Origin: an uncultured Ignavibacteria bacterium
GTDB lineage: Bacteria; Bacteroidota; Ignavibacteria; Ch128b
Reading direction: 5' to 3'
Assembly (NCBI GenBank): GCA_937944105.1
Contig: CALDZP010000034.1
Location: 111,372 to 175,371, forward strand
Length of the DNA stretch: 64,000 nucleotides
Shown: positions 1 through 64,000 of the stretch, piece after piece
How positions within the stretch are numbered: position 1 is the first letter of the stretch
Layout of the letters: the number at the start of each line of letters is the position of its first letter
Position numbers and translations under genes: made by a program
The notes under the pieces: generated by a model
The model's database searches: none
Told to the model about the DNA's origin: nothing
The model's input: only the letters and a program-made list of their open reading frames with translations

Positions 1-2
1 AT

Positions 3-848
3 TCAGCAAGTTGTCCTGCAATAATTAATGCAAGCGAAGTATATACTTATTTACAAAATAATCCTTCAAAAATTTATATAATTGATGTGCGGGATTCATC
101 TACTTTTGTGAATAAAGGACACATTCGGGGAGCACATCGGGTCGATATTCCGAAAGTCCTGGATCATATAAAAACTTTGAATACTTCCAATTATGAAAAA
201 ATTGTTATAGTGTGTTACGCTGGTCAATCAGCGGGTTATGTGACAGGACTGTTAAGATTGATGGGTTACAATAATGTATTTTCATTAAAATATGGAATGA
301 GCTCCTGGCACCAAGTATTTGCTGAAGGATATTGGCTTGCAAATATCGGCAATTCGAGAAAAACACAATTTACTACGACGCCTACTCCGAAAAATCAACC
401 AGAAAATCTACCAGTATTAAACACTGGTAAGAAAACTGGTCCTGAAATTCTTGAAGTAAGAGTTAAAGAGTTATTAGCAGGTGGTTGGGATCCTGCAAGG
501 ATTAGCCATAGTGGTGTATTTACTAACCTTTCCAGTTATTACATTGTTAATTATTGGCCTGTTGATGATTACAATATGGGACATATTCCTGGTGCAGTTC
601 AGTATACTCCAAGAAGTGATTTGAAATCCACGACATATTTAAAAACTTTGCCAACTAACAAACCAATTGTAGTTTACTGCTATACTGGGCAGACAAGTGC
701 ACAAGTTGTAGCTTTCTTACGAGTTCTTGGTTATGATGCGAAATCTTTAATTTATGGAACAAATGCGATGATTTATGATGATATGCCCGGAGTAAAATTT
801 AATCAACAAACAGATATAATGAATTATGAGTATGTAACTGGTCCATAA
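3..848 (+). CDS. tandem rhodanese-domain sulfurtransferase (5' end cut by window edge)
   Basis: The frame is open from nt 3, with no stop before the GTG at 87 used by the ORF track. The upstream residues ...SKIYIIDVRDSSTF continue a rhodanese fold. There are two modules, each with a Cys active-site loop (VCYAGQSAG and YCYTGQTSA). Confidence 0.8.
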   Translation, partial: SASCPAIINASEVYTYLQNNPSKIYIIDVRDSSTFVNKGHIRGAHRVDIPKVLDHIKTLNTSNYEKIVIVCYAGQSAGYVTGLLRLMGYNNVFSLKYGMSSWHQVFAEGYWLANIGNSRKTQFTTTPTPKNQPENLPVLNTGKKTGPEILEVRVKELLAGGWDPARISHSGVFTNLSSYYIVNYWPVDDYNMGHIPGAVQYTPRSDLKSTTYLKTLPTNKPIVVYCYTGQTSAQVVAFLRVLGYDAKSLIYGTNAMIYDDMPGVKFNQQTDIMNYEYVTGP

Positions 849-857
849 TTTTTTTAA

Positions 858-890
858 AGGGGAGTTGGATTTTTAACTCCCCTCAAATTT
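858..890 (+). terminator. probable intrinsic terminator of the rhodanese gene
   Basis: Hairpin AGGGGAGTT (858-866) / AACTCCCCT (875-883) with an 8-nt loop. It is followed by CAAATTTTA, which is only a weak T tract. Confidence 0.55.
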
Positions 891-1077
891 TAAAGATTTT
901 ATATTAGAATTTAAAGGTCAATTTATATTATTTCATATTTCGTTTAATTCTGATTGAAAGCAAAAATTAATAAAGAGAATATTTAAATTTGTAATACAAA
1001 ATTTATTTGCCGATTAATGATTAACCATAATAAAAAATTAATTTTAATAAGTTTTAACAATTTATTGGAGGAGCGAG

Positions 1078-1629
1078 ATGAAAAGAATTCTTTTATTTAC
1101 AGCAATTGGAATATTAGCAACTATTCTATTTGGTTTTAGAACTCAAGATAATCAAAAAAAACATGGTTATATTGGGGTGGATGCTTGTGTAATGTGCCAT
1201 AAGACGGAGAAACAAGGTAAACAGTTAGACATCTGGAAAAATTCTGGTCATGCAAAAGCATATCAAACCTTATTAACAGAAGAAGCTGATAAAATTGCAA
1301 AAGACAACGGTTTTGAAACTCCAGCAGCTAAAACAGAAGCTTGCTTGAAATGTCATGCATCAGGTTATGATGTAGATGCTAGTTTACTTGGTAAAAAATT
1401 TAAGATTGAAGATGGTGTTCAGTGTGAGACCTGTCATGGTCCTGGATCAGATTATAAAGATATGAAGATAATGAAAGATAGATCTTTAGCAATAAAAAAC
1501 GGATTAATAGTTTATGAAGATTATAAAGAACTTTGCGTTAAATGCCATAATTCAGAGAGCCCAACTTACAAGGAAATAAATTTCGAAGAAGCATGGGAAA
1601 AAATTAAACATCCGGTTCCTAAAAATTAA
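1078..1629 (+). CDS. tetraheme c-type cytochrome (cytochrome c554-like family), secreted
   Basis: GGAGGA Shine-Dalgarno 6-7 nt upstream of the ATG. N-terminal signal/TM helix. Four CxxCH heme motifs: CVMCH, CLKCH, CETCH, CVKCH. Confidence 0.85.
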   Translation: MKRILLFTAIGILATILFGFRTQDNQKKHGYIGVDACVMCHKTEKQGKQLDIWKNSGHAKAYQTLLTEEADKIAKDNGFETPAAKTEACLKCHASGYDVDASLLGKKFKIEDGVQCETCHGPGSDYKDMKIMKDRSLAIKNGLIVYEDYKELCVKCHNSESPTYKEINFEEAWEKIKHPVPKN

Positions 1630-1658
1630 ACAGTACAATTTACTGTTGAGAGGAAAAA

Positions 1659-2114
1659 ATGAATAGAGAAGAATTAGAAATGACAGCTAAAAATCTCGCA
1701 GATCTAACATTCCGTTTACTTGCCAGCTGTCATGAAAAAGAGGAAAGGTTAGCAAAATCTCATAATCTCACTCAAGCAGAATTCCGTTGCTTGAAGAGTA
1801 TGCAAGAAGGAGAAATTATTAATAACAGAGAAATTGCAAATAGACTTAGATTGAGTGCCAGTAGATTAACAAGAATTATTGATGGTCTTGTTCAAAAAGG
1901 ATTTGTTGTTCGGGAAATCGATCCAATGGATAGAAGGAATATGAGGCTTTATCTTTCACAGAAAGGCGTTGAATTTGTAAAAAAGATGAATGATGACTAC
2001 ATACTAATTCATAAGGAAATACTTGAAAATATAGAGAACGAACAACATCAGCCGCTAATAACAGCAATGACTCAACTACTTTCTGCTCTGGAAAAATGGA
2101 TTTCTAAGAGTTAG
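1659..2114 (+). CDS. MarR-family transcriptional regulator
   Basis: About 150 aa with a winged-HTH core (REIANRLRLSASRLTRIIDGLVQKGFVVREIDPMDRRNMRLYLSQKG) typical of MarR. It starts 29 nt downstream of the cytochrome gene. Confidence 0.8.
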   Translation: MNREELEMTAKNLADLTFRLLASCHEKEERLAKSHNLTQAEFRCLKSMQEGEIINNREIANRLRLSASRLTRIIDGLVQKGFVVREIDPMDRRNMRLYLSQKGVEFVKKMNDDYILIHKEILENIENEQHQPLITAMTQLLSALEKWISKS

Positions 2115-2127
2115 ATGTAAGTATCTT

Positions 2128-2164
2128 AGCGATTTCTTCTAAATTGAAGAAATCGCTTTTTTTA
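2128..2164 (+). terminator. intrinsic terminator after the MarR gene
   Basis: Perfect 12-bp stem AGCGATTTCTTC (2128-2139) / GAAGAAATCGCT (2146-2157), 6-nt loop, followed by a T7 run. Confidence 0.85.
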
Positions 2165-2254
2165 TTTAATCTACTCAATTTTGATTGGCTCTTAAGGGAA
2201 TCTTAAGTTTTTGGATCTATCTAATTTTCAAAGATTAAAATTTAATTTTTGAGA

Positions 2255-3178
2255 CTAATCTATTCCAAAAATCTCAGCAATACTTTCCTGAACATCTGAT
2301 TTGAACTCGCTTTCATATTTAGCATCAAAAACATAAGCTTTTATTTGAAATTCCAACTTTCCTCTGTCATTCAGACCTTTATAAACTATTTCAACAGGTC
2401 TGTTAATAGAATTATAAATGGAAAGAGATACTATTTCACTTAAACTTGATTTGATTTTTGAAATATCAGATCTAGGAGAAACTTCAACCACAAAACTTAC
2501 CTTCTTATTCTTTGAAATAATATTTAAATTTTCAAATGCATTTGTAATAAAGTAATAGTTTGGTATTGTAATTAAAGAATCATCTTCTGAAATAATTTCT
2601 GTCGTTCTCAAATTTTTAGCTCTGACTTTCCCAGAATAATTTCCAATTTTAATCCAGTCGCCATACTCAAATGGTTTATCCAGCAATATTAACAGTCCCC
2701 CAATTATATTTTTAGCCAGATCACTAAAAGAAATTATTGAGACAATAACTATAAAAATTAAAAAAAGTAAAAATAAAAAGATTGAAGATTTAAGTACTAA
2801 CGAGAAAATTAATGAAATTGTTAAAACCCATACTAATACATGAAGAGCAACTTTTAGTAAGTCAGCGTTTTTAAATCGCTTTGAAAAATTATATTTATTG
2901 TAAAGTATATTTATTCTATAATTAAGATAACTCATTAAAAAAACTAACAGAAGAACAAGTAATAACTTCCAGATATACAAGTTAAATTCATTAATTGATT
3001 TTTGAATTGAACCAATTAAATCGAAATATTTATTTGACCCAGTAGTTTTTTCTTGAACGATTACTCTTAGAGTTTCAACTTTAACCGAATTAGTTCCAAT
3101 GCTGTGCTGCTTGATGAGAGTATCGGGATTAATTAACTGAGTCTGTAAAAGAAAATAGATACAAGTTAGTATTTTCAT
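2255..3178 (-). CDS. MscS-family mechanosensitive ion channel
   Basis: TM helices followed by the MscS beta-domain signature GGLLILLDKPFEYGDWIKIGNYSGKVRAKNLRTTEIISEDDSLITIPN. I prefer the ATG at 3178 (MKILTC...) over the TTG at 3187 in the ORF track. That ATG sits 1 nt after the TGA of the upstream gene. Confidence 0.85.
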   Translation of the reverse strand: MKILTCIYFLLQTQLINPDTLIKQHSIGTNSVKVETLRVIVQEKTTGSNKYFDLIGSIQKSINEFNLYIWKLLLVLLLVFLMSYLNYRINILYNKYNFSKRFKNADLLKVALHVLVWVLTISLIFSLVLKSSIFLFLLFLIFIVIVSIISFSDLAKNIIGGLLILLDKPFEYGDWIKIGNYSGKVRAKNLRTTEIISEDDSLITIPNYYFITNAFENLNIISKNKKVSFVVEVSPRSDISKIKSSLSEIVSLSIYNSINRPVEIVYKGLNDRGKLEFQIKAYVFDAKYESEFKSDVQESIAEIFGID

Positions 3179-3179
3179 A

Positions 3180-6100
3180 TCAATCAAATATATGCAATTT
3201 TCTTAGTTCGATTTCAACTGGTTTATAAATTGCTGGATTAATAAAATAAATTTTTTCTCCTCTTTCATTCATATCGAATTGTATTAGGTTTGCAGAATTT
3301 AGAAAGTTTAATATGCCTTTTGATTTCTCATCATCACATTTGAATATTTCTTGGTGTTCTTTTATCGTTAAACTTCCATGTTGAATTAGATTAGAAAGAG
3401 TTAATAACATTTCAATATCGAAATTTTCAAGATACCTAAAATCTAATTTTTTAAGAGGTTTGATGTAAACGGTATCATTTTTAAAATCTTTTATTGATTT
3501 CATCCAATAAAATAGTGCAGATGTTATATTGCCTTCACATGCTTGATAAAGTTCATTAAAAAATTCTTCTTCTAGGGCTATTTGGTGATCTTGATGAAGA
3601 AGTGAGTATTTTAATTTTTTATGAACTTTATATTCCTCATCCGTAAGAAATTCTAAATTGTAACCAGAAGTTTTGTGTCGTTTTAATATAGCATCTTTAA
3701 TTTGTTCTTTAGAAAGTACTTCGGTTTTTAATTGAAAGGGGAAATAATTTCCGATATTCAAAATTCTATTTAATAGTTGCCATGCGTGGTAAGAGATTGA
3801 AACAATCCAGAAAATTTTATTACTTGTTTCTGAAATAATCAGAAGTAATTTTTTCATTGCTTCTAAGCCACCAAACTTACGAAGATAAATTTTATGTATA
3901 TCTTCAAGAATAATGATATTATACTTTGGCTCTAAATTAAGTTCGCTTATAATTTCGTCGGATGTTGCTATGTAATTCATACCAAGCATATCAGAAAGGA
4001 TTTTTAGCAATTCTTTTTCTGTAAGTATAGTTTTTTCAAAATTATATCGGTGAATATTTGTATCCGTATGGATTTTTGACAAAAAGGAACTTATCAAACT
4101 ACTTTTACCTGTTCCGCTTTCTCCAATTATTGCTGTGGAACCTGAAAGTCCTTTTTGATTTCTTTCAAAAGCCTGATTTATTAATTTTTTTTCTTTTTCT
4201 CTGCCTACAAGTATTTCTACTATTTCAGAAGATGTATAATCAAATAGTTTTTTGTAGACAAATGGTAATGAGTTATAGACTTTTTCATCGTAAACGGTCT
4301 GGTCATATAAATAAATAACTACGCTTTTCCCTTCTAAATCTACTGCAAAAAATTCTTTAACTTCTCTTACCAGTGGTTTTAAGTATCGGTTAGTTTTTCT
4401 ACTAATTAATAGATAGATCTTTTTGAAAAGAAGATAAAGTTCTTTGAGTTTATGATTAAGTTTAAGAATTAGAAACTGTGATTTGGAGATCTCTATTTGC
4501 TTTTCAAGTTTTTCGGTTAATTCTTTTCGAAAAGATTCTTTAATATTTGAAATTTGACTGTAGATTTTTTCTGTTAATGAAATTTCAACTTCTCTTTCAA
4601 ATTTTTCGACTTGCCGAGCCCAAACTTTTAATTTTTCTCGTAATAATTTTGTCGATGCTTTAAGAGTATCATCAACGATTTTTAAGATTTCTTCGTTAAC
4701 TCTGTCTTTAATTTTATCAGTTTTAAGTTTATTAAGCTCGTCAATAGCAATGTTAAAGTGATAGTAAATTACATTTTCGATGTTTTTAAGTTCGAGGATT
4801 GAGCTACTCAAATGACCGGAAATTATTTCGTTAAGCTTGATTAGTTCTTGAAGGATTTCGTTTTCGAAGTAATTTTTGATTATTTCAGGGAGATGTAATG
4901 TCTTCAACTCAATGTATTTAGTACGAGTTTCTTTTAGTTCAAAATCCTTTTCATCGAGAACTTTTATCTCTTTTTCATAATCTTTAATTATGAAATTAAA
5001 TTTATCTTTTAAAGAATTAATAATGTTTGTAATATTTTGAGTTTTTTTAATGAATGTGAGTTTACTAATACCTTTTTCGTTTAATACAAGAATTATTTCA
5101 TCACGATATTTTGAAATAAGATTTTCGATTTTTAATAAGTTCTCAAATTTTAAGAATTCTTTATTTGATATTTCTTTTTCGAAAGTTTTGAAAAGAGAGT
5201 CTAATTCTGAGATAAGATTTCTGATATGATTGTTTATCATATCAGAGTAATTAATCATTGTATCGTTAATGAGTAAATTTATTTTCCCGGTAATTTCAAA
5301 AGTACGAGCATCTCTTTCGCAAACCCCAAGAAATCCAATTAGATAGTTTACCCAGAACCTTATAGTTTCCAGTGTAGTTTCTTTAGCTTTAATTGATTCT
5401 GAATAGATCTTTGAAAAATGGAATTTTTTAATATTTAGTTCAATTGTGCCTGCTTTAAGAATTGATTTGAGAAATTGATTGAAAGGATTAGCAAATGCAT
5501 AATTAAGTCGAGTACTTATATTTTTATTCGATAATTCAATTTCTTCTCCGATAGAAGAAATTTCCTGTTTTAATCTCTCATGAATTTCATTTAATTTATC
5601 AACAGCTAACAATGAAACAGCTTCGACATCTTTGTGTTCAGCTATGAGATTAGTTAACTCTTCAAGATTTAATGTCACATCATCGTAAATTTTCTTTACT
5701 TTTCGAAGAACATTTAATCTTTCAAGTCCTAAAAGAAAAGCTACCTTTTCCATCTCAAGTGCGATTTGGTATTCAAAGTAATATTTAACTAAAGTAACAT
5801 AAGGTATTTTTCTTTTCAGGAAAGATTTAAAACCTAAGGTTTTTCTGATTTTTCTATTAATTCGTTTAATAGATTTAGAGAATTTAACTAGATAACTATC
5901 ATCAATTTCAGTTTCGTATTTATCTTTTTCCTGTTCAACTACAACAAAATCTGGAGCAGATTCGCAGTAATCTTTTAAATCATCAAATAATTTTTGAAGT
6001 AGAAATTCAGCATTTAAGATTTGTTGTTCAACTGATTTTCTTTGGATACTAACTTTTGCAAACCATTCAGAGATTTCTTGTTGAGTTAAAAGAACTTTTT

Positions 6101-7709
6101 CTTTGATTTCTTTGCCGGATATTTTGCCACTGGTAAAAATATTTTTAAGTTGTTGGTATTCATCAATGTATTTTTCAACTATTTGATAATAAAACTCGAG
6201 AGCTTCTTCGCTTCTCTTGTTAATTAAAATATTTTCAAATTCTTGAAGATGTGATATTAAGTTTTCCCTGAGAGAAATTATAAGTTCATTTAATGATTTA
6301 TCTTCAAATTGTGGAACATTGAATTTTTTATATGGTGTTATTTGCTCTGTAAATTCATATTCAATTTTTTTATCTTTTTCTGTAAATGCGCGATTCCAGG
6401 CTTTGTTGTATTTTTTAATTGCTAACTTGAATAATGCAGGTCCGAACAGAAGATTCAAGCTCACCACCGAAATAATAATTGGGAATAAGTATTCACCAAT
6501 TTGCGGGATTCGAGAAATTATAAAAATTGTTAAACCAATAACAATTGATGATTGAGATATAAAACCAAGCCATAAATTATTTTTCAGTTCGGTTTCTTTG
6601 CCCGTTATTCTAAGTGCCATTCTTGTTGAAAGAAATATAATCAGTGTTCTTACAATAAAAATGATTAGAGCAATCTGATACGTATAAACAAGTAATTTAA
6701 TGTTTAAACTTGCACCCACTATAGTAAAGAAAACGACAAAAATTAACATCGATAACTTTTCAATAGATTCAATTAACTCATCGTCAAATTTTGAGTAATT
6801 TTTTAAAACAAAACCAGTTATGATGAAAACAAGAAATGTATTTAGTTGTAGGTATTCACTTATTCTTGAGCCAATAAGGATAAACGCTAAAAGGAAAATA
6901 AATTTTTCGGATTTAATGAATTTTAAATATCCAATTGCAATTAAACCTAAAATAATTCCAAATATTATTGAAAGTAGAACTTCTTGAAGAATTGTGAAAA
7001 ACCTTAAAGAGTCAAATCCAATGCTTTGAAAATTTAATATTGAATTAGAAATACTAAAAAGAAATCCAAGTAAAATTGCAATTACAATATCTTTTATTAC
7101 AGCAGTGTTTAAAACTAATTTTGAAAGTTTACTTCTATCACCTGTTTCATTCATTACTGCGATTGTTACTGCAGGAGAAGTTTCAATCATTAATAAACTT
7201 ACTAACAGACTTAACAGAATCAAATTGTTGAAACTTATATTTTTTAAAAACTCAACTTGTGGTGAAATAATAATCAATAATAAAGTGATGATAGACAGAG
7301 TTGCAATGACTTTAAAGAGGACAATAAATGAAATTGTTCTTTTTTCAATTTTCAGATCTTTAATATTAATTTCACTACCAGCATATAATGATATTAACCC
7401 AATTGCCAATCCATTTAATAATTTTAGGTCGTTAATAGCCAAATCAGAAAAGATGCCTAAAAGTTTTGTTTTGAAAATAATATCCGAATATGGTCCAAAA
7501 ATTACTCCAGCAATTAAATAACCAATTATTTTTGGAATACCTAATAAATTTGTTAATTCACCAAAAGAAAAAGCGGCAAGTAAGATAAAACCAAGAGCAA
7601 TTAAAGTTTCAGCATGAAAATTTAAAGAATCTGAGGGCTGCAATAGTTTGAAAGCAACTATTAAAAAAATTAATAGAATGATTACTAAAAATCTTCGCAA
7701 AATGGACAT
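3180..7709 (-). CDS. 1509-aa fusion: N-terminal cation/proton-antiporter-like polytopic membrane domain, ~650-aa coiled coil, C-terminal ORC/Cdc6-type P-loop ATPase with winged-helix-like tail
   Basis: Uninterrupted 4.5-kb ORF. Residues ~1-440 are polytopic, with a Na_H_Exchanger-like start (GELTNLLGIPKIIGYLIAGVIFGP). Residues ~445-1130 are K/E/I/L-rich heptad-like sequence. Then LVGREKEKKLINQAF followed by Walker A GESGTGKSS (nt 4098-4124) and Walker B IIILEDIH (~nt 3900-3925). The C-terminal ~90 aa look like a helix-turn-helix/winged helix (LSNLIQHGSLTIKEHQEIF...ILNFLNSANLIQ). Confidence 0.75.
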   Translation of the reverse strand: MSILRRFLVIILLIFLIVAFKLLQPSDSLNFHAETLIALGFILLAAFSFGELTNLLGIPKIIGYLIAGVIFGPYSDIIFKTKLLGIFSDLAINDLKLLNGLAIGLISLYAGSEINIKDLKIEKRTISFIVLFKVIATLSIITLLLIIISPQVEFLKNISFNNLILLSLLVSLLMIETSPAVTIAVMNETGDRSKLSKLVLNTAVIKDIVIAILLGFLFSISNSILNFQSIGFDSLRFFTILQEVLLSIIFGIILGLIAIGYLKFIKSEKFIFLLAFILIGSRISEYLQLNTFLVFIITGFVLKNYSKFDDELIESIEKLSMLIFVVFFTIVGASLNIKLLVYTYQIALIIFIVRTLIIFLSTRMALRITGKETELKNNLWLGFISQSSIVIGLTIFIISRIPQIGEYLFPIIISVVSLNLLFGPALFKLAIKKYNKAWNRAFTEKDKKIEYEFTEQITPYKKFNVPQFEDKSLNELIISLRENLISHLQEFENILINKRSEEALEFYYQIVEKYIDEYQQLKNIFTSGKISGKEIKEKVLLTQQEISEWFAKVSIQRKSVEQQILNAEFLLQKLFDDLKDYCESAPDFVVVEQEKDKYETEIDDSYLVKFSKSIKRINRKIRKTLGFKSFLKRKIPYVTLVKYYFEYQIALEMEKVAFLLGLERLNVLRKVKKIYDDVTLNLEELTNLIAEHKDVEAVSLLAVDKLNEIHERLKQEISSIGEEIELSNKNISTRLNYAFANPFNQFLKSILKAGTIELNIKKFHFSKIYSESIKAKETTLETIRFWVNYLIGFLGVCERDARTFEITGKINLLINDTMINYSDMINNHIRNLISELDSLFKTFEKEISNKEFLKFENLLKIENLISKYRDEIILVLNEKGISKLTFIKKTQNITNIINSLKDKFNFIIKDYEKEIKVLDEKDFELKETRTKYIELKTLHLPEIIKNYFENEILQELIKLNEIISGHLSSSILELKNIENVIYYHFNIAIDELNKLKTDKIKDRVNEEILKIVDDTLKASTKLLREKLKVWARQVEKFEREVEISLTEKIYSQISNIKESFRKELTEKLEKQIEISKSQFLILKLNHKLKELYLLFKKIYLLISRKTNRYLKPLVREVKEFFAVDLEGKSVVIYLYDQTVYDEKVYNSLPFVYKKLFDYTSSEIVEILVGREKEKKLINQAFERNQKGLSGSTAIIGESGTGKSSLISSFLSKIHTDTNIHRYNFEKTILTEKELLKILSDMLGMNYIATSDEIISELNLEPKYNIIILEDIHKIYLRKFGGLEAMKKLLLIISETSNKIFWIVSISYHAWQLLNRILNIGNYFPFQLKTEVLSKEQIKDAILKRHKTSGYNLEFLTDEEYKVHKKLKYSLLHQDHQIALEEEFFNELYQACEGNITSALFYWMKSIKDFKNDTVYIKPLKKLDFRYLENFDIEMLLTLSNLIQHGSLTIKEHQEIFKCDDEKSKGILNFLNSANLIQFDMNERGEKIYFINPAIYKPVEIELRKLHIFD

Positions 7710-7710
7710 A

Positions 7711-8943
7711 TTATTTTATCTCGTTAAGATCTATTAATAAGTCTTTAGTAATTTTTGTAGAAAAAATTTCATTAATCAAAACCGCAAATACAATGATAGA
7801 AAAAATTGTATTGCTCAATTGATTATTGAAGATCTGTTGGTAATTGACCATTATAGCTATAGCAATAATTCCTTGAGTATTTAGTCCCTTACCAATGATT
7901 TGATTGAATTTTGTTTTATCAAAAGAAGCCTTATATGCAACCCAGCCACTGAAGTATTTTATGAAATATCTGAGGAACAAATAAGCTAAAAGTCCAAAGA
8001 TAAAAATTAGAAAATTATCAATTCTAATCAGTGCACCTGCATATATTAAAATAATGACATAGAAATGATATTCCAGTTTCTTGAAAAGTTCAATTATCAA
8101 TTCCTTTGATTTGTAGAAATTTCCAATTACAAGACCAACAATTAAATTTATGAACAATGGCGATAGATTTAAATAGTAAGCTGAACCAGAAGTAAAAATA
8201 ATAATGCCGAGAATTGCAATTAATAATTTATTCTCGTTTTCTTCACGTTCAAGAAAAATAAAAAATAAGAATCCAAGAAAAAGTCCAATAAATATACTAA
8301 CAACAAACCATTCAACTGGAGTGATTGAAATGATACCTGTAGATCCAGAATGGAATATTGAAAACATCAATCCAAGAATAAAAAGTGAGAGAAAATTGTT
8401 GAGTTTTGGAATTAAGAATAGAGTGTGAAAATTTTTTCCTTCTATTTGAAATTTATTTTTTAATGATTCCAGAACCGAATGCGAAAGAGTTGAAGATGTA
8501 ATTCCAATAATTAATGAATTAGTTAATAAACTGTTAAGGGTCATGAGATTCTTATAAAAATGTTCCATAATCAAAAAACTGATGCCACTCATTAGAAGTG
8601 TGGATAAAAAAACATCAAAGAGAGAAAGTTTAAAGTGCTCAATCGAATAATTCAAAAGATCTTTAATTCGAAATTGAAATCCCACTGAAAAGCCAACTGA
8701 ACCAAGGATTGCGGCAATTACAGGTTCAAGTTGAACAGTCCCTTCTCCAGAAAGAAGTACTGGAAGAGAAATTCCAAAATTCTTATTAATGAAATTTATA
8801 AAAGGCTCACCAATTAAAATACCAATAAAAAGAAACTCCAGTCCTGTGAAGAAGAGGAATTTTTTCTGTAACTTTTTATTTACAAAATTTAAAGAAAGAA
8901 AGCCCGCAATAACAAGCAAAATTAAAAGTAGAAATGTATCCAT
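7711..8943 (-). CDS. polytopic membrane protein, cation/proton-antiporter-like
   Basis: 410 aa, hydrophobic throughout (10 or more predicted helices by eye), with no soluble domain. Its stop is 1 nt from the ATG of the 1509-aa gene. Confidence 0.6.
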   Translation of the reverse strand: MDTFLLLILLVIAGFLSLNFVNKKLQKKFLFFTGLEFLFIGILIGEPFINFINKNFGISLPVLLSGEGTVQLEPVIAAILGSVGFSVGFQFRIKDLLNYSIEHFKLSLFDVFLSTLLMSGISFLIMEHFYKNLMTLNSLLTNSLIIGITSSTLSHSVLESLKNKFQIEGKNFHTLFLIPKLNNFLSLFILGLMFSIFHSGSTGIISITPVEWFVVSIFIGLFLGFLFFIFLEREENENKLLIAILGIIIFTSGSAYYLNLSPLFINLIVGLVIGNFYKSKELIIELFKKLEYHFYVIILIYAGALIRIDNFLIFIFGLLAYLFLRYFIKYFSGWVAYKASFDKTKFNQIIGKGLNTQGIIAIAIMVNYQQIFNNQLSNTIFSIIVFAVLINEIFSTKITKDLLIDLNEIK

Positions 8944-8991
8944 CTCTTATTTTATTTATTAAAAATCTCTACAAATATGCAAATCGTTAAA

Positions 8992-10173
8992 TTATTTTCC
9001 ATAAGGAGAGTTAAGATATTTTTTGGCGAGATAATGTGAATCACCCCAATCTTTAATAGAAAGAACATAATTATAAAATTTTATTGCCTCGTCTCTTTTA
9101 TTCATTAAATCATATACGATACCAAGATTAAGAGCTGCTGAAGTCTGAAATCCCGATTCTTCACCTTTTTTATCTATTTCTTTACATATATCTAAACATT
9201 TTTGAAAATAAAATGCTGACGAATCATACATTCCCGAAAGACGGTAATGCATTCCAATATAATAAGAGGCTTCACGCATTGCATTTTTTGTATATCCAGG
9301 TAGACTCGACTCACCCCTTCTATATACTTCCAGAAAAATTTTTGATGCGTTTTCGTAATCCCCATACTTAATGTAAGTCCTACCTAAGAAACGATGGAAA
9401 ATAGGATTCATTGGATACTGTTGATGTAATTGCAAAGCGTAGATTCGTGCCTGATAAATATCTTCTTCATAGTAATAATATAAGTTCAATAGAAAATATT
9501 TTGCTTCAGTAGATGCGAATTTAGCTTTTTCAGCGGCTGTTTTTAATTGTTGAATTCCAAGTGTTTTGTTGCCTTTAGGGAAAAAAATCATTAATGGTTT
9601 TATATATGGATATTCCTCTGGAATCACTTCGGCAAAATAGTTATAGATTCCCATGCCAAATAATATATCGTAATTGGTTGAATCTATCGACCAAGCAAGT
9701 TGAAGCAGAGGCAACGCCTCTCTTCCATCGTCGGCGGCTTTGATCCAGCTATCTCTTAAGGCTCTTAGTCTTCCTCTAAATCCAATTGCTCCACCTTTAA
9801 AGAAAATAGCATTAAGATTTTTTTCATCTTTTTTTAAGATCTGATCACAATGAAAAATTACATCTTCAAGTTTTTCAAGAAATAAGTCATCATAACTTTC
9901 GTTATCCGGATCAATGGCAATTTTCCACCAATCAATCATTGCGAGGAAAAATCTACCAGCTGGATTATGAGGGTAATCGAGCATTAGTTCTTTAAATGTA
10001 ACTTCAGCCGAATCAAATTGAATATTATAAATATATTCGATTCCTTTTTTTATTCTTGAATCAAAATCTAATGAATAATTCTGATTTTGGTCGAAAGAAT
10101 CAGGAATTATATTGATAGATGAAATTAGAATCGAATAAAACCCAAAGACGAAAATTAAAATTGCCCTTATCAT
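8992..10173 (-). CDS. TPR-repeat protein with N-terminal signal/anchor
   Basis: N-terminal hydrophobic segment, then repeated 34-aa-type A/Y/L patterns (e.g. ASYYIGMHYRLSGMYDSSAFYFQKCLDI, ALNLGIVYDLMNKRDEAIKFYNYVL). It ends 48 nt upstream of the next gene on the same strand. Confidence 0.7.
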   Translation of the reverse strand: MIRAILIFVFGFYSILISSINIIPDSFDQNQNYSLDFDSRIKKGIEYIYNIQFDSAEVTFKELMLDYPHNPAGRFFLAMIDWWKIAIDPDNESYDDLFLEKLEDVIFHCDQILKKDEKNLNAIFFKGGAIGFRGRLRALRDSWIKAADDGREALPLLQLAWSIDSTNYDILFGMGIYNYFAEVIPEEYPYIKPLMIFFPKGNKTLGIQQLKTAAEKAKFASTEAKYFLLNLYYYYEEDIYQARIYALQLHQQYPMNPIFHRFLGRTYIKYGDYENASKIFLEVYRRGESSLPGYTKNAMREASYYIGMHYRLSGMYDSSAFYFQKCLDICKEIDKKGEESGFQTSAALNLGIVYDLMNKRDEAIKFYNYVLSIKDWGDSHYLAKKYLNSPYGK

Positions 10174-10182
10174 AATAATTTA

Positions 10183-10214
10183 GGTCAGTCCGAATTTAAT
10201 TTTTCGGACTGACC
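10183..10214 (-). terminator. hairpin terminator between the lipoprotein and TPR genes
   Basis: Perfect 12-bp stem GGTCAGTCCGAA (10183-10194) / TTCGGACTGACC (10203-10214), 8-nt loop, 8 nt past the stop at 10222. The trailing sequence on the minus strand is only moderately T-rich. Confidence 0.55.
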
Positions 10215-10221
10215 ATGAAAT

Positions 10222-11115
10222 TTATTTTTTTACAACTCTAAGGTTTGTGATTGGTTGTATTTTATATTCAAACTCGGCAGTTTTATATGCATCAGTTCCA
10301 GATCCGGTTGTTCTAATATTTTTTACCCAGACTTTGACATAAATACTATCTTGAGTTTTAAGTAAATAAACATTGTCTTTAACAACAGACACAGCTGAGA
10401 GAGTAGGTTCTTCTAATCCTTCAACTAAATCAAATCCATCTTGGGCAGTTTTTGGAACAACAGCAAATTTAGTAGTTCTTGCACCTGGATAAGCAGCTTT
10501 GACATTGGGAGAATAAAATGTCAATACATTGCTTGCGGAATCAGTTCTCATGTGCAAATCAATATAAGGATAATTTGACTGACCGAATGAATATTGAGAG
10601 CCAGCACCAGTTGATGGATTCCATCCATAACCGGATTTTGCAGGGCCTGTTAATTTAAATTCATCGATCATTCCCTCACCATAAAAGACACCAGCATAAA
10701 TTACAGTTCCAAAAGGAATGCTTCGTTTGCCATCATTATTAACCGCATACACATAAGATTTGTATCTTACAAATCTTTGAATGTTTGAGATGGTTCTTTT
10801 ACGTGATTCAATTTTTGGGATAAAAACAGAATCAACTGTGTTCGTTGGTTCTCCAAGTTGATTTACAGTGTAGGTGACAACTATGTAACCCTTAAAGTCA
10901 GAGTTATCATGTTGAGGTGATTTATCCCAGCTTACAATAGCGAAGCTTTCTCCGCCGGCAATTGCGTCAACTACAACATAAACATTTGCTGGGGGATTGG
11001 GTGCTTTAGATTGTGGTGGCTCTGGTTCAGTAGATTTTGAGCAGTCAGCTGCAGTAAAGATGAAATAAATTGTAAATAAAAATAATACTAAAATTGTTTT
11101 TTTGTTTGCTTTCAT
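10222..11115 (-). CDS. hypothetical lipoprotein (beta-rich, FN3-like N-terminal part)
   Basis: Signal peptide ending in a lipobox-like FTAADC. No catalytic motif recognised. Confidence 0.6.
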   Translation of the reverse strand: MKANKKTILVLFLFTIYFIFTAADCSKSTEPEPPQSKAPNPPANVYVVVDAIAGGESFAIVSWDKSPQHDNSDFKGYIVVTYTVNQLGEPTNTVDSVFIPKIESRKRTISNIQRFVRYKSYVYAVNNDGKRSIPFGTVIYAGVFYGEGMIDEFKLTGPAKSGYGWNPSTGAGSQYSFGQSNYPYIDLHMRTDSASNVLTFYSPNVKAAYPGARTTKFAVVPKTAQDGFDLVEGLEEPTLSAVSVVKDNVYLLKTQDSIYVKVWVKNIRTTGSGTDAYKTAEFEYKIQPITNLRVVKK

Positions 11116-11130
11116 TCTAACTCCTATTAA

Positions 11131-12471
11131 TTAGTCTAACTTTTCTTTTAAAAACTCACGAATTTTATTCATATCAATTCTAATTTGTTCCATAGAATCT
11201 CTCTCTCGAATTGTAACTGTTTGATCTTGTAAAGTTTGGCTATCTACAGTTATACAATATGGAGTGCCAACTTCATCCTGTCTTCTATATCTTCTACCAA
11301 CCGCTCCTTTATCATCGTAAAATACTCTGAAGTCTCTTCTCAGGTCCTCAGTAATTTTACGAGCAATTTCAGGCATGCCATCTCTATTGACTAATGGGAA
11401 TATGCCTACCTTAATTGGTGCGAGTTTTTGATGTAATCTTAAAACAACTCGCTTTTCACCTCGGACTTCTTCTTCGTGGTAAGCGTCAATTAAAAAAGTC
11501 ATAAAGCTTCGACTTGCACCAGCAGAAGTTTCAATAATGTAGGGGATATATTTTTCGTTTATTTCATCATCAAAGTAATCTAATGCTTTCCCTGAATAAT
11601 TTGTATGTTGAGTTAAGTCAAAATTAGTTCGATTATGTATACCTTCAATTTCACCCCAACCGAAAGGGAATTCATATTCAATATCTACGGCAGCTTTTGC
11701 ATAATGTGCAAGTTTATCTTCTGGGTGAGGAGAAAATCTTAATTTTTCTTTTTTAAGTCCAAGCTCAATAAACCATTTCAATCTCTCTTCTTTCCAGTAT
11801 TCAAACCATTTCATATCATCACCTGGACGTACAAAGTATTGCATCTCCATTTGTTCGAATTCACGAGTTCTGAATAAAAAGTTTTTTGTGTTGATTTCAT
11901 TCCTGAATGCTTTACCAATTTGAGCAATCCCAAATGGAATTTTTTGTCTTGAAGAATTTAGAACATTTAAAAAATTAACGAAAATACCTTGAGCAGTTTC
12001 AGGTCGCAAATAAACAATAGCTGCATCTTCTTCCACAGGTCCGATAAAAGTTTTGAACATTAAGTTAAATTGTCGTGGTTCTGTGAATTTCCCTTCTTCC
12101 TGACACTTTATTGCTTTTCGACCTTTATAGGCTGGATTACCACACATTGCATCTTCCAATTGATCAGCACGGAAGCGAGCTTTACATTCTTTACAATCGA
12201 CCATCGGATCAGTAAAATTTGCCACATGTCCCGAAGCTTCCCAGACTTTTGGATGCATTAGAATTGCCGCATCAATTCCTTCTATATCTTCCCTGAAAGT
12301 CATTGACTGCCACCACTCACGTTTAATATTATTTAATAATTCTACTCCAAGTGGTCCATAGTCCCAGCATCCATTAAGTCCGCCATAAATTTCCGATGAC
12401 TGAAAAACAAAACCTCTTCTTTTTGCAAGAGAAACAATAGTTTCAAGAGATATATTCAAGCTTACCTCCAA
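11131..12471 (-). CDS. glyQS: glycine--tRNA ligase (homodimeric class II type)
   Basis: Characteristic N-terminus RRGFVFQSSEIYGGLNGCWDYGPLGVELLNNIKREWW, class II core motifs, and a C-terminal anticodon-binding region (PIKVGIFPL). Confidence 0.93.
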   Translation of the reverse strand: MEVSLNISLETIVSLAKRRGFVFQSSEIYGGLNGCWDYGPLGVELLNNIKREWWQSMTFREDIEGIDAAILMHPKVWEASGHVANFTDPMVDCKECKARFRADQLEDAMCGNPAYKGRKAIKCQEEGKFTEPRQFNLMFKTFIGPVEEDAAIVYLRPETAQGIFVNFLNVLNSSRQKIPFGIAQIGKAFRNEINTKNFLFRTREFEQMEMQYFVRPGDDMKWFEYWKEERLKWFIELGLKKEKLRFSPHPEDKLAHYAKAAVDIEYEFPFGWGEIEGIHNRTNFDLTQHTNYSGKALDYFDDEINEKYIPYIIETSAGASRSFMTFLIDAYHEEEVRGEKRVVLRLHQKLAPIKVGIFPLVNRDGMPEIARKITEDLRRDFRVFYDDKGAVGRRYRRQDEVGTPYCITVDSQTLQDQTVTIRERDSMEQIRIDMNKIREFLKEKLD

Positions 12472-12563
12472 AATTGTTTTAATTAAAAATAAAAATACTT
12501 AAGCTTTTTCAGGTTTACAAATATGTCCTGCAAATTGAAACTTGAATTAGATTATTGATGAGC

Positions 12564-13424
12564 CTAACGAAATAATTTTTTTATTGAGTCGATTTTTTTT
12601 TCATCAAAATTAGATTTGGTCATTTCTACTGTCATTTGTCCAAATTTTCGATAAATCTCCTTTAGGTTAGAATCAACTTTTGATAACATTTCGAGATGCT
12701 TTTTAATGACCGGTAAATCGAATCTAACTATCGGTCCCGTTAAAGAATTTTTTATACCGTATGTTTCAATGTTTTGGATTGTAGATTTTAATAAATTAAG
12801 ATATGATTTAAATACTTTCCTGCCAAAGATTTTTTCAATCTGATAAAAATTAGTAACAGTATAATTGGAAATCAAAACTGAGAAAATATGATAAAGAACT
12901 TTTTCATCCGATTTGATTTGAATAAAATTGTAATTCAATCTCTTACACAACTTTTTAGCGAATAAAGTTGCCTTGCGAGATTTACTCTCAATTGCAAAGA
13001 AGCATTCATTAAATTTTATTAATTTTTCTTTCCCGGTTATAGTCTTGACAAAACTAAAATTAGGATGAAGTGAAAAAACTTCACAACCTTTTTTCTTAAG
13101 CGGTTCTAATTCATCAGAATTTAGAGTTCCGGAAGTGTGAAATGCGAATTTATTTTTAAAATTATGAAAGGCTTTTTCAAGCTCATTTGCTACTTCATTT
13201 ATAAATCTATCTTGAACCGCAATTAAAAAAATATTGGTTTGCTCGGGAATATCAGAAAATTTTGATGAAAAAATTTCTGCTTTAACTAAAGAGGCTAATC
13301 TTTTGGCTTTATTTAAATCTTTATCTATTACAGCTAAAACATCCAGATTTTTGTTTTTGAAATCTAAAGCAAATGCACTTCCAACTTTTCCTGCACCAAT
13401 AATTGCAATCTTTAAATTATTCAT
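12564..13424 (-). CDS. Rossmann-fold NAD(P)-binding protein with DUF2520-like C-terminal domain
   Basis: N-terminal dinucleotide-binding motif IAIIGAGKVGSAF. The length and layout match the family annotated 'Rossmann-like and DUF2520 domain-containing protein'. Confidence 0.65.
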   Translation of the reverse strand: MNNLKIAIIGAGKVGSAFALDFKNKNLDVLAVIDKDLNKAKRLASLVKAEIFSSKFSDIPEQTNIFLIAVQDRFINEVANELEKAFHNFKNKFAFHTSGTLNSDELEPLKKKGCEVFSLHPNFSFVKTITGKEKLIKFNECFFAIESKSRKATLFAKKLCKRLNYNFIQIKSDEKVLYHIFSVLISNYTVTNFYQIEKIFGRKVFKSYLNLLKSTIQNIETYGIKNSLTGPIVRFDLPVIKKHLEMLSKVDSNLKEIYRKFGQMTVEMTKSNFDEKKIDSIKKLFR

Positions 13425-13437
13425 GTGATTTCAATCA

Positions 13438-14271
13438 TTAAATTTCCTTGTAAAATGCAGCCGAAAGGTATCCCACAACTTGATGCTTATCGCCACTGGC
13501 TTCACTCGAATCATTCCTATAAAGAACTTTTGATTTATTTGCTCCTAAAATTTTTGATGCACGCATCACTGTTACTATTGGGCCCCCGCCACATGCTTGA
13601 ACTTTTTCTTCTTCAAGTTCATCAATCAAAGAATCATCATCATAATTGTTAATTAATTTTTCTATTCTTGAATCGAGGCTATTGGCAACATCATGAGAAT
13701 AGTAATGTGAAAGATCTGAACTTGCAACCATAAGTATATTCTTATTCTTCAAAATTTCAGCGAGGATTTCAGCTAATGCAAAAACAAAATCTTTACTTTG
13801 ATCACCCATAACGATTGGGAGTAGTTTAAACTGATTCAAAACAACCTGAAGGAAAGGAAGCTGGACTTCAAGAGCATGTTCTCTACCATGTCCTCTTTTC
13901 GATATTTCTAAGATGCTGTTATAATCTTTCAACTGTTCACGCAATTCATGATCTATTTCTACAATACCAAGTGGTGTTTGATAAGCTGAGCCATTATAGA
14001 TGGATACACCTCTAAAATACTCATAATGACTCGGTGAAATGACAATAACTGTATCGTAATTTTTATTCTCAATTAACTTATATCCATAAGCCGCAGTTTT
14101 TCCCGAATAAAAATAACCAGCGTGAGGTGAAACAAGTCCAATTATCTCTCCAGAAATTTTGGGAGGTTTAACATTTTTGAGAAACTCATCAATAGTCTTT
14201 TTTAGTTTTACTGGCTCCCTTTCATAGAACATTCCAGCAACTGCCGGTGGTCGAATTTCTGTGGTTATCAT
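13438..14271 (-). CDS. amrB: AmmeMemoRadiSam system protein B (MEMO1 family)
   Basis: RPPAVAGMFY start and the SPHAGYFYSGKTAAYGY motif typical of Memo-like proteins. It overlaps the upstream AMMECR1 gene by 4 nt. Confidence 0.85.
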   Translation of the reverse strand: MITTEIRPPAVAGMFYEREPVKLKKTIDEFLKNVKPPKISGEIIGLVSPHAGYFYSGKTAAYGYKLIENKNYDTVIVISPSHYEYFRGVSIYNGSAYQTPLGIVEIDHELREQLKDYNSILEISKRGHGREHALEVQLPFLQVVLNQFKLLPIVMGDQSKDFVFALAEILAEILKNKNILMVASSDLSHYYSHDVANSLDSRIEKLINNYDDDSLIDELEEEKVQACGGGPIVTVMRASKILGANKSKVLYRNDSSEASGDKHQVVGYLSAAFYKEI

Positions 14272-14834
14272 TTTTCCTGCCTCCTTAATTCACTTTCGGA
14301 AAAAACTTCCGCAGTAAAAATTTCAATTATTGTTTCGGGATCTTTCCACTCGTTTTTGCTTAATCCAGCTTTCTGGCATGTGTGTTCAAGAAACTCTTTC
14401 ACCGTCCAGTTATATTTTGCCGCAACCTGAGGTAAAAGCAATCCATGGAAAGGTCCCTTCTGTATAATAAGTCCATGCTCTCCAATTTTAATATCTTCGA
14501 TATTAGTTATTTTTTTTGGTGGAGAAAGAACAGAAATTTCTATCTCAATTGAATCTAATTCTTCTTCTGTTAAAGGATAAAATCTTGGATCTTCAAAAGC
14601 TGATTTTTTAGCGACTATGTGAATGAGTTCAAAAAGTGGTTTGTCACTTATGATATAACCAATGCAACCTCTTAATTCACCATTGATTGATAATGTAACG
14701 AAAGCTCCGCATTTCTGATTTAATGATTCAGGTAATTCTTGATTGAAATTAAAACCCTCTCTTCCAAATTCTTCTTCGATGGATTTTCTCGCAATTTGTA
14801 AAAGTAATTTTTTTTCGTTATCTGTAAATTTCAT
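14268..14834 (-). CDS. amrA: AmmeMemoRadiSam system protein A (AMMECR1 domain)
   Basis: AMMECR1 core CGAFVTLSINGELRGCIGYI and DPRFYPLTEEEL...IEISVLSPP. Confidence 0.85.
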   Translation of the reverse strand: MKFTDNEKKLLLQIARKSIEEEFGREGFNFNQELPESLNQKCGAFVTLSINGELRGCIGYIISDKPLFELIHIVAKKSAFEDPRFYPLTEEELDSIEIEISVLSPPKKITNIEDIKIGEHGLIIQKGPFHGLLLPQVAAKYNWTVKEFLEHTCQKAGLSKNEWKDPETIIEIFTAEVFSESELRRQEK

Positions 14835-14842
14835 TTTTAATC

Positions 14843-15667
14843 CTATGACAACAATCTATAGCCAATAAGTTTTACTTTGTTTTGTATGAAATAAAGATAA
14901 TTATCATACATAAAAAATGAATCTGGTACTGGAGCAGGAGTTGATTGATTTAGTATTTCAAATAAGATAGGTTTTTTGTCAACTTTATCATAAATAATAA
15001 GTCGGTTTATTAAACTATGAGGCTCAATTTTATCATAATAACTAAATATAAAATAATCATTGTAATCAATGAATTCACAAAGATTAAATAATAAATTATC
15101 GCCTATTAAGGCTGAGACAATATCTTTTTGTATTTGTTCTGTATCATCGTCACCGAGGGTTTTTGTAAAAATATATCTTGAATAATCTTTCTCTGGAATG
15201 GAGTTCAAAATAGGTCTTAATTGATCCTTATTTCCAAGAGCAGCAATAATGTTACCACTTTCAATTTCTAATTGATAAAACTCTAAATTGTCTAAATTAT
15301 GAAGATATCCATAAATAAATTTGTCATCAATATCATAAAAAGTAAGATCATCATTTACCCAAAGGATATCACCAGATTTTAAATCGACATTGATTATTTT
15401 CTTATGCATTGGCATATCTGGCTTTTCAAATTGATGAAGTATCAAATAATTTGATTTAGTTCCTTCAATTCCAATCCAGAATTTCTCATTGAGAAAAGAT
15501 TTATTTTTCCAGAAAATTTTCCCCTTTAATCTATCAATACAAGAAAAATATACTTCTTTATTCTGAATATCTCTCTCTTCTACGACAATTTGATCAAGAT
15601 CAGTTAGGATAATTCTCCAAATATTTCTGCCCTGACTGTATTCAAATATTTTTTGAACTTTCTGCAT
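14843..15667 (-). CDS. hypothetical protein (beta-rich, W/Y-rich repeats)
   Basis: Clean 274-aa ORF ending 8 nt upstream of amrA on the same strand. No motif recognised with confidence. Confidence 0.55.
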   Translation of the reverse strand: MQKVQKIFEYSQGRNIWRIILTDLDQIVVEERDIQNKEVYFSCIDRLKGKIFWKNKSFLNEKFWIGIEGTKSNYLILHQFEKPDMPMHKKIINVDLKSGDILWVNDDLTFYDIDDKFIYGYLHNLDNLEFYQLEIESGNIIAALGNKDQLRPILNSIPEKDYSRYIFTKTLGDDDTEQIQKDIVSALIGDNLLFNLCEFIDYNDYFIFSYYDKIEPHSLINRLIIYDKVDKKPILFEILNQSTPAPVPDSFFMYDNYLYFIQNKVKLIGYRLLS

Positions 15668-15902
15668 AATTTTTATTCTTTTGTTAATGAAATTTAGAAA
15701 TTTATTTTGAATTATGCATATTAATCAATTATAATTCATGAAAAAATTGAATAATGATTTTACATTTGATGAACATGGGGAAAAATTAAATCCAGTAATT
15801 AAGTTAAAGTGTTTAAATAAAGTGATAAAACTAAAAACTTATCAAGTAAGATGCTATTTTGACTCAAAAATTTTGGGAAGGCGACCTGTTAAAAAATTAA
15901 AA

Positions 15903-15934
15903 AAGGCGAGGGGAAGTAACTACAACCTCGCCTT
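15903..15934 (-). terminator. intrinsic terminator of the cytochrome P460 gene
   Basis: 9-bp stem AAGGCGAGG (15903-15911) / CCTCGCCTT (15926-15934), 8 nt past the stop at 15942. On the minus strand it is followed by TTTTTTAATTTTTT. Confidence 0.75.
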
Positions 15935-15941
15935 AGTTAAA

Positions 15942-16430
15942 CTATTTCCTGTATAGACTAAAAACAAAATCTTGATCTTTCACTTGCGTGTGGCAAGCAA
16001 AACACTCTCCTTCCATGTTTTTCACTACTCGTTCTCTACTATCACCAGCAAAACCTTCAAAACCCCAGCCACCGGTATTCTTATACTTTCTTGAATTTTT
16101 AACCATTACACCAACAACTTTTCTTGAACCTTCCTGTATAGCATTGTTTTCTGTAACTACTTCAAGAAGATCAAATACAATTACGGAACCATCTTTGAAT
16201 TTATTACCAGCCTTATACCCTTCAAGAGCTTTTTTGTTGGCATAAATATGGTGAATTCCTCCGAAGGCTTCGTAAAGTGGATGACCTTTCTCAAGAATCA
16301 TTGTTTTGATGTGTGTCCAGTTTCTATAGCCTTCAGGATAAGGTACTTCGTTTCTATCAGGTAATAAAAATTTATAACCAGTAAAGATTAGACTGGCAAA
16401 GATTAGTACAATAAAAATTATTCGTTTCAT
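15942..16430 (-). CDS. cytochrome P460 family protein
   Basis: Signal peptide, about 160 aa, single C-terminal heme motif CFACH followed by DFVF..Y, and an N-terminal YRNWTHIK segment typical of P460 proteins. Confidence 0.75.
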   Translation of the reverse strand: MKRIIFIVLIFASLIFTGYKFLLPDRNEVPYPEGYRNWTHIKTMILEKGHPLYEAFGGIHHIYANKKALEGYKAGNKFKDGSVIVFDLLEVVTENNAIQEGSRKVVGVMVKNSRKYKNTGGWGFEGFAGDSRERVVKNMEGECFACHTQVKDQDFVFSLYRK

Positions 16431-16536
16431 AATTCCTCCATTTATTTTATTAATGTTATATTTATTAGGATTCCTAACTATATTAATTTAAAAAAATTGT
16501 TTGGTCAAGAGAAAAATTTTTCTCTAATATTGGAAC

Positions 16537-17487
16537 TTAAATTAAAGAGGACATTTTCTTGATGGTTTGATCAAATTCAATTATAAGTCTTTGAAAAACT
16601 TCTTCAACTGGAAGAATATTTTTAATTAATCCAGCTGATTGCCCAGCCTCAAGGGCTCCTTCTTCGATATCACCTTCGAAAATTCCTAATCGTTCTCGTT
16701 TTTCGCCCCAGATTTCTCTAAGTTTTTTTTCATCAGCACATGAATTTTCAGCTTCTATTGCTCTTAGGGCAAAATTATTTTTTAACATTCTTACAAGACC
16801 AATTTTTCTAAAACCTATAATAGTTCCATTATCCTGTGCTTCAACTATTTTTTGTTTGTAATTTTCATGTGCAGATGATTCAGTTGTTGCCGCAAATCTT
16901 GTCCCAATCTGGACACCCTCTGCACCTAATGCAAACGCAGCAGCTATCTGAGCTCCTGTTGCAATTCCACCTGCTGCTATAACTGGGATTTTAACGCTTT
17001 CAACGAGTGCTGGAATCAAACAAAAAGTTGTTATCTCATCAAATCCATTATGACCCCCGGCTTCATATCCTTCACCTACAATTGCATCGCATCCTACTTC
17101 TTCTGCTTTCTTCGCATATTTAACCGAAGGAACAACATGAACAACTTTAATATCATTTCTTTTAAGAATGTCTATATATTTCCCTGGATGACCTGCTGAA
17201 GTAAATACTATTTTTACTTTCTCTTCAATGACAACTTTTATTAATTCTTCAGCATCACCACGCAAAAGAGGAATATTGACACCAAATGGTTTTGTAGTTT
17301 TAGATTTTGCTTTTTGAATATGTTCACGTAATAATTCAGGTTTCATTGAACCAGAACCTATCAATCCGAGTCCACCACAATTACTTACAGCTGTTGCAAG
17401 TTTATAACCAGAAACCCAAACCATACCCGCTTGAATAATTGGATATTCAATTTTAAATAAATCAGTTATTCGGTTTTTAATTTTCAT
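16537..17487 (-). CDS. NAD(P)H-dependent flavin oxidoreductase (nitronate monooxygenase / FabK-like TIM barrel)
   Basis: YPIIQAGMVWVSGYKLATAVSNCGGLGLIG N-terminus and the AAGGIATGAQIAAAFALGAEGVQIGTRF FMN-binding region. Confidence 0.85.
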   Translation of the reverse strand: MKIKNRITDLFKIEYPIIQAGMVWVSGYKLATAVSNCGGLGLIGSGSMKPELLREHIQKAKSKTTKPFGVNIPLLRGDAEELIKVVIEEKVKIVFTSAGHPGKYIDILKRNDIKVVHVVPSVKYAKKAEEVGCDAIVGEGYEAGGHNGFDEITTFCLIPALVESVKIPVIAAGGIATGAQIAAAFALGAEGVQIGTRFAATTESSAHENYKQKIVEAQDNGTIIGFRKIGLVRMLKNNFALRAIEAENSCADEKKLREIWGEKRERLGIFEGDIEEGALEAGQSAGLIKNILPVEEVFQRLIIEFDQTIKKMSSLI

Positions 17488-17686
17488 TTTCTTTACTCTT
17501 TTTTTTGTAAAATTAATAATAATAACTTTTTTGATTTATTATTATCAAATGAAATGAGAGATTTCAAAAAATCTTAGAAAGCTAAAGTTTTGATTTTTTG
17601 TCATTAAGATTTCATAAAAATTTTTAATTTGATAAAACATCTTCAATTTATAATTTGCTTTCAATTAAAATTAAAATGAGGTAAAA

Positions 17687-18934
17687 ATGGATATTAAAAA
17701 AAATTACACAGTAGTAGAAAGATTCCTTCGTTATGTAAAGTACGATACACAATCTTCTGAAGAATCCACGACTTTTCCTTCAACAGAAAAACAAAAAATC
17801 CTTGGTCAGGTTTTAGTTGATGAATTACGAGAAATTGGAATGGAAAATGTTGAACTTGATGAGTATGGCTATGTTTATGCAGAGTTATCTTCAAATAGTG
17901 ATAAAGATGTACCAGCAATAGGTTTTTTAGCTCATATGGATACATCGCCAGAAGTTAGTGGGGCAAATGTTAATCCCATAATTCACAAAAATTATGATGG
18001 TGGAAAAATTGTTTTGCCTGCTGATCCTACTCAAGTGATTGATCCTGAAGAACATCCAGATTTGAAAGAACAAATTGGTAATGACATCATTACTGCCGAT
18101 GGTACAACTTTGCTTGGAGCTGATAATAAAGCAGGTTTAGCAGAGATAATCGATGCAATGAAAATACTAATTGAAAATCCAGAAATAAAACATGGACCAA
18201 TTAAAGTTTGTTTTACTCCAGATGAAGAAGTTGGCAGAGGGACTGAAAAAATAAGGCTTGATAGATTTGGTGCTAAATATGCTTACACTGTTGATGGTGA
18301 ATCTCTTGGTGAAATCGAGAATGAAACATTCTGTGCAGATACAGTTATTTTAACGATTCAAGGATTTAATTGTCATCCTGGTTATGCGAAAAATAAATTA
18401 GTGAATGCAATAAAAATTGCTTCCGATTTTATCGAAAATCTTCCAAAAGATAGACTTTCACCTGAGACAACCGAAGGTCGGGAAGGATATGTTCATCCCT
18501 ATGTTTTAAACGGTGGAGTCGATGTAACTACCATGAAAATTCTAATTAGAGATTTTGAAGAGTCAGGATTAAAAGAGAAAGAGGCTTTCTTAAAAGAACT
18601 TGCAGAAAAAGTAGTCTCAAAATATCAGAAAGCAAGTTTCAAATTTGAAGTTCAGGAATCCTATCGAAATATGAGATATGTTCTTGATAATCATCCGCAG
18701 GTTGTTCAATATGCTCTTGAAGCAGTAGAGCGTGCAGGTATTAAACCAAAGCTTAATATTATTCGTGGTGGAACAGATGGTTCGAGGCTTTCTTATATGG
18801 GATTACCTTGTCCAAATATATTTGCTGGTGAGCATGCATTTCATTCAAGATTGGAATGGATTTCCATTCAGGATATGCAAAAAGCAGTGGATGTAATTAT
18901 AAATATTTGCAGAATCTGGGAAGAAAAAAGTTAA
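17687..18934 (+). CDS. pepT: peptidase T (tripeptide aminopeptidase, M20B)
   Basis: ERFLRYVKYDTQS start; metal ligand regions GFLAHMDTSPE, GADNKAG, TPDEEVG; C-terminal GGTDGS...H. Confidence 0.92.
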   Translation: MDIKKNYTVVERFLRYVKYDTQSSEESTTFPSTEKQKILGQVLVDELREIGMENVELDEYGYVYAELSSNSDKDVPAIGFLAHMDTSPEVSGANVNPIIHKNYDGGKIVLPADPTQVIDPEEHPDLKEQIGNDIITADGTTLLGADNKAGLAEIIDAMKILIENPEIKHGPIKVCFTPDEEVGRGTEKIRLDRFGAKYAYTVDGESLGEIENETFCADTVILTIQGFNCHPGYAKNKLVNAIKIASDFIENLPKDRLSPETTEGREGYVHPYVLNGGVDVTTMKILIRDFEESGLKEKEAFLKELAEKVVSKYQKASFKFEVQESYRNMRYVLDNHPQVVQYALEAVERAGIKPKLNIIRGGTDGSRLSYMGLPCPNIFAGEHAFHSRLEWISIQDMQKAVDVIINICRIWEEKS

Positions 18935-19066
18935 TTTTTTAGAGGTATTCTGAACGACGGCAGAGGCACAAAAGCTATACAGGAAGAAGAAAAAGTTAAT
19001 CTTTTACTAATATCCTGAATAAGATGCCAGCAGGTTTAATGAAATTCAGTAATATAATTGAGATTT

Positions 19067-19924
19067 ATGCAAGAAAAAGTAATTAAGGCTTCAAGATTCT
19101 CACTTATTTCAAATATTTTTCTTTTCGTGATTAAATTAACCGCTGGAATCCTTTCAAATAGTATAGCTGTTATTTCCGATGCGATAAATTCACTTTCGGA
19201 TATTCTTACAAATATTGCCGTTTATTTTTCAGTTAAGGTTTCATACAAAAGTGCAGATTCAGATCATCAATATGGTCATCATGCTGCGCAACCAATTGCT
19301 GCAATGATGCTTGCGATATTCGCTGGTGTTGCAGGAATAACCGTGATCAGGGAATCAATATCAAGAATAATTGAGCCAACTATCCAAGATATAATTGTTT
19401 TTCCATTTGTCGTGCTTGTTATAACAATACTTCTAAAATCTTTTATGGCTTATTATTTTAAGAAGGTAAGTAAAAAGTATGATAGTCCAGCTGTAAGTGC
19501 TTTATCTATCGATAGTTTAAATGATGTTTTATCATCTCTTATCGCATTTTTTGCTCTAATTATTTCATCATATGGTTTAAAATATTTTGATGGAATAGCA
19601 GGGATACTGATAGCTTTTTTCATATTCAGAGCAGGTTATCATGTTGCAAAGGAAAACATTGATTATTTGATGGGAAAAGCAGCAAGTCAGGAGTTGATTG
19701 AAGAAATATCAAATCGTGCAAAAAAAGTTAATGGAGTTATTGATCTTAGTGGTCTCAGATCACATCAATTTGGAAATAAGTATCACGTTGAAGTAAAAAT
19801 TAAAGTAGATCAAAATCACACAACAAAAGACTCCTACAAAATTGCTCAGGAAGTAAGAAATCTTATTATTCAAATGCCCGAAGTTGCGGATGTTTTTGTT
19901 CATATTGAACCGTGGGAAGAATAA
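19067..19924 (+). CDS. cation diffusion facilitator (CDF) family metal efflux transporter
   Basis: Six TM helices with SDAINSLSD and HxxxD-type sites, plus a C-terminal cytoplasmic domain (HQFGNKYHVEVKIKV...VFVHIEP). I prefer the ATG at 19067 over the TTG at 19058. Confidence 0.85.
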   Translation: MQEKVIKASRFSLISNIFLFVIKLTAGILSNSIAVISDAINSLSDILTNIAVYFSVKVSYKSADSDHQYGHHAAQPIAAMMLAIFAGVAGITVIRESISRIIEPTIQDIIVFPFVVLVITILLKSFMAYYFKKVSKKYDSPAVSALSIDSLNDVLSSLIAFFALIISSYGLKYFDGIAGILIAFFIFRAGYHVAKENIDYLMGKAASQELIEEISNRAKKVNGVIDLSGLRSHQFGNKYHVEVKIKVDQNHTTKDSYKIAQEVRNLIIQMPEVADVFVHIEPWEE

Positions 19925-20009
19925 AAAACTTTAAATGTATGTTTGTTTTTTATTCAAGATTTTTTGGTAATCTTAAGAAAAATCACAAAATCAACAGGTT
20001 ATAAGAGAA

Positions 20010-21869
20010 TTATTGTTGTAATAATTTTTGTAGATCAACAGGGAGTTCATAATTCGGGAAAACTTTTTTTATTTTTTCTAAATACATTTTTGCTTGATCG
20101 AATTTACCATTTACCAATTCATAGATAGTTCGATTAAACAACATACTACGCATTATCTCTTTAATCTCTTTAGTTTCATACAATTCAGGTTTGGTGAATT
20201 TTGGTTCAAAATTTAATGGAGGTGATTCAACATAAGTTCCTCTTTTTGAAAGTTTGTATAAAAATTGAACTGGCACAAGCTCTAAGTCTTCTGAAATTTT
20301 TACTTCACCTCGCAAATACATCTCGATCATTTCTGGTGCAAAATAAACTTCACGATTATTCATATTAAGGCTTACGACAGTATCTTTTAATACAATACTT
20401 TCAGGATGTAACTTATTTAATTGAGTATAATACCATTTTTGTTGTAGTAATTTATATTCAGCTATCACCACATCTTTTCGAACTCCTTCAACAAGTTGAT
20501 AATATAAACTTGGGAAATAAAACGATGAACGAGAACTTAATACGATTGAATTTTTTTCAACTGAATTTAAAAGATAATTCGTATAGTCATCCATTATTGT
20601 GTGATTGCTCAGATCAACTCTTAAATAATTAAAATTTAACTCAAAAAGTATAGCAGGAATTATAATAATACCAGCTATGATTTTTTTTAATTTCTCTCTC
20701 ATTTCTATTGATAGGAGATAGAAGAGTCCAAGTGAACTAAAAAATGAAATGACATAATGTGCTGGTAAATAATACGAATCGATATCAGGTATATTATAAG
20801 TGGAAGAAATCAAAACAGTTGTGATTAAAATTAACATTAGAAAATTAAACAATTTTCTGAATGCAATCGCTGAAATAATAATTCCCAGAAATGATATAAT
20901 TATAGATATGCTAAAGTCAGAACCAGTAAAATTTGATCGGTCAAAACTTATAGTCAGTGTATTAATAAAATTGCCTATATTGGAAAAATATTCACCAATA
21001 CCTGGAAATAAAAATTGATGATATAATCTTCCGGAAATGTGATTGATAAAATCTTTAAATGTTACCGGATTACCCCAATTCAAAAAGGGTTGCATCATTG
21101 CTCTTAAAGGTATATAAAGATAAAACACACTTAGAATAATGAAACCAATAATTGAATAGATAAAGAACTTGGTCAACTTTGTTTTAGTAAAATCAAATTT
21201 ATAAAAATATAAATAGAGAAATCCAGGTACGATATAAACAGTTGATAAATGATTTGTAAAACCAAGAGCTAAAAATAAAATGGTCAAAAACCATGGATCT
21301 TTTAAAAATTTGTTTTCTCTTATTTCGTTTTTACTTTCAAATGCCTGGGTCATAAAATAGAAAGAAAGAGAAAATAAGAATATATGAAGAGAATAAACTT
21401 CAACAGATAGACTATTGAACCAAAATGTTCGGCTAAAACCTAGAGTAAGTCCCCCGAAAACTGCAATGATAATTTTATACTTTTCAGACAGTTCGAATCT
21501 ATCGGAAAATTTGTCTTTTAAAGAATCAGGGATTGTAAAATAGATTTTATAATTATCAAGTACTCGTTTAATGGTTTTTATTAAAACGAAAACAGTTAAT
21601 ATTGACCATAATGCTGTCAAAAAGTTCAGTTTTGTAATTGGACGAATAGGAAATGGAATATGTGAAAATACATAACCAAGAATTGTAAACAATGGATATC
21701 CGGTTGGATGAGCTATTCCTAATGTATATTGAACTGTTGCAAGTTCACCTGAATCTGATGCAATCACTCCAGGTGCTAAAGTTAGAATATAAAAGATAAG
21801 TACAAAAATTGATACCAGATGTGCATAGTATTTGTAGAAAAAATCAGAAATCTTTTTGAAAACAATCAT
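20010..21869 (-). CDS. DUF2723/TMEM260-like polytopic glycosyltransferase-C-fold protein with C-terminal TPR-like tail
   Basis: N-terminal APGVIASDSGELATVQYTLGIAHPTGYPLF motif typical of DUF2723 proteins. Many TM helices and a soluble C-terminal third. Confidence 0.7.
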   Translation of the reverse strand: MIVFKKISDFFYKYYAHLVSIFVLIFYILTLAPGVIASDSGELATVQYTLGIAHPTGYPLFTILGYVFSHIPFPIRPITKLNFLTALWSILTVFVLIKTIKRVLDNYKIYFTIPDSLKDKFSDRFELSEKYKIIIAVFGGLTLGFSRTFWFNSLSVEVYSLHIFLFSLSFYFMTQAFESKNEIRENKFLKDPWFLTILFLALGFTNHLSTVYIVPGFLYLYFYKFDFTKTKLTKFFIYSIIGFIILSVFYLYIPLRAMMQPFLNWGNPVTFKDFINHISGRLYHQFLFPGIGEYFSNIGNFINTLTISFDRSNFTGSDFSISIIISFLGIIISAIAFRKLFNFLMLILITTVLISSTYNIPDIDSYYLPAHYVISFFSSLGLFYLLSIEMREKLKKIIAGIIIIPAILFELNFNYLRVDLSNHTIMDDYTNYLLNSVEKNSIVLSSRSSFYFPSLYYQLVEGVRKDVVIAEYKLLQQKWYYTQLNKLHPESIVLKDTVVSLNMNNREVYFAPEMIEMYLRGEVKISEDLELVPVQFLYKLSKRGTYVESPPLNFEPKFTKPELYETKEIKEIMRSMLFNRTIYELVNGKFDQAKMYLEKIKKVFPNYELPVDLQKLLQQ

Positions 21870-22064
21870 GAAGCAATTTAATAATAAGTGAAGTTTTTTG
21901 GTTAATTAAACTTTAAAGAATTCTGATATAGAAAGAATACTCAAATGATTTTTGAAATAATTTTCCTAAACAGCAAAATTTCTAATTATAAGTAAAAATT
22001 GAAATTTTAGATTTAAGCTTAATTTTTTAGTGATTTAATTAATGATATTAACCAGAACAAAAAT

Positions 22065-22856
22065 TCACATAGATTCACTGGCACTTTTCCAGATAATTTT
22101 CCTGAATAATATGACAAGAACGCTAAATATTGAATAATAATAAATAAAAATTGGAAAGATCAATTTTTCCTGATGCATTATTATTAAAAACGAAATAATT
22201 AAAAGCTGTGTGCCAAGTCCAAGTAAAGAAACCAGTGTCATAAATGAATTTGGTATGTTAGATAAATTTTCTGCTGATTTATCAAGACGATAAACTATTT
22301 CATCCTGCCAACTATAGATCCAGAGATATAATTTATGAAAAACATTGAACCAGAAAGGATTATCGTATGGATAAATAGAAGTAATTTTTTTTTCATTGAT
22401 ATGACTTGTGGTATCTCCGCCGGCTTTATGTCTCTTTAAAACATAATAATAATTATAGATACTTCCTTGAAGATGAAACAGTAGGACAATTAATAAAAAT
22501 TTCAGTAAAGATTCATTGAATCTTAAAGTTAACGAGAGAAAAACTGCAACATTGACAAAAAAATCAACAACCGAGTCATAAAATCTCCCAACATATGAAG
22601 GTCTATTTCTCGCTCGTGCCAGCTCACCATCAACAGCATCGAAAAAACTTTTTGCAAGAATTAAAAGTGCTGACAGAAAGTTGTATTTATTTAAGTAAAT
22701 TAATAACGCTGCAAATAATCCAGAGATTAACGAAAATGTTGTGAAATGGAGTGGAGAGATTTTTGAATCTTTTATACGGTTCACAAGAATTTTTGAAAAA
22801 GGTCTTGAGTAATCAGAAAAATCAAAAAATTTTTCTTTATCAGGTAGTTTATTCAT
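22065..22856 (-). CDS. CDP-alcohol phosphatidyltransferase family protein
   Basis: Signature D(x)2DG(x)2AR...G(x)3D(x)3D is present as DAVDGELARARNRPSYVGRFYDSVVD. Polytopic. Confidence 0.85.
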   Translation of the reverse strand: MNKLPDKEKFFDFSDYSRPFSKILVNRIKDSKISPLHFTTFSLISGLFAALLIYLNKYNFLSALLILAKSFFDAVDGELARARNRPSYVGRFYDSVVDFFVNVAVFLSLTLRFNESLLKFLLIVLLFHLQGSIYNYYYVLKRHKAGGDTTSHINEKKITSIYPYDNPFWFNVFHKLYLWIYSWQDEIVYRLDKSAENLSNIPNSFMTLVSLLGLGTQLLIISFLIIMHQEKLIFPIFIYYYSIFSVLVILFRKIIWKSASESM

Positions 22857-22858
22857 TT

Positions 22859-23443
22859 TTAGATGATGTGAATTATATAAGTTGGAGAATCAAATTTTTG
22901 AATTTTAAAGTGATCAATTGCTCTGACTAAAAAATCTGTTTCATAATATTCAACATCATTAAATCCACCTAACAGTTCAAAAACTTTTCTTCGGCCAAAA
23001 ATCACAGATGTACTTAATAAAGATTCTTTGTTTTCATGTTGTAGAATCTTTTCATAATAGTCTGGATTCTCTGCTTTTAATATTTCAAAATCAATCGAGC
23101 CAATTATTAAATCTACATCGGGATTATAGTCAAGATAATTCATTCGTAATATGATGTGATTTGGTTTAAATTCATCTTCTGGATTTAAAAAAGTAATGTA
23201 GTCACCGATTGCGTTCTTAATTCCAAAATTTTTTGCTGCAACAACTCCATTAAAAAGTCTTCGAAAATACCTTATCTTTTTATTCAGAAGAAAATAATTC
23301 TTTATAAACGATTCAGTTCCATCATCACTTCCATCATCAATTATAAGAAGTTCCCACCTCATTGTAGTTTGATTTAATACGGAATCAATCGCTCTTGATA
23401 TAAAAGATTTTTGATTGTGAGCTGTTAGAATTATTGATACCAT
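22859..23443 (-). CDS. family 2 glycosyltransferase (short, 194 aa)
   Basis: VSIILTAHNQ...IDSVLNQT, IIDDGSDDGT and a DxD-like NPEDE motif. Its first 59 nt overlap the end of the upstream SRPBCC ORF. Confidence 0.75.
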   Translation of the reverse strand: MVSIILTAHNQKSFISRAIDSVLNQTTMRWELLIIDDGSDDGTESFIKNYFLLNKKIRYFRRLFNGVVAAKNFGIKNAIGDYITFLNPEDEFKPNHIILRMNYLDYNPDVDLIIGSIDFEILKAENPDYYEKILQHENKESLLSTSVIFGRRKVFELLGGFNDVEYYETDFLVRAIDHFKIQKFDSPTYIIHII

Positions 23444-23891
23444 TTTTATTAATATTATAAGTCTTGTTTAAATATTCTTCGAGTCCACTGAAAACTTGTG
23501 TCATTAATTTGGAATGAAGTGCAGTTAAATTTAAGAAGAATGAAAAGAATCTAACAACAGGACTTTTTACTTTCAGATCAATTTCATACAGAAGTTTTGT
23601 TCCATTGGTAGATTCGAAAAAATACCATATGCCCTGACCTTCAAATGCACCTGTATAGCTAACAATAATTTCCTTATTTGGAATAATCCTTGTAAGTTCG
23701 ATTTTAAAATTTACTATTCCAGTTTTTATCTGAATAATTGAACCTATTTTTTCAGGTGTTGATTTAATTAACTTCATTTCGGGATTTGTGGGGAACCAAT
23801 TTTTATAACTCGCAAAATCTGAAATTACTGGAAAGATATTTTCAATTTTAAGATTAAAAATTTTTTGATCAAGGGAAGTTAGTTCTTTCAT
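23385..23891 (-). CDS. SRPBCC (START/polyketide-cyclase-like) ligand-binding protein
   Basis: About 140-aa core with the pattern SDFASYKNWFP...W.F...GTKL.YE. The asparagine-rich tail overlaps the GT2 start. Confidence 0.6.
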   Translation of the reverse strand: MKELTSLDQKIFNLKIENIFPVISDFASYKNWFPTNPEMKLIKSTPEKIGSIIQIKTGIVNFKIELTRIIPNKEIIVSYTGAFEGQGIWYFFESTNGTKLLYEIDLKVKSPVVRFFSFFLNLTALHSKLMTQVFSGLEEYLNKTYNINKNGINNSNSSQSKIFYIKSD

Positions 23892-23892
23892 G

Positions 23893-25053
23893 TCAATTAT
23901 TTTTCTCTTCCTTTATTTTTAGCGTAATAAAAATTGAGATTATAGTTAAAGCAATTGAAATATAGAACGGTGCAAAGATATTAAAACTCTCCCATAAAAT
24001 ACCCGCAAAGAATGAGGCTGGAAATGCAAATAATCCCATTATCAGTTGGAATCCTCCAAGAACGCTCGCTCTATATTCAACTGGTGAAAGCTCTGAAATA
24101 AATGTTTTATGCACTGGTTCGAAAGCAGCTTTGTGTAGTCCATAAAGAATAAAACTAAAAACTGCTCCAATTGTTACAGGTAATGAAATCAAGACAATTA
24201 AAGAAACAATCCAGAATAAAAATGAAATTATTAAAACTGCTTTTCGTCCTATTTGATCGGAAAGCTTACCAAAGTAAAATGAAAAAAGAGTTGCAACAAA
24301 AGTGAAAATTAAATACAAGATTGGTAGCGAGTATATTGGAAATCCTTTTTGATTCGCAAAAACAAGAAGGAAAGAATAACTGAAACTACCAAGAGAAAAT
24401 ATTGAACTTACGACAAAAAGTAATTTCAAATTAGTATTTAATAGCTTAAGCGAATAACCTCTAAATGCCTTAGTTTGAATCTTTTCTTCTTTGAAAAATA
24501 AGAAAATTAATAAAGCACTAATTATAGAAGGAAATGCAGCAAGCAGAAAAAGATATTTATATCCTAAAATTGGGAAGAGAATCATACATAAAATAATTCC
24601 TGCAACAGCTCCGAGATTATCCATGCTCCTCAAAAATCCAAAGTTTCTACCTCGAGTAAAATCACTTGAAATATCAGCAATTGCTGCATCTCTTGGGGCG
24701 CTTCTTATCTTTCCTGTGCGATCGAAAATTCTAAAAAATATAACTGGATGATATGTTGTTGAAAAAGCATATCCAACTCTGGATATTGCACCAAATAAAT
24801 ATCCAAGCCAGATAAAGATTTTTCTCTTTTGAATTTTGTCAGAATAAAATCCCGAAAAAGCTTGTGATAATGAAACCAGTGCATCACCTAAACCATCTAT
24901 GAAACCAACAATTGCCATATTTGCTTTCAAATACTGAGTTAGAAATGCGGGCCAGATTGGATAAATTATGTCTGAACCAAGATCATTCAGAAAAGAAGCG
25001 ATTGAGAAAAGCCTGACTACTTTTTTTTCTTTATTGGTTCGTGAATCGTTCAT
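23893..25053 (-). CDS. MFS transporter
   Basis: 12 hydrophobic segments and an MFS loop 2-3 type motif (FYSDKIQKRK / GKLSDQIGRK). Confidence 0.8.
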   Translation of the reverse strand: MNDSRTNKEKKVVRLFSIASFLNDLGSDIIYPIWPAFLTQYLKANMAIVGFIDGLGDALVSLSQAFSGFYSDKIQKRKIFIWLGYLFGAISRVGYAFSTTYHPVIFFRIFDRTGKIRSAPRDAAIADISSDFTRGRNFGFLRSMDNLGAVAGIILCMILFPILGYKYLFLLAAFPSIISALLIFLFFKEEKIQTKAFRGYSLKLLNTNLKLLFVVSSIFSLGSFSYSFLLVFANQKGFPIYSLPILYLIFTFVATLFSFYFGKLSDQIGRKAVLIISFLFWIVSLIVLISLPVTIGAVFSFILYGLHKAAFEPVHKTFISELSPVEYRASVLGGFQLIMGLFAFPASFFAGILWESFNIFAPFYISIALTIISIFITLKIKEEKNN

Positions 25054-25108
25054 AATTTCTTTTTTAAATGTTTCTTAAATTTACAATAAAAATAAGGACT
25101 TATAAAAA

Positions 25109-25342
25109 ATGCAAATTGTTGAACAAAAACGAATGATTCAAGAATTGAAATATTATAAAAACAGAATGTCTCGAGAAGATCTTTATAATTTTGAAATGTA
25201 TGAAAAGAGGACCAAAGATGATGAAGATTTAGATAAAATCTCATTCCAGAAACTTCAGGAAATTTATTCGAAATATGTGAAGAAAAAAAGCAAAAACGAT
25301 TTTGATCATTTATTCAAGAAAAAAGACAGTGATGAAAAATGA
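25109..25342 (+). CDS. small highly charged hypothetical protein
   Basis: 77-aa ORF whose stop overlaps the ATG of the P-type ATPase (ATGA, 4-nt overlap). No Cys/His metal motif. Coding status is not proven. Confidence 0.4.
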   Translation: MQIVEQKRMIQELKYYKNRMSREDLYNFEMYEKRTKDDEDLDKISFQKLQEIYSKYVKKKSKNDFDHLFKKKDSDEK

Positions 25343-27669
25343 GAACAGATAAAAACGAAATTGAAAAATCCTTTCAGGTTAGTGGTGTTGATTGTCCTGT
25401 TTGTGCAGAAGAAGTAAGAAAGGAATTACTGAAATTAGATGGAATTATTTCTGCTAAAGTTGATTTAGAAGAATCGATCCTTTCTCTAAAAATAAAACCT
25501 TCTCAGGCTATTAACAGGGAAATTGAAAAAACAATTTCTGAGCTTGGTTTGCAGATCCAAAAAGAAGGAAGCAAAAAAACTTCTGTATTTTATGTCGAGG
25601 GGATGGATTGTTCTAATGAAGAAAAAGTAATACGTGAAGGGTTGAAGTCAATAAAAGAAATCGAAGATTTAAAATTCGATCTTGTGAATCATAGATTGAT
25701 TGTTATTCATAAAACATCAGAAGGAAAAATACTCAGAACTTTACATGAACTTGGATTCAAATCTGAAATTTACCACAACAAATTACATCTGAAATCTTCA
25801 TCAAGAAAAAAGAATTCACTTCAATTAATAGTCTTAATTGTTTCATCATTATTTGTGTTGTTTGGATTTATTGCAGAGTATTTGAATTTAAATCCAGCAT
25901 TTACAATAAGTATATTTATAATTGCGGTCATCAGTGGTGGATTTCGAATTTTTCAAAAGGCTTTTTTATCCATAAGAAAATTTTTTATTGATATAAATGT
26001 TTTGATGAGTATTGCTGTTCTTGGAGCAATCATTATTGGGAAATATGCAGAAGCCTCTGTGGTGATGCTGTTATATGCTATTTCGTTAAAACTTGAAAGT
26101 TACTCAATTGATAAAGCGAGAAGGTCGATTAACAAGCTTGTAGCTTTAATTCCTGAATATTCTACTATAAAGAAAGGGAATGAATTCATTGAAATTCCAA
26201 CAAGTGAAGTTAAGGTTGGCGATGTACTTCTTATTAAACCAGGAGAAAAAATTCCTGTTGATGGTTTTGTAATTGATGGTTCCTCTGTAGTTAATCAATC
26301 TACTATAACTGGAGAATCAAAACTTATTGCAAAAGTGAAAGGCGATAGCTGTTATGCTGGAACTATCAATCAAAGGGGAACGCTGCTGATTGAAGCAACA
26401 TCGACATACAAAAATTCTCACTTCTCAAAAATATTGTCTCTGCTTGAAGAAGCTACAACCAGTTCAAAGTCAAATCTACAGAATGTAGTTGATGTTTTTG
26501 CTAAATATTATACTCCTGCAGTTGTGTTTTTAGCCTTTGTTGTATCAATGTTTTCTTATTTCGTTCAGAATCAAGATTTAACTCAATCAATTTATAAGGG
26601 ACTAGTTTTGCTTGTAATTTCTTGTCCCTGTGCACTTGTTATATCAACGCCAGTTGCAATCCTTTCAGCAATTGCAAGATCAACAAAGTTTGGAGCTTTA
26701 ATTAAAGGAGGAATCTTTTTAGAAAATCTTCATCGAGTTGATGCAATCGCTTTTGATAAAACCGGCACTTTAACAGAGGGTATTTTACAGGTAGAGCGAA
26801 TTATTCCTCTAAATGATTTATCGGAAAAAGAAATTCTTGAAATTGCTTATAATCTCGAAATTAATTCAGAACATTCGATAGCTGATGCAATAATAAATTT
26901 TGCGAAAAATCTTGAAATAGATGTTGAAGATGTGAAAGATTTTAAGATTGAAGATGGTGCTATATCTGGTGTTTATAAAAATGTGAAATATACTATTGGT
27001 CAACCAAAAATTTTTATTTCTACTCTTACAATTGAGCAAAGAAATTTAATTAATGATTTAGAAAATTCAGGCTATACAGTGATATTAATACTTAAAAACA
27101 ATAATCCTATTGGAATTATTTGTCTTGTTGATTCACTTCGTGAAAGTATGAAAAACACTATTCAAGAGCTAAGACTTGAGGGAGTTAGAAACTTTTTTAT
27201 ATTAAGTGGTGATAATAAAAGTATTGTAGAAAAAATCGCAAAAGATCTTGGAATTGAAAACTACTATGGCGAATTGAAACCTTTTGATAAACTTAATTTA
27301 ATTAAAGAATTAAATCATCGATATAAATTCCTTGCAATGGTTGGTGATGGACTTAATGATGCACCTGCCTTAAAAAGTGCTTCAATTGGTATTGCAATGG
27401 GAAAAATTGGAACTGATGCAACTATAGAAAATTCTGATATAACCCTCATTGGTGATGAAATTTCTAAGCTTCCTAAACTTTTCAGATTAAGTCGTAAAAC
27501 TGTAAAAACCATCAAAGAAAATATTTTTATCTCAATTGCAATTAAATTTATTTTCATTATCTTTACATTAGCTGGAGTTGCGTCAATGTGGGGAGCTATC
27601 TTTGCTGATATGGGCTCTTCATTAATTGTAATTTTCAACAGCTTAAAACTTATAAAATCAAAAATCTAA
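25339..27669 (+). CDS. heavy-metal translocating P1B-type ATPase (Zn/Cd/Co-type CPC pump)
   Basis: N-terminal HMA domain with CPVC, and a second HMA-like domain with a degenerate GMDCSNEE motif. Also TGES, the TM6 SCPCALVISTP motif, DKTGTLT and GDGLNDAPAL. Confidence 0.92.
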   Translation: MRTDKNEIEKSFQVSGVDCPVCAEEVRKELLKLDGIISAKVDLEESILSLKIKPSQAINREIEKTISELGLQIQKEGSKKTSVFYVEGMDCSNEEKVIREGLKSIKEIEDLKFDLVNHRLIVIHKTSEGKILRTLHELGFKSEIYHNKLHLKSSSRKKNSLQLIVLIVSSLFVLFGFIAEYLNLNPAFTISIFIIAVISGGFRIFQKAFLSIRKFFIDINVLMSIAVLGAIIIGKYAEASVVMLLYAISLKLESYSIDKARRSINKLVALIPEYSTIKKGNEFIEIPTSEVKVGDVLLIKPGEKIPVDGFVIDGSSVVNQSTITGESKLIAKVKGDSCYAGTINQRGTLLIEATSTYKNSHFSKILSLLEEATTSSKSNLQNVVDVFAKYYTPAVVFLAFVVSMFSYFVQNQDLTQSIYKGLVLLVISCPCALVISTPVAILSAIARSTKFGALIKGGIFLENLHRVDAIAFDKTGTLTEGILQVERIIPLNDLSEKEILEIAYNLEINSEHSIADAIINFAKNLEIDVEDVKDFKIEDGAISGVYKNVKYTIGQPKIFISTLTIEQRNLINDLENSGYTVILILKNNNPIGIICLVDSLRESMKNTIQELRLEGVRNFFILSGDNKSIVEKIAKDLGIENYYGELKPFDKLNLIKELNHRYKFLAMVGDGLNDAPALKSASIGIAMGKIGTDATIENSDITLIGDEISKLPKLFRLSRKTVKTIKENIFISIAIKFIFIIFTLAGVASMWGAIFADMGSSLIVIFNSLKLIKSKI

Positions 27670-27690
27670 AAATACAATCAGGAGGCGTTT

Positions 27691-28089
27691 ATGTTTCTAA
27701 AAAAATTGTTTTTCCCATTAATGGGAGTGTTATTCTTATTACTTTATACCGCAGAATTAAGATCCCAAGATCTTCTATATTTTTGTGAAAAATATACTGA
27801 TAGAGAAATTGGAACGGGAGATCGTTTTACAACTGGTAATTTAACAGTAATGGTAAAACTTGATTTACCAATTTTTTATGAAAATGTATCGATCCAGTGG
27901 GATAAATTAAATTGTAAAACTGGGAATTTCGAGTATGCTAACTCAAAATCATTTACTGTAGATGGAAATTGGACATATATGTTTTTTGATGGTATAAACT
28001 TCGCAGAGCCTGGTATTTATAGAGTTTTCTTGCTTGACCCTGCTAAAAATACAATGGTTAGTGGGCTTGTTGAAATTATTAGGAAATAA
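27691..28089 (+). CDS. small secreted hypothetical protein
   Basis: AGGAGG Shine-Dalgarno before the ATG, a clear signal peptide, and a position 21 nt downstream of the ATPase gene. Confidence 0.6.
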   Translation: MFLKKLFFPLMGVLFLLLYTAELRSQDLLYFCEKYTDREIGTGDRFTTGNLTVMVKLDLPIFYENVSIQWDKLNCKTGNFEYANSKSFTVDGNWTYMFFDGINFAEPGIYRVFLLDPAKNTMVSGLVEIIRK

Positions 28090-28272
28090 TTAAAATAATT
28101 CCCTTGGGTTTTGCATTAAATTTGCGGAAGTAAAACATATCTCAAAGGTAATTAAATTAAGTTATCTTTGCATGGTTGTTCAAAGTTTCCGCATGTAGTC
28201 GATATATTCATTTTTTATTTAATTCGTTTAATTGAATTTTATTGATTTATTTGAAACATTTCGCCTCAACTT

Positions 28273-28453
28273 CGCTCGGTGACCACACCTCGGCTCCGCT
28301 CGGTGATCACATCTCGACTTCGCTCGGTGACCACACCTCGGCTTCGCTCGATGACCACATCTCGACTTCGCTCGATGACCTCACCTCGACTTCGCTCGAT
28401 GACCACACCTCGGCTCCGCTCGGTGACCACACCTCGGCTCCGCTTGATGACCA
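28273..28453. repeat. GC-rich 24-bp head-to-tail tandem repeat, 7 full copies plus a partial eighth
   Basis: Units start at 28273, 28297, 28321, 28345, 28369, 28393, 28417 and 28441. Consensus CGCTCGGTGACCACACCTCGGCTC (17 of 24 positions are G/C). Copies differ at about 6 positions, almost all transitions. Confidence 0.95.
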
Positions 28454-28552
28454 AAATTTTATGGGTTATTGCAAATAAATTTAATGTCAGGTTTGTGTAT
28501 TAACTTTTTGGAAATTTTTTGAAGAAATTTTGAAGGGTGCATTTAAAAAAAG

Positions 28553-28643
28553 AATTTGGAGATCGCATTGGGTTAGGGGCATCGTTATTGAGGTGGGATT
28601 TTAGTGAGGTGACCGGTTAGGGCTACTCTGCGATCTCCAAATT
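28553..28643. other. 91-nt element closed by a perfect 15-bp inverted repeat (candidate structured RNA or miniature inverted-repeat element)
   Basis: AATTTGGAGATCGCA (28553-28567) pairs perfectly with TGCGATCTCCAAATT (28629-28643). The 61-nt interior is G-rich and carries GGTTAGGGGC and GGTTAGGGC plus two GAGGTG copies. Confidence 0.6.
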
Positions 28644-28830
28644 TCAAACTCTTAAAGAACATTATTTTTAATTTAATTTTTTTTGATTACTACCCTTAAA
28701 ATATTATTTCTACGTTCGTACAAATATAATTATATTTTTAAGATTTATCAAATAATTAATCATTATCAATTTCTTCGAACTTTTTACAATGCTAAAATTT
28801 TTCTTGTTCCAATATAAAAAAAAATGAAAA

Positions 28831-28866
28831 AACCTGTCAATTTATAGCTTAATAAATTGACAGGTT
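28831..28866 (-). terminator. intrinsic terminator of groES
   Basis: Perfect 14-bp stem AACCTGTCAATTTA (28831-28844) / TAAATTGACAGGTT (28853-28866), 8-nt loop. On the minus strand it is followed by TTTTCATTTTTTTTT. It lies 55 nt past the groES stop. Confidence 0.85.
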
Positions 28867-28920
28867 CAAAATTTGTTTATTCTATACCACTGGGAGATAA
28901 TTAAAATGTTTTTATTTACA

Positions 28921-29196
28921 TTAATCTTCTACTATTGCAAGAATATCAGATCTTTGAATTATTTTAAGATTTTTTCCGTTCATTTCAATTTCTTCACCGC
29001 CATATTTTGCAAAGTAAATTTTATCTCCAACTTTCACTTTCTCCTTTAAGTCTTCATCTGTTCCAACTGCAATAACTTTACCCATTCGTGGTTTTTCTTT
29101 TGCAGTGTCTGGAATGTAAAGACCTGAAGCTGTTTTTGTCTCTTCCTCTTCAATTATTTCAATAAGTACTCTATCATCTAAAGGTTTTATAATCAT
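28921..29196 (-). CDS. groES: co-chaperonin GroES
   Basis: [43 protein letters not shown]... is a canonical Cpn10 sequence, including the mobile loop. Confidence 0.93.
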
Positions 29197-29221
29197 TTAT
29201 TATCTCCTTATTTGTTTCACA

Positions 29222-29509
29222 TTATTTAATATTTAAAAGTTGATTAATTTTATTTACATCAAAACCAACTATTGGTCTATTATTAATTAAAATAACCGGT
29301 ACACCCATTTGTCCAGTGCGACGATACATATCCATCGCTGCTTTTTGATCTCTTGATACATCAACTTCAGTAAATCTAATATTTTTCTCTCTGAAATATC
29401 TTTTAGCAGCATTACAGAAACTACAAGTTGGTGTTGTGAAAATTATTACTTTTGGTTGATTCATTTTTCCTCTCAAATTTTCATTTGGATTTGATGAAAA
29501 AAATTTCAC
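29222..29509 (-). CDS. glutaredoxin-like small redox protein (CxxC)
   Basis: VIIFTTPTCSFCNAAKRYF...GVPVILIN is a glutaredoxin/NrdH-type fold with CSFC. It ends 25 nt upstream of groES. Confidence 0.8.
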   Translation of the reverse strand: MKFFSSNPNENLRGKMNQPKVIIFTTPTCSFCNAAKRYFREKNIRFTEVDVSRDQKAAMDMYRRTGQMGVPVILINNRPIVGFDVNKINQLLNIK

Positions 29510-29616
29510 AAGGTTTCAATTATTTTATTAAACAGTTATTTTGTTTATTTTAGACACTAAATAGAAGTTAATTGTTTGGTGTTACGCATTTATTATGATA
29601 AATTTATGAGCAATGT

Positions 29617-32600
29617 GTGAGTGATGAATTAAAAATTTTAATTTTGAATGATTCTGAATCGGATATAAAACATATAAAAAATGAGATTAAAACTCATTTT
29701 AAGAATGTCGTTATAGAATTTGCTCAAAATCGTAAAAATTTTATAATAAAGTTAAGTAGATTTAAACCCAACATTGTTCTATCTGATTCTTACCTAACTG
29801 ATTTTGATGGTCTAACTGCCCTAAACATCACACACGAAATGTTTCCTGATTTACCGTTTATAATTGTTACTGGTTCTCAGGGTGAAGAATTTGCAATTTT
29901 GTGCATTAAGAGAGGTGCCTATGACTATATACTTAAAAATCATTTAAAAAAAATTCCAGTTGCTATTGAAGAAGCTCTTAAGAAATATGAATTAATACTT
30001 GAAAATAAAAAAGTTTACGAAGAATTAAGAGAGAGTGAGAAAAAATTCCGCCTTCTTGCTGAAAATGCCCTGGACATAATTTATCGTTATGAGTTTTTTC
30101 CAAAAAGGGGGTTTACTTATGTAAGTCCTTCGGCTACTAAAATTACAGGATATTCACCGGAGGAACATTATTCTGATCCTGATCTTGCTTTTAAGATAGT
30201 TCATCCTGATGATAGACATTTATGGGAAAAGATAGCCAGAGGAGAGATAAAAATTGACGAACCAGTTACTCTACGATGGATTAGAAAAGATGGGAGAATT
30301 ATCTGGACTGAACAAAAAAATGTACCGATTTATAATGATAAAGGAGACTTAATTGCAATTGAAGGTATTGCAAGAGATATAACTAGAAACAAAGAGCTTG
30401 AAGAAAACTTAAGAGAAAGTGAAAATCGTTTTAGATTAATTTCTTCGTTGATTACTGATTATGCTTATTCTTTCAAGGTGGATGATAAATTAAATTTAAT
30501 TGGAGAGTGGGTTTCTGATTCTTTTACCCGTGTTTTTGGATGGACAGTTCTTGAACTGGAAGCTCTTGGGGGTTGGCGTAAAGCTTTCTATGAGGATGAT
30601 CTCACCAAAGTCATCAAACATGTTGAAAAAGTCTTAGCTGGTAACCCCGATAAAATTGAATGCAGAATGGTTACAAAATTCGGTGATGTTAGATGGATTA
30701 AAGATTACGCTGTCCCGATTTTTAATAATGGTTCTAAAAAAATTGTAAAAATTTTTGGTGTTGCTGAAGATATTACCGAAAAGAAAAAACTTGAATTAGA
30801 AATTCAGGAACGAAAAGACCAATTTGAAAAATTAGCTGATCAGACTACTACAGCAATATTTATTTATCAGGGAGAAAATTTTGTTTATGTTAATAAGGCA
30901 ACTGAAAAAATTACTGGTTACACTAAAGATGAATTATTAAAAATGAAGTTCTATGATGTCGTTCATCCAGAGTTCAAGGAATTGATTAAAGAAAGGAGTC
31001 TTAAAAGACAAAGAGGGGAACCAGTACCACAGAATTATGAATTTAAGATTATAACTAAAGACGGAAATGAAAAGTGGATCGATTTTAGTGGAGGTCTTAT
31101 CAACTGGTTTGGTAATCCAGCAGGATTGGGAACAGCATATGATATTACTCAATTAAAAATTGCAATAGAAAATTTAGAAAAACTAAATAAACAATTCAGT
31201 GATTTAATAGAAAATGCCCCAATTGGAATTATTATTGAAGATGAAAATGGTAACATTCTGAGTTTCAATAAAATGTACGAGAAAATTACCGGATACAGTA
31301 AAAATGAATTAATTGGAAAAAATGTAAAGGTTTTTGCATCACCTAAAAATATTTCACTTGTAGATACTCATATCAAAAAAATTTTAGATGGGGAAAGACT
31401 TGATCATATTGTTGAATCTCATAAAAAAGATGGTAGTCGAATTTTTGTTCATTTAATAGAAACAAGTTTTACCCTGCCTGAAGGTAAAAAAGGTATCATT
31501 TCATTTTGTGAAGATTTAACAGAAAAAGTTTTATTACAAAATCAATTGGTTGAAAATGTAAAAAGATTTAGAACGATTTTTGAGACTGCTGAGGAAGGCA
31601 TTTGTATAGTCGATCAAAATGACATTATAATGGATGTGAATAAAAAGTTTTGTGATATTATTGGATATAATAAAGATGAAATTCTTAACCAGAATTTTGA
31701 CGAAAAATTTGTCCATCCTGATGAAAGAGAGAATGCTCTTTGTGAAAAAGAAAAAATTGTAAAAGGTGAAGCCAGTATATTTGAAAGACGATTAATTAAG
31801 AAAGATAGAAAAATCATCTGGGTTAAAATTGCTGCTACTGGAATTTTTGATGAGAAAGGTAATTTTATTGGAAGCTTCGCTTTTATTACTGATATTACTG
31901 AGCAGAAAAAATTACAGGAAAAGTTAAGAAAATCTGAAGAACAATTCAGATTAATCTGGGAAAACAGTCACGATGGGATGCGACTTACGGATGAAAAAGG
32001 CAAGGTTATTTTAGTTAATCCTGCTTTTTGTAAAATGATTGGACTAAAAAAAGAAGAGATTGAAGGAAAAAATCTTTCTGAAATCTATTCAGTTGAAAGA
32101 AGAGAGTACATTCAACAAAAACATCAAGAGCGATTTAAATCAGGTAGAATAAAAACCAATTTTGAAACAGAAGTAGTTCTACATGATGGTAGAAAATTAT
32201 GGTTTGAGGTATCTAATTCATTCATTAAAATTGGGGATGATAAATATTTACTTGGAATTTTCAGGGATATAACAGAAAGAAAAAGACTACAGGAGGAATT
32301 AATTAGATCTGAAAAACAATTTAGAATGATTTGGGAGAAAAGCAATGATAGTATGATTCTGCTCGATTCAAAAGGTTTTATAAGATTGATTAATCCTGCA
32401 ATGTGCAATTTGGTTGGTTTAGAAGAAAATGAATTGATCAACCAATCTATTTCGGTGATTTTTTCTGAAGAGACGAAAAAGGAGATGTTAGATATCCACC
32501 TCAAAAAATTTTCTAAAGGTGATTTCAAAGAAAAATTTGAGGGTGCCGCTAAATTACATAATGGAAGAGAAATTTATTTTGAAGCATCTTTTGCTATAAT

Positions 32601-33411
32601 CCAATTAGGTGGTGAAAAATTTTATCTGGCAATAATAAGAGATATAACTGAACGTAAAAAACTTATAGATGAATTAATTAGAGCAAAAGAAGAAGCAGAA
32701 GAAGCAAATAGACTAAAAAGTGGTTTTATTTCGATGATGTCTCATGAAATTAGAACTCCACTTAATGTAATTTTGGGCTTTACTAATGTCTTAAAAGATT
32801 ACTTTTTTTACGGGGAGGGTGATAGAGAGGATTTGCCAAAATTTTTTGATGCAATTGAAAATTCCGGCAAAAGATTACTCAATACAATTAATCAGATTTT
32901 AGATATCTCAAGAATTGAAGCTGGTGAATTTGAAATTCATTCAAAACCAATTGATTTAAATAAGAAAGTTCTCGATGCAATAAATCAAATTCAAATTTTG
33001 GCGAATAAAAAGAATCTCAGTTTTAATGTTAATCTTGATAAAGAAATTGGTGAATTAATGCTTGATGAGTATTGCATTGATGGAATTTTATTTAATTTAA
33101 TTAATAATGCGGTTAAATTCAGTTTTGAAAATTCGAAGATTGATGTTACTACATTACTAAGGAGAGATGATGTTCTCTTTAAAATTAGGGATTATGGTAT
33201 AGGAATGAGTGAAGAGTATCAAAAGCATTTGTTTCAACCGTTTAGTCAAGAAGAGGTAGGATATTCTAGACCTTATGAAGGCACTGGATTAGGTTTGGCT
33301 TTGACAAAAAGATTTGTTGAACTATTAAATGGCAAGATCAGGGTCTGGAGCAAAAAGAATGAAGGGACACTGTTTGAAGTTATTCTACCTGTAAAAATTA
33401 AAGAAATCTAA
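29617..33411 (+). CDS. hybrid sensor: N-terminal receiver domain, about 8 PAS/PAC modules, HisKA and HATPase_c histidine kinase
   Basis: REC-like N-terminus (KILILNDSESD...IVLSD...IIVTG). Repeated PAS/PAC blocks, each ending in ..RDITE/R.K coiled linkers. H-box SMMSHEIRTPLN. N/G boxes LINNAVKF and GTGLGLALTKRF. GTG start. Confidence 0.88.
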   Translation: MSDELKILILNDSESDIKHIKNEIKTHFKNVVIEFAQNRKNFIIKLSRFKPNIVLSDSYLTDFDGLTALNITHEMFPDLPFIIVTGSQGEEFAILCIKRGAYDYILKNHLKKIPVAIEEALKKYELILENKKVYEELRESEKKFRLLAENALDIIYRYEFFPKRGFTYVSPSATKITGYSPEEHYSDPDLAFKIVHPDDRHLWEKIARGEIKIDEPVTLRWIRKDGRIIWTEQKNVPIYNDKGDLIAIEGIARDITRNKELEENLRESENRFRLISSLITDYAYSFKVDDKLNLIGEWVSDSFTRVFGWTVLELEALGGWRKAFYEDDLTKVIKHVEKVLAGNPDKIECRMVTKFGDVRWIKDYAVPIFNNGSKKIVKIFGVAEDITEKKKLELEIQERKDQFEKLADQTTTAIFIYQGENFVYVNKATEKITGYTKDELLKMKFYDVVHPEFKELIKERSLKRQRGEPVPQNYEFKIITKDGNEKWIDFSGGLINWFGNPAGLGTAYDITQLKIAIENLEKLNKQFSDLIENAPIGIIIEDENGNILSFNKMYEKITGYSKNELIGKNVKVFASPKNISLVDTHIKKILDGERLDHIVESHKKDGSRIFVHLIETSFTLPEGKKGIISFCEDLTEKVLLQNQLVENVKRFRTIFETAEEGICIVDQNDIIMDVNKKFCDIIGYNKDEILNQNFDEKFVHPDERENALCEKEKIVKGEASIFERRLIKKDRKIIWVKIAATGIFDEKGNFIGSFAFITDITEQKKLQEKLRKSEEQFRLIWENSHDGMRLTDEKGKVILVNPAFCKMIGLKKEEIEGKNLSEIYSVERREYIQQKHQERFKSGRIKTNFETEVVLHDGRKLWFEVSNSFIKIGDDKYLLGIFRDITERKRLQEELIRSEKQFRMIWEKSNDSMILLDSKGFIRLINPAMCNLVGLEENELINQSISVIFSEETKKEMLDIHLKKFSKGDFKEKFEGAAKLHNGREIYFEASFAIIQLGGEKFYLAIIRDITERKKLIDELIRAKEEAEEANRLKSGFISMMSHEIRTPLNVILGFTNVLKDYFFYGEGDREDLPKFFDAIENSGKRLLNTINQILDISRIEAGEFEIHSKPIDLNKKVLDAINQIQILANKKNLSFNVNLDKEIGELMLDEYCIDGILFNLINNAVKFSFENSKIDVTTLLRRDDVLFKIRDYGIGMSEEYQKHLFQPFSQEEVGYSRPYEGTGLGLALTKRFVELLNGKIRVWSKKNEGTLFEVILPVKIKEI

Positions 33412-33448
33412 GGATTGTTGTTCCTATTTAATTTAAATTTATATCAAA

Positions 33449-33483
33449 AAGTCGCAAAGAATATATTTTTTTCTTTGCGACTT
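33449..33483 (-). terminator. hairpin terminator between convergent genes (best fit to the minus-strand T9SS gene)
   Basis: Perfect 12-bp stem AAGTCGCAAAGA (33449-33460) / TCTTTGCGACTT (33472-33483). A T5 run follows on the minus strand. It may also stop the plus-strand kinase transcript. Confidence 0.75.
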
Positions 33484-33531
33484 ATGAAATAGATGGCAGA
33501 GTATCAATAAGAATTTTTTGTTATTTAAATC

Positions 33532-36500
33532 TTAATGTTTCATTCTCACGATCGAGAACTTCAAAACTTTATCACCATAATTAGTTTTAATATGAGCTAA
33601 GTAAACTCCACTGGCAACTTTATTCCCACTTTCGTTTTTCATATCCCATTGAATAAATGGTGATGAAATTGAAGATTTATCATTTTCGTTTAATCTTTTA
33701 ACAAAAACTCCCGACAGAGTATAAATATTAATTGTCACTTCTTCAGGTAAATTAGAAAATGTAATTACCCCACTTCCATATGCTCTTGTATCATCCCATT
33801 CGAAATATGGATTTGGGAATACATTGATATTATTCACTAATTGCTTCTTTTCTTCTGTTGATAGTTTATTTGAAGCAGATTTTGATTGATAGTAAAATGT
33901 ATCTTGTTCGGTTAAAACATAGGAAATTGGTATAGTTAAAACATCGCCTTGTTGGTAAGTTGATACAGCAGAAATTTTTTCCAAACCGACCACTAAAAGT
34001 GCGTCGAACCAAGGAGAATTAGCTCTTCTTATTTGCTCTGGTGTAAAGTTTGCCTCAGCTGGTGGGTTCCATCCTAATAATTCCGCAAATACTTTTGTTC
34101 CTGTTGTTGGTAAATACCCAACATATTCCATTTGCTTGCCAGTAGGATCGTATGTTTGATCGAAAATTATAATATATTCTTTTGTCTTAACGATATTGGT
34201 ATCAGGATTCCATTCACCATCTGGATTTCCACCTATACTACTTCTGGCTTCAATAAAAGCACAGGCAAGTTGTCTTTGTTCTTTAAATCTTTCATCCTTT
34301 AACCAGACCTGAAATGGAACTTCAACAAAGTATACACCAGGATTCCCGACGTTTAAGTCTCCAGCTGTTTGTGCTGCACTAAAGAATTTTGTTCCCAGAG
34401 TGTTACTTACAAATCTGTAGGCGTATTGAGTTTTACCAAATTGAATTTCAATTTTTCTTAGTTTATCGAATCTTGTGATATTTGATTTTATTCTACCGGA
34501 ATTACCCAGAGAGTAAATATATATTCCGCTTTTGTTTTTAACTGCCTCTTCTCCCATATAAAAAGCACCACTTATTTCATATCGAGGGGGCTTGAACCAG
34601 ATATTGCTTTCTGGTTTGTATTGAAGATCTTTTATTTCTGGCTCAATCCACTCAATTTTTGGTGAGAAACCATCCACTAATACATATGACTGATCCTTAT
34701 TGTAATAAATTGTTTGAGAATCAATCAAGATTTGATTCTTTGTCAGATTTTTTAAACGCCAGAATAGCTTATATTCATTAGAACTACCGAATCGTTTAAA
34801 TGATATCGAGTAATTGTCATCAGTTAATTTTGATTTGTCCAGCTCTTCAATTAGTACTTTTGCCTCAGTTGCATTTGTTGAGCCTTTTAATGTTTGCTGT
34901 TCAAGGAAAAGAGGTGTATTTAGATCTTCACCTGGAATAACTTCTAAGATTTTACTGACTGTTGCTCTTACTGCCATGTCATAGGTCGAATTAATTAAAA
35001 AATTTCCGGGTTTGTTATAAATTTCAATAATGTCAGTGGAAGTTCTATTTAAGTATATCTTTCTCAAACTGAAAAATAGTCTATCACTCTTACTAAGTTT
35101 TTTACCGTTAAATGGATTCTTATCAATCGAATAGACAATAATTCCAGTTAAAGGATTTGAATATTTAGATGGTGATAGCTGAATGCCTTTATAAAAAATA
35201 TTTTTAATTATGATTCCATCTTTATCGGTTATATAAAGATTATCCAGATCGTTTTCTACATCATAAGCTACTAACATTTTTGCCCGTGTTGTATCGTTTC
35301 CATAATAAGCGTCGGGAGTTGAATGAGCCCACAACTCGTATCGTTCAAAGTATAGATTTAGTAGTGTATCACCAGTGGAAGAGATGAATTGTGAATTAAA
35401 GAGAAAATCGTCTTTTGTTTCCCAGAATAGATCAACACGATTTTCAAAGGATCTTGATTTTAATTTGGTGATTGGTAGCGAAATGTCTTTAATGAAATTC
35501 TTTTCAAAAAGGATTCTGTTTAATTCACAAAACCTTCTGCCTACGGTGATGCTGTTTAATGCATTTGAACCTCTTCCAATTGAATAAGCTAAAACAATAT
35601 CTACAGGTTTACCTTTTTCAAGAGTAAACCTTTCTGTGTTTGTGAAAGAAATAACATCAAATTCTCTGTTGTTTATCCAACCTTTGTAGGTAACTGGATC
35701 ACCAGAAAAGACAAATTTTGGGTTGACTTCATTGCAATTAACACCTCCGACCACTACTCCTAAATCGTGTTGGCAAGGATTGTGTTTTTTACCATCATAA
35801 GTTAAACCATTTAAAAAATTGTAATATGTATTAGAAGTAATAGAACCAGAATAACGAAGATAGTTTGTAGAGTTTAAGCCAAGATTTTTAGCTCCTTTTA
35901 ATTCTTTATTAAAAAGTGGATCGATAAATAAATTTGCTGTTGTGATAGGAATGTCGCCTTCATCAAAAATTCCGTTACCGTTATTATCCTGGAATGTTAT
36001 TCCTGGTATAAAAGCCTGTGGACCCTGTAAAAGTTGAAAAAAGATTGCCGGAGGATTGGTTAAGAATTCAGCATCATCACCATTATTGTAGGAATAAGAA
36101 GCATTTAATAATGTATCGGTCCCCAATAAATCATCTTGATAATTTCCAATATCAGGATCATTAATAAATGAAAAGACAACGCTATCAAGCTTAGTTAACT
36201 CTGGATAAAGTTGGTTGCCCTTGAAAATAACTCTATAGCGAATAAAGATTGAATTGGATAAACTTGTAATGGAGCTATATGCCCATATTGTTTGGTGTAC
36301 TTCAATTCCTAAAGGTTTTTCAGGTAAACGCCGCTGGTTTTCTGGAACACCATCGTTAAAAACACACCATGCAGTAAAATCACCAATTAAATTTGGTCTG
36401 TCTTCATTCTCATCCCATAAGCCATTATTATTTTTATCAATTGGATTATATTTGCCATCACCATCGCCGTCGTAGAATTCAGCGCCCAATTCAACGGCGT

Positions 36501-36957
36501 CTTTCCAATCTATCCAACTTTTTGAAAATGGGGGATCTGAGCTCTGGACTATGTATATTTTTGCTTTAGGATCATTTTTATCCATCCCAATCTTTCCTGG
36601 TATATAATCAAACATCCGTCTTGAACCAAAAACCCCACTTACAAAATTTCTTTGTTCAAGTGTACCCGGTTTTATGTAACCGCCAATTAAGAAACCACCA
36701 TTCAATAACACTATTTTATTATCATATTTCCCATGTAATGAGGAATCAGAAGGAACTTCTCCCAATACTCCTGAATTTGTAAATGGGAAAGAAATTCTAC
36801 CAAACTTTAAAACATAATAATCTGTTTCGTAAGAACTAATCTTTGATAGTTTTTTTCCTTGATTGATAAAGCCAATCGAAAAAAAAGTGAAGATTGCAAT
36901 GATTATTATAAGATAATTTTTTTTAAGAGCATAGAAAGGATAGTTTGAGCTCTTCAT
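33532..36957 (-). CDS. large secreted protein with T9SS (Por) C-terminal sorting domain
   Basis: The C-terminal ~80 aa (NVFPNPY...ITFSNLPEEVTINIYTLSGVFVKRL...ASGVYLAHIKTNYGDKVLKFSIVR) match the T9SS CTD pattern. N-terminal TM/signal. Calcium-loop-like YDGDGDGKYNPIDKNNNGLWDENEDRP. I prefer the ATG at 36957, preceded by AGAGGAGGT, over the upstream ATG at 36987. Confidence 0.8.
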   Translation of the reverse strand: MKSSNYPFYALKKNYLIIIIAIFTFFSIGFINQGKKLSKISSYETDYYVLKFGRISFPFTNSGVLGEVPSDSSLHGKYDNKIVLLNGGFLIGGYIKPGTLEQRNFVSGVFGSRRMFDYIPGKIGMDKNDPKAKIYIVQSSDPPFSKSWIDWKDAVELGAEFYDGDGDGKYNPIDKNNNGLWDENEDRPNLIGDFTAWCVFNDGVPENQRRLPEKPLGIEVHQTIWAYSSITSLSNSIFIRYRVIFKGNQLYPELTKLDSVVFSFINDPDIGNYQDDLLGTDTLLNASYSYNNGDDAEFLTNPPAIFFQLLQGPQAFIPGITFQDNNGNGIFDEGDIPITTANLFIDPLFNKELKGAKNLGLNSTNYLRYSGSITSNTYYNFLNGLTYDGKKHNPCQHDLGVVVGGVNCNEVNPKFVFSGDPVTYKGWINNREFDVISFTNTERFTLEKGKPVDIVLAYSIGRGSNALNSITVGRRFCELNRILFEKNFIKDISLPITKLKSRSFENRVDLFWETKDDFLFNSQFISSTGDTLLNLYFERYELWAHSTPDAYYGNDTTRAKMLVAYDVENDLDNLYITDKDGIIIKNIFYKGIQLSPSKYSNPLTGIIVYSIDKNPFNGKKLSKSDRLFFSLRKIYLNRTSTDIIEIYNKPGNFLINSTYDMAVRATVSKILEVIPGEDLNTPLFLEQQTLKGSTNATEAKVLIEELDKSKLTDDNYSISFKRFGSSNEYKLFWRLKNLTKNQILIDSQTIYYNKDQSYVLVDGFSPKIEWIEPEIKDLQYKPESNIWFKPPRYEISGAFYMGEEAVKNKSGIYIYSLGNSGRIKSNITRFDKLRKIEIQFGKTQYAYRFVSNTLGTKFFSAAQTAGDLNVGNPGVYFVEVPFQVWLKDERFKEQRQLACAFIEARSSIGGNPDGEWNPDTNIVKTKEYIIIFDQTYDPTGKQMEYVGYLPTTGTKVFAELLGWNPPAEANFTPEQIRRANSPWFDALLVVGLEKISAVSTYQQGDVLTIPISYVLTEQDTFYYQSKSASNKLSTEEKKQLVNNINVFPNPYFEWDDTRAYGSGVITFSNLPEEVTINIYTLSGVFVKRLNENDKSSISSPFIQWDMKNESGNKVASGVYLAHIKTNYGDKVLKFSIVRMKH

Positions 36958-37387
36958 TTTACCTCCTCTAAGATTTAATTTGTTCAAAGATTAAAAATTA
37001 TCAGATAAATTTCAAATATTTTTAATGGTTTCTTCAACCTTTCAGATATTACTTTTGATTGTCAGATTTTAAAGTGTGCGCTGGTTAAATTAATTTTTCT
37101 TATTGTTTATTCTGAGAATAAAAAAATCTAAGATTTTAGTATTTACTTTTTGGATTTTAACTTTTTCAGGGAATTGCTAATTATTTAAGAATTGATTTTA
37201 TTCAATTAATGATTAAGAAGCTGGTTTATTAGAAAAAGTATAACTAGTGAAAGATTTTAACCAGGAAAGTTAGTTTAGAGGATACTTTTATTAAAAATCA
37301 ATCAAATTTGCTAATTAATAGCAAAGATTCGCATTGAGAACCTCAGTAATTTTTAGTAATTTTCGTAGAATAATAAAGGAAATTGAA

Positions 37388-38500
37388 ATGGAATTAAAAA
37401 TAAACTCTAAAGAATTAGATAAAGCTCTTTCGCAACTTATACCGATTTTGCCGTCAAAAACACCGCTGGAGATATTAACTCATTTTTTGGTCACTGTAAA
37501 AGATAATTTTTTGACAATTTTTGCCACAGATTCAAATGTTGCATATCAAAAAACTTTGCCTGTCTTTGCAGATGGTGAAATTAATGTTGCACTACCTGGA
37601 AAATTATTCTATGATACAGTTAATAGTCTCCCCGATACAGATTTGAAGATAGAATTTTTGCAGCAAGAACAAAAATGTGTTATCTACACAGATACCGGGA
37701 AATATTCTATTGGTTACATTTTGCCATTTGATTTTCCGCAATTTCCAAAGATTGAAAAGAAACATTCCTTTAATATTAATGGTGAGAGATTAAAAAATGC
37801 GCTTTATCTTACAGAATTTGCCTGTGCAAAAGAAGAACATAGAACTGCAATGCAAGGTATACTTCTTGACTTAAAAAAAGATAAACTGATTTTTGTTTCA
37901 ACTGATGGACACAGACTTGTAAAACTTACTTATGATGATTTTCAATCTGATATAGAAGAGCAATTAATATTACCTGCAAAATCCGCAGAACATTTAACAA
38001 AAATTCTTGATGAAAAAGATGTCCTGGTAACTGTAGGAGAAAAGCTAATAAAATTTGAGATAGATGGTGGTATATTTATGACCCGTCTTGTTGATGATTC
38101 TTATCCAAATTATGAAAGTGTTATTCCACTGGACAATGAAAGTGTAATGAGAATTAACAGAACTGAATTTTTAAAAAGTTTAAGAAGAGCAAACTTTTAT
38201 ATTCACTCAAAAATTAGAAGGATTGATTTAGAGCTGTCAAAAGATATGCTTTCATTAACAGCCGAAAATCCAGAACTCGGCACTCAAATGAATGAAAAAC
38301 TTTTATGTGCATACAATAACGAGCCACTTAAGGTTTCATTTAAGCACGATTTAATATTTGAATCAATTGAACATATTGACACCGATGATGTTTTATTTAA
38401 ATTTAATTCACCCACAAGACCCTGTCTTATTGAACCTTCTGAACAGAAAGAAATGGAAAATTTAATGATACTTGTTATGCCCATGAGAGTTAATGTTTAA
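37388..38500 (+). CDS. dnaN: DNA polymerase III beta sliding clamp
   Basis: MELKINSKELDKALSQLIPILPSK..., three-domain length (~370 aa), TDGHRL motif, C-terminal MPMRV. I prefer the ATG at 37388 over the upstream start at 37334. Confidence 0.92.
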   Translation: MELKINSKELDKALSQLIPILPSKTPLEILTHFLVTVKDNFLTIFATDSNVAYQKTLPVFADGEINVALPGKLFYDTVNSLPDTDLKIEFLQQEQKCVIYTDTGKYSIGYILPFDFPQFPKIEKKHSFNINGERLKNALYLTEFACAKEEHRTAMQGILLDLKKDKLIFVSTDGHRLVKLTYDDFQSDIEEQLILPAKSAEHLTKILDEKDVLVTVGEKLIKFEIDGGIFMTRLVDDSYPNYESVIPLDNESVMRINRTEFLKSLRRANFYIHSKIRRIDLELSKDMLSLTAENPELGTQMNEKLLCAYNNEPLKVSFKHDLIFESIEHIDTDDVLFKFNSPTRPCLIEPSEQKEMENLMILVMPMRVNV

Positions 38501-38564
38501 GAGTAATTTTTTTGATTAAGTAAAGATTAAATGAATAAATTTTGAAAGAGATAAACATAAATTA

Positions 38565-39669
38565 ATGTTTTTAAGTTCTTTAAAGTTGATAAATTTTAGA
38601 CTTCATAAAAATACTTTCCTTCAATTTCGTGAAGGTTTGAATTATATCATTGGAGGAAATGGTCAGGGGAAGACAACAATTTTAGAAGCAATTTATTATA
38701 TCTCTACAACTAAAAGTTTTTCCTCGAATTCTGATTTTGAAATAGTGAACTTCGATGAAGATTTTTTTGAAATTAATGGTAATATATTTGATTTTACTCA
38801 AAACAAAATGATAGTCAGATATAGCAAATTAGAAAATCGTAAGCAATATTCTTTGAACGGAAAGTTGATTAATTCACCTCAAGAAATTGTTGGTAGATTT
38901 CCGGTTGTATTTCTATCACCTGTTGACTCAAGAATTACTGAAGAATCCCCTCAAGAAAGAAGAAAATTTGTTGATTCAGTTATTTCACAATTGAGTAGAA
39001 GTTATCTGGAAAATCTTCTGGAGTATAAAAAAATTTTAAAACAAAGAGCTTCGTTGCTTTTGACTCTAAAAGAAAATTATTACCAAACTTTAATAGATGA
39101 ACTGGAAGTGTGGAATGAAAGATTATGTGAAACAGGTTCAAAACTTATTCTTGCAAGAAAAAAATTTGTATCTGAATTTAATGAATATGTAAAGAATGTA
39201 TATTCACGGATTATGAATGGCTCAGAAACTCCTTCAATTGAATATGAAACGATTGAACACAATTCAGATGATGAAATCGTAGCTGTATTTAAAGAAGAAC
39301 TTAATAAACAAAGACAAAACGAATTTCGAAGAGCAACAAATCTTGTAGGTCCTCACAAGGATGAGTTTAAATTTTATATAAATGGAATTAATTTGAGGGA
39401 TTTTGGTTCGCAGGGTCAACATAAGACCTTTCAAGTTGCCTTAAGGTTTGCTGAATATTTTTATTTGAAATCTAAACTTGGCAAAAATCCTTTTTTTCTT
39501 CTTGATGATGTTTTTGGACATCTTGATCGTGAAAGAAGTCAAAAAATTAGCGAACACCTTGGCGAACTTGGACAGGCTTTCATTACTTTAACTGATTTAA
39601 GTGATATGAAAAATTTACAAAAAACTGAGCGTGATTATATAATTCAAATCAATCAGGGGAGAGTTATAA

Positions 39670-39680
<11 letters not shown>
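38565..39680 (+). CDS. recF: DNA replication/repair protein RecF
   Basis: LKLINFR..., Walker A GGNGQGKTTILEAIYY, ABC signature-like SQGQHKT, Walker B FLLDDV. Confidence 0.92.
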
Positions 39681-42011
<2,331 letters not shown>

Positions 42012-42300
42012 TTTTTAGTCGATAGTAATTAAAAATTAAATCAATCGTTATAGTTCTTTTGAAATATTGTAATCATTATTTGTTGAATGCAAAAAAAATT
42101 AGTGTTGTATTTTAACTGTGAACATCATTTGATGATGCAAAATGTATTGACTTTAGTTTAATGCTTTGATTGTTGTAAACTGTATTAACATTAATGAATT
42201 ATTTTATAGGTGATTAAATAATCTTATAAATCAAGGATCAAAAAATTATTCTTAACATTAAAAAGTGATAAAATTTAAAAAATGAGGTTAATTGAAAGAT

Positions 42301-44739
42301 ATGTCCACATTATTTGAGAAAATTTTGCCAGTTACGATTGAAGATGAGATGAAAGGCTCATACATCGATTATGCGATGTCTGTAATAGTTGCACGAGCAT
42401 TACCCGATGTAAGAGATGGTTTAAAACCAGTTCATCGTAGAGTCCTATATGGAATGTATGAGCTTGGATTATTCCATAATAAGCCATTCAAAAAGTCGGC
42501 GAGAATTGTTGGAGAAGTTCTTGGTAAATACCATCCACACGGTGATGCTGCTGTATATGATACAATGGTAAGAATGGTACAGGATTTTTCTTTGCGATAT
42601 CCACTTGTAGAGGGTCAGGGAAATTTTGGTTCTGTTGATGGAGATTCACCTGCAGCGATGCGTTATACTGAAGCAAGACTTTCTCGCATTGCTGAGGAAA
42701 TGTTGCGTGATTTAGATAAAAATACAGTCGATTTTGTCCCTAATTTTGATGATAGTTTACAGGAACCAACTGTCCTTCCATCTTATATCCCAAATCTTTT
42801 AATTAATGGTGCCAGTGGAATCGCTGTTGGAATGGCTACCAATATTCCTCCTCACAATTTGAATGAAGTAATTGATGGTTTGGTTGCTTTAATCAAAGAC
42901 CCTGAAATTTCTGATGATAAATTAATGAAATATGTGACAGCACCAGATTTTCCTACTGGTGGAATAATTTATGGTTATGAAGGAGTCAAAGAAGCATACA
43001 AAACCGGTCGTGGAAAAATAATAATCAGAGCAAAAGCAAATATTGAAACATTAAAGTCTGGTAAAGAAAATATTGTCATAACTGAACTTCCATATCAGGT
43101 TAATAAAGCAAATCTAATTGAAAAAATTGCTGAGCTGGTTCGAGAAGGAAAACTTGATGATATTTCTGATATAAGAGACGAATCCGATAGAGATGGATTA
43201 AGAGTTGTAATTGAGTTGAAAAGAGATGCTCAAGCAGAGGTCGTATTAAATCAACTTTACAAGCATACAAATATGCAGGTGACTTTTGGTGTTATTATGC
43301 TTGCTTTAGTGAATGGTGTTCCTACGGTTCTCACTCTCAAGCAAATGATGCAGCATTTTATTGATCATCGTCATGAAGTTCTTGTTAGAAGGACTAAGTT
43401 TGATCTGGATGCTGCAGAAAGAAGAGCCCATATTCTTGAAGGTTATAAAATTGCTCTGGATAATATTGATGAAATTGTTCAATTGATTAAAAAATCTAAA
43501 GATGTGGAAACTGCTAAAACCGGATTGATGAGAAGATTCAAGCTTTCTGAAATTCAGGCTAAAGCTATTCTTGATATGAGATTGCAAAGACTAACAGGTT
43601 TGGAAAGGAAAAAAATCGAAGATGAATATCGTGAGACTATAAAATTGATTGAGAAACTAAAGTTTATACTTGCTAATAAGGCAAAAAGGATGCAGATAAT
43701 AAGTGAAGAGTTAATTGAACTTAAAGAGAAATATGGTGATGAACGACGTACTATGATTATTAAAGATTATTCTGAGTTTAGCATTGAAGATATAATTGCA
43801 GAAGAAGATGTTGTTATTACAATTTCACACAATGGTTATATCAAACGGTTCCCTGTTAGTGGATATAAAAGACAATCTCGCGGTGGGAAAGGTGTAACTG
43901 CTGCTGCTACAAGAGAAGACGATTTCATTGAACATATGTTCATTGCTTCGACTCACAATTATATTCTTCTTTTCACAGATCAAGGAAAATGTCATTGGTT
44001 AAAAGTGTATGAAATCCCAGAAGGTGGTAGAGCAACTCGCGGTCGTTCAATTTTAAATCTTGTTCAACTTGATAAAGGTGATAGTATTCGTGCTTATGTC
44101 TCTGTGCGTGAATTTGATTCAAACAGATTTGTTGTCATGGTAACCGAGAAAGGATTAATTAAAAAGACACGACTTGATGCTTTCAGTAATCCGAGAAAAA
44201 CTGGAATAATTGCAATTTCTTTGAACGAAGGCGATCGATTAATTGATGCAAAAATTAGTGATGGTGCTGATGATATTGTTATTGGAACTCGTGAAGGTAT
44301 GGCAATCCGCTTTAATGAGCAGGAAGTTCGTGATATGGGTAGAAATGCTTCAGGAGTTAAAGCAATCACTCTTGATAAAAATGATAAAGTTGTTGGAATG
44401 ATTGTTTCAAAAAGAAAATCAACTGTGCTTGTTGTAACTGAAAATGGTTATGGTAAAAGAACAGAAATTGACGAATACAGAATAACAAGAAGAGGTGGTA
44501 AAGGCGTTAAAACTTTGAAAACAAGCGATAAAAATGGGAAGATGGTTGATATTAAAGAAATTGATGACAATGATGATATTGTTATCATTACTGAAAAAGG
44601 AATGATTATCCGACAACATGCTAAAGATTTGAGAGTAATGGGAAGAAACACACAGGGTGTTAGACTTATCAAATTAAATCAAGGTGATAAGATTTCAGCT
44701 ATTGCTCGCGTAGTTCCTGAAGATGAAAATGAAGAATAG
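42301..44739 (+). CDS. gyrA: DNA gyrase subunit A
   Basis: [16 protein letters not shown] region [18 protein letters not shown], catalytic [10 protein letters not shown]-terminal beta-pinwheel repeats. I prefer the ATG at 42301 (GAGG about 13 nt upstream) over the TTG at 42292. Confidence 0.95.
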
Positions 44740-44777
44740 AATATTATTTTTTATCCTAGTCAGTAATTAATTTAATC

Positions 44778-44811
44778 GAAAGGGGACAATCTTATGTTCC
44801 CTTTCTTTTTT
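44778..44811 (+). terminator. intrinsic terminator of gyrA
   Basis: 10-bp stem GAAAGGGGAC / GTTCCCTTTC with one G-U pair, 8-nt loop, then T6. Confidence 0.8.
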
Positions 44812-44993
44812 AATTAAGATTTTTATTGGTTGAGAAATTTTTGTTCTTTATTGCTAATGAAAATATATTCTGAAATTTTAAGAAAATACATTCATGGACT
44901 AAATTTTTTCAAATAATTTATTACGTTTAATTGATAAACATTAAACCTATTGAAGTTTGATTGATTTTTATAAAATCATAAAATAAATTGAAA

Positions 44994-45692
44994 ATGAATA
45001 TTGATTTGCTTAAAAGGAATATAGATTCCGTTCATCAAAAAATTGAGGAAGCTGCAAAAAGAAGTGGAAGGAATCCAGAGGAAATAAAGCTAATTGCAGT
45101 AACAAAAAATGTAAATCCAGAACTGATCAATCTTGCATTTGATTTTGGATTAAAAGATTTTGGTGAAAATCGTGTCCAGGAATTGGTTAAGAAAATCAAT
45201 TTAGTTTATAGTGAGGTAAATTTTCATATGATTGGTCATTTACAGACGAATAAGGTTAAATATCTTGTAAATAAAGTTAAATCCATCCATTCAATTGACT
45301 CATTAAAACTTGCGAAAGAAATCAACAAAAGATTTGGTGAAGCAAATAAAACAATTGATGCTTTTATTCAAATTCATACTGCAAGAGAAGAAACTAAATT
45401 TGGACTTAATCCCGTTGAACTTGAACAGTTTTTAATAGAAGCTCAAAACTTAAAGAATATTAATTTTATAGGATTAATGACAATTGGAACGTTGACAGAT
45501 GATGAAAAAGAGATAAGAAGGTGTTTTTCGACTTTAAAAAAACTTCGTGATGACTATTCACATTTTAAGTCAGAAAATATAGATTTGAGAGAACTTTCAA
45601 TGGGAATGACCTCAGATTTTGAAATTGCAATCGAAGAAGGTTCAACAATAGTGAGAATTGGAACAGCAATTTTTGGAGAAAGGAAAAATTAA
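44994..45692 (+). CDS. yggS: YggS-family pyridoxal-phosphate homeostasis protein
   Basis: LIAVTKNV (PLP Lys), FGENRVQE, HMIGHLQTNK, LSMGMTSDFEIAIEEGSTIVRIG. Confidence 0.88.
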   Translation: MNIDLLKRNIDSVHQKIEEAAKRSGRNPEEIKLIAVTKNVNPELINLAFDFGLKDFGENRVQELVKKINLVYSEVNFHMIGHLQTNKVKYLVNKVKSIHSIDSLKLAKEINKRFGEANKTIDAFIQIHTAREETKFGLNPVELEQFLIEAQNLKNINFIGLMTIGTLTDDEKEIRRCFSTLKKLRDDYSHFKSENIDLRELSMGMTSDFEIAIEEGSTIVRIGTAIFGERKN

Positions 45693-45695
45693 AAG

Positions 45696-46223
45696 ATGAA
45701 AATCACACCATTAAGCATAAAGCGTCAGGAGTTTAAGAGAAATATTCGCGGATATGATCCAGATGAAGTAAATACTTTTCTTGGAATAATAGCTGATGAA
45801 TTTGATCAACTTCAAAAACAAAACGAAGATTTAAGTGCTAAATTAACTCAGCTTCAAAAAAAACTTCAGGATTATCAGCAAATTGAAAAAAGTCTTCAAC
45901 AAACATTGTTGGCTGCGCAAGAAACTTCTTCAAGAGCTATGGAAGCTTCAAAACGGCAGGCTGTTCTTTTGATAAAGGAGGCTGAACTTAAAGCAAAACA
46001 AATTATAGAAAAAGCACAGGATGAAGCAAAATCAATTCAAAATTCTGTTCTCGAACTCGAAGAAAGAAAAAGAACTTTAATTTCTCGATTGAGAGCTATC
46101 ATCAATGCTCATATTCAATTGTTAAATATTTTAACAGAGAACAATCAAAAACAAAAAGAATCAACGGAAAATAAAAATAAATCTATTGATGTTGAATCAA
46201 TAATTAATAGGATTGTAGAATGA
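45696..46223 (+). CDS. DivIVA-domain coiled-coil protein
   Basis: N-terminal ITPLSIKRQEFKRNIRGYDPDEVNTFL DivIVA motif followed by coiled coil. Confidence 0.85.
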   Translation: MKITPLSIKRQEFKRNIRGYDPDEVNTFLGIIADEFDQLQKQNEDLSAKLTQLQKKLQDYQQIEKSLQQTLLAAQETSSRAMEASKRQAVLLIKEAELKAKQIIEKAQDEAKSIQNSVLELEERKRTLISRLRAIINAHIQLLNILTENNQKQKESTENKNKSIDVESIINRIVE

Positions 46224-47050
46224 GTGAACTAAGAAATAAAATTAATGAGGCTGTTAATTTTATTCGAACAAAAACTTCAATGAAACCCACGATTGGAATT
46301 ATTTTAGGTACAGGTCTTGGCGGTCTTGTTAAAGAGATTGAGATTGAGACCATTATAGATTATGAAGATATTCCACATTTTCCAATTTCAACAGTTGAAT
46401 CACATCATGGTAAACTAATATTTGGAAGAATTGGTGGGAAAGAAGTTGTCGCTATGCAAGGAAGATTTCATTATTATGAAGGATACTCAATGCAACAAAT
46501 TACTTTTCCTGTGCGGGTAATGTCATATAAAGTTGGTTTGGGTGTGGAAACTCTCTTTATCTCGAATGCAGGTGGTGGTTTAAATCCTGAATTTGAGAAA
46601 GGTGATTTGATGATTATGACCGATCATATAAATCTTCTGGGCGATAACCCATTAATTGGACCAAATGACAATGAACTTGGTCCACGTTTCCCGGATATGT
46701 CTGAACCATATTCAAAAGAACTAATTGCACTTGCAGAAAAAATCGCTGAAGAAGAAAATATAAAAATACAGAAAGGTGTTTACGCTGCTTTAACTGGACC
46801 AAATCTTGAAACTCGTGCCGAATACAGGTTTCTTAGAATAATTGGTGCCGATGCAGTGGGAATGTCAACTGTCCCTGAAAATATAGTTGCCAATCATATG
46901 GGTATGAAATGTTTTGGAATGACTATAATTACAGACCTTTGCGATCCAGATAATTTACAGCCACTTACAGTTGAAGAAGTAATTGAAGTGGCAAGTAAAT
47001 CAGAACCAAAAATGACACTTTTAATGAAAAAATTAATTGAAAGAATTTAA
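46220..47050 (+). CDS. punA: purine nucleoside phosphorylase (trimeric PNP family)
   Basis: IGIILGTGLG, STVESHHGKLIFGRIGGKEVVAMQGRFHYYEGY, GPNLETRAEYRFLR, VGMSTVPE. Confidence 0.88.
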   Translation: MSELRNKINEAVNFIRTKTSMKPTIGIILGTGLGGLVKEIEIETIIDYEDIPHFPISTVESHHGKLIFGRIGGKEVVAMQGRFHYYEGYSMQQITFPVRVMSYKVGLGVETLFISNAGGGLNPEFEKGDLMIMTDHINLLGDNPLIGPNDNELGPRFPDMSEPYSKELIALAEKIAEEENIKIQKGVYAALTGPNLETRAEYRFLRIIGADAVGMSTVPENIVANHMGMKCFGMTIITDLCDPDNLQPLTVEEVIEVASKSEPKMTLLMKKLIERI

Positions 47051-47051
47051 T

Positions 47052-47669
47052 ATGAAAATTCCACTTTATTACTGGATATCTGTTTTCTTTTATGGAGTTG
47101 TAGTTTTTCTTTCCAATTTTGGTGAGACTCAAATAGCTTCTTTCTATCCTTATGGTTTTGGATTCTGGTTCGTTATGTTGTTTTTTGCTGTATGTCTGGG
47201 ATTTATTGTTTCGTATCTTTTTGGATTAAGAAAATCTTTATGGATTGTTGTTTTAATTTTTCTCTTCATTTCAATTATATCATCAGTATTTGTTTTAGCA
47301 AATCCTTCAATTTTTTTATTAAAAGAGTCTTCGTTAACAAATATTATTTCCCAAACTCTAAAAATAGGTCTAACTTCAATCTTTGGATTACTTGGTGTTT
47401 TAACATGGCAAACTATTTTTCTAGCTAAAGAACTTGTAAGAGCTGATGAAAAAATAAAATTCTATGAGAAAAATGTTCTTGATGCAAAACGAGAAGCGGA
47501 ACTACTAAAGAAAGAAGCAGAAATCAAAGCTAATGAAATGGTATTTGATGCAAAGAAAAAAGTTCAAGAACTTGAAAAATTGAAAAGAGACCTCGAAGTA
47601 AAACTTCGTGAATTTTTGCAAATTGAAATGGGTGTATTGGATAAACATGAAGAGACATTAAAAGATTAA
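47052..47669 (+). CDS. membrane protein with 4-5 TM helices and a C-terminal charged coiled coil
   Basis: Hydrophobic N-terminal two thirds, then KREAELLKKEAEIKANEMVFDAKKKVQELEKLKRDLE. I prefer the ATG at 47052 over the TTG at 47037. Function unknown. Confidence 0.6.
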   Translation: MKIPLYYWISVFFYGVVVFLSNFGETQIASFYPYGFGFWFVMLFFAVCLGFIVSYLFGLRKSLWIVVLIFLFISIISSVFVLANPSIFLLKESSLTNIISQTLKIGLTSIFGLLGVLTWQTIFLAKELVRADEKIKFYEKNVLDAKREAELLKKEAEIKANEMVFDAKKKVQELEKLKRDLEVKLREFLQIEMGVLDKHEETLKD

Positions 47670-47883
47670 ATCAATTTAAACTTTAATTCCTTCCCTGAAT
47701 TTTTAAGAAAACTGAAACTATTTTTTCAAACCAAATTCTTCATAGTATTTTTTGAATGAAATTTAAATAGGCTTTTATACTAGTTAAACCTGATTTTTTG
47801 ATCTAATATCTTTTGAAAATAAGGTCAACGATTAATAGATTTAAATAAAAATTCTATCACTAATAATAATAGGAGATTAAACA

Positions 47884-48198
47884 ATGGCATTTACAGGAAA
47901 AGAAGAACATCAGATTACATTAGAAGAAGCAATAAAGTTAATTAATAACTTTAGAAGCCAGCAGACTTCTCTAAGTATTAAGGCTCATTATCTCGGTAAA
48001 GAAGCTTTATTAAAACTTTTAGAGCAAGAAGGTTGTGTAGGAATTCGGATTTATTATGCAGCTCAAGATGATGGAACACCTGAACTTGTAATTGTTGGAG
48101 TAGATGAAGAAGGTACAGATTTAACAAAGGGAAATATATTAGAAAGGGTGTGGCCTTGTCCCCCATACTGTGATGGTAAATCAGAGTTGAATATTTAA
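47884..48198 (+). CDS. small soluble hypothetical protein with C-terminal CPPYC motif
   Basis: AGGAGA Shine-Dalgarno 7 nt upstream of the ATG. 104 aa. Core GCVGIRIYYAAQDDGTPELVIVGVDEEGTD. Ends WPCPPYCDGKSELNI. Confidence 0.65.
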   Translation: MAFTGKEEHQITLEEAIKLINNFRSQQTSLSIKAHYLGKEALLKLLEQEGCVGIRIYYAAQDDGTPELVIVGVDEEGTDLTKGNILERVWPCPPYCDGKSELNI

Positions 48199-48209
48199 AG
48201 AACATTGGC

Positions 48210-48809
48210 ATGAAATATTTTTACATAGTTTCATCCTTTGTAGGATTTATACCATTTATAATTGGGTCACTAAATTTTAATAAATTAGATAAAAATCTTA
48301 AAATAATTTTTTACTTAGTTTTAATCGATTGTGTTTTTAATTTGTTGATGATTTATTATGGTCTGATGTTTAATAAAAATGTATGGTTGGGGCATTTTTA
48401 TACAATTTTAGAATTTTTTTTCATTGCTTTCTTTTTTTATGCGTGTTTTGAGCGTGAGGTTTTTAAAAGAGTTGTTATATCATTAAAAATTATCTTTATT
48501 ATAGTTGTAACTTTTAATAAGATATTTCTTGAAACTTTTGATAAGATTGATAACTATACACTGACAATTGGTTCAATTTTACTCCTTATAATGTCTTCTA
48601 TGTTTTTAGTTGAATATCTAACAAAAAATTTAATAATCAATCTAAAAGACTATAAATTTATTTTGACGGTAGGCTTTATGATTTATTTCGGTGGGGATTT
48701 GTTCATTTTTGCATTGAGCAATGATATAATAGGGATCTGGATCATTCATAATATTTTTAATATTCTTTTAATGATTATCTATGCTTTAGTATTCCTATGG
48801 CAGAATTAA
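48210..48809 (+). CDS. 6-TM membrane protein, candidate detached sensor module of the downstream kinase
   Basis: 199 aa, almost entirely hydrophobic helices. It starts 11 nt after the previous gene and overlaps the kinase start by 13 nt. Confidence 0.65.
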   Translation: MKYFYIVSSFVGFIPFIIGSLNFNKLDKNLKIIFYLVLIDCVFNLLMIYYGLMFNKNVWLGHFYTILEFFFIAFFFYACFEREVFKRVVISLKIIFIIVVTFNKIFLETFDKIDNYTLTIGSILLLIMSSMFLVEYLTKNLIINLKDYKFILTVGFMIYFGGDLFIFALSNDIIGIWIIHNIFNILLMIIYALVFLWQN

Positions 48810-51286
48810 CTGGAAATTTTTGGTGGTTAATTTTAGCTGGAACTATTGTTTTAATCCTTTTCATTGGGCTGGTAATAGTTAGCATCTTAATTAGCAATAA
48901 AAAATTATTACGACTTCAACAGGAAAAGCTCGAAGAAATTAGAAAATCTGAACAAATGTATGCTGATCTTTTTAATAATGTTTCAGATCTGGTTTATATA
49001 CATCAATTTGATGGAATTATTTTAAAGATAAATGAAGCGGCTGAAAGATTACTGGGTTACAAAATCAATGAACTAATAGGTCAACCTTTTCAGAGAATTT
49101 TTGATATACCTCAAAATGAATTTTATAATTATATCCATTCTCTTGATAAAAACGAAGTTTCAAGAGGCACCTTAAAATTAAAATCAAAAAATGGTCAGGA
49201 ATTGGTTTTTGAATATCAGAATTCAATTGTTAAAGATTTAAATTTTCCAAAAGCTATCAGAGGAATTGCAAGAAATGTGACTGAACGAATTAAAGCAGAA
49301 GAGGAATTAAAAAAGAAAGATTTGTTGCTCACTTCTGTTGCAGATGCTTCTATTTTACTTCTGACAAATCCCGATCATAATAACGCAATTCAAGAGGCAT
49401 TAAGAATTCTTGGAACAGCCACTGGTGTTGATAGAGTCTACATTTTTGAGAATAGTCGAGATCCAATTACAGATGAACTTTTAATGAGCCAGCGTTTTGA
49501 ATGGTGTCGTGAAGGTATTGAACCTCAAATTAGTAATCCATTGCTTCAGAATTTACCTTATTCCGATCCTTCGACAGAACCTTTGTTTAAGAAGGTTTTA
49601 AGCGGGGAAATTTATTCAGGTATTGTGAGGTTTATGTCAGATCCCGAAAAAAATATTTTAGAACCACAGGCAATAAAATCAATTCTTATTATTCCCATTT
49701 ATATTGGTAAAAATTTCTGGGGATTTATAGGATTTGACGATTGTACAAATGAAAGAGAGTGGACAGAAACAGAAAAAGCCGTACTGAAAACAGCAGCAGG
49801 CTCTTTAGGTGGATTAATTGGTTTAAAGCAATACGAAAAGGAATTATTTGAAACAAATATTTTTCTTTCAAGTATTCTCGAGAGTTCTATTTCAATTTCA
49901 ATTATCAATTTAGATTTATCAGGAACTATTCAATATTGGAATTCAGGGTCAGAAAATATTTTTGGTTATAAAGCTTCTGAAGTATTGGGGGAGAAAATAT
50001 TTAATAAATTAATTAAAGATGATGATTTATTAACAAAAGAAAAACTGTTAAAACTGATTGAAATAATAAGAGAAAAAAAATTAACTCAGAGTACCGAAGT
50101 TGTTTTTTATCATAAAAATGGTAATCAATTATGGGTTAAATTAACTATTTCACCAATTATAGATGATAAAGGTTCTGTTATTGGTCTTTCGAGTATTGGT
50201 GAAGATGTTACTCAAAGAAAAATTACTGAACTGGCACTTATTCAAAATGAGGAGATGTTTAGAAATATATGGGAAAACTCTGCTGATGGTATGCGACTGC
50301 TGGATGAAGAAGCTAAAATCAAGCTTGTTAATCGTGCATTTTGTGATTTGGTAAATATGCCCTACGAAAAGTTAGTAGGTCAAAATTTCAATATTTGTTA
50401 TTTCGAACAGAATCAAGAAAATGTAAATGATTTTATTAAGAATATTTCTACTGGTAATATTCCTTTGCGTCAATCCACAACAATTAAATTATGGAACGGT
50501 CGAGAAATTCCAGTGGAAATTTCAAATTCATTTATTGAATTACACAATAATAAACGAATGCTATTGAGCATCTTTAGGGATATTTCGGAGATAAAAGAAA
50601 ACGAGAGAAAGATTAAAATATCGGAAGAAAAATATCGTAAACTTGCTTTACATCTACAAAGCATAAGAGAAGAAGAACGTACGAAAATTGCTAGAGAAAT
50701 TCATGATGAACTGGGTCAGCAATTAACAGGTTTATTCTTTGAAGTTTCTGGAATAAAAACGATGAGAACTAAAAGTAAAGCGCAGGTTGATGAAAGACTT
50801 GAAAAAATTCATGGATTAATTGAACAACTTATAACTTCTGTTCAAAGAATTTCATCTGAATTAAGACCAGCTATTTTAGATGATCTTGGTTTAATACCAG
50901 CCATTGAATGGGAAGTATCTCAATTTGAAGAACGAACAAAAATAAATTCGAAATTGGTGGTAAACATGAACAATGTTGAACTTTCAAAAAATATATCCAC
51001 TGTAATTTTTAGAATTCTTCAAGAATCGTTAACAAATGTTGCTCGTCACTCAAAAGCGAGTAAAGTTACTATTGATTTGAAAGTAAAAAATGGTGATTTT
51101 TTAATGGAAATAACTGATAATGGTATTGGTATTCCAGAAAATAAATTATCTGATCCTCATTCGATAGGAATTATTGGGATGAAAGAAAGGGCATTTTCCT
51201 GTCAAGGAGATTTAATTATTGAATCTAAACCTAAAAAAGGTACTAAAGTTATTTTAAGAATACCAATTAATGGAGTTAAAACATGA
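48797..51286 (+). CDS. sensor histidine kinase: 1 TM, PAS, GAF, PAS, PAS, HisKA_3 and HATPase_c
   Basis: N-terminal TM helix. PAS blocks (ADLFNNVSDLVY..., SSILESSISISI..., FRNIWENSADGMRL...). GAF-like VDRVYIFEN...WGFIGFDDC. NarX/DegS-type H-box EEERTKIAREIHDELGQQLTG. ATPase boxes QESLTNVARHS and DNGIGI. Confidence 0.88.
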   Translation: MAELTGNFWWLILAGTIVLILFIGLVIVSILISNKKLLRLQQEKLEEIRKSEQMYADLFNNVSDLVYIHQFDGIILKINEAAERLLGYKINELIGQPFQRIFDIPQNEFYNYIHSLDKNEVSRGTLKLKSKNGQELVFEYQNSIVKDLNFPKAIRGIARNVTERIKAEEELKKKDLLLTSVADASILLLTNPDHNNAIQEALRILGTATGVDRVYIFENSRDPITDELLMSQRFEWCREGIEPQISNPLLQNLPYSDPSTEPLFKKVLSGEIYSGIVRFMSDPEKNILEPQAIKSILIIPIYIGKNFWGFIGFDDCTNEREWTETEKAVLKTAAGSLGGLIGLKQYEKELFETNIFLSSILESSISISIINLDLSGTIQYWNSGSENIFGYKASEVLGEKIFNKLIKDDDLLTKEKLLKLIEIIREKKLTQSTEVVFYHKNGNQLWVKLTISPIIDDKGSVIGLSSIGEDVTQRKITELALIQNEEMFRNIWENSADGMRLLDEEAKIKLVNRAFCDLVNMPYEKLVGQNFNICYFEQNQENVNDFIKNISTGNIPLRQSTTIKLWNGREIPVEISNSFIELHNNKRMLLSIFRDISEIKENERKIKISEEKYRKLALHLQSIREEERTKIAREIHDELGQQLTGLFFEVSGIKTMRTKSKAQVDERLEKIHGLIEQLITSVQRISSELRPAILDDLGLIPAIEWEVSQFEERTKINSKLVVNMNNVELSKNISTVIFRILQESLTNVARHSKASKVTIDLKVKNGDFLMEITDNGIGIPENKLSDPHSIGIIGMKERAFSCQGDLIIESKPKKGTKVILRIPINGVKT

Positions 51287-51915
51287 TAAGAGTATTAATT
51301 GCTGATGACCACGCAGTAGTGCGTGAAGGATTTCGTCGAATGATTGAAAATGATCCACAAATCAAAGTTGTTGCTGAAGCCGAAAATGGTATTGAAGCAC
51401 TTCAGATGGTTCGTTCTAAAAATATTGATGTTGTGGTACTTGATATGTCGATGCCCGAAATGAGTGGTCTTGATTGCTTAAAACAAATAAAAGCTGAATT
51501 TCCAGACTTGCCAGTTTTAATTTTTAGTATGCATCCGGAAGAACAATACGAGCAAAGAGTACTTTCAGCCGGAGCAAATGGTTATATTACAAAACGAACA
51601 AAACCAATGGAAGTACTTCAAGCTATTAAGGATGTTGCTGCTGGTAAAAGATTAATGAGCGAAAGTTTGAAAGAGAGGATAATTAAAGCAAAAGGAAAAA
51701 TGGAAGACCCGCATCTTAAGTTATCTGATAGGGAATTTCAGGTTATGAAATTAATTGCAAAGGGCTGGAAACCGAAAGATATTGGGCATTACTTAAAAAT
51801 CAGTGAAAAAACTGTGACAACTTATAAAGGAAGAATCCTTCAAAAACTTGGTCTTACAAGTAATACTGATATTCTAAGATATTGTATTGAGCACCAAATT
51901 GAAATTGATGCCTAA
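51283..51915 (+). CDS. NarL/FixJ-family response regulator (REC plus LuxR-type HTH)
   Basis: IRVLIADDH...VVVLDMSMP...K, and C-terminal LSDREFQVMKLIAKGWKPKDIGHYLKISEKTVTTYKGRILQKLG. 4-nt overlap with the kinase gene. Confidence 0.9.
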   Translation: MIRVLIADDHAVVREGFRRMIENDPQIKVVAEAENGIEALQMVRSKNIDVVVLDMSMPEMSGLDCLKQIKAEFPDLPVLIFSMHPEEQYEQRVLSAGANGYITKRTKPMEVLQAIKDVAAGKRLMSESLKERIIKAKGKMEDPHLKLSDREFQVMKLIAKGWKPKDIGHYLKISEKTVTTYKGRILQKLGLTSNTDILRYCIEHQIEIDA

Positions 51916-52397
51916 AATTTCAAATAAGTAATAAGTCTTTTAAATTTCAATCAAAATTTTTTTGGCCAATTAAATCTTTTTGAATTATTACTGATTAACT
52001 AATTTTAGAACTTCAAAAAAATAATATACTTTAAGTATTCACCACAATTAAATTAAGAAGGTTAAGTTATCAAAACGATGTATTGATATTTCTATTTTTC
52101 AGACTGAATACAAAAACCATATTTCGTGAAAGATTAAAGAATATCAGTTGATTTTTTAAAGTTAAATTCAAAAGCTTTTTCTTTTTATAAGTACTGGATT
52201 GATAAATCATTTAAATCTATTCATTAAAATTATTCCCTCCACGAATTAAAATCGTATCAAAAACAAGATAAATAGCGATTTTTATCAATTTTTTCCAAAA
52301 AAGTTTGAAAGAAAATTCTTACAATAACTTCAGTCAATACCTACTGAAAATGGCAAAATTGAAAGTTATGTTTGCTTCAGAAATACTGGAGAACAAA

Positions 52398-52499
52398 ATG
52401 AAAGAGTCAGCATTAAAAAATAATAAAGAGGTTAAAGAGCTTTTAATTTATACTGCTCTATTGATTGTGCTTTTAATTTTGATGATTGTGATTCCTTAA
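52398..52499 (+). CDS. candidate 33-aa small membrane peptide
   Basis: GGAGAAC lies 5 nt upstream of the ATG at 52398. The peptide MKESALKNNKEVKELLIYTALLIVLLILMIVIP has a charged head and one TM helix. A strong plus-strand terminator lies 46 nt downstream. There is no other support. Confidence 0.3.
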   Translation: MKESALKNNKEVKELLIYTALLIVLLILMIVIP

Positions 52500-52545
52500 A
52501 AAAATTTTAGAGTTTCCCACCTCAGCTCTCTACTCTCTTATTCAA

Positions 52546-52581
52546 TAGAGCCCGATTGCCTGCTCGGGCTCTAACTTTTTT
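52546..52581 (+). terminator. intrinsic terminator (plus strand)
   Basis: GC-rich 10-bp stem TAGAGCCCGA (52546-52555) / TCGGGCTCTA (52564-52573), 8-nt loop, then ACTTTTTT. Confidence 0.8.
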
Positions 52582-52593
52582 AAACATTCAGTG

Positions 52594-53082
52594 CTAGAAA
52601 TAATATCTGTGTAATACTGCTAAGATAAAATTAATCAGAACAAAGATTTTTTCGATATAAGTCCATTTGATAAATTTTGAGAATGATATTCCATCTTGAT
52701 CATTATTGTTTTTAATTTTTTTTGAAAGTGGAATTATAAATGCAAATGTTATTAGCAGGATGAGTAATATGATAAATTGTTTTGTCGTTAGCCAGTGATT
52801 TGCCTTTACTTCAAAGAAATTATATATGGGTGAAATAATAACCAGTAATATGCCAGTTGCAATTATTCCAATTGATCCAATCATTCCTGTAAGATTTGTT
52901 AATGAAAGTAATTTTTGAATTAATAATTTTTTATTTGTAAAGTCTTTTTCACCTTTAATTGATTTAATTAATGATATTTCAACAGGGAAAAAACCCAGCC
53001 AAATGACTGCTGAAAGAACATGAGCTAAAACTAAGATTGGATATAATTGATAAACTAACATTAAGGAACTCCTTTTTTTCAA
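52594..53082 (-). CDS. 4-TM integral membrane protein, unknown function
   Basis: 162 aa with four hydrophobic helices. A His-containing first helix (LAHVLSAVIWLGFFP). Divergent from the cytochrome-porin gene across a 76-bp spacer. Confidence 0.6.
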   Translation of the reverse strand: MKKRSSLMLVYQLYPILVLAHVLSAVIWLGFFPVEISLIKSIKGEKDFTNKKLLIQKLLSLTNLTGMIGSIGIIATGILLVIISPIYNFFEVKANHWLTTKQFIILLILLITFAFIIPLSKKIKNNNDQDGISFSKFIKWTYIEKIFVLINFILAVLHRYYF

Positions 53083-53158
53083 AGTTATAGATTAAGAAAA
53101 TTCCAGTCATTGTATTTATTTATCCCTTATCGTATAATGAAATGAAAAAGGAGATTTT

Positions 53159-54235
53159 ATGCGAAAATTTTTATTTCTTTTATTGTTTGTTTTTCTTAGT
53201 GACCTAATTTCAATTCCAAGATTTGCATTGATGAGGGGGAATCAATGCAGAGACTGTCATATTAATCCTACTGGTGGTTTAATCAGAAATAAAGATGGGT
53301 GGAATTATGGAAAAAATAACTTGAAACTCTTTAAAAGTTCCCAATCACAAATTAGTCCTTTTCTGAACGACAATATCTCGATTGGATTAGATTTTAGATT
53401 TCAGTACCTATATTCTCAAGAATTGAGAAGAACAGATTTTCATAAGATGGCAGGAGGATTGTATCTTAATTTTTCTTTGAGTGATGATATCAATTTAATT
53501 GCAACTTATGACCTATATCGTGGTTATTTTGAAGGTTATGGCATTCTTAATTTATTGCCACTAGATGGTTATGTGAAGGTTGGCTCATTTTCACCAAATT
53601 TTGGGATTCGCATTGATGATCATACTGCTTACTCTCGAAATGGAGATGCTGGAACTTTAAGTAGTTCATCTTATGAAGGTTTAATATTTTCACCAGGTTA
53701 TTCTCAAACTGGAATTGAACTTGGAATTTATCCGACTGAATTCTTATTTATAAATTTTAGTGCAGGTCAGGATAAATTTCCTTTTCGAACAGATCCATCT
53801 TACTTAGGAAGATTTGAGTTAACTCCATCTATTGGAGAATTAAATTTTATGCTGGGTGGTTCTTATGGAATTTTTAGAAAATTACAAAATTCATTTCAAC
53901 TAAACGATTTTTTTGCAGGAATCGGGTTTAATAATTTTTCTTTGATGAGTGAAATTGTGCAAGCGAAAAATTATTTCAATCAAGATGTCAAATCGTTAAT
54001 ATATATGCTGGAAATATCTTATCGATTAATGAAAGGATTAGATTTTGTTACTCGTTATGATAGAATTGTTCCAGATATAAAAGTAAAAGGAATATATTAC
54101 TCACATTTTATTTTTGGTTTCGATTTTTATCCTTATAGCTTTCTTGAAATTAAACCACAATATCGAATGAATCTAGAAAATCCAAAGGTGGAAAAAAATA
54201 ATAGCTTCGTTTTACAATTTCATTTCTGGTATTGA
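53159..54235 (+). CDS. Cyc2-like fused monoheme cytochrome c / outer-membrane beta-barrel porin
   Basis: AGGAGA Shine-Dalgarno and a signal peptide. A single CxxCH (CRDCH, nt 53246-53260) in the context CHINPTGGLIRN. The remaining ~310 aa show alternating hydrophobic/aromatic beta-strand periodicity and the protein ends in the aromatic OMP signature ..LQFHFWY. Confidence 0.6.
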   Translation: MRKFLFLLLFVFLSDLISIPRFALMRGNQCRDCHINPTGGLIRNKDGWNYGKNNLKLFKSSQSQISPFLNDNISIGLDFRFQYLYSQELRRTDFHKMAGGLYLNFSLSDDINLIATYDLYRGYFEGYGILNLLPLDGYVKVGSFSPNFGIRIDDHTAYSRNGDAGTLSSSSYEGLIFSPGYSQTGIELGIYPTEFLFINFSAGQDKFPFRTDPSYLGRFELTPSIGELNFMLGGSYGIFRKLQNSFQLNDFFAGIGFNNFSLMSEIVQAKNYFNQDVKSLIYMLEISYRLMKGLDFVTRYDRIVPDIKVKGIYYSHFIFGFDFYPYSFLEIKPQYRMNLENPKVEKNNSFVLQFHFWY

Positions 54236-54369
54236 AAGTAAAATTAATATCTAACTATTATTAAAATCTATCTTTGGTTAGGTATTAATTAATTAATCTG
54301 TGTTTTTCAATAGGACATCATCTTCTCTATAAAAATTGAAGACTTTAAGATAATAAATTTTTGTTAATT

Positions 54370-54741
54370 TCACGATTGATTTTCTTCACGATTAACTGTA
54401 TGAATTGAAAAAGCTGGAATGCAGATAGAAATATATTCGACTGATTCATTGAATGGATTTGAATATCTTACTCGGGTACCTTTACGGGTTAAAATACTTT
54501 CACCAGCATTTAGAATTATTTTTTTGTCATCAATTTCTATTAATTTTTGTCCTTTAATGATAAAAGTAATTTCATCAAACTCAGGAGTTTGGTAAGGTTC
54601 ACTCCAGCCAGGGGGTGCAATCATATGGGCTAAACTGAACTCTTGTGTTCCAGTTGATGGTATTCCAAAATGTTCTTTTATTATTTTGTTATTCGGGACT
54701 GGGATAATTAAAGGATTTTTCTGAACAATATATCTTTTCAT
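54370..54741 (-). CDS. cupin-domain protein
   Basis: 123 aa with a small beta-barrel pattern (ITFIIKGQKLIEIDDKKIILNAGESILTRKGTRVRYSNP). Confidence 0.65.
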   Translation of the reverse strand: MKRYIVQKNPLIIPVPNNKIIKEHFGIPSTGTQEFSLAHMIAPPGWSEPYQTPEFDEITFIIKGQKLIEIDDKKIILNAGESILTRKGTRVRYSNPFNESVEYISICIPAFSIHTVNREENQS

Positions 54742-54807
54742 TTATAATCTCCATAATTAGTAAGCACAAAAATATTTTTTATTTTTGATAAATATTTTAA
54801 GGAAAAT

Positions 54808-56076
54808 ATGAGATTTGAAAATTTTACTTACAAAGGTAACTCTCTTCATTGTGAAAAAGTTGATCTTCATTTAATTTCAAATTTAATTGGGACGCCTTTT
54901 TATGTTTACAGTAAAAAATCAATGATTGACCGTTTCAAATCTTTTCAAAAAGCTTTTCAAGATATACCACATCGTATTTATTATGCTGTAAAAGCTAACT
55001 CCAATATAAATGTTATTAAGCTTTTTACATCTTTGGGTGCAGGTCTTGATGTAAATTCTGGCGGTGAACTTTTTAGAGCCATTAAAGCTGGTGCTAACCC
55101 AAATGATATTTTATTTACAGGAGTGGGTAAGACTGAAGAGGAAATTTTATCCGGTTTAGATAAAAATATTTTTTTATTTAAAGTTGAATCATTCCAGGAA
55201 CTTGAGTTATTGAATTATTTAGCAAAAAAGAGAAATAAAATTGCGAACATTGCTATCAGAGTGAACCCAGATGTTGATCCAAAAACCCATCCTTATATTA
55301 CTACAGGTTTGTATGAGAGTAAATTTGGAATTGCTCAGGAACTGGCAATTGATGCATTTAAGTTAGCTAAGAGTTTATCAAATCTTCGAATTCTTGGAAT
55401 AGATATGCATATTGGGTCACAGATTACAGATGTTTCAGCTTTCAAAGAAGCAATAGTGATTATGAACGATTTAATTTTGCAATTGAGAAGTATTGGAATT
55501 GAAATTGAACATTTTGATGTAGGCGGCGGTCTGGGTGTTCAATATAATGATGAACCAGTTCCAGATGTTTTTGATTACGCAAACACAATAAAAGAAGAAT
55601 TAAAGAAATCCAAATGTAAAATTATTTTTGAACCGGGAAGATATTTAACTGCTGATGCTGGTGCATTGATAACGCGGGCCCTTTACACTAAAAATAACAG
55701 AGATAAAAATTTTCTAATAGTTGATGCAGCTGTCAATGACTTAATGAGACCAGCTCTATATAATTCATATCACCATATTCTACCATTAAATGAGAATGAT
55801 AGAAATAAAATTGTGTATGATATAGTTGGACCTGCTTGTGAAACAGGGGATTTTTTTGCAAGAAGTAGAGAAATTAAAGAGACAAAACCTGGAGAATTAA
55901 TTGCAATAATGTCAACTGGTGCCTATGGTTTTTGTATGTCTTCCAATTACAATTCAAGGAGAAGGGTTGCTGAAATAATGGTAGATGAAGATAAATTTTA
56001 TGTGATTAGACAAAGAGAAAGTTTTGAAGATTTAATTCGTAATGAGAAAATTATTGATCAATTGTTTGAGAAATGA
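54808..56076 (+). CDS. lysA: diaminopimelate decarboxylase
   Basis: TPFYVYS, PLP-Lys region YAVKANSN, GGGLGV, EPGRYL, CETGD, and a length of ~420 aa. Confidence 0.92.
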   Translation: MRFENFTYKGNSLHCEKVDLHLISNLIGTPFYVYSKKSMIDRFKSFQKAFQDIPHRIYYAVKANSNINVIKLFTSLGAGLDVNSGGELFRAIKAGANPNDILFTGVGKTEEEILSGLDKNIFLFKVESFQELELLNYLAKKRNKIANIAIRVNPDVDPKTHPYITTGLYESKFGIAQELAIDAFKLAKSLSNLRILGIDMHIGSQITDVSAFKEAIVIMNDLILQLRSIGIEIEHFDVGGGLGVQYNDEPVPDVFDYANTIKEELKKSKCKIIFEPGRYLTADAGALITRALYTKNNRDKNFLIVDAAVNDLMRPALYNSYHHILPLNENDRNKIVYDIVGPACETGDFFARSREIKETKPGELIAIMSTGAYGFCMSSNYNSRRRVAEIMVDEDKFYVIRQRESFEDLIRNEKIIDQLFEK

Positions 56077-56122
56077 ACTTTAATTATTCTTATAAGGTTA
56101 ACATATTAAAAAAGGAGACATC

Positions 56123-56686
56123 ATGAAAAAATTTATTTTGTTTATTTTATTTCTTAGCTCATTTCTACTTGCTCAAATCCCCGAGAAGTTTCAAAATTTC
56201 ACATTAAAAGGTATTGATGGTAAATATTATTCTCTTTCTGATTTCAAAAATTCAAAGGCAATTGTAATAATTTTTATTTCAACTCAATGTCCTGTGTCAA
56301 ATGATTATAACTCAAGGATGGAAAAACTTTATAAAGATTATCGAGATAAAGGTATTGCTTTTATTGGTATAAATTCAAATAAGGAAGAAACTGTTGATGA
56401 AATTATTGAACACGCTAAAAAGAATAATCTATCTTTTTTGATTCTAAAAGATTATGAAAATAAAATTGCTGACATATTCAAAGCTTCTTACACTCCAGAA
56501 GTTTATGTTCTAAACTCAAACTTTGAATTACTTTATCATGGCAGAATTGATGATTCGAGAAAGATTAAAAATGTAAAGCAAGAAGATCTTAAGAATGCTC
56601 TTGAAGAAATTCTTGCTGGGAAGGAAGTGTCAGTAAAAAATACTAAAGCTTTCGGATGTACAATTAAGAGGGTAAAAAATGATTAA
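56123..56686 (+). CDS. thioredoxin-fold (redoxin/AhpC-TSA-like) secreted protein
   Basis: AGGAGA Shine-Dalgarno and a signal peptide. VIIFISTQCPVSNDY and C-terminal FGCTIKR, as in the single-Cys thioredoxin-family proteins of this group. Confidence 0.7.
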   Translation: MKKFILFILFLSSFLLAQIPEKFQNFTLKGIDGKYYSLSDFKNSKAIVIIFISTQCPVSNDYNSRMEKLYKDYRDKGIAFIGINSNKEETVDEIIEHAKKNNLSFLILKDYENKIADIFKASYTPEVYVLNSNFELLYHGRIDDSRKIKNVKQEDLKNALEEILAGKEVSVKNTKAFGCTIKRVKND

Positions 56687-57194
56687 AACAAAATTATTAT
56701 CAGGATTATTGATCGTTTTAATATCAATAACAACATTAAGTGGTCAAAAGGCTTCAAAGAAAATTTTTGTTGAAGATATCGATAAAGCAAAACTTCAAAA
56801 ATTAATTAAAAACCGAAAGGGTAAAGTTCTATTACTAAATATCTGGGCTAGCTGGTGTGCTCCCTGTAAAAAAGAATTTCCCGATTTAGTCAAACTCGCT
56901 GAAAAATATAAAAAGGCTAAAGTCGAAATTATTGGTTTAAGTGTGGATGACCGTGAGGATTTACATACTGAAGTAATTCCTTTTTTAGAGAAAAATAATG
57001 TAAACTTCAAAATTTACTTACAAAATTTTAAGAAAATAGAAGAATTAATTGAAATTTTTCCCCAATGGCAGGGCGCGATTCCTCTGACAGTAATTTTTGA
57101 TTCAAAAGGAAATCAGCAAAAGTTTATTATTGGTATGAGAGATTTTGCATTTTTCGATAATGCAATTCAAGAGGTTTTGAATTCATCGAAATGA
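56679..57194 (+). CDS. TlpA-family thiol:disulfide oxidoreductase
   Basis: Signal/anchor helix and the WASWCAPCKKEFPDL active site. 8-nt overlap with the upstream gene. Confidence 0.85.
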   Translation: MIKTKLLSGLLIVLISITTLSGQKASKKIFVEDIDKAKLQKLIKNRKGKVLLLNIWASWCAPCKKEFPDLVKLAEKYKKAKVEIIGLSVDDREDLHTEVIPFLEKNNVNFKIYLQNFKKIEELIEIFPQWQGAIPLTVIFDSKGNQQKFIIGMRDFAFFDNAIQEVLNSSK

Positions 57195-58267
57195 ATAGAA
57201 AACAATTTTTGGCATTAACGAGTCTACCATTCTTGACTTCTAGGTTGAGTACTTTTGCTCAACCTTTTTTATTTTCTTCAGAAAAGAAAGTCGGTGACAC
57301 GCAGAAAAAAATAATAAAACCTAAGAGAATTAAAGAAAAAAGTAAGATAGGGATTATTGCTCCTGCCAGTTTTATAACTGAAGAAGATTTTGAAACAATT
57401 AAAAAAAATCTTGAATCGTTTAGTCTAATTGCAATTCCATCAAAAAATTTGTTCAAGAAATTTGGCTATCTTGCTGGTAATGATTTAGAAAGAATCGAAG
57501 ATATTCACGAAATGTTCTCAAGAAATGATATTGATGGTATCCTGTGTGCTCGAGGAGGATATGGCACTCCGAGATTGTTAAGATTAATTGATTATGAACT
57601 CATTAGAAAAAATCCTAAAGTGATAATTGGGTATTCTGATATCACTGCTTTACTTGTTGCAATCTATTCAAAAACTGGTCTCATAACTTTTCATGGGGCT
57701 GTGGGAATTTCTAATTTCAACGATTTTACTAAAAAATATTTTGTAGATGTTTTAATGCTGGGGAAAGATTATGTTGAAATGATTAGTGAACCAGAGTTAA
57801 GGGGGGATAATTATTCTTCAATTGAAGGCATACTCAAAATTTCTTCAGGTGCTGCCGAAGGACAATTGATTGGTGGAAATTTATCTTTACTTGTAAATTT
57901 AATCGGAACTGAATTTGATTTTAATCTTAATGATAAAATTTTATTTATTGAAGAAGTCGGGGAAGAACCTTATCGCGTCGATAGGATGCTTACTCAACTA
58001 ATTAATTCGCGAAAGCTTGATAAATGTAAAGCTGTTGTTATGGGAACATTCTCTAACTGTGAAGTGAAAAAAATAAATCCATCTTTTAGCGAGTCATTAA
58101 CTTTAAGAGAAGTATTAATTGATAGATTTGGATCATTGGGCATTCCTGTAATTTATGGATTATCATTTGGACATATAAAAAATAAGTTTACTCTTCCCAT
58201 TGGTGTTAGTGCAATGATTGATGTTAATCGTGTCAGGTTTGCATTAATTGAATCATCAGTGATTTGA
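57191..58267 (+). CDS. LD-carboxypeptidase (peptidase S66 family), probably exported
   Basis: GIIAPAS, nucleophile region GYSDITALL, EEVGEEPYRVDRML, FGH near the C-terminus. The N-terminus is a signal-like NRKQFLALTSLPFL. Confidence 0.85.
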   Translation: MNRKQFLALTSLPFLTSRLSTFAQPFLFSSEKKVGDTQKKIIKPKRIKEKSKIGIIAPASFITEEDFETIKKNLESFSLIAIPSKNLFKKFGYLAGNDLERIEDIHEMFSRNDIDGILCARGGYGTPRLLRLIDYELIRKNPKVIIGYSDITALLVAIYSKTGLITFHGAVGISNFNDFTKKYFVDVLMLGKDYVEMISEPELRGDNYSSIEGILKISSGAAEGQLIGGNLSLLVNLIGTEFDFNLNDKILFIEEVGEEPYRVDRMLTQLINSRKLDKCKAVVMGTFSNCEVKKINPSFSESLTLREVLIDRFGSLGIPVIYGLSFGHIKNKFTLPIGVSAMIDVNRVRFALIESSVI

Positions 58268-58482
58268 AAATATTTAGTTTATGTATTTTTTCATAAGAGT
58301 TTAAGAATTTTTGAATACATAAGAATTAATGAGTAATTAATTGAAAAATTTTTTTTGTAGTTTAAAGAAGTTAGAAGGTGTAGCTAATCAAAATTTTACT
58401 TTTTTCTCAAAAATTTTTGTTTTTCAAGTTTGCCTTTTGTTTATCTTAGATTTATTTTTTCAAATAAAACTTGAGGAATAAA

Positions 58483-60090
58483 ATGAATTTCGATAAAGAT
58501 TTGCAATCAATTCAAGAAGTAAGAGACCTTTGCAAAAGAGCAAAAGAAGCTCAGCTTGAGTTTAAATATTACACTCAATCCCAAATTGATAAAATTGTAA
58601 AAGCCATGGCTGATGCTGCTTATGATGCACGAGAAAAACTTGCAAAAATGGCAGTTGAAGAAACAGGGTTTGGAAATGTACAGGATAAAATCACAAAAAA
58701 TATTTTTGGTTCGAAGTTTGTTTATGAATCCATAAAAGATTTAAAGACGGTTGGTGTTGTCAATGTTTATGAAAATGGGAAGATCGTTGAAATTGCAGAG
58801 CCAATGGGAGTAGTTGCGGCATTAATTCCATCTACCAATCCAACTTCAACAATGATTTATAAAGCATTAATTTCAGTTAAAGCAAGGAATTCGATTGTTG
58901 CAGCTCCGCATCCGGCTGCTGCAAAGTGTACATTAGAGACAGCTAAAATTCTCGAAGAAGCTGCAGTTAAAGAGGGTGCGCCGAGAGGTTTAATTAATTG
59001 TGTTTCTATTGCAACTCTGGAAGGTACAAATGAATTAATGCGTAATAAAAATGTGGCGATTATTTTGGCAACAGGAAGTTCTGTAATGGTGAAAGCAGCT
59101 TATAGTGCAGGAAAACCTGCTTATGGAGTTGGTCCTGGTAATGTTCCTGCTTTTATCGAGCGAACAGCTAATATAAAGAAAGCTGTTGCCGATATCTTCA
59201 CAGGTAAAACTTTTGATAACGGTACTTTATGTTCGTCAGAACAAGCAATCGTTTGTGATAGACCAATTCGTGAAAAAGTTATTGAAGAGTGTAAGAGAAA
59301 TGGAGGCTATTTTATTAATGCTGAAGAAAAGAAAATGCTTGAGGCTATCCTTGTAAAAGATGGCAGAATTAATCCTGAAATTGTTGGACGTTCAGCTCCA
59401 GTTATTGCGCAGAAAGCAGGATTTAATGTTCCTCCTAACACAAGAGTATTAATTTGTGAATTGAATTCAGTTGGCAAGCACGAACCATTATCTATGGAAA
59501 AACTATCTCCAATCCTTGCGTTTTATACTGAAGAAGGTTGGTTAAATGCTTGTCATCGTTGTATTGATATTCTCGAGTTTGGTGGAATAGGTCACACGCT
59601 GGTCATTCATTCAAATGATAAAGATATTATAATGAAATTTGCTCTTGAAAAACCAACATTTAGAATTCTTGTTAATACTGTTGCTGCCCTTGGTGCTGTT
59701 GGTTATACTACAGCACTTTATCCATCGATGACGCTCGGTCCTGGAACCTGGGGTGGATCAATTATCTCCGAAAATGTTACCGCAAAACATCTACTCAATT
59801 ATAAGAAACTTGCTTTTGAAACTAATCCAATGAATCCGGATTCTGGTTCGAGCTTAAATTCATTTGCTGGTGCAAGTTTTATTTCACATTCGCATTCGGA
59901 CAAACCATCAACTGGATGGATTCAAGAAATTGAAGAGAGAATGAGAATAAGAGCCGGTAATCCACCACTTAAGGAAGTCTATACTTATGAAAAAGGGAAA
60001 TATCCAACAAGTCAAAAATCATACACTTTTGGCTCAGGTATTACCGAAGAAGAGATAGAAAAAATAATTAAGGAATTTAGAAAGGGTTAA
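58483..60090 (+). CDS. acylating (CoA-dependent) aldehyde dehydrogenase, EutE/PduP-like, with a ~90-aa C-terminal extension
   Basis: LIPSTNPTST, catalytic Cys region FDNGTLCSSEQAIV, GGIGHT. I prefer the ATG at 58483 over the TTG at 58471. Confidence 0.85.
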   Translation: MNFDKDLQSIQEVRDLCKRAKEAQLEFKYYTQSQIDKIVKAMADAAYDAREKLAKMAVEETGFGNVQDKITKNIFGSKFVYESIKDLKTVGVVNVYENGKIVEIAEPMGVVAALIPSTNPTSTMIYKALISVKARNSIVAAPHPAAAKCTLETAKILEEAAVKEGAPRGLINCVSIATLEGTNELMRNKNVAIILATGSSVMVKAAYSAGKPAYGVGPGNVPAFIERTANIKKAVADIFTGKTFDNGTLCSSEQAIVCDRPIREKVIEECKRNGGYFINAEEKKMLEAILVKDGRINPEIVGRSAPVIAQKAGFNVPPNTRVLICELNSVGKHEPLSMEKLSPILAFYTEEGWLNACHRCIDILEFGGIGHTLVIHSNDKDIIMKFALEKPTFRILVNTVAALGAVGYTTALYPSMTLGPGTWGGSIISENVTAKHLLNYKKLAFETNPMNPDSGSSLNSFAGASFISHSHSDKPSTGWIQEIEERMRIRAGNPPLKEVYTYEKGKYPTSQKSYTFGSGITEEEIEKIIKEFRKG

Positions 60091-60270
60091 TAGTAAATCA
60101 TCTAAAAAGAGGCTTACTAAAAAAGAATTTTTTATCAACCTGTTTCAGATCATCAGTATCAGGTTTGACTTTTAGATTATAATTACAGATTTAGATTTTA
60201 AGGCAATTTCAGAATTAAACTTTTTGAGCTGCTACTTTATTTTTTTTATGATTAAAAAAAGATTTTGAGA

Positions 60271-61404
60271 ATGAATTCTCGTGAAAGAATTCTTGCAGCA
60301 ATGAATTTTGAGATTCCTGACCGTGTACCTGTTATGTGTCAGATGAGCATTGGCCATATGCTTCAACAATTACCCGATATCTCACCAGTTGAATTCTGGT
60401 TTGATGCACAAACTTTTGCCAATGGTTTAATTCAACTTAGAGAACTTTATGATTTTGATGGGATACTGGTAAGTCTTCACGGACATTTTAATAACTGGCG
60501 TGAACTTTATACTGACATTGAAAAATTTAATAATTGTGAGATAGTTTACCTTTCGGATAGAAAATTAGTCTTTACAAAAGATGACCTACCTTTTCCTGAG
60601 TTTTATGGATCTCGCTACTTCCCACCACTTGAAGATTTCGATCAAGAGAAACTACCTGATGAGATAGATTACATACCAGTTTCGGGAGGTTTACATTTTA
60701 AGATTGATCTTAAAAATAAGTTTGAAATTTTTGATTTAATATATGAGAAGGTTGGTGATGAATTTTCAATTCATGGGGAAATAACTTCACCATTTGATTA
60801 TTTACTTGATCTGTTTGGTTATGAAAATGCTCTTATGGCTTTGATCGAGAATCCAGATAAATGTAAGAGAATTTTACAAAAATTTACTGATGGGATAAAA
60901 AAATTAGCATCAGAGATGTGTGAACAAAAAGTTGATGCTATAAAAATTTCGTCACCGTTTGCTGGCTCTGGTTTTATATCTCCTCAATTCTATAAAGATT
61001 TCGTTTTACCTTTTGAATCACAAATCATAGAAGTAATTAAAAGTAAGGGCAAATTTGTGTACACGCACACTTGTGGAGCAATAAACGATAGATTGGAATT
61101 AATGATTGAATCGGGCACATCCGGTCTTGAATGTTTGGATCCAAAACCGTTAGGAGATGTGGACTTAATTGACGCAAAAAGGCGATTGGGTAAAAAAGTA
61201 TTTATTAAAGGTAATATCGATTCAGTTAATACTTTATTAAGAGGTGATGAATCTAAAATTGTAAATGATGTGAGGGAGATTATTGAAATTGGAAAAGAGG
61301 GAGGTGGATTTATTTTAAGTACAGCTTGCTCAATTGCTCCACTGGTTCCAAAAGAAAATGTTAAATTATTGAAATTGCTCGCTGAAGAATTCGGCAAATA
61401 TTAA
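60271..61404 (+). CDS. uroporphyrinogen-decarboxylase-family protein (MtaA/CmuA-like methyltransferase fold)
   Basis: MNSRERILAAMNFEIPDRVPV N-terminus and the C-terminal GGFILSTACSIAP pattern typical of the URO-D superfamily. ATG at 60271. Confidence 0.75.
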   Translation: MNSRERILAAMNFEIPDRVPVMCQMSIGHMLQQLPDISPVEFWFDAQTFANGLIQLRELYDFDGILVSLHGHFNNWRELYTDIEKFNNCEIVYLSDRKLVFTKDDLPFPEFYGSRYFPPLEDFDQEKLPDEIDYIPVSGGLHFKIDLKNKFEIFDLIYEKVGDEFSIHGEITSPFDYLLDLFGYENALMALIENPDKCKRILQKFTDGIKKLASEMCEQKVDAIKISSPFAGSGFISPQFYKDFVLPFESQIIEVIKSKGKFVYTHTCGAINDRLELMIESGTSGLECLDPKPLGDVDLIDAKRRLGKKVFIKGNIDSVNTLLRGDESKIVNDVREIIEIGKEGGGFILSTACSIAPLVPKENVKLLKLLAEEFGKY

Positions 61405-61548
61405 TTTTTTCATCTTTTCGAATAAAAATTTATTTGAGTGTAATAACTTTTTTATGAAGAGGATTTAATTAAATAACTTTGGAATGATTTAAACTTTAAA
61501 CTCCAGAAGATAATTAAATCGAATTTTTAATATTAACAAGGATTCAGA

Positions 61549-62352
61549 TTATTTAAGATAGTATCTGAATGAAATTAGATTTTGATTGTTGTTAGTCGTT
61601 AGGGCGAAATTAGAACTCTCTTTATGAATTTTTGGTATTGCATATCCGATTAAGCTTCCCACAAGTGCCCCAGCAATGATATCTGAAGGAAAATGTTTTC
61701 CAGAAAAATATCTTAATAACCCGACAGAACCTGCAAGAGAGAGTGAACCAATCCAGACATAATTATTTAATTTTTCATTTGATTTAGATTCTGAAAAAAC
61801 TGTAGAAAAAAATACTGCTGATGCAAAAGCAATTGAAGTATGTCCAGAGAAAAAAGATTTTTTGGTATCGGAATCTAATTTTTTGTCCATTGGAACAGAT
61901 GAGTTATAGGCATAAGGTCGAAATCTTTGTGTGAGATTCTTTGTTAAATTTGTTAGACCATTGGTTATCGCAATTGTTTCCAGATACATTATGCCAATAG
62001 TTTTTAAATCTGTTTGAGTTTCGTCAAAAAATAAAAATGTTAATGGCAAACTTAATGTCGAAACTAATAACACATCACTCACCAAACTTAAATCAGGTGA
62101 ATAATAATTAATTGCTGAGCGATCTATTTTATTAATTGAATTTTTATCAAGCGAATTAATTTCATTAAGTGATACATTATAATTCTTATTTATTAAAAGT
62201 GAGGTAATAGTAGAAATTCCACCTAAACTAAGCGTTATTAGTTCTTTCTCTGTAGAAAGTTTGAATTTACTTTGAGTATAAACAGGATTTATTAATATTG
62301 ATGACAAGAAAATGACTGAGATAATATGCTTAGTCAGATTATTTTTTTTCAT
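61549..62352 (-). CDS. PAP2-family phosphatase (membrane)
   Basis: Three PAP2 motifs: KNLTQRFRP, SGHTS, and R(x)5H(x)3D present as RYFSGKHFPSD. Confidence 0.85.
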   Translation of the reverse strand: MKKNNLTKHIISVIFLSSILINPVYTQSKFKLSTEKELITLSLGGISTITSLLINKNYNVSLNEINSLDKNSINKIDRSAINYYSPDLSLVSDVLLVSTLSLPLTFLFFDETQTDLKTIGIMYLETIAITNGLTNLTKNLTQRFRPYAYNSSVPMDKKLDSDTKKSFFSGHTSIAFASAVFFSTVFSESKSNEKLNNYVWIGSLSLAGSVGLLRYFSGKHFPSDIIAGALVGSLIGYAIPKIHKESSNFALTTNNNQNLISFRYYLK

Positions 62353-62497
62353 TTTTCAACCATTTTTTTTCAAAGATAATCATGTGAGATGAATGATAAA
62401 TTTTAATTTTAAAATAATTTTCAGACTGTTTGGATAAGTATGAACAATCTTTTATAATCATACCGAATTATATATTTTGAAATAAAAAGAATTATTT

Positions 62498-63271
62498 ATG
62501 GAGGATGTAATGAATATGAATGAAATTGTAAGTTGTGAAATTAAAGATAAAATCTGCACAATTAATTTTTTTAATCCCAAAGGAAATTCGTTATCAACAA
62601 TTCATCTTTTGAGACTTACCAAGGAGTTTAATGATATCAGTTACAATGATAATGTTAATGTTGTTGTTTTAAGGAGTAGTGGCGATGGAGCTTTTTGTGG
62701 TGGTGCTTCGATCGATGAATTATTGCAGATCGACAGGTTTGAAAAAGCCAAGGATTTCTTTTATACATTTGGAAAATTATTGCTTACTATAATTCGATGT
62801 CAGAAACCTGTGATTGCACGAGTCCATGGTAAAATTGTCGGTGGTGGTGTTGGGCTTGTAAGTTCTTGCGATTATGCCATTGCTACTAAAGATGCATCAA
62901 TTAGATTAAGTGAATTAACACTTGGTATTGGTCCTTTTGTTATCAGTCCATTTGTTATGAAGAAAATAGGAATGAGTGCTTTTGCATCTCTTTCACTTGA
63001 TACTCAATGGCGAGATGCAGAATGGGGAATGGCAAGTGGCTTATATTCTAAAGTGGTTAATTCAAAAGATGATCTTGATTCAGAAATTGAAAAGCTTTCG
63101 ATATCTCTTAGTAAAACCTCGATGAATTCAATTCAAAAATTAAAATCAATATTGTGGGAAGGAACAGACAATTTTGAAAGTTTGATTGACGAGCGATCTG
63201 AAATTAGTGCAAGATTAATACTTTCTGAAATTGCAAGTGGTCGATTACAGAAAATCTTAAGCAATGATTAA
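62498..63271 (+). CDS. enoyl-CoA hydratase/isomerase (crotonase) family protein
   Basis: NFFNPKGNSL, oxyanion-hole region GAFCGGASIDEL, VHGKIVGGGVGL. The start could be one of three nearby ATGs. Confidence 0.8.
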   Translation: MEDVMNMNEIVSCEIKDKICTINFFNPKGNSLSTIHLLRLTKEFNDISYNDNVNVVVLRSSGDGAFCGGASIDELLQIDRFEKAKDFFYTFGKLLLTIIRCQKPVIARVHGKIVGGGVGLVSSCDYAIATKDASIRLSELTLGIGPFVISPFVMKKIGMSAFASLSLDTQWRDAEWGMASGLYSKVVNSKDDLDSEIEKLSISLSKTSMNSIQKLKSILWEGTDNFESLIDERSEISARLILSEIASGRLQKILSND

Positions 63272-63288
63272 TTTTATTAAGTTTTAAT

Positions 63289-63783
63289 ATGAAATATTTT
63301 AATAATTGTACTCAATGGTTCGAATTTTTTTTGGTATTAGGCATAATTTTTTTGATCAGTTGTTCAGAAAGAAAAGAAAATCTTCCAAATAAAGTTGGTG
63401 AGTTAAATTTGGTCAAAACTCTTAGTGGTGATATTGCAAAAAATTATATTAATAAACTTCATTTTCAACCTGTCACTGAAAATGAAAATTTAATAGGCTT
63501 TTATGAAAATCTTTCCGGTAATGCAATAGTTTATGTAACTATTTACAAAAGTGACAAGGAAGCTCAAAGTGATTTTTATAAAATGACAAAAAAAATTTCA
63601 CCGGAAAATTCTGTTTTTATTTACCCTGAATTTTTTAATTATGAGAATAATAAAATTTACAAATGCTTTGGAATGGGAATGACTCACTTTGTCTTTAGCT
63701 TCAACAAAAAATTATACTGGATATCTGTTGATACACACTTAGCCAAATCTTTTTTTGAGAAATTCTATCAGGCAATTAAATAG
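63289..63783 (+). CDS. hypothetical lipoprotein
   Basis: Signal peptide with lipobox FLISC. 164 aa, no recognised motif. Confidence 0.55.
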   Translation: MKYFNNCTQWFEFFLVLGIIFLISCSERKENLPNKVGELNLVKTLSGDIAKNYINKLHFQPVTENENLIGFYENLSGNAIVYVTIYKSDKEAQSDFYKMTKKISPENSVFIYPEFFNYENNKIYKCFGMGMTHFVFSFNKKLYWISVDTHLAKSFFEKFYQAIK

Positions 63784-63804
63784 ACAAATCAACTAAGGTT
63801 CAAA

Positions 63805-64000
63805 ATGGAAAGAATGTTTTATATCACTCTGTTAAGAGCGTTTATATTTCTTTCTACGATCTTCATTATTCAATTTTATTTCGCAAAACGATTAAGAAAT
63901 TCATTGATCGAATTAAAATATTTTGGAAATAAAAAAAGATTAAACTTTGCTATTATCACCCCCATATTATTTTTCGACATTTTTCCTGTCTTTACAACAT
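63805..64000 (+). CDS. membrane protein, 3' end cut by window edge
   Basis: ATG at 63805. My own translation of the sequence stays open to nt 64000 (MERMFYITLLRAFIFLSTIFIIQFYFAKRLRN...IITPILFFDIFPVFTT) and shows two hydrophobic helices. It is absent from the ORF track because it is truncated. Confidence 0.45.
   Translation, partial: MERMFYITLLRAFIFLSTIFIIQFYFAKRLRNSLIELKYFGNKKRLNFAIITPILFFDIFPVFTT

Follow-up and report, generated by a model that had tools for sequence, protein, structure and literature searches.

A minus-strand operon in a marine Ignavibacteria-type bacterium joins a transporter-ATPase fusion gene to a gene for an MscS-type channel

Gene organization and operon borders

Four genes of a marine Ignavibacteria-type bacterium occupy the minus strand of the stretch of DNA that was analysed (64,000 nucleotides, hereafter the window), in the order TPR protein, 410-aa CPA-like membrane protein, 1509-aa fusion protein ("giant protein") and MscS-family channel (Table 1). 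Their positions agree with the initial annotation, as do two junctions at which a single nucleotide separates the stop codon from the following start: aaa-TAA-t-ATG (7713–7707) between the CPA-like and giant genes and gat-TGA-t-ATG (3182–3176) between the giant and MscS genes. In view of the latter junction the MscS gene most likely begins at ATG 3178, giving a product of 307 aa, and not at TTG 3187 as in the ORF list. The TPR gene is followed by the CPA-like gene after 48 nt. The last three genes are closely spaced in relatives too, their junctions ranging between a 14-nt overlap and a 49-nt gap, and such tight spacing is ordinary in bacterial operons. The exact stop-1nt-ATG geometry is not conserved in the relatives carrying the same fusion (the fusion clade); it therefore carries no information on stoichiometry, which had been taken to be fixed on the strength of the identical junctions. 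The sequencing runs containing this stretch are DNA runs of marine metagenomes only.

Upstream of the TPR gene lies a perfect 12-bp stem with an 8-nt loop. Its folding energy is -21.8 kcal/mol (z = -5.6), and equally good folds were obtained in 0 of 200 shuffles, so the hairpin proposed for this site is borne out by folding and bounds the block upstream. It lacks a U tract, for which reason it is missing from the list produced by a terminator scan of the window. Terminator-like hairpins of different sequence occupy the equivalent intergenic position in two related loci (L001 and L002), that of L002 having a T8 tail. In the window, the preceding transcription unit probably ends at the hairpin. 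A second one, situated between the MscS gene and a convergent MarR gene, is probably a bidirectional terminator which closes the operon.

Table 1. Features of the operon and its borders (positions in the window)
Feature	Position	Strand	Basis
12-bp hairpin between fn3 and TPR genes	10183–10214	-	Folding energy; hairpins at equivalent site in L001, L002
TPR protein ORF, 393 aa	8992–10173	-	ORF list; Pfam TPR
Stand-alone CPA-like membrane protein ORF, 410 aa	7711–8943	-	ORF list; Pfam Na_H_Exchanger
Giant CPA2 + helical + AAA+ fusion ORF, 1509 aa	3180–7709	-	ORF list; Pfam
CPA2-type membrane domain, aa 1 to about 440	6390–7709	-	Pfam Na_H_Exchanger; TIGR00932; KefC alignment
Helical region, aa about 482–1147	4269–6266	-	AlphaFold2 model; Foldseek
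ORC/Cdc6-like AAA+ domain + winged helix, aa 1148–1509	3183–4268	-	Foldseek; AAA_16; motif statistics
Motif LPFVYKKLF, near-invariant	4242–4268	-	Motif statistics
Walker A GESGTGKSS	4098–4124	-	Motif statistics
Walker B ED	3900–3905	-	Motif statistics
MscS gene as listed ORF	2255–3187	-	ORF list, TTG start at 3187
MscS-family channel gene, 307 aa from ATG 3178	2255–3178	-	Junction reading; Pfam MS_channel_2nd
12-bp GC-containing hairpin, A and T runs on flanks	2128–2157	.	Terminator scan and sequence

The fusion protein

The membrane domain of the giant protein was identified by Pfam Na_H_Exchanger (69.6 bits, aa 48–427) and scores 44 bits with TIGR00932 (CPA2), below the cut-off of that model. 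Its TM4 contains ETSPAV (176–181) and its TM5 K206-D207, the counterpart of which in Escherichia coli KefC is Q-D in an alignment (12–26% identity only for all comparisons with KefC and E. coli MscS). The following region of about 650 aa was modelled with confidence by AlphaFold2 (m17ea14cc7158; pLDDT 83.4, pTM 0.73) as very long antiparallel helices with two small beta hairpins. None of the Pfam and NCBIfam models matches it, and a Foldseek search of the PDB returned no match below E 0.28; the fold is an orphan one, and the region is presumably cytoplasmic.

The C-terminal domain matches Pfam AAA_16 (34.2 bits, aa 1167–1224), and its top Foldseek matches are ORC2, Cdc6 and Orc1 (1w5t, 1fnn, 2qby; E 1e-8 to 1e-7), below which the list includes Apaf-1 and NLRs, plant NLR resistosomes among them. 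The Walker A lysine is kept in 26 of 26 CPA fusions and in all six scorable fusions of a second type (APC, see below), while most stand-alone members of the family have I, A, V, T, L or S at this position. Walker B reads ED in 21/21 aligned non-redundant CPA fusions and mostly EN in the stand-alone forms. As judged from the alignments, the fusion protein of the window clade thus keeps the canonical Walker A lysine, the Walker B ED pair and the acidic residue of TM5.

The partner proteins

The 410-aa protein (Pfam Na_H_Exchanger, 34.3 bits against a cut-off of 26.2) is a full-length paralogue of the membrane domain of the fusion: its family profile aligns to residues 39–426 of the giant protein (E 2e-14), with N183 opposite D207. 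Both this profile and the KefC alignment place N182-N183 at the site of the CPA2 TM5 Q/D-D motif, and in this clade the protein lacks the TM5 carboxylate. It possesses a conserved C-terminus, D[LV]LIDLNEI, and its family was found only on contigs that also carry the giant protein.

The product of the last gene matches Pfam MS_channel_2nd (77.4 bits). A comparison of TM3 revealed VSIISFSD in the pore helix of the window clade, as against GIAVGFAAQD, the Gly/Ala-rich motif of MscS being lost in the CPA-fusion clade only. The initial annotation had counted three ion-conducting modules, which is an overstatement in view of the residues lost from the CPA-like and MscS proteins; these two could do something other than conduct ions.

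The TPR protein matches Pfam TPR_12 (1.1e-11), TPR_1 and TPR_2. It has a hydrophobic N-terminus (MIRAILIFVFGFYSILISS) and is probably exported or membrane-anchored; this N-terminus suggests a periplasmic protein, which is therefore unlikely to be the adaptor of a cytoplasmic ATPase that it had been thought to be.

Conservation of the locus

The four-gene order recurs in six of six distinct fusion-clade lineages (the window, L001, L002/3, L004/5, L094 and L095), down to 48% identity, and homologues of the 1509-aa protein lie between the antiporter-like and mscS genes in each of the fusion-clade loci that were recovered. The operon is real and conserved. Yet the upstream AMMECR1, Memo, DUF2520, GlyRS and fn3 genes are just as syntenic, so the order of the four genes proves little by itself. 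The TPR gene is present upstream in all six lineages and absent from L096, the most distant fusion locus, its synteny being no stronger than that of the unrelated GlyRS, fn3 and AMMECR1 genes; we regard it as a neighbour specific to this lineage that may or may not belong to the unit.

Proteins corresponding to the last ~1000 aa of the giant protein make up a large stand-alone family: among representatives of clusters at 50% identity, 4165 match at E<1e-3 and 1922 at E<1e-30. In 84 of the 86 testable loci the ATPase gene is immediately followed, on the same strand, by a dedicated MscS gene. These loci come from Cytophagales, Flavobacteriales, Saprospiraceae, Prolixibacteraceae and Ignavibacteriota (phyla Bacteroidota and Ignavibacteriota). 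The same adjacency was seen in five later loci (L091–L095) and in the first distant contexts (L006–L009). The paired channels form one subfamily, complete genes matching its profile at E 1e-61 to 1e-116 and other MscS genes of those loci at E 1e-6 to 1e-64. No neighbour besides MscS is common to more than 22 of 89 loci.

Because of this pairing the conserved core is the helical-AAA+ module together with its MscS gene, and not the four-gene set. The unit originally proposed stands as a conserved same-strand block, in which the core pair was joined later by the TPR gene and the extra CPA-like gene; in this lineage a two-gene unit that is widespread elsewhere has been elaborated into a four-gene operon. 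The module also occurs fused to CPA2 domains (proteins of about 1500 aa) and to AA_permease plus the SLC12 C-terminal domain (APC/SLC12; about 1700 aa). Each fusion type forms one clade in the domain tree (SH-aLRT 100). Fusion of the module to a secondary transporter has thus taken place at least twice, and the two types link it to ion or solute transport. The tree follows taxonomy and the flanking genes are housekeeping genes. No paper describing the ATPase-MscS unit or the four-gene combination was found in the literature searched, in keeping with the annotation, in which it was not recognised as a described system.

Relationship to known systems

The glutathione-gated K+/H+ exchangers KefC and KefB resemble the giant protein in that a CPA2 domain, with alignable TM4 and TM5 motifs in KefC, is followed in one chain by a cytoplasmic nucleotide-binding regulatory module, and their partner subunits are likewise encoded by tightly coupled neighbours; in E. 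coli, kefF and kefC overlap. KefC and KefB have a C-terminal KTN/RCK domain and an ancillary KefF/KefG subunit from the overlapping upstream gene. Unlike them, the giant protein has no KTN/RCK domain; the orphan helical region and the ORC/Cdc6-like AAA+ domain with winged helix stand in its place. It also differs in TM5 (K-D versus Q-D) and in its TIGR00932 score, which is far below the cut-off, and it is accompanied by a CPA paralogue without the carboxylate and by an MscS-type protein where KefC has a flavoprotein.

Large MscS paralogues (E. coli MscK/KefA, MscM, YbiO, YnaI) and the bCNG channels, which have a cNMP-binding domain, also combine an MscS core with large extra helical or regulatory parts, thought to tune gating. 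In the window the extra part is instead a separate cytoplasmic polypeptide with an AAA+ domain. Foldseek found no significant match between the helical region and MscK (7uw5, E 1.1), and no separately encoded auxiliary subunit of any MscS channel was found in the literature searched.

The last ~360 residues share with Orc1/Cdc6 and the STAND/AAA_16/ATPase_2 NTPases an AAA+ core with lid, a C-terminal winged helix and, as in ORC/Cdc6-type NTPases, the typical (F/L)VGRE motif before Walker A. Unlike ORC/Cdc6, the module has no replication context; it is joined to a membrane transporter and has a channel as its partner; unlike STAND proteins it has no C-terminal sensor repeats, and most stand-alone members have lost the Walker A lysine. 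The sister fusions resemble SLC12/CCC cation-chloride cotransporters, in which a cytoplasmic C-terminal domain regulates transport. They comprise an APC/AA_permease core and the start of the SLC12 C-terminal domain, and they show that the module attaches behind the regulatory tails of ion transporters. The window protein has a CPA2 core and not an APC core, and no described CCC contains the AAA+ module.

Proposed function

We favour, at a probability of roughly 55%, the reading that the module partners an MscS-type channel in a nucleotide-dependent manner and serves ion or osmotic homeostasis, not defence. It would regulate the channel or join it as a partner subunit, and in the fusions would do the same for the transporter. 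We infer physical contact and nucleotide dependence, such that the module would couple both the release of solutes and cation/proton exchange to the cell's nucleotide state, somewhat as the KTN/RCK domain and KefF serve KefC, the domains themselves being unrelated. In the Ignavibacteria clade that includes the window, one fusion event gave the module its N-terminal CPA2 cation/proton-exchanger domain, and the paralogous 410-aa partner gene was also gained just upstream. Since the CPA-like and MscS proteins have lost hallmark residues and the fusion has kept its own, the exchanger of the fusion is probably the active transporter, with which the CPA-like protein possibly forms a heterodimer. The MscS-like protein would then probably be a subunit that has been remodelled. 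A physical complex of the operon products, as first suggested, is plausible. The function common to the family cannot depend on canonical ATP hydrolysis, most stand-alone members lacking the Walker A lysine, and this weakens the idea of an ATP switch. The fusion of a cation/proton-exchanger domain to an ATPase with its own MscS channel points to an undescribed mode of controlling ion or osmotic balance.

The same degenerate Walker A motif would suit a scaffold, and one might picture the AAA+-like protein as a dedicated chaperone for assembly or localisation of the heptameric channel (and transporter) instead of a regulator of gating. Obligate gene pairing fits this equally well and the very long helical region could serve as a ruler or tether. 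We consider it unlikely: covalent fusion to a transporter suggests a permanent association, remodelling chaperones of the AAA+ type normally have intact Walker motifs, nothing resembling a pore-loop-type unfoldase was observed, and the top fold matches belong to the initiator/STAND clade and not to Clp/Hsp100. A little less probable is an anti-phage or abortive infection system, in which a STAND/ORC-like NTPase senses infection and activates the MscS-like pore and transporter domain so that the membrane potential collapses. Defence systems often contain ORC/Cdc6-like and STAND NTPases, and defence NTPases typically bear N-terminal membrane "effector" fusions; there are weak Pfam matches to AAA_16, nSTAND1 and nSTAND3, the Foldseek hits to Apaf-1 and resistosomes, and, in L004, toxin-antitoxin genes within a few kb of the block. 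Yet PADLOC matched 0 of 6 tested proteins to any model, the neighbourhood (GlyRS, AMMECR1, Memo) is stable across the six lineages, and the tree shows none of the patchy spread typical of defence genes. The fused domains are 12–13-TM secondary transporters and not simple pore-formers, the C-terminal sensor array is absent, and STAND activation needs the very lysine that most members lack.

Winged helices usually bind DNA, and the nearest solved folds are DNA-binding initiators, so that the protein might be a soluble or membrane-tethered regulator (ToxR and CadC are known examples of the latter) adjusting transcription of the downstream mscS gene to ionic conditions. This seems very unlikely, as a repressor or activator has no need of a 650-aa helical region and a 12–13-TM transporter, and such constant translational coupling upstream of a single target is rare for regulators. 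Least credible is that four ordinary housekeeping genes are adjacent through lineage-wide synteny without forming a functional unit. The equal synteny of the upstream genes speaks for it, and it may well hold for the TPR gene; for the last three genes it is already largely refuted. The ATPase and MscS genes stay side by side in different orders and in two phyla while all other neighbours change, the module has been physically joined to transporters on two occasions, and even in L096, at 29–33% identity and with a different gene upstream, the CPA-like and giant genes are still adjacent.

Organization of the operon

The four ORFs at 2255-10173 all lie on the minus strand (see table). As the initial annotation had described, two of their junctions consist of a stop codon, a single nucleotide and an ATG, and this geometry places the start of the MscS gene at the ATG at 3178. 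The gap upstream of the TPR gene, which carries a stable hairpin in the window, holds hairpins of other sequence in two relatives, one of them with a T8 tail; their recurrence in the same gap supports a putative transcript boundary ahead of the TPR gene. A search of Rfam with window 2000-10400 gave no match to a riboswitch or any other RNA family that reached the gathering score, and the only sequencing runs found to contain the stretch are DNA runs labelled marine metagenome. The operon is poorer in G+C than its surroundings, which may reflect membrane and helical proteins rich in I, L, F, K, N and E, or else a different history.

Features of the window and of the loci compared with it
Feature	Location	Strand	Remarks
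TPR protein		-	393 aa; first of the four-gene block
CPA-like protein (P0002)	window 7711-8943	-	410 aa; Na_H_Exchanger (PF00999) 34.3 bits, barely over the cut-off of 26.2
Giant fusion protein	window 3180-7709	-	1509 aa; PF00999 69.6 bits, aa 48-427; AAA_16 P-loop aa 1167-1224
MscS-family protein		-	307 aa; MS_channel_2nd (PF00924) 77.4 bits, cut-off 20.2
Hairpin upstream of TPR gene	window 10183-10214		perfect 12-bp stem, -21.8 kcal/mol, z = -5.6; without U tract
Hairpin at end of block	window 2128-2157		12 bp, A/T runs on both sides; ends the block, facing the MarR gene, which is convergent
C-terminal tail of P0002	window 7711-7740	-	D[LV]LIDLNEI(K/S), last ten residues
Low-G+C region	window 2001-9000		26-28% versus 32-34% in both flanks
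Upstream genes	window 10222-15667		fn3-like (297 aa), GlyRS, DUF2520 Rossmann protein, Memo, AMMECR1
Interrupted giant homologue	L096:3605-6350		ends at residue 767, mid helical region; new ORF with 8-nt overlap before contig end
RimB-like/RimK/AstE-like trio	L007:5692-7997		equivalents in L010-L026, L034, L046, L071, L080, L089 and others
Leptospiraceae cluster	L009:15036-18339		APC-fusion/MscS pair, then within 2-4 kb downstream a second MscS-family gene (673 aa) and a 410-aa Na_H_Exchanger gene
CorA-like gene and second MscS gene	L007:13260-15219	-	adjoining

Synteny among close relatives

Full-length homologues of the 1509-aa protein are about 1500 aa long, share 48-81% identity with it and, where source names are given, bear Ignavibacteria names only. 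All fusion-clade contexts retrieved (the window, L001, L002/3, L004/5, L094 and L095) show the gene order AMMECR1, Memo, DUF2520, GlyRS, fn3-like, TPR, CPA-like (~410 aa), giant and MscS, while the genes downstream of MscS vary. In all of these contexts the giant gene has an antiporter-like gene on one side and an mscS gene on the other, the point that the initial annotation had proposed to check in related genomes. Since the unrelated upstream genes are as conserved as those of the operon, synteny within the clade cannot establish the TPR gene as a member of the unit. In a far relative (L096; giant 29% and CPA-like protein 33% identical) the CPA-like gene again immediately precedes the giant gene, and a sigma-54 response regulator occupies the place of the TPR gene. 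The TPR protein has a hydrophobic N-terminal segment and is probably exported, an extracytoplasmic product separate from the NTPase chain; we regard it as a neighbour whose relevance to the unit is uncertain.

The order of the five upstream genes is kept in the five fusion-clade lineages retrieved. Memo and AMMECR1 form an AmmeMemoRadiSam pair, the radical-SAM partner of which is absent nearby. The break in the giant homologue of L096 stems from a frameshift or an assembly error, or else the gene is truly split.

The helical-AAA+ module

An AlphaFold2 model of the last ~360 residues of the giant protein comprises an AAA+ core, a lid and a C-terminal winged helix, with which the chain ends at residue 1509 (pLDDT mostly 78-92 except in one loop). 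Foldseek ranks ORC/Cdc6 proteins of archaea and eukaryotes first (1w5t, 1fnn, 7jgr_G and 2qby; E 1e-8 to 3e-7, probability 1.00); the ATPase 2qen of Pyrococcus, Apaf-1 and plant NLRs come next. Walker A (GESGTGKSS, 1196-1204) and Walker B (ILED, 1267-1270) are both intact, a condition which most stand-alone relatives do not share. A role of this domain in origin binding or the initiation of replication is unlikely because its context is that of a fused transporter and an MscS partner.

The preceding ~650 aa, modelled separately with 68 sequences (pLDDT 83.4, pTM 0.73), consist of very long helices in antiparallel arrangement and two small beta hairpins. Foldseek found no match in the PDB below E 0.28 for this region alone; the matches to MscK, bacterial dynamin and alpha-pore-forming toxin are not significant. 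Neither Pfam nor NCBIfam has a model covering the helical region, NCBIfam gave no meaningful match to the stand-alone members, and the PDB, searched by sequence and by profile, returned no match to the C-terminal 1060 aa. The order of secondary-structure elements hints at a possible two-fold internal repeat, to which hhalign gives only E 0.009 and probability 4.7%. The membrane domain of KefC aligns end to end with that of the fusion, and by this analogy the helical region would lie in the cytoplasm. Across the family, conservation is highest in the motifs LPFVYQRLF, KRH..SGY, YW.RS and LLHDGL.

Pairing of the module with MscS genes

Distant matches to the C-terminal 1060 aa are of two kinds, soluble proteins of ~1000 aa without any Pfam domain and proteins of ~1700 aa that carry the module behind an AA_permease/SLC12-type transporter (APC fusions). 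An MscS gene lies directly downstream in the first four distant contexts retrieved (4/4). With a profile of the module we collected 4165 cluster representatives (50% identity) at E<1e-3 and 1922 at E<1e-30, mostly of ~1000 aa, the named ones being annotated as "ATP-binding protein" or "hypothetical." A scan of species-representative genomes gave 80 loci with the module, in Cytophagales (Fulvivirga, Catalinimonas, Flexithrix, Cyclobacteriaceae), Flavobacteriaceae (Polaribacter, Aquimarina), Saprospiraceae, Prolixibacteraceae and Ignavibacteriota. Among Bacteroidota and Ignavibacteriota of marine and sediment habitats the family is abundant.

Purpose-built profiles were scored over all ORFs of 89 loci, retrieved through the pattern LP[FY]VY[QR][RN]LF. 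In this sample, which is biased towards members from Bacteroidota and Ignavibacteriota, a same-strand MscS gene starts about -140 to +131 nt from the stop codon of the ATPase gene in 84 of the 86 loci whose flanks are long enough. The exceptions are a Cyclobacteriaceae locus (L038), whose MscS gene lies 1.7 kb downstream, a spacing which suggests an insertion, and a Bacteroidales locus (L086), where no MscS gene was found within 2.4 kb downstream. Five further loci, retrieved later, all show the pairing (5/5). By profile score the partner MscS genes stand far above most other MscS genes of the same loci and therefore represent a dedicated subfamily. No neighbour other than MscS is common to more than 22 of the 89 loci. 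The core unit is the gene for the helical-AAA+ protein together with the MscS gene.

Evolution of the fusions

In the ATPase-domain tree all CPA fusions fall into a single clade (SH-aLRT 100) that branches from within the stand-alone forms, with a sister group that has the ATPase-MscS pair only. The APC fusions form another clade, and the remainder of the tree tracks taxonomy. The Walker A lysine is kept in 26/26 CPA fusions and in the six APC fusions with a locatable motif (6/6); stand-alone forms mostly have I, A, V, T, L or S at this position, the exception being the Flavobacteriaceae clade. Walker B is ED throughout the 21 non-redundant CPA fusions aligned; in stand-alone forms EN predominates.

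Exchanger domain, CPA-like protein and MscS partner

The membrane domain of the fusion covers PF00999 profile positions 7-374 of 375 and scores 44.3 bits with the CPA2 model TIGR00932, below the cut-off of 238.3; no PDB chain matched this domain or P0002, the stand-alone CPA-like protein, in searches by sequence and by profile. In an alignment to E. coli KefC which rests on 15-18% identity, D207 of the fusion, following an invariant K206, falls on the Q-D motif of TM5; the homologue in L001 has E at the D207 position. Neither Pfam nor NCBIfam detected a Kef-type C-terminal TrkA_N/KTN (KTN/RCK) domain in the fusion, which ends instead in the helical and AAA+ parts.

P0002 belongs to a narrow family of 34 clusters, found on contigs that agree in length with those bearing the giant protein. 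It carries N182-N183 (S-N in L002 and L004) where the fusion has D207 and KefC its Q-D. Lacking the TM5 carboxylate, its activity as an antiporter is doubtful. Its last ten residues, encoded immediately ahead of the giant gene, are invariant in the four family members aligned (44-53% identical to that of the window) and could constitute a docking peptide.

The MscS partner possesses the beta-domain and hinge motif N..GG...D(K/R)PF, and NIIGGLLILLDKPF aligns, at low identity, with E. coli MscS. At TM3a the window protein reads VIVSIISFS, where E. coli MscS has GLAVGLALQ, and thus has no Gly/Ala-rich pore-lining helix (VSIISFSD versus GIAVGFAAQD in the partners of stand-alone ATPases). This helix is lost in 5/5 CPA-clade partners, whereas the partners of stand-alone ATPases keep GIAVGFAAQ. 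The fusion of the window operon thus looks catalytically competent, and the two membrane proteins on either side of it have diverged at hallmark positions.

Possible function

Bacterial osmotic and ionic homeostasis has textbook examples in MscS channels and CPA2 exchangers, and the channels are regarded as self-contained tension sensors. A full-text literature search found no description of an AAA+ or ORC-like partner of MscS channels, nor of these transporter fusions; the components are known domain families, and the module as such is without a described counterpart. The near-constant pairing, the dedicated MscS subfamily and two independent transporter fusions argue for a functional, and probably a physical, link between the module and membrane ion or solute flux.

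We favour the view that an MscS-type channel has the helical-AAA+ protein as its partner or regulator, and that in the CPA clade this protein also governs a CPA2 exchanger, a role for which the KTN domain of KefC and KefF offer a functional comparison. In its most specific form, to which we would give about one chance in three, the protein is an obligate auxiliary subunit which would dock on the MscS-type channel from the cytoplasmic side and set its gating; in the fusion clade a cation/proton exchanger, a pseudo-exchanger and a remodelled MscS would be physically linked through it in a single ion-homeostasis machine under nucleotide control. A further guess, prompted by tight coupling and full-length paralogy, is that the CPA domain of the fusion heterodimerises with its carboxylate-less paralogue P0002. 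A serious rival is that the helical-AAA+ protein acts as a scaffold or in assembly; the pairing with MscS is common to both readings, and the family majority without the Walker A lysine shows that the shared function can do without canonical ATP hydrolysis. One might also regard the protein as a STAND NTPase of an anti-phage, Avs-like defence system. We argue against this since PADLOC gave no match for the ATPase, CPA and MscS proteins or two distant relatives, housekeeping genes make up the stable flanks, the ATPase-domain tree tracks taxonomy, and C-terminal sensor repeats (TPR, WD40 or LRR) are absent from the NTPase chain, all of which points to a housekeeping role.

Should the module indeed be an auxiliary subunit, it would be the first case of a partner that a bacterial mechanosensitive channel has from a gene of its own. 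A family thousands strong, near-constantly paired with its own MscS paralogue, repeatedly fused to ion transporters and including a ~650-aa domain without structural precedent, implies an unstudied layer of control or assembly. The question is directly testable in cultivable carriers (Fulvivirga, Polaribacter, Aquimarina and Flexithrix), and the clade of the window presents a natural experiment, with intact ATPase motifs and two membrane partners without hallmark residues.

Other co-located genes

Genes for a RimB-like zinc protease, a RimK ATP-grasp glutamate ligase and an AstE/AspA-like deacylase lie on the same strand directly upstream of the ATPase-MscS pair in 18-22 of the 89 loci, mostly of Fulvivirga and other Cytophagales. 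As part of the system this trio was rejected as lineage-specific synteny. Glutamate is a major osmolyte and is exported by MscS channels, so that the link between trio and pair may be meaningful. The Leptospiraceae cluster is a further co-location of the three module types. Finally, the CorA-like gene adjoining a second MscS gene in L007 resembles the cmaX-cfrX-cmpX arrangement of Pseudomonas aeruginosa (PMC7641640).

Follow-up and report, generated by a model that had tools for sequence, protein, structure and literature searches.

A conserved bacterial fusion of exchanger-like, long-helix and Orc1/Cdc6-like AAA+ domains in a predicted operon with an MscS-like channel

KefC and KefB, the glutathione-gated K+/H+ exchangers of CPA2 (TC 2.A.37), carry a cytoplasmic nucleotide-binding regulatory module of the KTN/RCK type after the last TM helix and share an operon with a partner protein, the quinone oxidoreductase that serves as ancillary subunit (KefF/KefG). 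The ion-binding motif of KefC is Q155-D156, corresponding to D156-D157 of NapA (PMC11150392). In the CPA1 exchangers SOS1/NHX7 of plants and SLC9C1 of sperm, a helical and regulatory region several hundred residues long, with CNBD-like or voltage-sensor modules, comes after the transporter; these exchangers are eukaryotic and have no operon partner. In the K+ uptake system TrkA-TrkH, gating depends on the binding of ATP or ADP to TrkA, a cytoplasmic RCK protein; this is a precedent for the control of K+ flux by adenine nucleotides through a cytoplasmic regulatory subunit. MscK, which is K+-dependent, MscM and other enlarged MscS-family channels carry their extra mass as an N-terminal extension of the channel itself. 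The Orc1/Cdc6 and ORC/Cdc6 initiators are composed of an AAA+ base, a lid and a winged helix, the last of which usually binds DNA.

Here we describe a 1509-residue protein, encoded in a 64-kb stretch of DNA (the window), in which a Kef-like membrane domain (N) is joined to a helical domain (M) and an Orc1/Cdc6-like AAA+ domain (C) (Table 1). As in KefC and KefB, a homologous transporter fold is followed by a cytoplasmic nucleotide-binding module and a partner is encoded in the same predicted operon; unlike them, the protein has no KTN/RCK domain, carrying instead a novel helical domain of ~700 residues and the AAA+/winged helix, and has a degenerate CPA paralog as partner in place of an oxidoreductase. 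The long cytoplasmic region recalls SOS1/NHX7 and SLC9C1, whose regulatory modules are not AAA+. Trk, in contrast, is not fused to its own regulator, and the folds of TrkA and C are unrelated (RCK Rossmann ring versus AAA+/winged helix). Literature searches found no paper that describes this fusion of exchanger, helical domain and AAA+ module; on these searches the protein looks like an undescribed machine, as an earlier note on this DNA had supposed.

Table 1. Positions of the genes, domains and motifs of the locus within the window
Feature	Position	Strand	Description or basis
Gene 1, 410-residue membrane protein, N-domain paralog	7711..8943	minus	ORF, Pfam, hhalign
Gene 2, N + M + C fusion protein	3180..7709 (including stop codon)	minus	1509 aa, ATG start
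N domain, aa 1-435	6405..7709	minus	Signal-like hydrophobic N-terminal helix, then predicted CPA2/Kef-like transporter fold
K206-D207 motif	7089..7094	minus	Aligned with KefC Q155-D156
M domain, aa 445-1135	4305..6377	minus	All-alpha in the model, long helical hairpins and four short strands
M repeat 1, aa 465-757	5439..6317	minus	hhalign, half versus half
M repeat 2, aa 758-1125	4335..5438	minus	hhalign, half versus half
C domain, aa 1145-1509	3183..4277	minus	Lead-in, then ATPase base, lid, winged helix
Walker A GESGTGKS (K1202)	4101..4124	minus	Motif alignment
Walker B strand IIILED (E1269-D1270)	3900..3917	minus	Motif alignment
C-terminal winged-helix module, aa 1425-1509	3183..3437	minus	Model secondary structure and Foldseek
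Gene 3, MscS-family channel	2255..3187	minus	310 aa from TTG at 3187

Architecture and spread of the fusion protein

Gene 2 is one uninterrupted ORF in which all motifs quoted in the earlier note are present, among them GELTNLLGIPKIIGYLIAGVIFGP at residues 50-73 and LVGREKE, and its hydropathy profile shows no hydrophobic segments beyond about residue 426. Relatives are encoded in 345 species-representative genomes of several phyla, their hosts including Ignavibacteriota, Melioribacter isolates, Chlorobiota, Acidobacteriota, Myxococcota and Balneolales. The M domain occurs in 413 clusters at 50% identity, mostly of 1450-1600 residues with M at about residues 440-1130. Because the ~1500-residue architecture is found again on many independent contigs and on complete chromosomes, in full-length relatives of 23-73% identity, an assembly error joining separate genes is excluded; the ORF is genuine, with a conserved and old architecture. 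Public annotation pipelines label the relatives 'cation:proton antiporter' or 'KefB', in keeping with an ordinary Kef-type antiporter whose long C-terminal extension is unimportant, or with a mis-assembled join of genes. This interpretation is scarcely credible and already contradicted by the data, as M and C are conserved at least as well as the transporter domain, the fusion stands on hundreds of independent contigs and in complete genomes, and M+C also survives as a separate gene.

Pfam PF00999 (Na_H_Exchanger) matches residues 48-427 of the N domain (E 3e-19, above the gathering score), and profile alignment with E. coli KefC (hhalign) pairs D207 with D156 and K206 with Q155. Among PDB sequences SOS1 matches best (E 1.9e-5); the CPA2 equivalog model TIGR00932 is matched only in part, at 44 bits versus a cut-off of 238. 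K206 is invariant among the relatives, residue 207 is Asp in most and Glu in two, R354 is near-invariant, and both unwound-helix signatures, TSPA.T and SQS, are retained, matching the TM5/TM12-type signatures of KefC. The N domain is thereby predicted to adopt a Kef-like CPA fold with the ion-binding Asp kept. Its motif is K-D in place of the Q-D of KefC; we know of no characterised CPA with a Lys beside the ion-binding Asp, and the substitution could alter or abolish cation exchange.

Residues ~445-1130 had been read in the earlier note as a continuous coiled coil. The span is indeed rich in K, L, E and I (13, 13, 12 and 11.5%), with an amphipathic helical periodicity above that of shuffled sequences at both 3.5 residues (z 4.8) and 3.6 residues (z 5.8), but in the AlphaFold2 model (pLDDT 84, pTM 0.74) it folds into hairpins of about ten long helices (35-83 residues each) that make up two homologous halves, which hhalign aligns over 240 columns (probability 93%, E 3e-7). 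The confident model and this alignment indicate that M is a tandem duplication of a ~300-residue long-helix module. Pfam has no family matching the M span, and the best Foldseek match in the PDB, at an E of only 0.4, is not significant. Column identity in 50-residue blocks is mostly 0.55-0.74 across M, falling to 0.41 in the last 50 residues, compared with 0.50-0.68 in the membrane domain. Conserved at least as well as the membrane domain, confidently modelled and internally duplicated, M is a functional domain; its description as a continuous, spacer-like coiled coil was rejected in favor of a conserved, duplicated and folded helical domain.

The C domain begins with a conserved LPF(V/I)Y(K/R)(K/R)LFD...LVGRE lead-in, and Pfam AAA_16 matches residues 1167-1224 (E 4e-8, above the gathering score). 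Foldseek comparison of its model (pLDDT 85, pTM 0.82) with the PDB returned 2v1u_A as the best match (E 4e-10), followed by 2qby, 1fnn and 1w5t; the top 20 matches are ORC/Cdc6 subunits throughout (E 4e-10 to 1e-7), spanning archaeal Orc1/Cdc6, which match best, and eukaryotic ORC and Cdc6. The alignments to Orc1/Cdc6 are full-length, with the winged helix included, and the earlier assignments of both the Kef/CPA-type N domain and the ORC/Cdc6-type AAA+ module with lid and winged helix are borne out. C and Orc1/Cdc6 have the three-part base, lid and winged helix in common, as well as an LF..x..LVGRE lead-in, both Walker motifs (A and B), a G(D/N)xxxAL box in the lid and an Arg at sensor 2, at a sequence identity of only 10-15%. 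The motif alignment shows no variation in sensor-2 R1344-H1345 or in the lid G-N box, whereas the second acidic position of Walker B is D, N or G depending on the relative, the first acidic residue is missing from one relative (P0030) and the Walker A Lys from another (P0024). Unlike Orc1/Cdc6, C shows no conserved Arg at the ORC arginine-finger position, has degenerate catalytic residues in some lineages, and belongs to a fusion with a membrane transporter, whose gene is linked to genes for ion channels rather than for replication. This patchy conservation of catalytic residues suggests that C acts as a switch rather than a motor.

Operon partners, Trk linkage and domain swaps

The protein encoded by gene 1 gives a weak Pfam Na_H_Exchanger match (E 1.5e-8), and its full length aligns with the N-domain profile over 369 columns (hhalign probability 99.5%, E 2.8e-22). 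N-N stands at the position of K206-D207, so that this paralog lacks the ion-binding Asp. The gene 3 product has a signal-like N terminus, three TM helices and the MscS pore and beta-domain; it matches Pfam MS_channel_2nd (E 9e-22), and its best NCBIfam matches are the MscK, MscS and MscM models, all below cut-offs. Pore and beta-domain are common to MscK/MscM, whereas the regulatory mass here is a separate AAA+ protein. One nucleotide lies between the gene 1 stop codon and the gene 2 ATG, and the gene 3 start is likely the ATG at 3178, one nucleotide past the gene 2 stop. Joined by such 1-nt spacers or by overlaps, the three genes are predicted to form one operon in which genes 1 and 2 are probably translationally coupled. 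The triad is nearly universal over 86 related loci, the small paralog lying upstream and the MscS-like gene downstream of the big gene in nearly all. The sole apparent fusion of the big protein with the MscS-like channel (P0128) looks like a frameshift artefact.

In 60 of the 86 loci, neighbouring genes on the same strand encode TrkH and TrkA, and two gene orders occur. Ignavibacteriales, Melioribacter and Chlorobiota have the order small-big-MscS-TrkH-TrkA; Myxococcota and Acidobacteriota have the order small-TrkA-TrkH-big-MscS. The Ignavibacterium loci of the window's own clade (L001, L007-L015) have lost the adjacent Trk genes, and none were found in the 64-kb window. C gives way in some relatives to a Kv-type K+ channel, whose filter reads TVGFGD, and the two such loci examined have no MscS gene downstream. 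M+C and the MscS-like channel are also encoded by a gene pair that stands alone, as on a complete chromosome of Gracilimonas, and pairs of the small paralog with N only occur without M+C in other phyla. The upstream paralog, the downstream channel, the TrkH/TrkA linkage and these variant architectures had been missed by the earlier note.

The occurrence of M+C with MscS without any CPA domain favors a possible, though unlikely, arrangement in which these two form the core machine, M+C being a cytoplasmic gatekeeper or assembly factor and N with its paralog mainly a non-transporting anchor or scaffold. The Asp-less paralog, the unusual K-D motif and the score far under the CPA2 equivalog cut-off point the same way, while the retention in N of D207 (Asp/Glu throughout), TSPA.T, SQS and R354 opposes it, as does the persistence of the small/N-only pairs, which argues for an independent function of this pair. 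Such an arrangement overlaps with the K+/osmotic explanation proposed below, and the two are not mutually exclusive.

Given that the closest structural matches of C are DNA-bound Orc1/Cdc6, with the winged helix included in the alignments, the protein might also be a membrane-tethered DNA-binding regulator that couples ion status, as sensed by the transporter-like domain, to transcription (e.g., of trk) or to chromosome or replication control, and weak MarR-type winged-helix matches (to YusO, and to MarR_2 in the relative P0110) lend it some weight. We consider this improbable: ~700 residues of rigid helical domain lie between membrane and winged helix, no conserved Arg finger or initiator-typical oligomerisation signature was found, and Pfam gives no Cdc6_C match. 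The near-universal MscS pairing and the replacement of C by a K+ channel in some relatives point to ion conduction over gene control.

The AAA_16 match, a weak Pfam match to nSTAND1 and the frequency of membrane-depolarising effectors in defence systems would agree with an anti-phage or abortive-infection system, in which a STAND/AAA_16-type sensor triggers ion leakage through transporter and channel effectors. However, PADLOC finds nothing for any of the three operon proteins, searches of 72,556 plasmids and 50,697 phage records found no homologue, the winged helix ends the protein with no C-terminal sensor repeat array, and the locus combines conserved housekeeping synteny (glyS, a TPR gene) with tight trkAH linkage over several phyla, making a defence role very unlikely. 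These results likewise leave the nucleic-acid-responsive role suggested earlier unsupported. The ATP-gated ion conduit that was suggested alongside it agrees with the findings.

Proposed mechanism

With its second exchanger-like protein, its MscS-type channel and, usually, TrkAH, the operon looks like a nucleotide-regulated K+/osmotic machine, and we put at about even the chance that it encodes a nucleotide-regulated membrane ion-flux assembly for K+/osmotic homeostasis. Against this stand the mismatched symmetries of CPA dimers, MscS heptamers and AAA+ oligomers, the usual DNA binding of Orc1/Cdc6-type winged helices, which it leaves unexplained, the low TIGR00932 score and the lack of adjacent Trk genes in the window's clade.

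In the proposed K+/osmotic assembly, the N domain would be a Kef-like (CPA2-type) cation/proton exchanger, with K+ as its presumed substrate, whose essential ion-binding Asp is kept. Gene order and translational coupling, the basis for both proposed contacts, suggest that N and the 410-residue paralog form a heterodimer of an active and an Asp-less scaffold protomer, and that M+C touches the MscS-like channel, the partner it appears to keep even without an exchanger domain. On the cytoplasmic side, the exchanger would run on into M, a rigid duplicated long-helix domain, at the end of which C may serve as a nucleotide-binding switch. The ATP/ADP state of C, transmitted through M, would then set the activity of both the exchanger and the co-encoded channel, and M+C would take the role that KTN/RCK domains have in KefC and TrkA.

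Domain structure of the fusion protein

The fusion protein had been read, in an earlier note made without database searches, as an antiporter-like membrane domain joined by a continuous coiled coil to an ORC/Cdc6-type AAA+ ATPase. Its ORF begins at an ATG and runs uninterrupted to give a product of 1509 residues, and all of the motifs quoted in that note are present in the sequence. The G+C content of the window, about 27%, makes chance stop codons frequent, so a 4.5-kb open frame is far above random expectation. Full-length relatives (23 proteins of 1480–1509 residues, 23–73% identity) lie on independent contigs, and of the species-representative genomes scanned, 345 contain relatives, in some cases on a complete chromosome. 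Because the same architecture recurs on independent contigs and complete chromosomes, the joining of separate genes during assembly, a possibility the note had raised, is ruled out. Public annotation labels these relatives only as "cation:proton antiporter" or "KefB/GTPase SAR1".

In two Ignavibacteriales/Bacteroidota MAG loci, L036 and L059, the gene (4980..9519 and 4962..9480, respectively) is split into an ORF carrying the N domain and the start of the M domain and a second ORF carrying M and C, and in L036 the neighboring gene for the small CPA-like paralog is split too; the splits in the fusion gene may be natural or may come from sequencing frameshifts. P0032, a protein annotated as RNA polymerase beta' in a "Candidatus Omnitrophica" MAG, is 97% identical over its first 121 residues to the N terminus of the fusion protein (7338..7700 in the window, residues 4–124), and seems to be a chimera, made in assembling that MAG or in calling its genes.

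The N domain (residues 1–435) is by Pfam a member of the CPA superfamily, which bears out the antiporter-like assignment: PF00999 (Na_H_Exchanger) matches residues 48–427 at 69.6 bits (cut-off 26.2; E 3e-19), covering positions 7–374 of the 375 in the profile and with them the whole transporter fold. In a hydropathy scan, membrane segments are found only up to about residue 426 of the fusion protein. TIGR00932, the model for CPA2 (Kef-type) transporters, gave a partial match at 44.3 bits, below its NCBIfam cut-off of 238.3. A five-sequence N-domain profile found no match at E up to 0.01 among PDB sequences, and a direct hhalign comparison with Escherichia coli KefC was then adopted. This places D207 on KefC D156, the strictly conserved K+-binding aspartate in the cryo-EM study of KefC (PMC11150392), and K206 on Q155; in Na+/H+ exchangers the corresponding motifs are D-D and N-D, Q155-D156 being the K+ type (PMC11150392). 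K206 is unchanged in all of 17 relatives, 15 of which have Asp at position 207 and the other 2 Glu; the Q-D (K+/H+) or D-D (Na+/H+) motif is therefore absent, and an invariant lysine occupies the Q155 position. We know of no characterized CPA with a K-D motif.

Also conserved in the N domain are TSPAxT and SQS, the signatures of the unwound helices, and R354 is near-invariant. R354 is positioned one helical turn from the TM11 lysine of KefC (K307) in a hand alignment, the hhalign alignment having ended before that helix, and the two are tentatively equated. A serine in place of the TM11 lysine was considered and dropped, since K307 was indexed to a later helix, where the family has R354. With D207, both signatures and R354 conserved, the transporter core looks competent, though with a K-D motif. 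No TrkA_N or TrkA_C (KTN/RCK) domain was found in the fusion protein by a Pfam search at E up to 0.1. The fusion protein thus differs from KefB and KefC in carrying neither KTN/RCK domain nor Q-D motif and in falling below the CPA2 equivalog cut-off, and for these reasons the N domain was not filed under that family.

For the M domain (residues 445–1135), the earlier reading holds in part. It is rich in K, L, E and I and shows strong amphipathic periodicity (z 4.8 at 3.5 residues and 5.8 at 3.6), but rather than one continuous coil a duplicated, folded domain is modeled. The AlphaFold2 model, made from a 22-sequence alignment, is confident (pLDDT 84, pTM 0.74) and has about ten long helices of 35–83 residues with short turns between them, plus four short strands; the secondary-structure string and pTM suggest hairpins packed into bundles. 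The first and second halves of M align with each other by hhalign (93% probability, E 3e-7, 240 columns), so M is a tandem duplication of a module of about 300 residues. Foldseek returned nothing below E 0.4 for M in the PDB, the best matches, to a chemoreceptor and a bacterial dynamin, being of low probability and giving no fold assignment. A search of the M profile against PDB sequences gave only compositional coiled-coil matches (apolipoprotein A-IV, the ClpB M-domain and haemagglutinin HA2), and a Pfam search of the region found no family match. M is possibly a new fold.

Mean column identity within M is 0.55–0.74 per 50-residue block, dropping to 0.41 in the last block only (residues 1051–1100), as compared with 0.50–0.68 in the membrane domain; M is equally conserved over most of its length. 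An M-only profile search of 1.84 billion representative proteins yielded 413 clusters at E ≤ 1e-3 and 221 at E ≤ 1e-10, most of them 1450–1600 residues long with M at about residues 440–1130. The reading of the protein as an ordinary antiporter whose tail is inert, or as an artefact, is contradicted by the conservation of M, by these 413 clusters and by the spread over 345 genomes, and we give it almost no weight.

The AAA+ module with lid and winged helix proposed for the C domain (residues 1145–1509) was confirmed. AAA_16 matches residues 1167–1224 above the Pfam gathering score (E 4e-8), with AAA_22, nSTAND1 and other P-loop models below threshold, and the C-domain model (pLDDT 85, pTM 0.82) aligns over its full length by Foldseek to 2v1u_A, 2qby_A/B, 1fnn_A and 1w5t (E 4e-10 to 5e-9, TM-score 0.43–0.50), the best match being archaeal Orc1/Cdc6 2v1u_A at E 4e-10, followed by 2qby, 1fnn and 1w5t. 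The top 20 matches are a mixture of archaeal Orc1/Cdc6 proteins and eukaryotic ORC/Cdc6 subunits, and RuvB, the "archaeal ATPase" PAB2304, Apaf-1 and ClpX come lower. The modeled order of AAA+ base, lid and C-terminal winged helix is that of the Orc1/Cdc6 initiator clade. Additional Orc/Cdc6-like features are observed in the C-domain alignment. These include the lead-in LF..LVGRE; the Walker A motif G-x-x-G-x-G-K-[ST]; the lid box G-N-x-x-x-A-L; and R1344-H1345, which is invariant at the sensor-2 position.

The window protein has intact Walker A and B motifs. In the family as a whole the second acidic residue of Walker B varies (D/N/G), the first is lost in the relative P0030, the Walker A lysine is lost in the relative P0024, and the family alignment has no conserved arginine at the ORC arginine-finger position. 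Because catalytic residues vary and no arginine finger is conserved, C has more the look of a nucleotide-binding switch than of a processive motor. No Cdc6_C or ORC-type Pfam model matches C, only the generic AAA_16 and AAA_22, and in a profile search against PDB sequences Cdc6 (7jgr_G) was matched at E 0.006 only. C is thus likened to Orc1/Cdc6 in modeled fold and presumed working, but differs in profile-level membership, in the conserved arginine finger and in replication context, all of which it lacks. Nor is C placed among the STAND NTPases: nSTAND1 reaches 17.1 bits, short of its cut-off of 27.1, and the protein ends at the winged helix with no C-terminal sensor repeat region beyond it.

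Gene neighborhood and linkage to Trk

The fusion gene is the middle member of a tight minus-strand triad. The gene for the small paralog, a membrane protein, lies 1 nt upstream; by hhalign the paralog matches the N domain over its full length (99.5%, E 2.8e-22, 369 columns), and it lacks the ion-binding aspartate, since N-N replaces K206-D207. The downstream MscS-like gene overlaps the fusion stop codon by 8 nt if read from its TTG start, and begins 1 nt past that stop codon if read from a likely ATG at 3178. By PF00924 (MS_channel_2nd; residues 156–222, 77.4 bits against a cut-off of 20.2), a beta-domain that comes after three TM segments, with TM3 pore-lining, its product is a bona fide MscS-family protein.

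Features of the fusion-gene locus in the window
Feature	Coordinates	Strand	Remarks
183-aa ORF	1078..1629	+	signal-like N terminus; four CxxCH (CVMCH, CLKCH, CETCH, CVKCH); looks like a small multihaem c-type cytochrome
151-aa ORF	1659..2114	+	next after the 183-aa ORF
Hairpin	2128..2157		12-bp stem with T-runs
MscS-like gene	2255..3187	-	triad, downstream member
Fusion gene	3180..7709	-	triad, middle member; 1509 aa
Small paralog gene	7711..8943	-	triad, upstream member; 410 aa
TPR protein gene	8992..10173	-	upstream of triad
297-aa lipoprotein-like ORF	10222..11115	-	upstream of triad
Glycyl-tRNA synthetase-like gene	11131..12471	-	upstream of triad

Just 48 nt lie between the end of the TPR gene and the small paralog gene, so the TPR gene may be on the same transcript as the triad. 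The order of the upstream block (8992..12471) is kept in a relative at 47% identity (L001, 919..4409). A further gene of about 400 codons, its product matching no Pfam family, lies directly upstream of the small paralog at L005 (741..1940) and in the Myxococcota loci L039–L086. The hairpin, which stands between the converging 151-aa ORF and MscS-like gene, is plausible as a bidirectional terminator marking the operon end; a promoter/terminator scan of 2000–10400 gave a promoter count no better than shuffles.

Custom HMMs run on 86 related loci found the order small paralog, fusion gene, MscS-like gene to be nearly universal where the contig reaches far enough. At 60 of the 86 loci TrkH and TrkA are immediate same-strand neighbors, arranged in one of two ways: small-big-MscS-TrkH-TrkA in Ignavibacteriales, Melioribacter and Chlorobiota, and small-TrkA-TrkH-big-MscS in Myxococcota and Acidobacteriota. 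The difference in arrangement between distant phyla is more readily explained by selection for the Trk linkage than by inherited synteny. Adjacent Trk genes are missing from the clade to which the window belongs (Ignavibacterium; L001, L007–L015), and none were found within the 64-kb window.

This neighborhood of ion transport, not replication, also bears on two other readings of the protein. A membrane-tethered regulator that binds DNA through the winged helix would account for the C-terminal fold, but such a role sits poorly with these neighbors and we consider it improbable. A part in anti-phage defence, which had been suggested for ATPase modules of this kind, finds no footing: none of the three triad proteins matches PADLOC-DB at E up to 0.1, homologues are absent from the plasmid and phage collections searched, and the synteny of the locus is of the housekeeping type, so that we regard defence as very unlikely indeed.

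Variant architectures

Proteins of about 1000–1125 residues with M and C and no N domain exist, and on a complete Gracilimonas chromosome such a gene forms a two-gene unit with an MscS-like gene amid housekeeping neighbors. Pairs of the small paralog with an N-only protein, and no M+C, occur in Calditrichaceae, Balneolales, Spirochaetales and Gemmatimonas. Since each occurs without the other, the CPA-like pair and the M+C/MscS pair are two separable units, which the N-M fusion welds together in most lineages. In a minority, a K+ channel stands in place of the ATPase-plus-MscS end: N+M is fused to a Kv-type channel (Ion_trans, Ion_trans_2, TVGFGD filter) where C would be, and no MscS gene follows in the two loci examined (L006 and L056). 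A CarboxypepD_reg-M-C protein also exists. P0128 (2083 residues; N+M+AAA_16+MscS) was rejected as evidence of a fusion; about 450 of its residues (~1400–1850), which separate the ATPase from the channel, are R/A/G/P-rich, as in an out-of-frame reading of high-GC DNA, and a frameshift or read-through probably produced it.

The M+C/MscS pair could itself be the core of the system and the CPA parts mainly its anchors, a reading that overlaps with the explanation we favor and that we think unlikely.

Proposed mechanism and significance

The explanation we favor is that the fusion protein and its partners form a nucleotide-regulated complex for K+/osmotic ion flux, for and against which we find the balance about even. 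The active N domain and the Asp-less small paralog are predicted to form a heterodimeric Kef-like exchanger; the rigid M domain would extend this exchanger to the Orc1/Cdc6-like nucleotide switch, and the switch would regulate both the exchanger and the dedicated MscS-like channel, with M+C in the role of the RCK/KTN domains of KefC and TrkA. What the analysis shows is which domains are present, that they are conserved, that the genes are coupled in an operon and linked to Trk, and that domains are swapped among relatives. Function is read here wholly by comparison, and on that footing we infer K+ as the substrate, the heterodimer, the contact with MscS, and nucleotide gating together with its direction. 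A more far-reaching form, that this is a new class of ion-transport regulator in which an initiator-type AAA+ switch directly gates a heterodimeric Kef-like exchanger, joined to it through the duplicated long-helix M domain of previously unseen fold, and a dedicated MscS-type channel, as a transporter-channel supercomplex that sets cytoplasmic K+ and turgor together with TrkAH, is in our view less likely than not.

No description of the architecture or of the gene cluster was found in the literature searched, in keeping with the earlier view of the protein as undescribed, and in its gene context the fusion protein is more interesting than was then realized. We regard it as a regulated system of CPA exchanger and MscS channel whose regulatory module is without precedent. 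The family is widespread (Ignavibacteriota, Myxococcota, Acidobacteriota and other phyla), yet labeled only "cation:proton antiporter", and it is directly testable because cultured members exist (Melioribacter isolates). The K-D motif in place of Q-D or D-D, together with the Asp-less paralog, provides a natural experiment on CPA ion sites and dimers. The regulators by which K+ and turgor control in bacteria is today explained are few, namely RCK/KTN domains, c-di-AMP, glutathione adducts and membrane tension. An AAA+ nucleotide switch coupled to both an exchanger and a mechanosensitive channel by a linking domain of about 700 residues for which no significant PDB or Pfam match was found, would, if true, add a different K+/turgor regulator to these, and would be the first AAA+ ATPase to provide a secondary transporter or mechanosensitive channel with its gating domain.
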